From Saprospiraceae bacterium (GTDB lineage Bacteria; Bacteroidota; Bacteroidia; Chitinophagales; Saprospiraceae): a DNA stretch of 30,687 nt. Each line of letters starts with the position of its first letter. The first letter of the stretch is position 1. The notes below the pieces were generated by a model. That model worked only from the letters and a program-made list of their open reading frames with translations, made no database searches and was not told the DNA's origin. A program made the translations under genes and the position numbers. Location of the stretch: the NCBI GenBank assembly GCA_043718855.1, contig JAYSUY010000859.1:1-30687 (forward strand). Reading direction: 5' to 3'. This document shows, piece after piece, positions 1-30,687 of the stretch.

Positions 1-6
1 TGGGAA

Positions 7-63
7 GGAATAAAAAGAGAGCGGCAACTGGGGTACCCGGTTGCCGCTCTCCTTTTTTATTCC
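7..63. terminator. Bidirectional intrinsic terminator-like hairpin
   Basis: GAGAGCGGCAAC (17-28) pairs perfectly with GTTGCCGCTCTC (40-51). Stem is extended by GGAATAAAAA / TTTTTTATTCC, giving A- and T-tracts on both sides. Confidence 0.75.
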
Positions 64-71
64 CCAAACAA

Positions 72-105
72 ACAAGAGCCGCCCCATCTCTGAGGCGACT
101 CCTGT
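72..105 (-). terminator. Intrinsic terminator of the tRNA gene; also part A of the direct repeat
   Basis: Minus-strand ACAGGAGTCGCC-N10-GGCGGCTCTTGT 12-bp stem (two G:U pairs) followed by TTGTTT, ~10 nt after the tRNA 3' end. 31/34 identical to 9067-9100. Confidence 0.75.
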
Positions 106-115
106 TTTTCTGCGG

Positions 116-189
116 TGGGCCCAGCAGGAATTGAACCCGCGACCGTCTGATTATGAGTCAGCTGCTCTAACCATCTGAGCTATGGGCCC
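116..189 (-). tRNA. tRNA with CAT anticodon, most likely tRNA-Ile2 (lysidine-modified); automated tools may call it Met
   Basis: Reverse complement GGGCCCATAGCTCAGATGGTTAGAGCAGCTGACTCATAATCAGACGGTCGCGGGTTCAATTCCTGCTGGGCCCA folds as a cloverleaf. G1:C72 and no GGG/CCC anticodon stem exclude the initiator. C4:G69 and C5:G68 match E. coli TilS determinants. CCA is not fully encoded (ACCG). Confidence 0.92.
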
Positions 190-209
190 GTTTGCTGTAA
201 ACAACGGCG

Positions 210-217
210 CAAAGGTA
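210..217 (-). promoter_or_regulatory. Bacteroidota sigma70 -7 box for the tRNA
   Basis: Plus-strand CAAAGGTA = TACCTTTG on minus, an exact TAnnTTTG match 20 nt upstream of the tRNA 5' end. No clear -33 TTTG. Confidence 0.7.
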
Positions 218-276
218 GCGCGAGTTCCAAGATTTGATGGGGAGTTTTTTGTGAAAACTGCTGTGCAGTTCGGGGG
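217..276 (+). repeat. Direct repeat part B (tRNA upstream region), copy 1
   Basis: AGCGCGAGTTCCA (217-229) = 9124-9136, and AAACTGCTGTGCAGTTCGGGGG (255-276) = 9163-9184 exactly, with a partly conserved segment between them. Confidence 0.85.
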
Positions 277-327
277 CGGCACTCCTGAATGCACAAGCAT
301 ATCTTGCACCCTAAAAATTTGCCTATC

Positions 328-2058
328 ATGCTCACTTTGGATAATTTTGAGGCAACCCTGACCTCCAAAATCGTGCAACGCGGCCACGAATATTTCAAAA
401 GTCAGGCCGTCGAAACCCTTGACGAAGACTCTCCCGGAAACTGGTCAGCGGTCGTTTCTGGCACCGAGGACTACGAAGTGGAGGTCGTGCTTTCCGGCAA
501 AACCGTCATGGAAACATCCTGCGATTGCCCTTACGATGGCGGTCCGGTCTGCAAGCATGTTGTTGCCGTACTGTATGCCTTGCGCGAGCAAGCAACAACG
601 ACGAAAAAGAAGCCCGGCAAACCCGGCAAGATGACTTTCGAGGATTTGCTGCTCAAAGTCAGTCTGGACGAACTCCGCAACTTCGTCCGTCACCAAAGGC
701 AGGGAGACCGCGAATTTGGCGAAAAATTCATGCTGTTTTTTGTTGAAAAAGACCCGGGTATAGATGTTTTGGGCAAATACGAGGGCTTGGTACGCGGCAT
801 CGTCCGCAGCAATTCCAGCCGGGGCTTCATGGAATACCGCCAAACTTTTGCCTTTGTCAAAGAAATCCGTTCAGTGCTGAATGCCGCTGACACGGCCATT
901 TCGCAGAAAAACTACCGCAACGCATTTGCCATCGCAAAGGTGATCTGCCAAGAAGTCATGCAACTGATCCAGACCAGCGACGACTCTGCCGGCAACATCG
1001 GTGGCGTGCTTTCATCAGGCATCCAGATTTTTGAAGACATCGCTGAGGCCGAAGCCACCAGCCCAGAACTGCTGAGCGAACTGCTCGGCAATTTAGAAAA
1101 GGCACTGGCAAACAAATCGTGGTTCGACTACGGCGATTATGGCTACGAGCTGCTGGCTGTCGCCGAAAAAACGGCCCTCCGAACCGAGCCAGGGACTTAC
1201 CTGCGCCTCTTGGATGCGCTGGCAAAAATCCACGTCGGGCAGTACAGCGACTACAAGCAAGACCATTTCAAAAAAGCGAAAATCCGGTTCTTGGAAAGCA
1301 TCGGTCGCGTGGAAGAAGCCGAAAAACTTGTTGCCGCCAACCTGGACGTTGTGGAGGTGCGGATGGGTGTCGTTCAGCAAGCCATTGAAAAACAGGATTT
1401 TATCAAAGCAAAGCGGCTCGTGGCCGAAGGCATCCAAATCGCTGAGGGCAAACAGCACCCCGGCACAGTCGCCAATTGGGAAAAGGTGCTGCTCGACATT
1501 GCCCAGCACGAAAACGACGTAGCGACGGCGCGCCATTTCACCCAAAAATTTGCCTTCGACCGGGGCCTGAACGTCAAATATTATCAGGCTTGGAAAGCCA
1601 CCTTCCCGCCTGTGGAATGGCCCGGGATCATCGAACAATACATCCAATCGGTGATGGAGAAAGAAAAAGCGAGGCCCCGCAAAGGCATCTGGGACAGCTT
1701 GGAACACGCCCTGTTCCTTCGGCTTTCGCCCGTTTTTATTCAAGAAGAGCAATGGGAGCGGCTGTTGAACTTCATCCCGAAAGACCCCGGAGAAAGCCCG
1801 CTTTCCACCGTTCACCCTTATTTGTCAAAACGTTATCCTAAGGAAATGCTGGCTCTCTACCTGCCCGTGCTGGAAAACCTGGGCGACAAGGCCAGCAACC
1901 GCAACGAATATCAGCGCCTCGCTGAACTGATGAAGAAGGTGAAACAGGACATAGAAGGCAGCCACGAGGCGGTAGAAGGGCTGGCCGCCGGGCTGATCCA
2001 GAAGTATCCGAGGCGGCCTGCTATGGCGGAGGAGATGAGGAAGGTGGTGAGGAGGTGA
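328..2058 (+). CDS. SWIM zinc-finger protein with C-terminal helical region (~576 aa; alternative ATG at 289)
   Basis: SWIM motif C-D-C-PYDGGPV-C-K-H (520-558) followed by VAVLYAL. N-terminus MLTLDNFE resembles that of the paralog at 25368-26732. Confidence 0.85.
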   Translation: MLTLDNFEATLTSKIVQRGHEYFKSQAVETLDEDSPGNWSAVVSGTEDYEVEVVLSGKTVMETSCDCPYDGGPVCKHVVAVLYALREQATTTKKKPGKPGKMTFEDLLLKVSLDELRNFVRHQRQGDREFGEKFMLFFVEKDPGIDVLGKYEGLVRGIVRSNSSRGFMEYRQTFAFVKEIRSVLNAADTAISQKNYRNAFAIAKVICQEVMQLIQTSDDSAGNIGGVLSSGIQIFEDIAEAEATSPELLSELLGNLEKALANKSWFDYGDYGYELLAVAEKTALRTEPGTYLRLLDALAKIHVGQYSDYKQDHFKKAKIRFLESIGRVEEAEKLVAANLDVVEVRMGVVQQAIEKQDFIKAKRLVAEGIQIAEGKQHPGTVANWEKVLLDIAQHENDVATARHFTQKFAFDRGLNVKYYQAWKATFPPVEWPGIIEQYIQSVMEKEKARPRKGIWDSLEHALFLRLSPVFIQEEQWERLLNFIPKDPGESPLSTVHPYLSKRYPKEMLALYLPVLENLGDKASNRNEYQRLAELMKKVKQDIEGSHEAVEGLAAGLIQKYPRRPAMAEEMRKVVRR

Positions 2059-2066
2059 GGTCGCGG

Positions 2067-3296
2067 TCAGAAGTTGAGTTTGTTTCCGTGCGCTATATTG
2101 AGCAAAAATTCCACAAACTCCGGGTAAAAAACCATGCGAAACTCAGTAGCCTTCAAGCGTTTGATCGCTTCGTCTTTTTCCAAGTCGTAAAAATCGACGA
2201 CCCGCTTGAAGATATCCGGGTCGTTTGTTTGTGTTCTTGCCTCGGTCAGTTTTTCGACAGTTTCACCTAAGTAAAGCAGCAGCGCAGGAAAGCCTTCGTG
2301 CTTGACGATATCTTCTTTCCGTTTTTGTTGAATGATCATGTCGTAGAAAAACTCCCTCTCGCTGGGTTTGAGGCGATCTTTTACTTTGGGGTGTTGAATC
2401 ACTTCTGCCGTGCGGAATCGAGCCATATCAAACCCGTCAAAGGCTCGCTCGACTGCTTTTTTGGCCGCATCAACCGTCATCATCAAGGCAATCGTCACAA
2501 TGACCTTATCGGGGTTGGCTTTGACCTTTTTGAGAAATTCTCGCTCAAAATCAGGGATGTTCAGTATTTGAATGTCCTCGTGATCGTGTCCCACATCGTG
2601 AAACAGCAACTCGTACTCTCGTGCTGATGTACTTCCCGGCTGGTACAAAAAAAGGCAAGCAGGCTTGTTCTTTTCGGGAGAAGTCAACAAATAATCCGTG
2701 ATTTCTCTAATGGCCTCCGGGGTTTCCGGAAGACTTCTGAATGTGCCTTTGGGCGACAGCACCAGCAGTGCGTGCCGGGCACTCGAGGCATCAACCACTT
2801 GTGCTACCCGCATGAATTTCGAGTTTTTGGCAAGTGTGCTGCCCAAGAAGCCGATGTCCACTTGTCCAGACTTTACCTTGTCGGCCACTTCTCCACTGAA
2901 ATAAAAACTGTGCTTAAAGCGGTCAAATCCGTTCAAATGCTTCCCAGGAACACTAAAAATCGGCTCGTCATCCGCCAAATCGGAGTAAGCCGTCAACTGA
3001 ACGTGCTTGAAAAATTCCTTCGTCATGGTCAGCCGCGGTTCCTGGTTTTTTGCCAACAGAGGTGCCGCCCAAAAGCCAGAACTGAATGCGATTTTTAACG
3101 GCTCATATTCCGAAAGCGGCAAGCCAAGATGAACACAAGCATTCTTAAAGTGCTCTTGTGAGCCAACCCCGTTTAACAATCGGCTAATGGTCCCTGGGTT
3201 GAGGCCGAGTTTTACTGCAAGTGCTTTTTGATTCCTGGGTTTGCCCGGCTTACCCAGTTCGTTTTTGATGCGTTGAGCGATTTTACCTTTGTCCAT
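2067..3296 (-). CDS. XRE/Cro-C1 HTH regulator fused to a putative type-2 periplasmic-binding-fold (SsuA/NMT1-like) sensor domain
   Basis: N-terminal QKALAVKLGLNPGTISRLLNG HTH. Then PLKIAFSSGFWAAPLL and FSGEVADKVKSGQVDIGFLGS, which resemble PBP2 substrate-binding motifs. No signal peptide. HTH is solid; the PBP2 call is pattern recognition. Confidence 0.7.
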   Translation of the reverse strand: MDKGKIAQRIKNELGKPGKPRNQKALAVKLGLNPGTISRLLNGVGSQEHFKNACVHLGLPLSEYEPLKIAFSSGFWAAPLLAKNQEPRLTMTKEFFKHVQLTAYSDLADDEPIFSVPGKHLNGFDRFKHSFYFSGEVADKVKSGQVDIGFLGSTLAKNSKFMRVAQVVDASSARHALLVLSPKGTFRSLPETPEAIREITDYLLTSPEKNKPACLFLYQPGSTSAREYELLFHDVGHDHEDIQILNIPDFEREFLKKVKANPDKVIVTIALMMTVDAAKKAVERAFDGFDMARFRTAEVIQHPKVKDRLKPSEREFFYDMIIQQKRKEDIVKHEGFPALLLYLGETVEKLTEARTQTNDPDIFKRVVDFYDLEKDEAIKRLKATEFRMVFYPEFVEFLLNIAHGNKLNF

Positions 3297-3307
3297 ATCA
3301 AAAATTG

Positions 3308-3365
3308 GTTGTCAATTTTGATGTAAAATTATCATTTATTGACAACACTGCAACACCCTGTTGCA
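3308..3365. promoter_or_regulatory. Candidate operators in the divergent promoter region
   Basis: Perfect inverted repeats GTTGTCAAT-N21-ATTGACAAC (3308-3346), AATTTT-N5-AAAATT (3314-3330) and TGCAACA-N3-TGTTGCA (3349-3365). Confidence 0.5.
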
Positions 3366-3508
3366 TACCCCAGAGCGAACCCAGCATCTTTGGCTCGACG
3401 CAGCCCAGGGCCTCCAAATTTCAAATCAGCATTTTCAGATGACTTTCTCGACTCGCAGCAGTGCTTGCTGCGGGCAAGGCATTGTTTTGTCAAACCAACC
3501 AACAGATT

Positions 3509-3979
3509 ATGGCACCTTCCAACAACTGCATTTGGGCTTTACTGGCGGCAGCCAGTGCAGGAGCCTTGATTTCGTTTCAAATTTTGGCTGAAACGGCCTT
3601 GAAAAACACCCTGAAAGGTGGGGTTTTCCACACTTCAGTCATCGCATTCGGCTCCGCCTTTGCTATTCTGGTCATGTACGGCCTCTGGAACGGGCTGAAA
3701 ATCTTCCCGGCTTTGGCCGAATTCAAGCCCCTTCGCGGGTTTGAGGTCTTCGGCGGGCTGACCAGAATCTTGTACCTCATTTTGGTGGTCTTTGCCTGTA
3801 CCCGGTTGGGCATTGCCAAAGCCACTTGCATTGTCATCAGTATGCAGGTTCTGGCCAGTTCTGTATTTCAGGCCAACGCACTCTTCGGCTCGCCGCTCAT
3901 TGGCTGGACTTGGGAAAAGACACTCGGCCTGCTTCTGCTGGTGCTCGGAGTCGTGTTGATGGTCGTAAAACGGGAATGA
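3509..3979 (+). CDS. DMT-superfamily transporter, YdcZ/DUF606-like (156 aa)
   Basis: About 5 TM helices. AGALISFQ, GGL, RLG...VISMQVLAS...LFG and LGLLLLVLGVVL follow the YdcZ pattern. ATG 3509 preferred over TTG 3461. Confidence 0.75.
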   Translation: MAPSNNCIWALLAAASAGALISFQILAETALKNTLKGGVFHTSVIAFGSAFAILVMYGLWNGLKIFPALAEFKPLRGFEVFGGLTRILYLILVVFACTRLGIAKATCIVISMQVLASSVFQANALFGSPLIGWTWEKTLGLLLLVLGVVLMVVKRE

Positions 3980-4048
3980 CCTCTTCTGTCCTTCCTGGTA
4001 AGGAACCGCCGATGAATACTATCTCTCAACATTTTAAATTCTATCAAA

Positions 4049-4513
4049 ATGCAAAATCAGGGACCAATAACATGGCCAACCATCATTGGGATTTTTTTAA
4101 GGTGGGTCGTAATCCCTGCAGTGTATAAGCCCACTCAAATTTATCTAGAAAACGACACGGGCCAAGACCTGACCATCACCCTAACTTATTATGAACGAGA
4201 TATCAGGGCCTCCTTCTCTCGATGGGAATTTTGGGAGGGCCAATGGCTGACAGGAACGTGTATCGTTTCCGCTGGAAGTGCGCAAATCATTGGCTCGGTG
4301 AAAGGGAATGGGAATCGAACGATAACGGTTCGCGCAACTGCTCCGGGAAAGCAGACTATACCCATGACTAAGTTTCTTCACCCCGTCGAATGGGGCCTCT
4401 TTGAAGACTCCTACCAAATGAGAATCACCCCTGACGACTTAAAGCCAGAGTTCGATCCAAGTAAGCTTCTCTTGTGGCCTTTGCGGGGCGGCTCCAAGTG
4501 GCCCCACCAATAG
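4049..4513 (+). CDS. Hypothetical protein (154 aa): short N-terminal hydrophobic stretch, then a beta-rich domain
   Basis: Open ORF with ATG after an AT-rich leader, co-directional with neighbours. Only a faint resemblance to DUF1036 (N-x-T...Y...W-x-x-G). Confidence 0.6.
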   Translation: MQNQGPITWPTIIGIFLRWVVIPAVYKPTQIYLENDTGQDLTITLTYYERDIRASFSRWEFWEGQWLTGTCIVSAGSAQIIGSVKGNGNRTITVRATAPGKQTIPMTKFLHPVEWGLFEDSYQMRITPDDLKPEFDPSKLLLWPLRGGSKWPHQ

Positions 4514-4585
4514 AAACGCTACTCTGTATCGGATGAAAGTAGCCCCTAAACAAAGTTCTCATTTCATTTTTCAACTATCAACATT

Positions 4586-5077
4586 ATGAAAGTTCTCAGT
4601 TTTCAAGGTAAAACCGTAATTGCCAGTAAAAAAACGACTGATTCCAGCACTGATTCCTGCTTCATTACCTTGGCAGCGATGTTTGGAGTTTTCTATTTCC
4701 TCGGTCATCTGGAGTACTATGGCCCCTATCTGCTTGTTGGTATAGTTTTTTGGATAACGGGCATTTTTTTCATAAATAGATGGCAAAAGAGAAGAAAGGG
4801 AGTGGTGATGGCAAAAAATTGGGATAATTTGAAAAACAACCAGACAAGTGTTTTAACCACGGTATTCGTTGAACGTTTAGAAGTGGGCATGGAGGGCGGC
4901 GGAACTGAAATGATTACAAAAATTGCTTTCGTCCACGGTTATTTTTATAGGGCTATAAACGAAACGGTAGAAGGCGACTATCATTTGTTTTTTAAAAATC
5001 GCCTGACACTGGAAATGCACCTGACTTACTGCCAATCTGACCCAGAGGTCTATTTCCTTTCTGAAATAGAGACATAA
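4586..5077 (+). CDS. Hypothetical membrane protein (163 aa, two N-terminal TM helices)
   Basis: Two hydrophobic segments followed by a basic stop-transfer RWQKRRK. AT-rich (line 4741-4800 is 19/60 GC). Confidence 0.65.
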   Translation: MKVLSFQGKTVIASKKTTDSSTDSCFITLAAMFGVFYFLGHLEYYGPYLLVGIVFWITGIFFINRWQKRRKGVVMAKNWDNLKNNQTSVLTTVFVERLEVGMEGGGTEMITKIAFVHGYFYRAINETVEGDYHLFFKNRLTLEMHLTYCQSDPEVYFLSEIET

Positions 5078-5160
5078 ACTCACTTCTGAAATTTCCTGTA
5101 CGCCTTCCGCCGTCTTCCATTTGAGCAGAAGGCAATCTCTTACATTCAAATTTGGTCATC

Positions 5161-7719
5161 ATGCAACAACAATCCGCCCCACTCGGGCCAGCCACTCCTT
5201 TGCTCGATCTACTCGACGATTTCCTCCCACCCGGAGAATCAGCAGCCCAATTCTTCGCCCTACTGAAAAAAACCCGGGGCAGCAAAAGCCAATTTAACAC
5301 CCCCTACAAAAACACCCTTCAGTCAGCCCTCACCGCCCCTGAGGCCGAACGCCAAAATGCCCGCACCTTAGAAAACATCACCGCTTGGAATTCTATCTGC
5401 ACTGTACTGCAGGGGGAGCGAAAAACCCCCGGCCTCGGTGGACACCTCGCCACATTTGCCTCTGCATCAACGCTGTACGAGGTACTTCAAAATCATTTTC
5501 TCCACGATGGGGAAGGCCTGGCTGCCGAAATTCTTCTGCCACAAGGGCACGCCAGCCCCGGTCTATACGCCCGCGCCTGGCTCGAAGGAAGGCTTTCAGA
5601 CGAGCAAATCGCCCTCTTCCGGCAGGAGACAATTGGTGGCCTGCCCTCGTACCCGCACCCACGCCGGATGCCTGATTTTTGGCAAGTGCCCACCGTCAGC
5701 ATGGGGCTTGGCCCGCTCACAGCCATTGCTTTGGCCCGAATGCGCAAGTACATCGTTTGCAGGGATTTGCACGAAAAAACGGAAGCGGTCGGGCGGGTTT
5801 GGGCATTCCTCGGCGACGGCGAACTGCTCGGCGAACCAGAGTCGCTGAGCGGAATTTGGCTCGCCGGAAAAGAGCGTTTGAGCAATCTTGTCTTTGTTGT
5901 CTCCTGCAACCTCCAGCGGCTCGACGGCCCTGTTCAGCCTTCCGGAAAAGTGATCCAGGAAGCCGAGCGCATTTTCCGGGCAGCAGGCTGGCTGGTTCTA
6001 AAAATAATCTGGGCCAGTGAGTGGGACTCGATTTTTGAACGCGACAAAAACGGAAAACTCCTCGCCCATCTCGAAGCCCTGCACGACGGTGATTTCCAAC
6101 AAATCGCGGCCTACACCGACGGGGGGAAAGTCCGAGCAAAACTCACGGGCGGCGACCCAGAAATCGCCGAAATCCTCGCCCCGTTGAGCGATGCCGAATT
6201 GCTCAATTTGCGCAGGGGCGGCCACGATGCCGAAAAGGTTTACGCCGCTTACGCCCATGCGGTTCAATCCGACCGCCCCGTCGTTATTTTGGCTAAAACA
6301 TTGAAAGGAAATAACTTAGGCTCAAAGATCGCTGCCCAAAACAATGCCCACCAGAACAAGGAAATGAGAGGAGATGACCTCGTGGCCTTCTGTCGCCGCC
6401 TCGAAATCCCGCTGAGCGACGAAGACGCAAAAGCCCTGAAATTTTACCGCCCGCCCGAAGACAGCCCCGCAATGCAATGGCTCCACGCCCGCAGAAAAGC
6501 TCTCGGCGGCTACTTGCCCGCCCGAAACGCGAAGGCGGATGCCCGCCTGCTGATTCCTCCCGACCCGTTTTTCAACTTGTACGATGCTGGAAAGAAAACC
6601 ATGTCCACGACCAAAGCCTTCGTCGAGATGCTCCGCGAAATGTTGAATCTGAGCAAGCAATTCGTGTTCATCGTCCCAGATGAGGGGCAAACTTTCGGGG
6701 CCGACTCGATTTTCAAAGAACAGCAGGTATGGAACCCCGTAGCCGACGAGGGCGTGGCCGCGCTCCCCGTTTTTTCCGGCCTGAAGGAAAGCCGAAGCGG
6801 TGGGGTTTTTCAGGAAGGCATCAACGAAGCAGGCGCATTGGCGACCTTCACCGCAGCAGGGACTTCCTACGCGCTGAATGGGGTTCCGCTTTGCCCCTTC
6901 TACATGTTCTATTCCATGTTCGGGTTTCAGCGCGTGGGCGACTCCATTTGGGCCGCTGCCGACGCTTTATGCCGTGGTTTTTTGCTTGGCGGCACGGCTG
7001 GGCGCACGACCCTCAACGGCGAAGGGCTACAACATCAGGATGGCCACTCCCACTTGCTTGCGCTGACCAACCCAGCGGTCATCTCCTACGACCCGGCCAC
7101 CTCATGGGAAGTCGCCTCGCTTGTGCGCACGGGTCTGCACCGGATGTTCGGCGACGCGGGCGGCGACCCAGATGTGATGTTTTACCTGACGCTCTACAAC
7201 GAAATTCGTCCCATGCCCGCTCGCCCGATAGAGGCGACCGACGAGGCCATCGCGCGGGGCATTTACCGACTGCAAAAAAGCGGCCTCGAACCGCAGAAAA
7301 GCCAGATCAAAGTCAACCTGCTCAGCTCTGGGACGATTTTGTTCGAAGCCCTCGAAGCAGCGAAATTGCTTGAAAACGAAGGCATTGCAACTGATGTCTG
7401 GAGCGTCACGAGTTGGACAGAACTCTACCGCGATGCCGATAACTGTCGCCAGCACAACTTGCTGAACCCCAGCGAGCCGCCCCGAAAACCGCACTTTTCT
7501 GAGGTGCTGGAAGCCGAAACAGGCGGCGTTTTCGTGGCCGTCAGCGATTGGATGCGCTTGTTGCCGGGCTGCCTCGAACCCTGGATTCCGGGGAGGTTCA
7601 TCGCTCTTGGCACCGACGGTTTCGGCCTCTCGGACAGCCGTGCCAACCTGCGCCAGCACTTCGGCATCAGCCCCGAACAAATCGTTTTTGCCGCCCAGCA
7701 ACTGCTGGCTCGCGGGTAA
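5161..7719 (+). CDS. aceE: Divergent homodimeric (AceE-type) pyruvate/2-oxoacid dehydrogenase E1 (~852 aa; TTG 5152 alternative)
   Basis: GGHLATFAS, QGHASPG, SYPHP, PTVSMGLGP, GDG...CNLQRLDGPV, AHQ, DEGQTFG, QEGINE, YSMFGFQRVGD, TTLNGEGLQHQDGHSH and GTDGFG.SDSR are all AceE-family motifs. Confidence 0.88.
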   Translation: MQQQSAPLGPATPLLDLLDDFLPPGESAAQFFALLKKTRGSKSQFNTPYKNTLQSALTAPEAERQNARTLENITAWNSICTVLQGERKTPGLGGHLATFASASTLYEVLQNHFLHDGEGLAAEILLPQGHASPGLYARAWLEGRLSDEQIALFRQETIGGLPSYPHPRRMPDFWQVPTVSMGLGPLTAIALARMRKYIVCRDLHEKTEAVGRVWAFLGDGELLGEPESLSGIWLAGKERLSNLVFVVSCNLQRLDGPVQPSGKVIQEAERIFRAAGWLVLKIIWASEWDSIFERDKNGKLLAHLEALHDGDFQQIAAYTDGGKVRAKLTGGDPEIAEILAPLSDAELLNLRRGGHDAEKVYAAYAHAVQSDRPVVILAKTLKGNNLGSKIAAQNNAHQNKEMRGDDLVAFCRRLEIPLSDEDAKALKFYRPPEDSPAMQWLHARRKALGGYLPARNAKADARLLIPPDPFFNLYDAGKKTMSTTKAFVEMLREMLNLSKQFVFIVPDEGQTFGADSIFKEQQVWNPVADEGVAALPVFSGLKESRSGGVFQEGINEAGALATFTAAGTSYALNGVPLCPFYMFYSMFGFQRVGDSIWAAADALCRGFLLGGTAGRTTLNGEGLQHQDGHSHLLALTNPAVISYDPATSWEVASLVRTGLHRMFGDAGGDPDVMFYLTLYNEIRPMPARPIEATDEAIARGIYRLQKSGLEPQKSQIKVNLLSSGTILFEALEAAKLLENEGIATDVWSVTSWTELYRDADNCRQHNLLNPSEPPRKPHFSEVLEAETGGVFVAVSDWMRLLPGCLEPWIPGRFIALGTDGFGLSDSRANLRQHFGISPEQIVFAAQQLLARG

Positions 7720-7746
7720 TTTTTCATGTCAAAATTTACGAAAACT

Positions 7747-9033
7747 ATGCTCACTGAATACAAAATGCCCGCACTCAGCAAGCCGGAAGACGACACTCAG
7801 ATAGAATACACCATTGGAAAGATCCTCAAGAAACCAGGCGACCTAGTGGCCGAAGGCGAAGAGGTGCTGGAAGTAGAAACCGTCAAAGCCAATAAAGCGA
7901 TCGAGTCTGAACACACGGGCATCATCGAAACCATTGTCGTCCGAGAAGGTCAGGAAGGCATCGTTGCCGGCGATTTGCTGTTCACCGTCCGCGTCGCTGT
8001 GGAACCGGAGGTTGCTGCGCCAACCACAATCGTGCAGCCCCCGGAACAGCTCGTTCAAGCGGAACTGCCGCCCGAACCGCTCGAAACTGCCGCCGTGCTG
8101 CCGCCCGTTTCAAAACCCAATTTGCCCAAACCCAAATCGCCGCTGCCTATCACACCGCTGGCACAGGAGATTGCAAACATCTGCTCAATAGAAATTTCAG
8201 ACATCGAAATCCCGCCGGGCAGCCTGCGCATCGGCTCAAAGATGGTGCTGGATGTCATCAAAAAACGGCTCTCAGCTGTGCCAGTTTCGAGCCTTCCGGC
8301 ACTTCGTCTGCCCGATTTTTTCGCCTTTGGCTCCATTCGTCGCGAAAAAATGAGCGGCATCGCCAAAGCCACCGCCAAAAATATGCAGGCTGCTTGGTCG
8401 AACGTCCCACACGCTTGGCTTATGGAAAAAGCCGACCTAACCGCACTCGAAACTTTCCGAGGAACGCACAAAGAAGCCGTCAAGCAGGCAGGGGGCAGTC
8501 TCACGGTCACAGTCATTGTGGCGAAAGCGGTGGCCGGTTTGCTTCGGAAATTTCCCCGCGTGAACGCGAGCGTGGACATGACCGCACAGGAAATCGTTTT
8601 CAAGGATTTCATCCACATCGGCATAGCGGTGGACACCGAGCACGGGCTGTTCGTACCTGTCATCCGCGACTGCGACCGAAAAAACATGGCCGAAATCGGG
8701 GCCGAACTGCTGCAGTTGTCATCTTTGGCAAAGGATAAAAAGTTGCCCCCGGAAAACATGGAAGGCGGTACATTCACCATCACCAACGTAGGCGGTATCG
8801 GCGGCACAAGCATTTTGCCTATCGTCAACGCCCCGCAAGCAGCCATTTTGGGCATGACCGCCGCCCAGACCGAGATGGTCTGGAACCCCGAAAAGCAGGC
8901 CGCCGAACCGCGGCCGTTGATGCAAATGACACTTGGCTTCGACCACCGATTGGTCAATGGCGGCGAAGCCGCCCGCTTTTTACGGCAGTTGAAAGCCATC
9001 TTGGAGACACCAGAATTGATGCTGGTGGTGTGA
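7747..9033 (+). CDS. aceF: Dihydrolipoamide acyltransferase E2 (one lipoyl domain, degenerate subunit-binding domain, catalytic domain), AceF-like; ATG 7726 alternative
   Basis: Lipoyl domain with ETVKA, Pro/Ala-rich linker, catalytic GGTFTITNVGGIGG...PIVNAPQAAILG and DHRLVNG. Confidence 0.85.
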   Translation: MLTEYKMPALSKPEDDTQIEYTIGKILKKPGDLVAEGEEVLEVETVKANKAIESEHTGIIETIVVREGQEGIVAGDLLFTVRVAVEPEVAAPTTIVQPPEQLVQAELPPEPLETAAVLPPVSKPNLPKPKSPLPITPLAQEIANICSIEISDIEIPPGSLRIGSKMVLDVIKKRLSAVPVSSLPALRLPDFFAFGSIRREKMSGIAKATAKNMQAAWSNVPHAWLMEKADLTALETFRGTHKEAVKQAGGSLTVTVIVAKAVAGLLRKFPRVNASVDMTAQEIVFKDFIHIGIAVDTEHGLFVPVIRDCDRKNMAEIGAELLQLSSLAKDKKLPPENMEGGTFTITNVGGIGGTSILPIVNAPQAAILGMTAAQTEMVWNPEKQAAEPRPLMQMTLGFDHRLVNGGEAARFLRQLKAILETPELMLVV

Positions 9034-9066
9034 AAACAGCAACCCTTATCAAACGGCCCCGTAAAG

Positions 9067-9184
9067 ACAGGAGTCGCCCCATCTCTGAGGCGGCTCCTGT
9101 TCGTTTGAGGCGACCCAGCAAGCAGCGCGAGTTCCACGATTCGCAGGGCAGATTTTTTACAGAAACTGCTGTGCAGTTCGGGGG
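9067..9184 (-). pseudogene. Second, degenerate copy of the tRNA locus: terminator, 3'-end remnant and upstream region joined, with ~88 nt including the tRNA body missing
   Basis: Offset to copy 1 is 8995 for part A and 8907 for part B. GAGGCGACCCAGCA (9107-9120) resembles GCGGTGGGCCCAGCA (112-126), the tRNA 3' end. The -7 box is lost. Confidence 0.65.
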
Positions 9185-9218
9185 GATGCCGCATCTTTCG
9201 TCAAAATTGACTGCGCCC

Positions 9219-9956
9219 ATGACCCTCTCCATCCCCACGCCCTGCACCCAACGCTGGGCCGATATGACTCCCGTCCGCACCGACTGCCGCTACTGCGCCG
9301 CTTGTGAGCGGCAAATCGTGGATTTCAGCACCAAAACCGACGCTGAAATACTCGCCCACCTGCGCAGCAGCGGCGGCAAAGTCTGCGGTCGCTTCCGGCC
9401 CGAGCAGTTGGAGCGGCCCCTCGTGGCGGCCCGCAGCAACTTGCGGCGCGGCGGACTGACGGCGGCAGCGGCAAGTGTGGCGGCGGTTTTGGCGGCGCAA
9501 CAGCCTGCTGCTTCGCCGGTGCCGCCGCAGCGTGTGGAGCAGCAGCAGCCAGGGGCGGGAGAGCGGGTTTTTGCAGAAAAAAAGGTGGAGAAGGATTCGG
9601 TTCGGACGGTTTCGGGGAAAGTGGTGGATGACACAACGGGCGAGCCGCTCATTGGGGCAACTGTATCTGTCAAGGGGACAACGCTGGGGGCCGTCGCTCA
9701 GTGGGACGGCATTTTCCATCTGCAACTGCCGCTCAATTTTATCCTAAAAGGTGAGATTGCTCTCAACGTTTCCTACTTTGGATACAAATCTCATACAGTT
9801 GCACTACCAGTGCAAGTACGCCGAGAAAACTTGTCAATATTGCCGATTAAGATGGAAGAAGAACGCGGCACAACTTTGGGCGGCATCGAAGTCTACAATT
9901 ATCTCGAATCTCCCCTCAAAACCCGCCTCCGCCATTTTTTCCAAAAAATATTCTGA
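9219..9956 (+). CDS. Bacteroidota CarboxypepD_reg-like domain protein with N-terminal Cys-rich motif (245 aa)
   Basis: MTLSIPTPC..RWADMTP....RYCAACERQIVDF Cys motif, then VSGKVVDDTTGEPLIGATVSVKGT...VSYFGYK (CarboxypepD_reg pattern). The ORF-track start at 9030 extends into repeat DNA. Confidence 0.75.
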   Translation: MTLSIPTPCTQRWADMTPVRTDCRYCAACERQIVDFSTKTDAEILAHLRSSGGKVCGRFRPEQLERPLVAARSNLRRGGLTAAAASVAAVLAAQQPAASPVPPQRVEQQQPGAGERVFAEKKVEKDSVRTVSGKVVDDTTGEPLIGATVSVKGTTLGAVAQWDGIFHLQLPLNFILKGEIALNVSYFGYKSHTVALPVQVRRENLSILPIKMEEERGTTLGGIEVYNYLESPLKTRLRHFFQKIF

Positions 9957-10042
9957 CCCACTACGCCACTGCCCCTGACCGCAGCATCCGCTCTGCGTCG
10001 GAAGCACTTTCCCACACACACTTCACCAAAACATTTTAACCA

Positions 10043-13000
10043 ATGCCCTCACACCTTTTTAACCGTAGGCCCTTGGCCGTTGGCTTTTTGCCGTTGGCCC
10101 TTGGCCTTTTGCTTTTCGCTTGCAAAACCGGCACCCGCACCGACCAGCCCAACACCGCCGTCAAAGACAAAACTCGCACCGACATGACCCTCACACCGCT
10201 CCCCACCCCACCGCCCGGCAGCGACTACGCCGATGAATGGCGCATCGTGGACAGCCTCCAAAATCAGGGCCTCCTCAAAAGCGCCCTCGAAAAAGTAGAG
10301 ACCATCGAGGCCCGCGCCCGCATAGACAGCAAGCCCGCCCAGGTGCTGAAAGCCTTGATTTTCAGGGGGAAATTCATCACTGGGCTCGAAGAGGACGGCA
10401 TCGTGAAGGCCATCGAACTGTTTGAAAAAAACACCGCCGAGGCCAAACAGCCCGAACGCGCCGTGCTGCAAAGCCTCACCGCCGAACTCTACACCACCTA
10501 CCTGCGCAACCAGGGCTGGCGCATTCGGAACCGCACGGAAGCCCCCCCCAGCCCCCCCGATGGGGGGGAGACCGGGACACCCAATCCCACCGGAGAACCC
10601 AAGAGCGGAGCCTCCTCCCCCCCAACGGGGGGGCCGGGGGGGGCTTGGCTCCTCACCGCCTCCGCCGCCCAAATCGAGCGCCGCGCCCTCGACCTATACG
10701 CCGCTTCGGTGGAGCCGCTCGCGCCCGTGCTCTCGGCCCCGGCGGAGGGCTTCCGCGACATCCTCACGCCCGGCCTCAACGACTCCATCAGCGGCAAACC
10801 GCTCCGCCCCGGACTCTACGACCTGCTCGCCGACCGCGCCATCCAGCACTTCCGCAACGAGCGCAACTACCTCACCCAGCCCGCCTACGCTTTCCTGCTT
10901 GACCAGCCCGAAGCCTTCGCGCCGGTGGCCGATTTCCTGAAAATAAAATTTGAGTCGCAAGACCTCACGAGCGGCAAGTGGCTGGCTGTCAAGGCTTTTC
11001 AGAAAGTGTTGAGCCAGTACGCGGCCACAGGCGCAGGGCAGGGCAACGCCTCTGCCTCCATTGCCGCCGACCTCGCCCGCCTCCAATTCGCCCAGAATAC
11101 TTCCTCGCTCGACAACAAAAACGCGCTCTACGCCCGCGCCCTTGAAGCCTTGCACCAGCAGCACCGCGACCACCCGATGGACGGCGAAATCGTCTGGAAC
11201 ATGGCCCACCACTTGGTGTATGGCACGGAGGCGACCGACAAGGAAAAAGGCGCGAACGCCCGCTCCGCCGTCGCGCTGCTCGAAGATGTCCTCCTTCGCC
11301 ACCCCGGCACCTACGGGGCCCAGCAGTGTCAGGTGCTGCTCCGCGAAATACAGGCCGCGAGCATGCAGACCGAAATCGAGAAGGTGGGCCTGCCGGGCCG
11401 CAGTCTGCTCGTGTCGCTCGGTTTTGCCAACCTCAAAGCCGCCTACGTCCGCGTGGTACGCATATCGAGTGACCCGGCAGATTGGGAAAAAATCCGCCGC
11501 AGCGACCCCGAATTCAACGAACAGAAATGGCTGAAAAGCCAGAAGCCGGTGCAAACCCGCACTTGGCGCATCACCGACCCCGGCGACTACCAGCAGCACC
11601 GCACCGAGATTGCGCTGGAGCCACTCCCTGTCGGCAGCTACTGGCTGCTGGTTTCGGGAAATGCCGACTTCGACGCGCCCGATACGCACCCGGAAGCCTT
11701 CACCGCCTTCACCGTGTCGAACCTTGCTTCGGTGAGTTACAGCCAGCAGGGCAAAACTTCTTTCGTGGCCATGGACCGCACCACGGGTGCACCGCTGGCG
11801 GGCGTGAAGTTTGATTTTTACCACCAAGACTACCGCAGCGGGCGGGAGGAGCGCCGCTTTGTCGGCTCTGCCACGAGCGGTACCGACGGTTTTGCGGCAG
11901 CCAACATTCCCGAAAACATGGTGTACGATGCCCGCGCCTCGCTCGGCAACGACACACTCTGGGCAGGCCAAGCCAGCAACTACGACCACCGCGACAATTA
12001 CCAGCCGCAGCCGCAAGCGCAGTTTTTCACCGACCGCAGCATCTACCGCCCCGGCCAGACGGTGTACTTCAAGGCGGTGGCCTACCAGTTGGTGAAAACC
12101 GACGGCAAACAACTGCCCCAAATCCTTGCCAACCAGAAAGTTACGGCCCGATTCTACGACACGAACGGCCAGCCGAAAGCGACGCTCGAACTGCGCAGCA
12201 ACGAGTTTGGCACCTTCAACGGGGCCTTCGCCGCGCCCGCTTCGGGCCTCACGGGCGGCATGAGCATCCGCTGCGACGAGTTGCAGGGGCAAGCCGATTT
12301 CAGCGTGGAGGAGTACAAGCGGCCCAAATTCGAGGTGACGACCAAGCCCATCGAGGGCGCGTTTCGGGTCAACGACAAAATCACCCTGCGCGGCGAAGCC
12401 AAGAACTACGCGGGCAGCGCAGTGGGCGACGCGCAGGTGCGATACCGCGTGACGCGCCAAGCCCGCTACCCGATGTGGGACTGGGGCTGGATGCGGCGGC
12501 CCAACTACTCCGTATCGGAGCAGGAAATCACGAGCGGCATTGCCACCACCGACGCGAATGGCGCGTTTTCTGTGGAATTTCAGGCACTGCCCGACCCGGC
12601 GGTGGCGAAAAAAGACCAGCCCATTTTTGACTATCAAGTGTCGGTGGACGTGACGGACATCACGGGCGAAACCCGCAGCGCCACCGCCACCGTGAGCGCG
12701 GGCTACGCCGCTTTGCAGATGGCTTGGGTGCTGCCCAACGATGCCGACTTGGACTCGCTGAGCAAGACGCTCATCGTGGCGACCAACATGGCCGGGCAGC
12801 CACAGTCGGTTGTGGGGGAAATCACGCTGCAACGCCTCGTGGCACCCAAGTCGCTGTACATCAGCCGCTACTGGGAAAAACCGGACTTGGCGACCATCCC
12901 GAAATCGGACTTCACGCGCCTGTTCCCGGACTACGCATTCATGGACGAGGACGACCCGATGAAGTGGGGCCGCGAAGATTTCACCCGCTCCGTGCCGTTC

Positions 13001-16000
13001 AACACCGCCACCTCGAAGACCGCCGACCTGAACGGCGGGCGCATCCAGCCGGGCTATTATTTGGTGAAACTCACCACGAAGGACAGTTACGGCGAAGCCG
13101 TGACGCTGGAAAAAGTGGTGCGCGTTTTTGACTCCAAAAAGCCCGCTACGCGCTTCACCACGCCCGACAATTTTGTAGAAAAAAACACGCTCGAACCCGG
13201 CCAGACGGCCCGCATCTGGATGGGCAGCCAAGCCCCCCTGATGCACGTCCTGCTGGCCCGCCACCAATCCGTAGGGGCTGAAAAACCCCGCTGGCTGCCC
13301 GTGCGCGGTGCCGAAAAAGTCGAAATCCCGGTGACGGAAGCCGACCGGGGCGGCATCGTGCTGCACGGCGTGACGGTGCTGAACAACCGCATCTACGGCC
13401 CCGGCCAAATCCGGGTGGAGGTACCCTGGAGCAACAAAGACCTGAGCATCAGTTACGAAACCTTCCGCGACAAACTCGCGCCGGGTCAGCGGGAGGAGTG
13501 GCGCATCAAAATTTCCGGCCCGAAAAAAGACCGCGTGGCTGCCGAGATGGTGGCCGCCATGTACGATGCCTCGCTCGACCAGTTCCAACCGCACGAGTGG
13601 CGGCGCATCGGTTTCCCGCTCAACGCACCGTCTGACCGTTTCGGCACCAACTGGGACTTCCAGGCCGAGCAGGGCTACGGGCAGGTGTTCCAAGAGCAGG
13701 ATATGCTCATGCCCAGCCGCAACTACCGGCAAATCAACTGGTTCGACTTCCCGTTCTGGGGCGGCGGTGTTGTGTACGCGATGAAGACGATGGCCCGCTC
13801 GAATGCACCAGAACAGGCTGGGGAGGAGATGCTGCAGATGTCTGACATGGCTGTAGTGGATGCCCTAGCGTCCGCAGCGGGCGGCATGGCTCCGCCAAAA
13901 GCCAAGTACGAAGACATAGCGAGTACGTTCGACCCAGAAGCTGGCGAAGTGCATATCGTGAAGAACAAACTGGTACCTCCCCCGCCCGCGCCCATCCGCC
14001 GCAACCTGAACGAGACGGTGTTTTTCTTCCCCGAACTGCGCACCGACGCGGAGGGCAACGTGGTGCTGAAATTCACCATGAACGAGGCCCTCACCCGCTG
14101 GAAACTGCTCACCTACGCCCACACGAAGGATTTGCAGCAGGCCCTCTCGGTGAAGGAGGTGGTGACGCAGAAGGAACTGATGGTGATTGCCAACGCGCCG
14201 CGCTTCCTGCGGGCGGGCGACGAGTTCGAGTTTGCGGCCAAAGTCAGCAACCTTTCGCAGGAGGCCATCAACGGCGGCACGGCCACGCTCAGTTTGCTGG
14301 ATGCCAACACGTTGCAGCCCGTGGAGAAGGACTTTGGCCTGACGGCGATTACCCGCGTCAACAATTTCAACATCCCAGCGGGACAGTCTGCGCCGCTGGC
14401 TTGGCGAGTGCGCATCCCTGCCGACTTCGCGGGCGCGGTGACGTGGCAGATTTCTGCCGACGGCAAAAAATTCCGCGACGGCGAGGAAAGCACCCTGCCT
14501 GTGGTAACCAACCGGATGCTCGTGACCGAGACCCTGCCCATCAGTGTGCGCGGCGGCCAGACCAAAACCTTCGTTTTTGACAACCTAAAAAACGCGCCGA
14601 CGGGGAATAACTCATCCCTCATCACGCATAACTACACCCTCGAATTTTCGAGCAACCCCGCTTGGTACGCCGTGCAGTCGCTGCCCTACCTCATGGAGTT
14701 TCCGCACGAGTGCGCCGAGCAGATGTTCAGCCGCTTCTACGCCAACACGTTGGCAGCCAGTGTAGTAGAAAAAATGCCGAACATTAAACGGATTTATGAG
14801 CGGTGGAAAACAGCCAACGGAGGCGCGGCTTTGAAGAGCAACCTGAGCAAAAATCAAGAACTCAAATCCGCCCTGCTGGAAGAAACACCCTGGGTGATGG
14901 ACGCGCAAAACGAGGAGCAGCAAAAGCAAAACATCGCGCTGCTGTTCGACCTCAACCGCATGAGCGACGAGCGCGAGCGGGTGCTGGGGGTGCTGACGGA
15001 AAGGCAAAATGGTGATGGCAGTTGGTCGTGGTTCCCCGGCGGGCCGGGCAATTGGCACATCACGCAGCACATCGTGAGCGGCTTTGGGCATTTGGCAAAA
15101 TTGGGCGCACTGGATGCCCAAAAAGACCAGCGCACTGCTGAGATGCTGGAAAAAGCGCTCGACTACTGCGAAACGAAGATGAATGAGCAGTACCGCGAAC
15201 TCGAAAAGCAGGTGCAAGCGGGTAAGGCAAAATTCGAGGACGACCACTTGGACGGCATGGTGATTCAGTACCTGTACGCTCGGTCGTTTTTCATCGCTCC
15301 GGTGGACAAGCCTTCGCGCCCGCTGGCCTACTACCTCGACCAGTCTGAAAAATACTGGCTCAGCAAGGGGCTGTACCAAGAAGGGATGCTCTCACTCGCG
15401 CTGCACCGCGCAGGCCGGGCAGAGGCTGCCCAGCGCATCGTCGCCAGCCTCCGCGAGCGGGCCACGATGAAGGAGGAACTGGGGATGTACTGGCCTACCG
15501 ACTGGGGCTTCTACTGGTATCAACTTCCGGTAGAGACGCAGGCCCTGATGGTGGAGGTGTTCGGCGAGGTAGCCAACGACCAGAAATCGGTGGAGGAACT
15601 GCGCATCTGGCTGCTGAAAAACAAGCAAACCAACCGCTGGGAAAGCACGAAGGCGACGGCGGAGGCGGTGTACGCGCTGCTGCTCGGTTCGGATTTCAAA
15701 TCCTCACCAGCAGATTCCAAATCCTCACCAGCCAACTGGCTGAACAACACCAAGCCCGTACAAATCAGCATGGGCGGCAAGGCGTTGAAAATCAGCGAGT
15801 ACGAGCCGGGTACGGGTTATTTCAAACAAAACTGGCCGGGCAAGGAAGTGAAGCCTTCGTGGGCCGAAATCAAGGTGGAAAACCCGAACTCGAACATCGC
15901 TTGGGGCGCGGCCTACTGGCAGTATTTTGAGGATTTGGATAAAATTAAGGATTTCAAAAAGACGCCGCTGACCATCGTGAAGCAGCTGTTTTTGGAGGAA

Positions 16001-16384
16001 AATACGCCTACTGGCCCCGTACTGAAACCCATCGCCGAAGGCCAAAAACTCAAGCGCGGCGACCGGGTGAAGGTGCGCATCGAAATCCGGGTAGACCGGG
16101 CGATGGAGTACGTCCACCTGAAAGACATGCGGGCGGCGGGCTTCGAGCCGATCAACGTGCTGAGCCAGTACAAGTGGCAAGACGGCCTCGGCTACTACGA
16201 AAGCACGAAGGATTTGGCGACCCACTTTTTTATCGACTATCTGCCGCGCGGCACTTTCGTGTTCGAGTACCCGATGGTGGTGAGCCACCGGGGCGACATG
16301 AGCAACGGGGTGACGACTATGCAGTGTATGTACGCGCCGGAGTTTGCGAGCCACTCGAAGGGAGTGCGCATTAAGGTGGAATGA
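10043..16384 (+). CDS. Bacterial alpha-2-macroglobulin, lipoprotein (2113 aa)
   Basis: Lipobox LFAC, MG2 motif FTDRSIYRPGQTVYFK, ETVFFFPEL...LTRWK after the bait region, thioester CAEQ at 14711-14722, C-terminal DMRAAGFEP...APEF. Confidence 0.95.
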   Translation: MPSHLFNRRPLAVGFLPLALGLLLFACKTGTRTDQPNTAVKDKTRTDMTLTPLPTPPPGSDYADEWRIVDSLQNQGLLKSALEKVETIEARARIDSKPAQVLKALIFRGKFITGLEEDGIVKAIELFEKNTAEAKQPERAVLQSLTAELYTTYLRNQGWRIRNRTEAPPSPPDGGETGTPNPTGEPKSGASSPPTGGPGGAWLLTASAAQIERRALDLYAASVEPLAPVLSAPAEGFRDILTPGLNDSISGKPLRPGLYDLLADRAIQHFRNERNYLTQPAYAFLLDQPEAFAPVADFLKIKFESQDLTSGKWLAVKAFQKVLSQYAATGAGQGNASASIAADLARLQFAQNTSSLDNKNALYARALEALHQQHRDHPMDGEIVWNMAHHLVYGTEATDKEKGANARSAVALLEDVLLRHPGTYGAQQCQVLLREIQAASMQTEIEKVGLPGRSLLVSLGFANLKAAYVRVVRISSDPADWEKIRRSDPEFNEQKWLKSQKPVQTRTWRITDPGDYQQHRTEIALEPLPVGSYWLLVSGNADFDAPDTHPEAFTAFTVSNLASVSYSQQGKTSFVAMDRTTGAPLAGVKFDFYHQDYRSGREERRFVGSATSGTDGFAAANIPENMVYDARASLGNDTLWAGQASNYDHRDNYQPQPQAQFFTDRSIYRPGQTVYFKAVAYQLVKTDGKQLPQILANQKVTARFYDTNGQPKATLELRSNEFGTFNGAFAAPASGLTGGMSIRCDELQGQADFSVEEYKRPKFEVTTKPIEGAFRVNDKITLRGEAKNYAGSAVGDAQVRYRVTRQARYPMWDWGWMRRPNYSVSEQEITSGIATTDANGAFSVEFQALPDPAVAKKDQPIFDYQVSVDVTDITGETRSATATVSAGYAALQMAWVLPNDADLDSLSKTLIVATNMAGQPQSVVGEITLQRLVAPKSLYISRYWEKPDLATIPKSDFTRLFPDYAFMDEDDPMKWGREDFTRSVPFNTATSKTADLNGGRIQPGYYLVKLTTKDSYGEAVTLEKVVRVFDSKKPATRFTTPDNFVEKNTLEPGQTARIWMGSQAPLMHVLLARHQSVGAEKPRWLPVRGAEKVEIPVTEADRGGIVLHGVTVLNNRIYGPGQIRVEVPWSNKDLSISYETFRDKLAPGQREEWRIKISGPKKDRVAAEMVAAMYDASLDQFQPHEWRRIGFPLNAPSDRFGTNWDFQAEQGYGQVFQEQDMLMPSRNYRQINWFDFPFWGGGVVYAMKTMARSNAPEQAGEEMLQMSDMAVVDALASAAGGMAPPKAKYEDIASTFDPEAGEVHIVKNKLVPPPPAPIRRNLNETVFFFPELRTDAEGNVVLKFTMNEALTRWKLLTYAHTKDLQQALSVKEVVTQKELMVIANAPRFLRAGDEFEFAAKVSNLSQEAINGGTATLSLLDANTLQPVEKDFGLTAITRVNNFNIPAGQSAPLAWRVRIPADFAGAVTWQISADGKKFRDGEESTLPVVTNRMLVTETLPISVRGGQTKTFVFDNLKNAPTGNNSSLITHNYTLEFSSNPAWYAVQSLPYLMEFPHECAEQMFSRFYANTLAASVVEKMPNIKRIYERWKTANGGAALKSNLSKNQELKSALLEETPWVMDAQNEEQQKQNIALLFDLNRMSDERERVLGVLTERQNGDGSWSWFPGGPGNWHITQHIVSGFGHLAKLGALDAQKDQRTAEMLEKALDYCETKMNEQYRELEKQVQAGKAKFEDDHLDGMVIQYLYARSFFIAPVDKPSRPLAYYLDQSEKYWLSKGLYQEGMLSLALHRAGRAEAAQRIVASLRERATMKEELGMYWPTDWGFYWYQLPVETQALMVEVFGEVANDQKSVEELRIWLLKNKQTNRWESTKATAEAVYALLLGSDFKSSPADSKSSPANWLNNTKPVQISMGGKALKISEYEPGTGYFKQNWPGKEVKPSWAEIKVENPNSNIAWGAAYWQYFEDLDKIKDFKKTPLTIVKQLFLEENTPTGPVLKPIAEGQKLKRGDRVKVRIEIRVDRAMEYVHLKDMRAAGFEPINVLSQYKWQDGLGYYESTKDLATHFFIDYLPRGTFVFEYPMVVSHRGDMSNGVTTMQCMYAPEFASHSKGVRIKVE
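10064..10119 (+). repeat. Eight tandem degenerate heptamers inside the A2M signal-peptide coding region
   Basis: cgtaggc ccttggc cgttggc tttttgc cgttggc ccttggc cttttgc ttttcgc. Confidence 0.7.
10539..10646. repeat. 108-bp cruciform palindromic element inserted in frame in A2M
   Basis: Terminal inverted repeats AAGCCCCCCCCAGCCCCCCC / GGGGGGGCCGGGGGGGGCTT (19/20), internal hairpins C7-GAT-G7 and C7-AAC-G7. Encodes a Pro/Gly-rich insert. Confidence 0.8.
15692..15733 (+). repeat. 21-nt in-frame tandem duplication in A2M
   Basis: gatttcaaatcctcaccagca / gattccaaatcctcaccagcc (19/21), encoding DFKSSPA DSKSSPA. Confidence 0.8.
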
Positions 16385-16410
16385 TAAATGAGGAAGATTT
16401 GACAACTTTT

Positions 16411-16445
16411 GCGAACGCGCCTGCTGGCTCAGCAGGCGCGTTCGC
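16411..16445 (+). terminator. Perfect 16-bp hairpin after A2M (terminator or REP-like)
   Basis: GCGAACGCGCCTGCTG-GCT-CAGCAGGCGCGTTCGC followed by TCATTTT. Confidence 0.7.
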
Positions 16446-16504
16446 TCATTTTAGCGCAAGCCTTTGCCCGCGCCTCCGTACTTTTTCGGCCTAAAACTTC
16501 TGGC

Positions 16505-18577
16505 ATGAAAAAGCAACTCCTCCTCTCTCTTGCGCTGCTCCTGTGCTGCGCCCGTCTCTTCGCCCAGTGGCAGCACATCCCCGGCCCCGATGGAGGGCTG
16601 GTCATCAATCTCGATACCGATGGAAGTCTGCTGTACGCGCTTACTACAACCAGTATCTACCGCAGCGACGATGAGGGCTACCACTGGCAGGTGATGGAAG
16701 GCTCGCACCACGCGGGCCGGGCGATTGGGCGTTTGGTGGTCGAAAACGGCGTTTTTTACGGAAAAAACTATGACGGAGAGGTGCTGCGCAGCAGTGACGG
16801 CGGTCAGACGTGGCAAGCGGTTTTGAAAAAACCCTACCCCATCACTGCACCCGGCGAGGTGCTGTACGAGGTGTTTGCCAAAGGCGACACGGTGCTGGTG
16901 AGCAGTGCCTTCACGATTTACAGGTCGGTGGATCGGGGGGAGACTTGGGCGGCGACGGGGGATTTGTTTGGGTATGGCCACAGCAACATTTTTTCTGCCG
17001 GGCCAGAATTGATGGCTTGGAGCGGGCGCAACATCCATCGGTCATCGGATGGGGGGCGGAGCTGGAAGCGGGTATTCAGCATAGCCACTAACTTTCATGC
17101 TGTGGGTTATGCCAACGGGTACGTTTTTGCGCTTTACAACAATACCAACAGGGTGGTGCGCAGTAAGGATGGGCTTAGGACTTGGGATGTGATTGACACT
17201 GATTCCATCAATTTTTCACCTCAAAGACCACAAATTTTGGGAGATGGGAAGCGCACTTACTACATCAACCGAGGCCAGTACTGCTCAGGAAACTATGCCT
17301 ACTCCGATGACCGTGGACTGACGTGGCACTCCAAAGTTTGGGAGCAAGCGATTCCCGTATCAGTGCGGGACATCGTTTCCTTCGACGATCATCTGGTGTT
17401 GGCTCACCGACTGGGCATTAGCCATTCCACAGATCAATTAGAGACCCTGACGCACGAGCAAAGTGGCTTGGGCGCATCTCATGTGTACAGCATCTTTCCG
17501 GGGGAGCGCAACTTGGCGATCAACGCTTATCCGTTTGCCCAAATCTCTGACAACACAGGCGGCCAGTGGCGCAACCTCCTTCCGATCAATGCCGACCCCT
17601 GCTACGGAGGGCCAACCATACAAGGCACGCGCCAGCGGTGGTTTTTGACAGAGGAAGATGGTTGGGTGAATTTATTTTCAGAAGACGAAGGGGCGACTTG
17701 GCAGCAGTTGCCGCAACCCTTGAAGAATCTGACGGCATCTTCAGAAAATTGTCTGTGGGAAATGGAGGCTTACATCAGGAGGTGGTGCGACGGAGAAACC
17801 GATCCCGCCCAAGTTTCAACAGATGGGGTGGAGTATGAAAGTTTGCGCGCATTCGGCCAGCATATTTTAGCTCAAACCTACGACCGTCATGTAATTTTTG
17901 ACGAACAAGGCCAACTCGTGGACCGTATCCCGTTTTCACCTTGCCCCTTAACTGGTTTCGGTGCCCTAAGCGGGTACATCCACTTCGACGGCCACCACCT
18001 CTTCCACTTCTGCGACCAAAACACCTACATTTTCAAAGAAAACGCCACCGATTGGGAAGAAATCTACCCCCAAGACTGGACGACCGGCATCCCGCTCTAC
18101 CACAGCCGGATCACCGCCATCGCCACCCATCAGGGCGTGACTTGGGCCGCACTGGAAGGCAAGGGCCTCTTCTACACGACCGATGCCACCGGGCGGTTTT
18201 ACCCCGCGCAGCCCCAACTGCCCTACCCGTACCCGACGGCCATTTCGTTCCGAGACAACACCATCTGGGTCGGCACGGACGGCGGCGGCATCTACCATAT
18301 AACCCTCCCGCCCGGGCAGGCCGAGGCTGCCGGAAAGCCCACCTTCCAATGCTCGCCCAACCCCTCCGACGGGCGGCTGCGCCTCATGGCCGACGTGTTT
18401 TTTACCGAGGAAATACCGCTCGAAGTGCTGGACGTATCGGGGAAATCGGTGGCTTCCCAAATACTCTCCCCCGGACGGGCTTGGGACTTGGATTTCCCGA
18501 ATTTGCCGCAAGGCTTGTATCTGCTGATGCTGCGAACCGGCGTAGGTACCCTGGGGTTAAAGTGGGTCGTGTATTGA
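16505..18577 (+). CDS. T9SS-secreted Asp-box (BNR) beta-propeller protein, Vps10/YCF48-like (690 aa)
   Basis: Signal peptide MKKQLLLSLALLLCCARLFA|Q. Repeated S-x-D-x-G-x-x-W boxes (SDDEGYHW, SSDGGQTW, SVDRGETW, SSDGGRSW, SDDRGLTW, SEDEGATW). Type-A T9SS CTD (PNPSDG...LDVSGKSV...LPQGLYLL...K). Confidence 0.85.
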   Translation: MKKQLLLSLALLLCCARLFAQWQHIPGPDGGLVINLDTDGSLLYALTTTSIYRSDDEGYHWQVMEGSHHAGRAIGRLVVENGVFYGKNYDGEVLRSSDGGQTWQAVLKKPYPITAPGEVLYEVFAKGDTVLVSSAFTIYRSVDRGETWAATGDLFGYGHSNIFSAGPELMAWSGRNIHRSSDGGRSWKRVFSIATNFHAVGYANGYVFALYNNTNRVVRSKDGLRTWDVIDTDSINFSPQRPQILGDGKRTYYINRGQYCSGNYAYSDDRGLTWHSKVWEQAIPVSVRDIVSFDDHLVLAHRLGISHSTDQLETLTHEQSGLGASHVYSIFPGERNLAINAYPFAQISDNTGGQWRNLLPINADPCYGGPTIQGTRQRWFLTEEDGWVNLFSEDEGATWQQLPQPLKNLTASSENCLWEMEAYIRRWCDGETDPAQVSTDGVEYESLRAFGQHILAQTYDRHVIFDEQGQLVDRIPFSPCPLTGFGALSGYIHFDGHHLFHFCDQNTYIFKENATDWEEIYPQDWTTGIPLYHSRITAIATHQGVTWAALEGKGLFYTTDATGRFYPAQPQLPYPYPTAISFRDNTIWVGTDGGGIYHITLPPGQAEAAGKPTFQCSPNPSDGRLRLMADVFFTEEIPLEVLDVSGKSVASQILSPGRAWDLDFPNLPQGLYLLMLRTGVGTLGLKWVVY

Positions 18578-18734
18578 TGCTACGGCCGCTGCCCGAGCGC
18601 ACCTCCACACCGCGCACTTGCCGCTCAAGGCATTCGAGGGAAAAAATACCCGTCAAAACTTTTTTTAACACAGTGAGCAACGTTCCTTTGCCCTTAGAAA
18701 AATCAAATTTTTTTCACTAAAACGTAAAAAAGAC

Positions 18735-18974
18735 ATGGCAACTGTAGCCGAACGTGTTACGAAAATTATTGTTGACAAACTTGGAGTGGAAGCGAGCGAA
18801 GTGAAAGCAGAAGCTAACTTCATCAATGACTTGGGCGCAGACTCGCTCGATACTGTTGAACTCATCATGGAGTTCGAGAAGGAGTTCGACGTGTCCATCC
18901 CGGATGAACAGGCAGAGAAGATCACGACGGTCGGCCAGGCCATCGATTATCTGGAAGCACAAGTAAACGCTTGA
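18735..18974 (+). CDS. acpP: Acyl carrier protein
   Basis: [20 protein letters not shown] phosphopantetheine motif. Confidence 0.98.
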
Positions 18975-19016
18975 TATTAGGCTCCTGTCACACCTCTTTA
19001 CCCGGTTTGTCCCATG

Positions 19017-19059
19017 AGCGGTTCAAGGCTGACACAGCTTTGAACCGCTTGCTTTTTTT
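19017..19059 (+). terminator. Intrinsic terminator between acpP and fabF
   Basis: AGCGGTTCAAGGCTG-ACA-CAGCTTTGAACCGCT stem, then TTTTTTT (19053-19059). Confidence 0.8.
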
Positions 19060-19111
19060 GCGGTTACCTTGCAATCATGCCGAGCGTTTACCTTAGCTCA
19101 AAATTGACATT

Positions 19112-20353
19112 ATGAAACGAGTCGTCGTCACCGGCTTAGGTGCCATTACTCCTATCGGCAACAACATTCCTGCCTACCTCGAAGGCCTGCAGCGCGGTAT
19201 CAGCGGTGCTGGGCCGATCACTCAATTTGACACCGCACAGTTCAAGACCAAGTTCGCCTGTGAGGTAAAAGGTTTTGTCCCAGAGGATTTTATGGACAGA
19301 AAAGAGGTGCGGCGCATCGACCGCTTCACGCAATTTGCGCTCGTGGCTGCGGGTGAAGGCTTGCGCGACTCTGGTCTTGACCTTGGATCCATCAACAAAC
19401 AGCGCGTCGGCGTGATCTGGGCCTCCGGCATCGGCGGCCTCCATACCCTCGAAAAGGAAATTGAGGAGCATGTGCTGGGTACAGGTGCGCCTCGACACAA
19501 CCCTTTCCTGATTCCCAAAATGATCACCAACATGGGTGCTGGTATGATTAGCATCCAGTATGGCTTCATGGGTATCAACTACGCTACCGTGTCGGCTTGC
19601 GCCTCGTCCTCCCACGCCATCATCAATGCTGCTGATTACATCCGGCTCGGCAAAGCCGATATCATGGTGGCTGGTGGCTCCGAAGCGACCATCGCCAAGA
19701 CAGCCGTTGGCGGCTTCAACAACATGAAAGCCATGAGCGAGCGCAACGATGACCCGCAAACAGCCTCTCGGCCTTACGACCGCGACCGCGACGGTTTTGT
19801 GTTGGGTGAAGGCGGTGCAGCGCTCATTTTGGAAGAATATGAACACGCTAAGCGACGTGGCGCGCGCATCTATGCCGAGTACATGGGCGGTGCGATGACC
19901 AACGACGCTTACCACATCAGCGCACCACACCCCGAAGGCATCGGAGTGATCGCGGTGATGAACCTCGTGCTACAGGAAGCCGGGCTAAGGGCCGATGAAA
20001 TAGATTACATCAACACGCACGGCACATCCACCCCGTTGGGCGATGTGGCTGAGTTGAAAGCCATCAGCAAGGTGTTTGGCCAAGCTGCTGGCCGTCTCAA
20101 CGTTTCATCCACCAAAAGTATGACTGGCCACTTGCTGGGCGCAGCAGGCGCAGTGGAGGCTGCCGCAAGCATCCTTGCCATGCAGCACGATTTCGTGCCG
20201 CCCACCATCAACCATTTCACGGATGATCCAGAAATTGACCCGGTGTTCAACCTCACGTTCAACGAAGCCCAACAGCGGAAAGTCAAGGCCATTCTCAGCA
20301 ATACGTTCGGATTCGGCGGACACAATGCGTCCATCATTTTTAAGCAGGCCTGA
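19112..20353 (+). CDS. fabF: 3-oxoacyl-ACP synthase II
   Basis: SACASS (catalytic Cys), NTHGTST, GHLLGAAG and FGFGGHNA motifs. Confidence 0.97.
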   Translation: MKRVVVTGLGAITPIGNNIPAYLEGLQRGISGAGPITQFDTAQFKTKFACEVKGFVPEDFMDRKEVRRIDRFTQFALVAAGEGLRDSGLDLGSINKQRVGVIWASGIGGLHTLEKEIEEHVLGTGAPRHNPFLIPKMITNMGAGMISIQYGFMGINYATVSACASSSHAIINAADYIRLGKADIMVAGGSEATIAKTAVGGFNNMKAMSERNDDPQTASRPYDRDRDGFVLGEGGAALILEEYEHAKRRGARIYAEYMGGAMTNDAYHISAPHPEGIGVIAVMNLVLQEAGLRADEIDYINTHGTSTPLGDVAELKAISKVFGQAAGRLNVSSTKSMTGHLLGAAGAVEAAASILAMQHDFVPPTINHFTDDPEIDPVFNLTFNEAQQRKVKAILSNTFGFGGHNASIIFKQA

Positions 20354-20363
20354 CATATCTGAA

Positions 20364-20399
20364 CACCTCGCCTAAGGCCCACAGGCTTTAGGCGAGGTG
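20364..20399 (+). promoter_or_regulatory. 16-bp hairpin in the fabF-rnc spacer (REP-like or RNase III site)
   Basis: CACCTCGCCTAAGGCC-CACA-GGCTTTAGGCGAGGTG with no immediate U-tract. Confidence 0.5.
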
Positions 20400-20424
20400 C
20401 GGCGGTGTTTTGCAAATTCGTTTT

Positions 20425-21201
20425 ATGAAGTTAGTCCGGCGTTTTTACAACCGCTATTTCCACCCTGAAAAAGACTTGGCCAATCGGCTGCGCTTGTTGT
20501 TGGGGTTCACCCCAGCACACTTGCAGCTGTTCAAGCTGGCTTTTTACCACAAAAGTTCGTTCGCCACCCGCGACTATGCCATCTCCAACAACGAGCGACT
20601 CGAATTTCTCGGCGATGCCGTGCTGAGTACCATCGTGGGTGAATACCTGTTCAAAAAATACCCCAACTCTGACGAAGGTTTTTTGACCAAAATGCGCTCC
20701 AAAATAGTGAAGCGCAACTCGCTCGACGACATTGCCGACAAGATGGGCCTCGACCTGTTTTTGGCTGATTACAACTCCACGCGCCTCTCCAAATCCATGC
20801 TCGGCAATGCGCTGGAGGCACTCGTAGGGGCGGTGTACATCGAGTTGGGATACGACAAAACGAAACATTACGTCATCCGCCGGGTGCTGCGCCGCTACCT
20901 CGACATCCACGAACTGGAACTCTACGACGACAACTTCAAGAGCCAACTCTTGGAGTGGTGCCAGAAGAACGGGCGACAGATCGAGTACAAAGTGGTGGCG
21001 AAGTACAAAAGCGAGAAGCGCGATAAGTTCAAAGTCGCCGTTCTCGTGGACGGCAAGAAACTCGGCACTGCCGATGATTTCAACAAGAAAAGTGCGGAAC
21101 AACTGGCCAGCGAGCGGGCCATGACGGCTCTGGGAATGTTCAACGAGCACGGCCTACCGACCATCATGCCCGAACACGCGGAGGAGGACAGGTCGGAGTG
21201 A
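20425..21201 (+). CDS. rnc: Ribonuclease III (258 aa; TTG 20410 alternative)
   Basis: NERLEFLGDAVL signature, NALEALVGAVY, C-terminal dsRBD (NFKSQLLEWCQ...KKSAEQLAS). Confidence 0.97.
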   Translation: MKLVRRFYNRYFHPEKDLANRLRLLLGFTPAHLQLFKLAFYHKSSFATRDYAISNNERLEFLGDAVLSTIVGEYLFKKYPNSDEGFLTKMRSKIVKRNSLDDIADKMGLDLFLADYNSTRLSKSMLGNALEALVGAVYIELGYDKTKHYVIRRVLRRYLDIHELELYDDNFKSQLLEWCQKNGRQIEYKVVAKYKSEKRDKFKVAVLVDGKKLGTADDFNKKSAEQLASERAMTALGMFNEHGLPTIMPEHAEEDRSE

Positions 21202-21205
21202 AGTT

Positions 21206-21252
21206 ATGAGTTATGAGGTGACACGCCAGATAACTCATCCCTCATAACTCAT
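21206..21252. terminator. Hairpin built from ATGAGTT-type heptamers between convergent genes
   Basis: ATGAGTTATGAGG (21206-21218) / CCTCATAACTCAT (21240-21252), a perfect 13-bp match. Confidence 0.55.
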
Positions 21253-21259
21253 CCCCGCG

Positions 21260-23137
21260 CTATTCTTCCAGTATCGGCAACAGCACTTCCACCCGTGTCC
21301 CCGTCCGTTGCCCTTGGCTCATTTCCCCGATATCTGTGATCTGGATAAACTCGCCCGACACCTTGCGGTGTATCTGGTGCAGCAGTTGGAGCCGGTCGCG
21401 GGTGATCTCCATGCCACGCGAGCGATGTTTCTGAAAATCAGGTCTTTCTGATTGTTTCTCTCGGCCTATGTTGTAGCCCACGCCGTCATCCTCAATGATG
21501 CAGCGCATCGTATCATCGTCGTCTCCAGGCAAGAATTCTACGCGAAGCAAGCCAGCCTGCCGTGGGCGGATACCATGTTCGATGGCGTTTTCGACAAAAG
21601 GCTGGATGATCATGGTCGGCACCGAGATGTCGTTCTGGTCGAGGTCAGGCGACACGAAAATCTGAAAATCAAGCCGCTCGCGGAAGCGCAACTTGCGGTT
21701 GATCTCTAAGTAGCGCTCCAGAAATTCGATTTCTTGCTCCATGTCCACCACTTCCAACTCGGAGTATTCGAGCGTATGGCGCATCATGCGGGCAAATTTG
21801 GCCAAGTATGTCTCTGCCTCGTTGTTGCGCCCGGAAGTGATCAGCCCTTGAATGGCGTTCAGCACATTGAACAAAAAATGGGGGTTCATCTGTGCTCGGA
21901 GGGCGCGAAGTTGAAGGCCTGACACCCGAAGACGAGCCATCTGCGCCTCCTGTCTGCTGCGTTCCAGTTGATGGCGCACTTCAATCTCTTCGCGGTCACG
22001 ATCGCGCAGTTGGAGATAATGTTCGGCTGTATAATCCGTAGCCAGTAGTTGCCAGCGGTAGGCCTCTGCATAGTCGTCCAACTCTTCATTCACCTTCGCC
22101 ATCGTGCCACAAATTTGTTCAAGGTGAAACAAATCTTGACCTTCCAACCCGATGGCGTAGGCTTTTTTGAGCAGCTCGTGCGCGCCAGTGTAGTCGCCCG
22201 ATTGAGTGAGCAACCCAGCGCGATAACTCTCGATTTTGGAGAGGTTGGTAAAATCCGACGGTTTCATCGGGTTTTCATAGAGCGCAGAGGCTTGATCGAA
22301 AAGCATTCTCGCTCGACCTGCCTCACCCGTAACGCTGGCGATGATGCCAAGGTTGGCGAGCGCGTGGGTACGGGCCTCGGCATCGCCTTCGCCCGCGTAG
22401 CGCAGTACGCCCTCAAAACTAGCACGGGCCGACGCAAAATCTTTGCCTGCGTACGCGACGCGCCCAGCACTGAGGTAGTGCCAAGCCAATCGGGGGCGCA
22501 AGTGATGGCGCTCCACGATGGGCAACACACTCCTGAAGGCTTGCAGACTTTTGTCCATCTCGTTCACCCGCTCGTACAAGTCGCCCAGGCCACTGAGTGT
22601 CAGGGTAAGCAGATAAAAATCTTTGAGTGGTGCGTCATCTCGCAGGTCGGTCAACTGTTCGTTGGCTTTCAACAAGCGGTCGAGCGCATCATTGGTGTTG
22701 CCAAGATGGAGGTGCAAGAAGCCTTCGCGGCAGTCGATGTGCGCGAGGAGGCGGGCTGGAGTGGTGTCGTTGAGGTAAAGTCGGGCTTGATCGAGACACT
22801 CCTGAGCGGACTGCCAATCGCGGCAATTGAGGTGCACAGCAGCACTATCGGCCCACATTTCCACCAGCCCAGGGTGGTCAGCGAGACTTTCGAGGATGGC
22901 GATGGCTTGCTGGCAATGGCTTTGCGCCCGCTCGTAGTGTTGCCACTGGTTTTCCAAAAATGCCGCACTCCGGTGAAACGACAGGCGCAACTCGAAGGGC
23001 GCACGAGGCCCAATTTGGTCCGCCAACTCGATCAGCGCACCGCGTGCACGGTCAAAATCAGTGAACGCCCAGTGTGCGAGGTTGTCGCACAAGCGTCGGA
23101 GCGCAACCGGTGAGGCATGTAAGGTGGAGATAGACAT
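21260..23137 (-). CDS. TPR-repeat sensor with LytS/YehU-type histidine kinase (His_kinase + HATPase)
   Basis: LRAQMNPHFLFNVLNAI, LEQEIEFLERYL, IQPFVENAIEHG, IEDDGVG, SRGMEI and GTRV boxes. N-terminal TPR-like helices. No TM or signal peptide visible. Confidence 0.88.
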   Translation of the reverse strand: MSISTLHASPVALRRLCDNLAHWAFTDFDRARGALIELADQIGPRAPFELRLSFHRSAAFLENQWQHYERAQSHCQQAIAILESLADHPGLVEMWADSAAVHLNCRDWQSAQECLDQARLYLNDTTPARLLAHIDCREGFLHLHLGNTNDALDRLLKANEQLTDLRDDAPLKDFYLLTLTLSGLGDLYERVNEMDKSLQAFRSVLPIVERHHLRPRLAWHYLSAGRVAYAGKDFASARASFEGVLRYAGEGDAEARTHALANLGIIASVTGEAGRARMLFDQASALYENPMKPSDFTNLSKIESYRAGLLTQSGDYTGAHELLKKAYAIGLEGQDLFHLEQICGTMAKVNEELDDYAEAYRWQLLATDYTAEHYLQLRDRDREEIEVRHQLERSRQEAQMARLRVSGLQLRALRAQMNPHFLFNVLNAIQGLITSGRNNEAETYLAKFARMMRHTLEYSELEVVDMEQEIEFLERYLEINRKLRFRERLDFQIFVSPDLDQNDISVPTMIIQPFVENAIEHGIRPRQAGLLRVEFLPGDDDDTMRCIIEDDGVGYNIGREKQSERPDFQKHRSRGMEITRDRLQLLHQIHRKVSGEFIQITDIGEMSQGQRTGTRVEVLLPILEE

Positions 23138-23145
23138 ACAGACCC

Positions 23146-23153
23146 CAAAGGTA
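23146..23153 (-). promoter_or_regulatory. Bacteroidota -7 box for the kinase gene
   Basis: TACCTTTG on minus, ending 8 nt before the ATG at 23137. Confidence 0.6.
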
Positions 23154-23289
23154 ACATTACTCTTTGTTCACCAGCATCATCCCATGCTCCACTACATCCG
23201 CCGCCCAAGCCCCTTGCGTGACCCAATTCCCCCCTCCTCGTCCTACCTTCGCCCCCATGCCATCACCCTCACATACAACACATACAACC

Positions 23290-24039
23290 GTGACTAAGAA
23301 ATTCGCTCTCCTCGCACTGTTCACCCGCCGAAGCCTAAGCGTAGGCGGGCTTATCTTCCTGCTCGCCCTCCCCGCTTGCGACACCCTCAAAGAAGTCGCC
23401 AACACCGTACTCTCCGAGCCCAGCCTCGAAGAAATCGGGCGCGGCCTCAAAGATGCCCTCTCCAAAGGTGCCTTGAAAGGTGCCGAATCGCTCGCCCTGC
23501 AAGACGGCTACTTCAAAAGCGCGTACAAAATCCTGCTGCCCGACGAGGCCCGCAAGGTGACTGATAAACTCAAAAACATCCCCGGATTCAGCAATTTGGA
23601 AGGCGAACTGCTCGAAAAAATCAACCGGGGTGCCGAAGATGCAGCCAAAGAAGCCGGCCCCATTTTTCTCGGAGCCATCAAGCAGATGACTTTTCAGGAT
23701 GCGACCAACATCCTGATGGGTGCCGACAACTCCGCTACCGACTACTTGCAGCGCACCACCTCCACCGACCTGTACACCAAGTTCAACCCCAAAATCGTGG
23801 CCTCGCTTGATAAGATTGGCGCGAACAACCTCTGGAAAAAGGCCGCCGATGCCTACAACAAAATTCCGCTCGTCACCAAAATCAACACCGACCTCGACGA
23901 CTATGTGACCAACCAAGCCCTCAAGGGCCTGTTCGGCAAAGTATCAGAGGAAGAGAAAAACATCCGCCGCAACAAACTCGCCCGCACCAGCGACCTGCTC
24001 AAAAAAGTGTTCGCCAAGCAAGACGCGAGCCGCAAGTGA
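23290..24039 (+). CDS. DUF4197 family lipoprotein (start uncertain: GTG 23290 or ATG 23257)
   Basis: Lipobox LPAC. GLKDAL..G, DGYF, KILLP, INRGAEDAA, AIKQMTFQDA..IL.G...ATDYL, LDDYVT..AL.GLF..V..EE..IR match the DUF4197 pattern. Confidence 0.85.
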   Translation: MTKKFALLALFTRRSLSVGGLIFLLALPACDTLKEVANTVLSEPSLEEIGRGLKDALSKGALKGAESLALQDGYFKSAYKILLPDEARKVTDKLKNIPGFSNLEGELLEKINRGAEDAAKEAGPIFLGAIKQMTFQDATNILMGADNSATDYLQRTTSTDLYTKFNPKIVASLDKIGANNLWKKAADAYNKIPLVTKINTDLDDYVTNQALKGLFGKVSEEEKNIRRNKLARTSDLLKKVFAKQDASRK

Positions 24040-24041
24040 CC

Positions 24042-25271
24042 ATGCGCTACGTCGCCGCATTCCTGCTGCTCGGCGCACTCTCGGCTCAGGCCCAGTCGCC
24101 CACCTACTACACAGACATTCAACCGATTGTCTATCGCCACTGCGTGAGTTGCCATCGCCCCGGCGAGGTTGGCCCGTTCCCATTGCTGACCTACGAGGAC
24201 GTGGCTAAACGCGCCCAGTTCATCAAGGAAGTGACCGCTGCGCGGTACATGCCGCCCTGGATGGCCGACCCCAAGTTCCGCACTTTCCACAACCAGCGGG
24301 TGCTGACAGAGGCCGAAATCCGGCTCATCGGTGAGTGGGCAGATGGCGGCAAGCGCGAAGGCCGCCGCAAGAACGGCACCGATTGGCAGCAGTTCCAGCA
24401 GGACTCGCTGCCGCAGCCCGACCTGGTGTTCGAGATGAACGCCGACTTCCAAATACCGGGCGACAACACCGAGCAGTTCCGCATTTTCGTCATCCCCACC
24501 CACCTGCCCGCCGACGTGTACGTGCGCGGCGTGGAGTTCGTACCCGGCAACCGTCGGCTGGCCCACCACGCCCGCATCATGGTGGACACGACCAACCTGC
24601 TGCGGGCCGACGATGGCATAGCGGTGGGGGCCACCTCCGAGTTTGAAAAAACCGGCACCCAACTTTACGACAACTTCTGGGCAGGCTGGGTGCCGGGCAA
24701 TACCCCCGTTTTTTACCCCGAAGGCATCGCCAAACGGCTGCCCCGCAACGCCGATCTGGTGATCAGCATGCACTACTCGCCCTCGCCCGTAGCGGCCACT
24801 GACCGCTCCCGCATCCGGCTGTATCTGGCTAAAAAACCGCCCGAACGCCCCGTCAAGACCTTCATTCTGGACGAAGACGAGATTTCCAACCCGCCGTTTT
24901 CCATCGCAGCCAACACGACGGCCAAGTTCTACATGCGCTCGCCGCTGCTACCGGTCGACATGGATTTGCTGAGCGTGCTGCCCCACATGCACCAGTTGGG
25001 CCGCTCGTTCCGGGCTTATGCCATCACGCCCGCAGGCGATTTGGTGCCGCTGGTGCAGGTGCATCGCTGGAATTTCAGGTGGCAGACCACCTACCAGTTC
25101 GAGGGGCTGCTGCGCCTGCCGAAAGGCTCGGTGGTGTACGCCGAAGCGGAGTACGACAACTCGGTGAGCAATCCAGTGAACCCCAACTTTCCGCCCCGCG
25201 ACGTGGGTTACGGCTGGGGCAGCAGCCAAGAGATGATGAACCTGATTTTCGAGTACGTCCGGGCGCACTGA
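24042..25271 (+). CDS. Exported c-type cytochrome / PHM-DBH-like copper type II monooxygenase fusion (409 aa; GTG 24036 alternative)
   Basis: Signal peptide; CVSCH (24141-24155) with MPPW; HH (24564-24569) and MHY His (24771); PHMH (24981-24992); C-terminal EM Met (25233). Confidence 0.75.
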   Translation: MRYVAAFLLLGALSAQAQSPTYYTDIQPIVYRHCVSCHRPGEVGPFPLLTYEDVAKRAQFIKEVTAARYMPPWMADPKFRTFHNQRVLTEAEIRLIGEWADGGKREGRRKNGTDWQQFQQDSLPQPDLVFEMNADFQIPGDNTEQFRIFVIPTHLPADVYVRGVEFVPGNRRLAHHARIMVDTTNLLRADDGIAVGATSEFEKTGTQLYDNFWAGWVPGNTPVFYPEGIAKRLPRNADLVISMHYSPSPVAATDRSRIRLYLAKKPPERPVKTFILDEDEISNPPFSIAANTTAKFYMRSPLLPVDMDLLSVLPHMHQLGRSFRAYAITPAGDLVPLVQVHRWNFRWQTTYQFEGLLRLPKGSVVYAEAEYDNSVSNPVNPNFPPRDVGYGWGSSQEMMNLIFEYVRAH

Positions 25272-25370
25272 ACGGGAAGGCCCTGTGCTGTGGCACACAA
25301 AAAAAATCCTGTACGGCAGAGCCGTACAGGGCTTTTTTTTGCGCGTCGCAGCACAGAGCCTTCCCGTTTA
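25269..25370. terminator. ~100-bp imperfect palindrome filling the whole space between two convergent stop codons
   Basis: 25271-25317 pairs with 25321-25368 around an AGA loop. Inner CCTGTACGGC/GCCGTACAGG stem is flanked by A8 and T8. Confidence 0.8.
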
Positions 25371-26732
25371 GCGATTCAACCGCTTCTCTTTCAATACTTT
25401 TTCTAACTGATCGAGCGTTTGGTTCAGGTGCCACCCCCCCGTCTGGTTTTGGTATTTCCGCTGGTTCTTGCGGATGTCGAGGATGTACCGTTCGGCCATA
25501 GCCAAGTCTCCGAGGTCTATTTTTTTGCGGATGAGCGCCAGATAAATTTCCACCTGATTTTTGTGTTCTTCCATCAGGGCCACCGCACGGGCCTCGTCTT
25601 GGAGTTCATTTTCAAAAAAACCGATGGCCTGCCGAATGACAGACAGCCGGAGGTAGTAGTTTTCATCCCAAGAATTTTTGATGGTCATGGCTTGGAACCG
25701 CGCTACCTCCGAGCGGTGCAGCGCCCCCAAATCTTCGAGCCGCTGGGTGGCGCGGGCCGATTCGAGCAGCCGCTTGTACACCTCGTCCTTGAAACTGCCG
25801 CTGTACACTTCCGCGATGGTTTTGTACTCCTGCATCAGCGTGTCGAACACCTCGCCCCGAAACTCGAAGGGCGTGGCATTGCTCTTGATAATCAGTGAGA
25901 TGAGTTCGAGACTGTTCGCCATCAGGGTGTCTAACCTTGCGGAAGGCGTATCCATGCTGGCAAACACTTTGGGCAGGTGCTGCAAAAAAGATTTGCAGAT
26001 GGCGAAGGCTTCGCGGAAGTAGCCCCGCGACTCGGCAGCAGCGGCCTGCTTGTAAAGCGGGGTGAGCGCGGAAGAAATTTTGACCCCGTCGGCACCTTTC
26101 AGGTACTTGCGCCGCCCGCGCACGGCAGCGATTGCGTTGGTCACAATGTCGCTGAACTGCTGGTCGTTGCCCGCGTTTTTTTCAGAAAAATGAATCAGGA
26201 ACTGGCTTTTGAAGTCCTTGTTTTTCAGCACCATCTGCCGCACGAACTCGTATATTTCGCGGGGTTCGAGTTCGCCCAGCAGGGCCTCTGCTGGGTCTTT
26301 GGGTTTGGCTGGGGGCTTCTTTTCTTTGGTTTTGGTCTGTTTTGGGGCAGAAGCAGCGGCTTCGCTTTTGGGCCGACCGCGCTTGGTGGGCATCACTGGC
26401 AGGTCGTCGTCGGCTTCGGGGGTGGCAGTGCGCTGGGTTTTGGCGGCTTGCGGCCCGGCTTTGAGGGCGTAGAGCATGGCGGCGAGGTGCAAGCAAGGCT
26501 CGTCCTCCCAATTTTCGTTGAAGTCGCTGCAGCCGCACTCCACCGCCACGACGCGCTCGTCGCTGAGTTCGAGGCCAATCTCACAGGCACTGTCCTGATG
26601 CTTGAATTTCGCTGAGGCAAACCCCGGCTCGAGGCTAAATTTCATCAAGCCATTTTTTCCATAAAAGTCTCGTCCCGCGTCAAGCGCGGCGGGGTCGAGC
26701 AAATCTTCGAAGTTGCGGAGGGTGAGGGACAT
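25368..26732 (-). CDS. SWIM zinc-finger protein, paralog of 328-2058 (454 aa), with AT-hook-like KRGRPK
   Basis: MSLTLRNFE N-terminus; C-G-C-SDFNENWEDEP-C-L-H-LAAMLYAL; KRGRPK at 26367-26384. The ORF-track start at 26831 is probably too long. Confidence 0.8.
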   Translation of the reverse strand: MSLTLRNFEDLLDPAALDAGRDFYGKNGLMKFSLEPGFASAKFKHQDSACEIGLELSDERVVAVECGCSDFNENWEDEPCLHLAAMLYALKAGPQAAKTQRTATPEADDDLPVMPTKRGRPKSEAAASAPKQTKTKEKKPPAKPKDPAEALLGELEPREIYEFVRQMVLKNKDFKSQFLIHFSEKNAGNDQQFSDIVTNAIAAVRGRRKYLKGADGVKISSALTPLYKQAAAAESRGYFREAFAICKSFLQHLPKVFASMDTPSARLDTLMANSLELISLIIKSNATPFEFRGEVFDTLMQEYKTIAEVYSGSFKDEVYKRLLESARATQRLEDLGALHRSEVARFQAMTIKNSWDENYYLRLSVIRQAIGFFENELQDEARAVALMEEHKNQVEIYLALIRKKIDLGDLAMAERYILDIRKNQRKYQNQTGGWHLNQTLDQLEKVLKEKRLNR

Positions 26733-26838
26733 ACGTTGAGCGGTTGGGTGCTGGGAGGGGGCGAAAATACGAGGTATGTGCCAACAGTTTTGTCGAAGTG
26801 TACATCCACAGCAGGGCATTTTTCCCAGCACTACGCCT

Positions 26839-26846
26839 TACTTTTG
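26839..26846 (+). promoter_or_regulatory. Bacteroidota -7 box for sucA
   Basis: TACTTTTG, an exact TAnnTTTG match 43 nt before ATG 26890. Confidence 0.65.
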
Positions 26847-26889
26847 CGGGCTTTTTGTGTTTACCCAACTCATCCGACAGGAATTTAGC

Positions 26890-29721
26890 ATGATAAACGA
26901 TTTTTCTGCTGTGTTCAACGCACACCCACAATACATTGATACCATGTACCAGTCTTGGCTCGCCGACCCGACTTCGGTCGAAGCCGATTGGCAAGCCTTT
27001 TTCAAGGGCTTTGATTTTGCCCTCAATGCCAATTCCACACTTGGCCCAGAGGCCTCACCCCCGGCCCCTCTCCAAACGGAGAGGGGAGACACGACAAACG
27101 TGACATCGAATGCTGGTGGTGGCGGCATCACGCCTCCCCTCTCCACCGGAGAGGGGTCGGGGGTGAGGCTTGAATTCTCTGTCATCGGCCTCATACACGG
27201 CTACCGCGACCGGGGCCACACGCTCTCCACGACCAACCCCATCAAGCCGCGCAAGAACCGAAAGCCGCGTCTCGAACTGCGCGACTATGGGCTGTCGGAC
27301 AGCGATTTAGACAAAAAATTTGCCGCAGGCTTCGAGATCGGATTGCCCAACGCCACCCTTCGAGAAATCATCGAGCGGCTCCAGCAACTCTACACGGGCA
27401 ACATCGGCTTCGAGAGTACCCACATTTTTGATAAAGAAAAACGTCAGTGGCTCCGCGAGCGCATTGAGAGCCGCAAACTCAGTGCGGACTACGGTTTTTC
27501 GGTAGAAAAGAAAAAGCGGATTCTGGAAAAACTCAACGGCGCGGTGGGTTTTGAGCAGTTTTTGGCAACCAAATTCGTGGGCCAAAAACGCTTCGGTCTC
27601 GAAGGTGGCGAAGCCACCATCCCGGCGCTGGATGCGATGATCAACCGCGCTGCCGAGAGCGAAACTCCGGTGGAGGAGGTCGTGATCGGTATGGCGCACC
27701 GGGGTCGCCTCAACGTGCTGTGCAATGTGGTGGGCAAAACCTACGAGCAGATTTTCAGCGCGTTTGAAGCCAAGGAAGTACCCGACCAGATCTATGGCTC
27801 CGGCGACGTGAAGTATCACCAGGGCTATTCCTCCCAGACGCAGGCCCTCAACGGTCGCTCGGTGTACGTCAAACTGCTGCCCAATCCCAGCCACCTCGAA
27901 GCGGTGGACCCGGTGGTAGAGGGCTTCTTGCGGGCAAAATTGGACATTCGCTACAACAGCGAATTCGACAAAGTGCTGCCCATCCTGATTCACGGCGACG
28001 CGGCTGTGGCCGGACAAGGCATTGTGTATGAGGTGATTCAGATGATGAGCCTCAACGGATACAACACGGGTGGCACCATCCACTTGGTCATCAACAACCA
28101 GATCGGCTTTACCACAAACTGGGAAGATGCGCGGTCTAGCACTTACTGCTCCAGCGTGGCGGAGGTGGTGGGTGCACCGGTTTTTCACGTCAACGGCGAC
28201 GACCCGGAGGCGGTGGTGTACGCTGTGGAACTGGCTACGGATTTCCGTCAGGCCTTCAACTCCGATGTGTTCATTGATCTCGTGTGCTACCGCCGCAACG
28301 GCCACAACGAGAGTGACGAGCCGCGTTTTACGCAGCCCGAAATGTGGAAAATCATCGAGAAGCACCCCGACCCGCGCAAGGTGTACATCGACCGCCTCGT
28401 GAAGCGCGGCGACGTGGATGAGCAGTTGGCGAAAGACATGGAAGCGCGGTTCAAAAACGATTTGCAGGCCCGCCTCGATGATGTGCGCCAACACCCACTA
28501 CCCTACACCTATCAAGAGCCGGAACTGGCTTGGAAGGCACTGCGAAAAACGGCAAGTGACGCAGATTTTCAGGAAAGCCCCGATACGGGCGTGCCGCGCA
28601 AAGTGATTGACGGGATGCTGGCTCACTTGCTTTCCTTCCCCGAAGGCTTCACGCCGGTGCCGCAGATCGCCAAGTTGAACGAGGCGAAAAAACAACTCGT
28701 GGCTACGGGAAAAATCGACTGGGCACTGGGTGAATTATTGGCCTACGGCTCGCTGCTGCTGGAGGGCCGCGACGTGCGCATGAGCGGGCAGGATGTGAAG
28801 CGCGGCACGTTCAGCCACCGCCATGCCTGTATCGTCGATGCGAGCAACTATCAGGAAGTCAATCGTTTGGATGGACTTGCAGAGAAACAGGGCAAGTTTC
28901 GCATCTTCAACTCGCTGCTCAGCGAGTACGCGGTACTGGGCTTCGAGTACGGCTACTCGCTCGCTACGCCCGACGCACTGGTACTCTGGGAAGCGCAGTT
29001 TGGCGACTTCGTGAACGGGGCCAGCACGATGATCGACCAGTTCATTTTCGCAGGAGAAAGCAAGTGGCAGCGCATGAGCGGGCTGGTGATGCTGCTCCCG
29101 CACGGCTACGAAGGCCAGGGGCCGGAGCACTCTTCGGCCCGCTTGGAGCGCTTCCTGCAAGGCTGCGCCGAAAACAACGTGACAGTAGCGAACGTGACTT
29201 CGGCGAGCAATTTTTTCCACCTGCTGCGCCGCCAGCAAGTGCGGGATTTCCGCAAACCACTCGTGGTGATGTCGCCCAAAAGCACACTCCGCGCACCATT
29301 CAATCTGGGCGAAATCAGCGAGTTGGAACCAGGCAACCGCTTCCGCGAACTGATAGACGATGCGAGTGCTAATGCAAAAAAAGTGAAGCGTGTGCTGGTG
29401 TGCAGCGGCAAAATCTACTACGACTTGCTGAAACGCCAGCAGGAGGCGCAGCGCACCGACGTGGCGGTGGTGCGCTTGGAGCAGATATACCCGTTCCCGA
29501 AAATGCAGTTCGACGCGCTGTTGAAAAAGTACGGCAAAGCCGAACTGATGTGGGTGCAGGAGGAGCCTGCCAACATGGGCGCATGGAGTTATCTGGCTGT
29601 GAATCAGTCGGAATACGGCTGGAAGTGCGCCAGCCGCGCAGCGGCGGCCTCGCCTGCTACAGGTTTTGCGAAGAAGCATGAGATGGAGCAGGCGGCGATT
29701 GTGGAGCGGGCATTTGGGTGA
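26890..29721 (+). CDS. sucA: 2-oxoglutarate dehydrogenase E1
   Basis: KRFGLEGGE, GMAHRGRLNVL, GDVKYH, NPSHLE, HGDAAVAGQG...NNQIGFTT, WEAQFGDF and LLPHGYEGQGPEHSSARLERFLQ motifs. Confidence 0.96.
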   Translation: MINDFSAVFNAHPQYIDTMYQSWLADPTSVEADWQAFFKGFDFALNANSTLGPEASPPAPLQTERGDTTNVTSNAGGGGITPPLSTGEGSGVRLEFSVIGLIHGYRDRGHTLSTTNPIKPRKNRKPRLELRDYGLSDSDLDKKFAAGFEIGLPNATLREIIERLQQLYTGNIGFESTHIFDKEKRQWLRERIESRKLSADYGFSVEKKKRILEKLNGAVGFEQFLATKFVGQKRFGLEGGEATIPALDAMINRAAESETPVEEVVIGMAHRGRLNVLCNVVGKTYEQIFSAFEAKEVPDQIYGSGDVKYHQGYSSQTQALNGRSVYVKLLPNPSHLEAVDPVVEGFLRAKLDIRYNSEFDKVLPILIHGDAAVAGQGIVYEVIQMMSLNGYNTGGTIHLVINNQIGFTTNWEDARSSTYCSSVAEVVGAPVFHVNGDDPEAVVYAVELATDFRQAFNSDVFIDLVCYRRNGHNESDEPRFTQPEMWKIIEKHPDPRKVYIDRLVKRGDVDEQLAKDMEARFKNDLQARLDDVRQHPLPYTYQEPELAWKALRKTASDADFQESPDTGVPRKVIDGMLAHLLSFPEGFTPVPQIAKLNEAKKQLVATGKIDWALGELLAYGSLLLEGRDVRMSGQDVKRGTFSHRHACIVDASNYQEVNRLDGLAEKQGKFRIFNSLLSEYAVLGFEYGYSLATPDALVLWEAQFGDFVNGASTMIDQFIFAGESKWQRMSGLVMLLPHGYEGQGPEHSSARLERFLQGCAENNVTVANVTSASNFFHLLRRQQVRDFRKPLVVMSPKSTLRAPFNLGEISELEPGNRFRELIDDASANAKKVKRVLVCSGKIYYDLLKRQQEAQRTDVAVVRLEQIYPFPKMQFDALLKKYGKAELMWVQEEPANMGAWSYLAVNQSEYGWKCASRAAAASPATGFAKKHEMEQAAIVERAFG
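27051..27170. repeat. ~120-bp cruciform palindromic element inserted in frame in sucA
   Basis: Terminal inverted repeats GCCTCACCCCCGGCCCCTCTCC (27052-27073) / GGAGAGGGGTCGGGGGTGAGGC (27148-27169), 21/22. Internal hairpins CCCCTCTCC-AAAC-GGAGAGGGG and CCCCTCTCC-ACC-GGAGAGGGG. Confidence 0.85.
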
Positions 29722-29724
29722 AGG

Positions 29725-29761
29725 GTAGCGAGGCGGTGACTCAAAGTCATCGCCTCGCTAC
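29725..29761. repeat. GTAG-ended 17-bp hairpin after sucA (REP-like or terminator)
   Basis: GTAGCGAGGCGGTGACT-CAA-AGTCATCGCCTCGCTAC, with one G:T pair. Confidence 0.65.
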
Positions 29762-29785
29762 GGCTCTCAGCATGAAGGCCTTTAG

Positions 29786-29950
29786 TTCTACTTTGTCACT
29801 TTAAAAAAAGTGAACCTGTCATGTCGCAGCGAAGCGAAGACATCTACACAACCCCGGCCCCGATGAAATCCAAAAAGACTTGGCTTGTATAGATGTCTTC
29901 GCTTCGCTGCGACATGACAACCCGTTTTTCTCTAATCTGACAAAGTAGAA
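29786..29950. mobile_element. MITE-like nested palindromic element
   Basis: 13-bp TIRs TTCTACTTTGTCA / TGACAAAGTAGAA, flanked on both sides by TTAG (29782-29785, 29951-29954). Internal perfect 30-bp inverted repeat 29817-29846 / 29890-29919. Confidence 0.75.
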
Positions 29951-30058
29951 TTAGGAACCGCATCAAATTGACAAGTACTGTTTACCCGTTCCTTAAAAAT
30001 GCCTGTTGGCGACACTAACTTCCTCTGTTAGAGCAGCATGTTTGGGAGTCCTTCAGCC

Positions 30059-30066
30059 TATCTTTG
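30059..30066 (+). promoter_or_regulatory. Bacteroidota -7 box
   Basis: TATCTTTG, 38 nt before ATG 30105. Confidence 0.6.
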
Positions 30067-30104
30067 CTGAAAATACCTCCCATCGCCATTACCCACCCTC
30101 CGTT

Positions 30105-30687
30105 ATGTTCCACATTTCATCCCTCCACCCGACTTTGCGCACCCTCCTCCGCCGAGGCTTTGGCGGACAAGCCTGCCTCCTCCTGCTGTGCTGCACCCCG
30201 CTCCTGCTTCCTGCACAAACCAAACTCAAACTCACCGACTTCGCCACGGGTTTCAGCAGCCCGGTGGACATCGCCCATTGCGGTGACAGTCGCCTCTTCG
30301 TGGTAGAGCAGGCTGGTAAAATTTGGATACTTGACAGCCTCGGCAAAAAGTCCGCTGTGCCGTTTCTCGACATCACGAGCATCGTGCAGCCTGGCGGTGA
30401 GCAGGGGCTGTTAGGCTTGGCTTTTCACCCCAAGTACCAACAGAACGGCTACTTTTTTGTCAACTACATCAAAAAGAGCGGCAACAAATTAGACACCCGA
30501 ATAGCCCGGTACAGCCGCAGCGCAACTGATCCGCAGAAAGCCGATCCGACAAGCGAAGCCATGCTGTTCGATGTGGTTCAGCCATTCAACAACCACAATG
30601 GCGGCTGCCTAAAATTTGGCCCCGACAGCATGCTGTACATCGCGCTCGGCGATGGCGGTTCTGGCGGCGACCCGCAAGGCAACGGTC
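30105..30687 (+). CDS. PQQ-dependent sugar dehydrogenase / GSDH (HHIP-like) family protein, 5' part only; absent from the ORF track because it runs off the window
   Basis: Hand translation gives a signal peptide ending LPA|Q, then RLFVVEQAG, GEQGLLGLAFHP.Y..NGYFFVNY and NHNGG..KFGPD..LYIALGDGGSGGDP. Confidence 0.88.
   Translation, partial: MFHISSLHPTLRTLLRRGFGGQACLLLLCCTPLLLPAQTKLKLTDFATGFSSPVDIAHCGDSRLFVVEQAGKIWILDSLGKKSAVPFLDITSIVQPGGEQGLLGLAFHPKYQQNGYFFVNYIKKSGNKLDTRIARYSRSATDPQKADPTSEAMLFDVVQPFNNHNGGCLKFGPDSMLYIALGDGGSGGDPQGNG

Follow-up and report, generated by a model that had tools for sequence, protein, structure and literature searches.

Why would a genome that already has its own PDH carry a second, strongly divergent E1/E2 pair beside a regulator and a transporter-like gene? 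This question is raised by the window studied here, a 30.7-kb stretch of DNA from a Saprospiraceae MAG. A regulator gene on the reverse strand is divergent from five forward-strand genes, namely YdcZ, two orphan membrane ORFs, E1 and E2 (Table 1), and every gene described in an earlier, sequence-only reading of this DNA was found at its place. Our answer is a tentative one: we favour, at somewhat less than an even chance, an accessory, separately regulated and inducible 2-oxoacid dehydrogenase module of the AceE/AceF kind with private docking.

Table 1. Features of the repeat-bounded block (positions within the window; a dot indicates that no strand applies).
Feature	Position	Strand	Characteristics
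Left boundary repeat	62..276	.	Hairpin, tRNA(CAT) and tRNA upstream region
tRNA(CAT)	114-189	-	Left repeat copy only
SWIM zinc-finger protein	289..2058	+	Pfam SWIM 3.9e-6; PADLOC PDC-S62 1.5e-13
Regulator	2067..3296	-	XRE-type HTH (~residues 1-60); predicted PBP2-fold sensor domain (~residues 63-407)
Divergent promoter region	3297..3508	.	212 bp; inverted repeat and third half-site
YdcZ-family DMT membrane protein, divergent	3509..3979	+	PF04657 6e-15; 5 predicted TM segments (hydropathy)
orfA	4049..4513	+	Orphan; one N-terminal TM segment and ~125-aa domain
orfB	4586..5077	+	Orphan; two TM segments, GC 0.40
AceE-type (homodimeric) E1, divergent	5161..7719	+	852 codons, frame intact
E2, divergent	7747..9033	+	428 codons, frame intact; one lipoyl domain, docking domain and catalytic domain
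Right boundary repeat	9057..9184	.	tRNA-flank copy without the tRNA

The pair is not the only PDH of its genome. Elsewhere in the genome we found a canonical aceE (contig C216, 1168 bits on TIGR00759) and a canonical PDH E2 (contig C307, with 81% identity to an E2 from Saprospiraceae), together with two lpd genes on yet other contigs (C332 and C685). The window pair is thus an extra copy, in agreement with the sequence-only reading, which had set it apart from housekeeping PDH. Chimerism of the MAG as the source of two AceE copies can be ruled out: sucA on the same contig occurs once in the MAG and shares 71-81% identity with that of five genus genomes, which also assigns the contig to the genus. 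AceE itself had been taken for a foreign type of E1 in this group, a view that does not hold. All 24 same-genus genomes carry one AceE each, so the enzyme is native to the genus, and the window E1 is nested in the Saprospiraceae AceE clade. No second AceE turned up in these 24 genomes, nor in any of the other genera with AceE (9 of 150), and the relatives searched (the 24 genomes included) contain no ortholog of the window E1 or E2. Apart from the pair itself, the closest sequences among 5.8 billion proteins share 53% identity with E1 and 46% with E2. The window contains no E3 gene, as had been remarked before; nonetheless, this is no peculiarity of the pair, since an unlinked E3 is normal for AceE-type PDH loci in Saprospiraceae, where E2 directly following aceE is the standard layout.

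A search for co-occurrence of these genes showed that regulator, YdcZ, E1 and E2 are also linked on an independent and deeply diverged metagenome contig (L056), which carries the regulator, YdcZ, a one-TM ORF, E1 and the start of E2 in the same order. Identity to the window is 36% for the regulator and 46% for E1, and the two YdcZ proteins can hardly be aligned (24% identity, E 0.018). As L056 is the sole other full instance, the conserved order rests on two cases; given this recurrence the cassette is probably a real accessory module. A metagenome scan with the L056 E1 returned a generic aceE-aceF locus only. In a careful tree the E1 proteins of the window, L056 and a further locus (L077) group as (window E1,(L056 E1, L077 E1)) inside the Saprospiraceae AceE clade with support 91/89, although the branches are long, this support is not strong and the matching E2 clade has a support of 22. 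End branches of 1.45 and 1.22 compare with a median of 0.17, and the three members evolve much faster than all sole-copy AceE sampled. Overall, this E1 sub-clade seems to be rare, fast-evolving and confined to Saprospiraceae.

The regulator combines a DNA-binding head with a putative sensor. For the window protein by itself the HTH_3 match is below the cut-off (16.8 bits), but at the family level the HTH is clear, with members down to 4e-7 and a family profile that matches XRE/HipB/434-repressor structures; the structure model (pLDDT 88.6) shows a helical bundle at residues 3-57. The remainder of the protein gave no family match at the sequence level. PhnD-family proteins, a possible reference for the sensor domain, are absent from the relatives, and the nature of this domain was decided by a fold search. 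Against PDB and Swiss-Prot models, Foldseek matched the regulator model to TauA, SsuA, Thi5, MqnA and HisG (E 1e-8 to 1e-6, probability 1.0, query residues 59-407 covered, TM by target 0.55-0.61), with LysR-type regulators also among the best structural matches. The ligand sensor proposed in the sequence-only reading is therefore upheld at the level of the predicted fold: in the model the domain has the type-2 periplasmic-binding-protein (PBP2) fold of TauA/SsuA/NMT1-like binding proteins and of LysR-type regulators. The logic of the latter is the same as well (a DNA-binding head with a PBP2 sensor, divergent from the target genes), even though their head is a winged helix and that of the window protein an XRE (lambda-Cro-like) HTH.

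One perfect inverted repeat with 9-bp arms (3308-3316 / 3338-3346) lies in the promoter region shared by the regulator and YdcZ, where a third half-site is found at 3487-3493. Palindromic sites had been announced in the plural; a single one is left, and it is not common to L056. Homologues of the regulator were obtained with an exhaustive HMMER search (a word-based search gave the query alone) and constitute a small family with ~15 representatives among 1.8 billion proteins, so far found only in Saprospiraceae. Loci were scanned with an alignment of 6 sequences, as a version with 8 sequences was too diverse. The resulting profile detected four genome loci, none of them with E1/E2, and no metagenome loci. 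Most regulator-family loci (L057, L058, L060, L061-L064 and L079) carry other cargo, which counts against the reading of an accessory module.

YdcZ is a divergent member of its family: it scores 56.1 bits on PF04657 (gathering cut-off 24) against 100-149 bits for a typical family YdcZ, and was not matched in 40 relatives. Translation probably begins at the ATG at 3509 and not at the GTG further upstream (3461). In 12 other genera, YdcZ genes of the typical kind bear no relation to AceE, and the genomes concerned are without AceE. In position and architecture orfA corresponds to a 132-aa ORF of L056, with no detectable sequence similarity, while orfB has no counterpart there and it is uncertain whether it is a real gene. 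Both ORFs are without a family match, and Atlas gave hypothetical clusters only. The co-directional genes are separated by 69-83 nt up to E1. For E2 the alignment to relatives places the start at 7747, by which the E1-E2 gap, earlier put at 6-27 nt, is narrowed to 27 nt. The five genes may be co-transcribed. A scan of the gaps of 69-83 nt revealed no terminator-like sites, and the number of such sites across the region is not above chance expectation. Scans for the Bacteroidetes -7 motif and sigma-70 sites were uninformative, so that neither promoter nor terminator patterns speak for a single operon, and no riboswitch or other Rfam element was found.

Both enzymes have kept their catalytic machinery. 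E1 passes the aceE equivalog model TIGR00759 (924.1 bits, cut-off 859.9) and is far under the cut-off of the 2-oxoglutarate exception model TIGR03186. Of 192 columns without variation among 35 canonical AceE sequences it keeps 173 (90%); it contains the ThDP/Mg motif GDG...NCN, and in the alignment retains the equivalents of E. coli H106, H142, Y177, D230, N260, H407, E571, E636 and H640. E2 keeps 85 of 98 invariant columns with its acyltransferase motifs intact; its catalytic domain matches PF00198 (7e-77) and contains the DHR motif (DHR-x-x-x-G) at residues 406-412 (8941-8961). In the lipoyl domain (PF00364 4e-12) the lipoyl-Lys is present and preceded by Val instead of Asp (VK motif, 7876-7890). 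The same Val occurs in GcvH of this genome, so that lipoylation of E2 is plausible from the residue pattern. The pair shares with the E. coli-type PDH (AceE and AceF, with Lpd) the domain set, the direct succession of E1 and E2, the ThDP motif and the catalytic His/Glu, as well as an E2 made up of lipoyl, docking and DHR catalytic domains. However, E. coli E2 has three lipoyl domains (against one in the window) and Asp before the lipoyl-Lys, and the window locus is a second copy that has a regulator to itself and lacks lpd (which is normal for Saprospiraceae).

The main differences concern the surfaces by which the partners meet. In E. coli, E1 contacts the peripheral-subunit-binding domain of E2 through its acidic N-terminus (residues 1-55/58) and the basic E2 residues H327, P330, R333, R337 and R354 (PMC10849603, PMC6270654). 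The corresponding segment of the window E1 (~5161-5295) is rewritten and lacks the W-L-E-A-L-E-E-like motif: its first 60 residues include 4 acidic ones (net +1), against 10-13 (net -3 to -7) in 11 canonical sequences. At the E2 side, PF02817 (peripheral-subunit-binding domain) gives no match, and the docking domain is without the basic helix-1 residues (8155-8187), with a net charge of 0 against +3 to +6 in 15 relatives. Here the equivalents of P330 and R354 are kept, whereas those of H327, R333 and R337 are lost (three of the five contacts). In addition, the outer active-centre loop of E1 (6736-6804; E. coli 541-557) is rewritten by a 5-residue deletion and the loss of its G-Q-x-Y and Y-(K/R)-E elements, and the DGPV-x-x-x-GK segment after the ThDP motif has changed. 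The E1 proteins of L056 and L077 retain both loop elements; charge loss and the rewritten loop are restricted to the window copy and absent from these two. To speak of a remodelled pair, as was done before, was thus justified. Given that both contact sides have lost their charges together, the window E1 and E2 probably dock privately, insulated from the housekeeping PDH.

It might be argued that these changes merely reflect decay. The pair would then be redundant, an old duplicate of the aceE-E2 pair of the family or a xenolog of it, drifting under relaxed selection, with docking surfaces and mobile loops decaying first and with untied island cargo as neighbours. Several observations are in line with this: a canonical PDH is present, the E1 end branches are very long, only the window copy is without the acidic N-terminus, the basic residues of the docking domain and a portion of the outer loop, and the composition of orfA and orfB is atypical. 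Moreover, the single outer-loop change D549A lowers kcat of E. coli E1 more than 100-fold (PMC6270654). Nonetheless, both reading frames have stayed open despite ~1.5-1.9 substitutions per site, nine tenths of the AceE-invariant columns and all checked catalytic residues are retained, and the GC3 of E1 and E2 is host-like. Unlike in random decay, both partners are altered at matching surfaces, and gene order is shared with L056 at 36-46% identity. We therefore regard drift as an unlikely explanation.

Alternatively, a PDH isozyme of the ordinary kind may have come from a Saprospiraceae lineage not yet sampled and arrived in a tRNA-side island, with the regulator and YdcZ adjoining it by chance. 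The repeat-bounded block described in the sequence-only reading is real: its ends are diverged copies of tRNA flanks, with 62-115 recurring at 9057-9110 and 217-276 at 9124-9184 (80-88% identity), and in a search of the genome's contigs both flank segments are repeated only on their own contig. The position between duplicated tRNA flanks and alongside a candidate defence gene agrees with such an arrival, as do the passed aceE equivalog model, the standard order of aceE and E2 and the patchy, polyphyletic distribution of AceE in Saprospiraceae, which points to frequent transfer. On the other hand, the block is without an integrase, and the E1 clade is far faster-evolving than each sole-copy AceE sampled. 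Members of the regulator family and YdcZ also lie upstream of the related E1 on L056, and it is unlikely that this happened twice by chance. No phage family was matched among the upstream genes. Synteny in relatives revealed no empty insertion site: these share the genes of the right flank, but have other upstream neighbours and no tRNA there. Considering also the GC3 of the pair, the claim of an acquired module is to be reduced to a plausible transfer, and a chance neighbourhood of an ordinary isozyme seems doubtful to us.

For the accessory, inducible module that we favour, the following route can be proposed. The XRE-HTH/PBP2 regulator would sense a small molecule and act at the inverted repeat of the 212-bp divergent promoter, and so govern the genes of YdcZ, the small membrane proteins, E1 and E2. 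YdcZ would carry a small carboxylate over the inner membrane. E1 would decarboxylate a 2-oxoacid with thiamine diphosphate (most probably pyruvate or a close homologue) and then acylate the one lipoyl domain of its partner E2, which would hand the acyl group to CoA; the lipoyl group would be re-oxidised in trans by one of the two unlinked lpd products. A more specific variant, which we hold to be rather improbable, is that the E1 proteins of the window, L056 and L077 form a Saprospiraceae-specific AceE/E2 sub-family for an imported non-pyruvate 2-oxoacid, switched by the XRE-PBP2 regulator, of which the window copy would have abandoned the docking contact for a private assembly, possibly without E3 recruitment via the docking domain.

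That the pair serves a non-standard reaction (acyloin formation, or a glycolyl-type unit for a natural product) was suggested earlier by analogy and might be seen in the rewritten loop and changed DGPV-x-x-x-GK segment, but is very improbable, as the checked catalytic residues are unchanged, E2 has its acyltransferase motifs intact, E1 passes the aceE equivalog model and the window holds no ACP, NRPS, PKS or tailoring gene. The PDH-like pairs of naphthyridinomycin and quinocarcin pathways consist of ThDP-dependent E1-like and lipoyl-E2-like proteins outside central metabolism, and are encoded in biosynthetic clusters together with carrier-protein and NRPS genes, both of which are missing in the window.

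By tree and identity, the nearest known systems are the canonical Saprospiraceae AceE-E2 loci (C216/C307; L029, L030, L083-L088; 53% identity for E1 and 45% for E2), which have the E1-then-E2 order and an unlinked lpd in common with the window. These loci evolve 5-10 times slower than the window pair and, unlike it, retain an E1 with an acidic N-terminus and an E2 with a basic docking domain and the DK lipoyl motif; an adjoining regulator or YdcZ is seen at none of them. Paralogous 2-oxoacid dehydrogenase complexes must keep their subunits from mixing, by means that have received little study. With both sides of the textbook docking interface neutralised and the catalytic machinery kept, insulation between complexes becomes directly testable. 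The cassette also offers the first genomic context for the divergent YdcZ branch and the XRE-PBP2 regulator family, both of which are uncharacterised. Activated sludge and aquatic habitats harbour Saprospiraceae in abundance, and should the substrate not be pyruvate, the cassette would represent a new catabolic route.

The SWIM zinc-finger protein lies within the repeat-bounded block and outside the conserved cassette; it is a candidate defence gene according to PADLOC and has no match in five genus genomes. At the other end of the block, the hairpin at 9063-9110 could act as terminator of the E2 transcript, and the hairpin part of the repeat alone has one additional weak, partial match on another contig (C513).

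The window encodes a rare conserved cassette of a sensor-regulator, a YdcZ-family membrane protein and a divergent AceE-type E1 and E2, which the genome carries in addition to its housekeeping pyruvate dehydrogenase (PDH). The gene layout is as the sequence-only reading observed it, with the regulator divergent from YdcZ, orfA, orfB, E1 and E2. Alignment with relatives shifted the YdcZ and E2 starts to the ATG codons listed in the table, so that the divergent promoter measures 212 bp and the E1-E2 gap 27 nt. The promoter contains one perfect 9-bp inverted repeat and a third half-site. The gaps between the five plus-strand genes hold no terminator-like site, and such sites are not more frequent in the region than in shuffled sequence.

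Features of the window, with positions, strands and supporting observations
Feature	Position	Strand	Observation
Repeat pair, first	62-115 and 9057-9110		
tRNA(CAT)	114-189		
Repeat pair, second	217-276 and 9124-9184		
SWIM zinc-finger protein	289-2058	+	PADLOC candidate defence family PDC-S62 (1.5e-13, residues 14-236); inside the 9-kb block
Regulator	within 2067-9033	-	409 aa
Promoter inverted repeat	3308-3316 / 3338-3346		perfect, 9 bp
Third half-site	3487		
YdcZ-family membrane protein	start 3509	+	PF04657, 56 bits
orfA	4049-4513	+	no family match
orfB	4586-5077	+	no family match
AceE-type E1		+	852 aa; TIGR00759 (aceE equivalog model), 924 bits against a cut-off of 860
E2	start 7747	+	one lipoyl domain and an acyltransferase domain

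The regulator belongs to a very small family: a search of 1.8 billion proteins yielded 15 representatives, and among species-representative genomes members were found in Saprospiraceae only. In the same search, the relative that scored highest against the window regulator (36-40% identity) lies on L056, a contig of 5.7 kb taken from a public sequencing run. There it is divergent from YdcZ; next come an ORF of 132 aa with a single N-terminal TM segment, an E1 of the AceE type that shares 46% identity with that of the window, and the start of E2. The proposed co-occurrence of the E1 clade with regulator and YdcZ is thus seen once beyond the window, and the conserved order rests on this single second instance; given the deep divergence of the two copies, it seems unlikely that the common five-gene order arose by chance. 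The cargo differs at the other regulator loci examined: small membrane proteins are frequent there, and one locus has an MFS transporter. Among 40 relatives the regulator was found in one, there without E1/E2, and YdcZ, orfA and orfB in none. Neither orfA nor orfB has a detectable homologue anywhere searched; orfB, whose GC is low (0.40), may have been inserted late or may not be a real gene.

The view of the regulator as an XRE-type head on a type-2 periplasmic-binding-protein (PBP2) sensor is supported by an N-terminal helix-turn-helix seen at family level and by a confident AlphaFold model derived from eight members of the family (mean pLDDT 88.6, pTM 0.81). In this predicted structure residues 59-407 match the PBP2 folds of TauA, SsuA, Thi5/NMT1, MqnA and HisG (Foldseek E about 1e-8, probability 1.0), and whole LysR-type regulators are matched as well. 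A language-model feature search points in the same direction.

The window is a single complete contig of a metagenome-assembled genome with 1186 contigs (completeness 88.7%). The closest database matches carry names that assign the organism to Saprospiraceae. The contig belongs to this genome, as its sucA is the sole copy present and is 71-81% identical to those of five same-genus genomes. The sucA matches in two genus genomes (G009:C17:117552-120347 and G005:C23:406539-409349) are reported to contain in-frame stops close to the N-terminal part, which may be related to an in-frame palindromic insert noted earlier in the window sucA. A canonical PDH is encoded elsewhere in the genome, making the window pair an additional copy: contig C216 carries a second aceE (TIGR00759, 1168 bits; 87% identical to a database AceE placed by tree among Saprospiraceae sequences), C307 the canonical PDH E2 (81% identical to a Saprospiraceae E2, and one of four E2 genes), and C332 and C685 a lipoamide dehydrogenase gene (lpd) each. 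Another E2, on C592 (422 aa), is of the SucB or branched-chain type and has the lipoyl-lysine motif E-K rather than D-K.

AceE had been regarded as atypical of the lineage. This does not hold for the genus, to which AceE is native: each of the 24 same-genus genomes searched has a single copy, orthologous to that on C216 and 51-54% identical to the window E1. It holds better across the family, where only 9 of 150 other genera have AceE (one copy each, polyphyletic). Family loci of this kind are L083-L088 (genomes G070, G066, G092, G122, G127 and G043); the copies of G066/G122, G043 and G127 group with sequences of Acidobacteriota, Actinomycetota and others outside Bacteroidota, which suggests several independent gains. 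Downstream of aceE, the AceE-bearing family genomes and metagenome relatives have E2, either next to it or behind a few inserted genes, but in no case lpd; the missing E3, previously taken as a special trait, is therefore ordinary. On related Saprospiraceae contigs the gene pairs inserted between the canonical aceE and its E2 (L030:3573-7576 and L031:648-2305) encode AAA_15/AAA_21-type ATPases and a conserved protein (about 205 aa, no Pfam match), and at L029 two proteins of about 200 aa occupy this position. The sole aceE of one same-genus genome (L089, G013:C21:52500-60500; about 1912-4586) is split by a frameshift near 2590-2697, with in-frame TGA stops reported by the genome search; the gene is a pseudogene unless the assembly is wrong here.

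Non-self matches among 5.8 billion clustered proteins reach at most 53% identity to the window E1 and 46% to E2. Trees place both inside or at the base of Saprospiraceae PDH clades; their end branches measure 1.45-1.9 substitutions per site, compared with medians of 0.11-0.22. A third divergent lineage, on two short contigs (L077/L078), has a tight E1-E2 pair; its E2 lacks Asp before the lipoyl-Lys and has a lipoyl-domain insertion and shortened linker in common with the window E2. In a careful tree the E1 proteins form the clade (window,(L056,L077)) with support 91/89 (96/92 for L056 plus L077), whose sister group is the canonical genus clade. This grouping was not rejected when earlier data sets were subjected to AU tests, and is probable rather than certain because of the long branches; the matching E2 grouping is present in the best tree with a support of only 22.

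The most interesting element of the cassette is a jointly neutralised E1-E2 docking interface. In E. coli the acidic N-terminal 55-58 residues of E1 bind the basic docking domain (PSBD) of E2, with H327, P330, R333, R337 and R354 as contact residues (PMC10849603; PMC6270654). Counted over the first 60 positions, acidic residues number 10-13 (net -3 to -7) in eleven canonical AceE, including the genome's own, but four (net +1) in the window E1, from which the conserved acidic helix motif is missing. Likewise, the docking domains of fifteen related E2s are basic (net +3 to +6, helix 1 A-R-K-R-A-K-like), whereas that of the window E2 has net charge 0, helix 1 A-Q-E-I-A-N and only the P330 and R354 equivalents. 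The changes are limited to the window copy: the L056 E1 keeps its acidic N-terminus and the L077 E2 its basic docking domain. Again in this copy only, the outer active-centre loop of E1 (E. coli 541-557) is rewritten and has lost five residues; the loop is important for catalysis in E. coli, where D549A lowers kcat more than 100-fold (PMC6270654).

The paired charge loss fits co-evolution towards a private docking mode, insulated from the housekeeping complex. As the same basic PSBD residues normally also hold E3, E3 docking may depart from the usual mode as well. Alternatively, the loss could be early decay of a redundant copy. Here the intact long frames of E1 and E2, maintained over about 1.5 substitutions per site, argue for purifying selection, and GC3 (0.66 and 0.64) is like that of host genes. 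The window E1 keeps 173, and the L056 E1 176, of the 192 columns that do not vary across 35 canonical AceE of several phyla (canonical AceE keep 96-100% in a leave-one-out control). When the window E1 is aligned with that of E. coli, the ThDP/Mg motif is present, as are the equivalents of all of H106, H142, Y177, H407, E571, E636 and H640. The window E2 keeps 85 of 98 invariant columns and the DHR motif, with Thr at the usual Ser/Thr position. Its lipoyl motif is V-K instead of D-K; lipoylation should nevertheless be possible, since GcvH of the same genome likewise has V-K. Judged from these sequence features, both proteins appear to be working enzymes. Five invariant columns altered in both the window and L056 E1 (hypergeometric p = 0.012) hint at a common shift; nothing supports the suggested non-standard substrate or secondary-metabolism role.

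The 9-kb block between the bounding repeats (80-88% identity) has the appearance of a variable island next to a tRNA. The tRNA is precisely absent from the right-hand copy. Both flank segments are duplicated on the window contig only, the hairpin part having one extra weak partial match on contig C513. Such duplication 9 kb apart without the tRNA is compatible with an old Campbell-type insertion; the block contains no integrase, and the regions in relatives are too rearranged to demonstrate an empty site. The SWIM zinc-finger protein has no match in five same-genus genomes. An Rfam search of the window found nothing present except the tRNA; a Plastid-ycf2 5'UTR match (115-189, plus strand, opposite to the tRNA; 56.9 bits, below the gathering score of 65.7) is almost certainly a by-product of it.

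Follow-up and report, generated by a model that had tools for sequence, protein, structure and literature searches.

[quoted passage not shown] The locus described here raises the question of what becomes of such a complex when both are naturally missing. It lies on contig C1030 of a metagenome-assembled genome of a Saprospiraceae bacterium (G000; 1186 contigs, 88.7% complete), and the whole stretch of 30,687 nucleotides that was analysed is referred to below as the window. The initial annotation proposed that the E1 and E2 encoded there have diverged together into a private pair, cast doubt by implication on the lipoylation of E2, and suggested that lipoamide may not be recycled through the housekeeping E3.

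The two genes are both on the plus strand, separated by an intergenic gap of 27 nt. The first (5161-7719) encodes an accessory AceE-type (homodimeric) E1 of 852 aa, read from the ATG at 5161, which matches TIGR00759 with 924.1 bits against a cut-off of 859.9. The second (7747-9033) encodes an accessory E2 (dihydrolipoyl acyltransferase, P0001) of 428 aa, in which PF00364 matches residues 19-80 (4.3e-12) and PF00198 residues 197-426 (6.7e-77). The genome contains two AceE genes, a canonical one on C216 (1168 bits) and window E1, and four E2 genes (SucB-like, Bkd-like, AceF-like on C307, and window E2), together with two complete Lpd genes, LipB and LipA. Each of 24 same-genus genomes has a single AceE (53-54% identical to window E1) and a single AceF-like E2 (41-46% identical to window E2), and a counterpart of the window E1-E2 pair was found in none of the 24. 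The SucA and FabF of this contig share 72-81% identity with same-genus proteins, so the contig belongs to the genome. Judged by gene content, the pair is accessory, additional to the housekeeping PDH genes. Base composition gives no support to a recent transfer from a compositionally different donor, because the GC of E1 (58%) and E2 (56%), as well as their GC3, match the genome (56%). The pair was probably either acquired or is an old paralogue, and flanking-gene synteny in the same-genus genomes was too poor to define an empty site. Further along the window (26776-29721), a SucA-type E1o (981-aa ORF) without an adjoining sucB has a GSDH-type gene next to it; the 2-oxoacid dehydrogenase genes of the genus are generally unlinked. 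A T9SS sorting domain and CarboxypepD_reg domains were also found with Pfam, giving the genome the look of a Saprospiraceae-type member of the Bacteroidota.

Window E2 begins with a single lipoyl domain (residues 1-85; 7747-8001, plus strand), whose face around the lipoyl-lysine is remodelled. Translation confirmed the annotated E44-T45-V46-K47-A48 at 7876-7890, with V46 encoded by GTC at 7882-7884 and the codons GTC AAA (7882-7887, plus strand) giving V46 and the predicted lipoyl-lysine, K47. The lysine, at the tip of the beta-turn of this N-terminal lipoyl domain, is invariant across 88 aligned E2 sequences, and the conserved Asp/Glu ahead of it (D-K-A/V motif) is absent from window E2: the preceding residue is D in 76 of the 88, E in 9, N in 1, G in 1 and V in the query alone. 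A survey for V-K lipoyl domains, run with E2 residues 1-90 against 1.84 billion cluster representatives, gave none: the 149 top-scoring proteins, which were the ones examined, contain 310 lipoyl/biotinyl domains, and the pairs there included DK (269), MK of the biotinyl type (16), EK (15), AK (2), NK (2) and QK (1). Taking as consensus columns those with at least 85% agreement among the other E2s, the domain departs at 5 of 15 (G11S, E12K, D46V, E51A and P53E). Moreover, its beta1-beta2 surface loop (residues 9-21; 7771-7809, plus strand) is lengthened by four residues compared with the usual form, as P8 to K47 spans 40 residues in window E2 and 36 in 68 of 87 homologues. The sole longer case among these 87, the metagenomic protein P0004, has a span of 42 and a similar insert. 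AF2 models the domain as a beta-sandwich with a pLDDT of ~95, and of 75 in the loop.

Whether K47 can be lipoylated in this setting was judged from comparable domains. In a Bacillus lipoyl domain, the correct lysine is still lipoylated in D41A, D41E and D41K variants (PMC6270654), and in GcvH, that of the same genome included, V directly precedes the lipoyl-lysine, so V-K should be a pair that the resident LipB/LipA machinery handles. GcvH differs in family and role from the window protein, a complete E2 that includes the catalytic core. Because of the Bacillus variants and the genome's own GcvH, lipoylation of K47 is expected to work, and the doubt implied at first is weak. All substitutions of Asp-41 slow reductive acylation by E1, and recognition by E1 is set by the beta1-beta2 loop together with the residues beside the lipoyl-lysine (PMC6270654). 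Residues around the lysine vary even in housekeeping copies, as the SucB-like E2 of the genome (C592) has E-K in place of D-K and the AceF-like E2 has L-D-K, with T-D-K in 11 same-genus orthologues. In E. coli, R407 at the tip of helix H1 contacts the Asp before the lipoyl-lysine (PMC8421416); a compensating change at this tip in the catalytic domain was considered, and nothing was concluded as the column is variable (S 24, G 20, K 12, R 10).

The lipoyl domain is followed by a flexible linker rich in Pro, Ala and Glu (residues 86-129; 8002-8133, plus strand; AF2 pLDDT <50 for 88-125) and then by residues 130-178 (8134-8280, plus strand), which align column for column with the subunit-binding domain of homologues. 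This is a degenerate peripheral subunit-binding domain, in which the hydrophobic core is kept and the basic patch of helix I is lost. The loss of the basic pattern that had been annotated is borne out, Q140, E141 and N144 replacing R, R/K and R, respectively. Each of these residues is unique to the query in the 88-sequence alignment, the other E2s having mostly R or K at position 140 (R 80, K 7), 141 (R 65, K 15) and 144 (R 81, K 5), and the same is true of M166, where 83 of them have D. The net charge of helix I is -2, compared with 0 to +3 in the other 87 E2s. P137, A143, I148, I150, I153, R161, I162 and V167 are retained. The loop motif G-S/T-G-x-x-GRI, first described as lost, is not wholly gone, with G158 and R161-I162 remaining. 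No match of window E2 to the Pfam E3_binding domain (PF02817) was obtained even at E<=10, nor did its segment match any solved binding-domain chain in the PDB at E<=10, whereas the equivalent segment of the housekeeping E2 matches 13 solved E2 or isolated binding-domain chains, the best match being 4QOY, in which the E. coli domain is in a crystal with E1. AF2, given the 88 sequences, predicts helices at 137-145 and 164-177 with a pLDDT of 91-95, a confidence that leans on the alignment of canonical homologues. The basic residues of helix I are known to bind E1 and E3 (PMC6270654, PMC10849603), at sites that overlap and exclude each other, located in the N-terminal part of the domain and in its loop (PMC10849603).

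The acyltransferase catalytic domain (8335-9024, plus strand) is intact, with D399-H400-R401, the DHR motif of E2 acyltransferases, in invariant columns, and its closest structures are the E2p of E. coli and A. vinelandii. Window E2 scores below the cut-offs of the NCBIfam E2p equivalogs (TIGR01348, 307.6 vs 552.1 bits; NF008814, 280.5 vs 722). Departures from consensus amount to 3 of 64 columns in the catalytic domain, compared with the 5 of 15 of the lipoyl domain and 5 of 8 in the binding domain (Fisher p=0.0015, binding domain vs rest of E2).

A similar distribution is seen in E1. The ThDP motif and the equivalents of the catalytic His and Glu are retained in an alignment to E. coli E1p (1L8A/2QTA), the motif being of the GDG...NCN type with one residue inserted and S for the first N. 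Departures at highly conserved columns are found at 15 of 29 within residues 1-100 and 9 of 22 within residues 501-550 (loop region), and at ~16% (44/279) elsewhere, some of the columns being 100% conserved. In E. coli, the N-terminal region of E1 binds the E2 binding domain (PMC6270654), and the binding segment comprises residues 1-58 (PMC10849603). The acidic N-terminal helix that docks on E2 is not recognizable in window E1, where profile and PDB alignments begin at residue 46 to 70 and where a 98%-conserved E and W are replaced by P10 and L14. In precomputed annotations, PF28598 is assigned to most AceE homologues and is missing from window E1, P0125, P0128, P0163 and P0167; this family may correspond to the N-terminal E2-docking segment (region 5161-5370 in window E1). 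As far as alignments can tell, the sites rewritten on the two partners are the known contact sites (PMC6270654, PMC10849603).

Phylogenies place both proteins apart from the housekeeping enzymes. Window E2 falls outside the housekeeping clade of the genus (100) and inside a wider Saprospiraceae-type clade, on a long branch, and window E1 is likewise excluded from the housekeeping clade of 46 members (100), its end branch measuring 1.1 where the median is 0.09. With the lipoyl domain excluded, the sister of window E2 is P0004, with weak support (66/79). Among 5.8 billion proteins, the top relative of E2 has 45% identity and that of E1 53%, and the nearest named matches are from Saprospiraceae or Chitinophagales MAGs. 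A profile built from window E2 and P0004 recovered no more members of the sub-family, the two scoring 839 bits and the next protein 436. The proposal that E1 and E2 diverged together thus holds, as the genes are 27 nt apart, both proteins are long-branched outside the housekeeping clades, and their changes cluster on known contact surfaces with the catalytic residues kept; the reading as a private pair is supported at the level of sequence comparison. In the related pair of locus L051, the acidic E/W helix of E1 and R140/R144 of E2 are both present, and the window pair is without both; E1 and E2 may therefore have changed in matched fashion across pairs, a co-variation that comes from essentially one lineage.

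The best PDB matches of both proteins (E1, 1.3e-211; E2, 1.4e-58) belong to the Gram-negative AceE/AceF PDH complex of E. coli and A. vinelandii (7B9K, 1EAA, 1L8A, 4QOY), with which the pair has a homodimeric ThDP-dependent E1 in common. Differences concern mainly the recognition elements: window E2 has one lipoyl domain where AceF has three, V in place of Asp before the lipoyl-lysine, a longer beta1-beta2 loop and an acidic or neutral instead of basic helix I, and the docking segment of window E1 cannot be aligned before residue 70. The housekeeping AceE (C216) and AceF-like E2 (C307) share families, domain order and the larger Saprospiraceae-type clade with the pair, at 53% (E1) and 42-46% (E2) identity. 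Unlike window E2, the housekeeping E2 retains D-K, and its binding domain is of the canonical basic type and matches solved structures; the housekeeping genes are unlinked, while the accessory ones are 27 nt apart. Closer parallels are P0004 (ENA) and P0011-P0013 (JGI/NCBI MAGs), in which an aceE-type E1 gene is likewise tightly followed by E2, the binding domains are weak and give no Pfam E3_binding match, and long branches fall in the clade of the window pair. P0004 also has the enlarged beta1-beta2 loop, its lysine is preceded by a non-acidic residue (N), and position 166 is hydrophobic. However, all four keep basic residues at 140 and 144, P0011-P0013 keep D-K, and V-K occurs in none of them.

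The locus of P0012, a JGI metagenome contig, also has a divergent regulator in common with the window. A putative regulator of 409 aa (2067-3296, minus strand; no Pfam match) is 39% identical (4e-83) to the product of a gene at L051:1737-2978 (minus strand), which lies divergent from the E1-E2 pair of P0012. Since a homologue of the regulator stands beside the P0012 pair, regulator, E1 and E2 are taken from gene order to be a recurring module, and the window pair is probably controlled by the divergent putative regulator. When genome contigs were searched with the regulator, the only matches were two copies of 32% identity, both from a single Saprospiraceae MAG; they sit in a duplicated 17-kb block (L054, L055) and have no E1-E2 genes near them. 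Comparison of repeats showed that the flanks of a tRNA-Met(CAT) gene (114-189, minus strand) recur ~8.9 kb away with 80-88% identity. The left copy (62-276) surrounds the tRNA gene, and the right copy (9057-9184), without a tRNA, lies just past the E2 stop and bounds an 8.8-kb block (62-115/9057-9110, 80% identity; 217-250/9124-9157, 82%; 245-276/9153-9184, 88%). The bracketed block (~277-9056) contains a SWIM gene, the regulator, a DMT gene, two orphan ORFs, E1 and E2, with no integrase between the repeats, and fits an old insertion or rearrangement. The orphan ORFs (154 and 163 aa, with hydrophobic segments; 4049-5077), situated between the DMT gene and E1 in a stretch of low GC (40-50% vs 56% for the genome), look like small membrane proteins without any redox motif, and are absent from the related locus L051. 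A CarboxypepD_reg-like ORF (9030-9956), whose listed GTG start overlaps the E2 stop, spans the right repeat copy, and its true start is probably further downstream.

Altogether, the reading favoured here, by a little over even chance, is that of a functional, specialised AceE/AceF-type E1-E2 pair whose recognition surfaces have co-diverged and which would be insulated from the housekeeping PDH. E1 would carry out ThDP-dependent decarboxylation by ordinary chemistry, presumably on a pyruvate-like 2-oxoacid, and the lipoyl group on K47 would be reductively acylated before acyl transfer to CoA at H400. K47 itself would be lipoylated by LipB/LipA, because it is the position in the beta-turn, not a flanking Asp, that directs lipoylation. 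What sets the pair apart is recognition: the lipoyl-domain surface is changed by V46 for Asp, the longer beta1-beta2 loop, E51A and P53E, helix I of the binding domain has turned from basic to acidic or neutral, and the N-terminal docking helix and an active-site loop region of E1 are rewritten. The likely outcome would be a complex that shares neither E1 nor lipoyl domains with the housekeeping PDH. Reoxidation would be provided in trans by one of the two housekeeping Lpd, acting without canonical electrostatic docking or via the retained R161 region.

The same departures could also be those of a redundant paralogue that decays under relaxed selection, its odd residues being early loss-of-function changes and its contribution to the cell little or none. 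Such an account would fit the very long end branches of both proteins, the query-specific residues at positions more than 90% conserved among homologues, the lack of an orthologue in 24 same-genus genomes and of more than one distant sister among 5.8 billion proteins, and the presence of housekeeping copies in the same genome. However, neither reading frame is interrupted along its 852 or 428 codons, the catalytic domain holds to the consensus at 61 of 64 columns, every E1 and E2 catalytic residue is retained, and the binding domain has kept its hydrophobic core while its surface changed. The changes cluster on interaction surfaces rather than being evenly spread, the GC and GC3 of the pair are like those of native genes, and a homologous regulator is retained beside a related pair. 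This pattern suggests change targeted to partner-contact surfaces, not general decay, which keeps a small but real probability. A specialised pair may also have undergone some loss of efficiency or relaxed selection, as E1 departs at ~16% of conserved columns outside the hot spots.

A further variant, which appears unlikely, goes beyond the specialised pair: the binding domain, once a basic dock common to E1 and E3, would be a private, non-electrostatic dock for its own E1 only, with E3 reached by diffusion, as for the glycine cleavage system, or replaced by another acceptor, and the complex would process a 2-oxoacid under a ligand-sensing regulator. A precedent for one-partner binding exists in mitochondria, where E2 binds only E1 and E3BP only E3 (PMC10849603). 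This parallel with the mitochondrial E2/E3BP is an analogy only, as no E3BP-like gene was seen here.

It had been argued that no E3 gene adjoins the pair, which is true within the 30.7-kb window and is uninformative, since housekeeping genes are dispersed in the genus. In a near-complete genome of the same genus (G024), aceE, aceF and both lpd genes are hundreds of kb apart or on other contigs, so an absent neighbouring lpd means little. No private E3 was found in the genome, which has two full Lpd genes, as in the genus. A 44-residue N-terminal Lpd start, cut by the contig end (C55:2682-2816), was rejected as a dedicated divergent E3, being ~85% identical to the Lpd of C332; this fragment may stem from a close paralogue or reflect strain heterogeneity within the bin. 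A complex prediction with two copies of the C332 Lpd and E2 residues 128-180 returned a score of 0.00 and a mark of 0.34, an outcome with no weight either way on binding.

It has nonetheless to be considered that the pair works without the housekeeping E3, its dihydrolipoyl group being oxidised by a different acceptor or serving as a redox relay, on the model of the mycobacterial DlaT that feeds AhpD. The helix-I basic patch and D166 are lost, no lpd gene is present in the window, and V46 replaces the Asp which, together with the Ala on the other side of the lysine, accounts for nearly all of the lipoyl-domain contact with E3 mapped in a Bacillus system (PMC6270654). On the other hand, the block encodes no oxidoreductase or CxxC protein, its orphan ORFs having the look of small membrane proteins, R161-I162 is still present in the binding domain, and the dispersal of aceE, aceF and lpd in the genus takes away the weight of the missing neighbour. 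In the glycine cleavage system, moreover, E3 is known to reoxidise the H-protein although no binding or docking domain is present. With neither an alternative oxidoreductase in the block nor an extra divergent Lpd, the suggestion that lipoamide bypasses the housekeeping E3 is unsupported; independence of the pair from E3, through a replacement acceptor or a redox relay, is unlikely.

That V46 stems from one wrong base in sequencing or assembly, with GTC standing for GAC and the true motif being D-K-A, is highly improbable: although one transversion at 7883 would restore Asp and the assembly is fragmented and metagenome-derived (1186 contigs), such an error would explain very little beside four further consensus departures and a 4-residue loop insert in the lipoyl domain and five departures in the binding domain, and the nearest relative, P0004, likewise has no Asp at this position, carrying Asn.

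The locus thus offers a natural E2 in which both the Asp and the basic patch are gone and the catalytic core is kept, together with an E1 changed at the matching surfaces, beside a normal PDH. An active pair would be a natural experiment on how two paralogous megacomplexes avoid cross-talk, on the real importance of the Asp and of the basic patch, and on the sharing of E3; it may also indicate a new substrate specificity, governed by a regulator of its own. If inactive, it would show the order in which such a complex decays. Should the binding domain prove to be a private dock, the window pair and P0004 would represent a new architectural class of these complexes.
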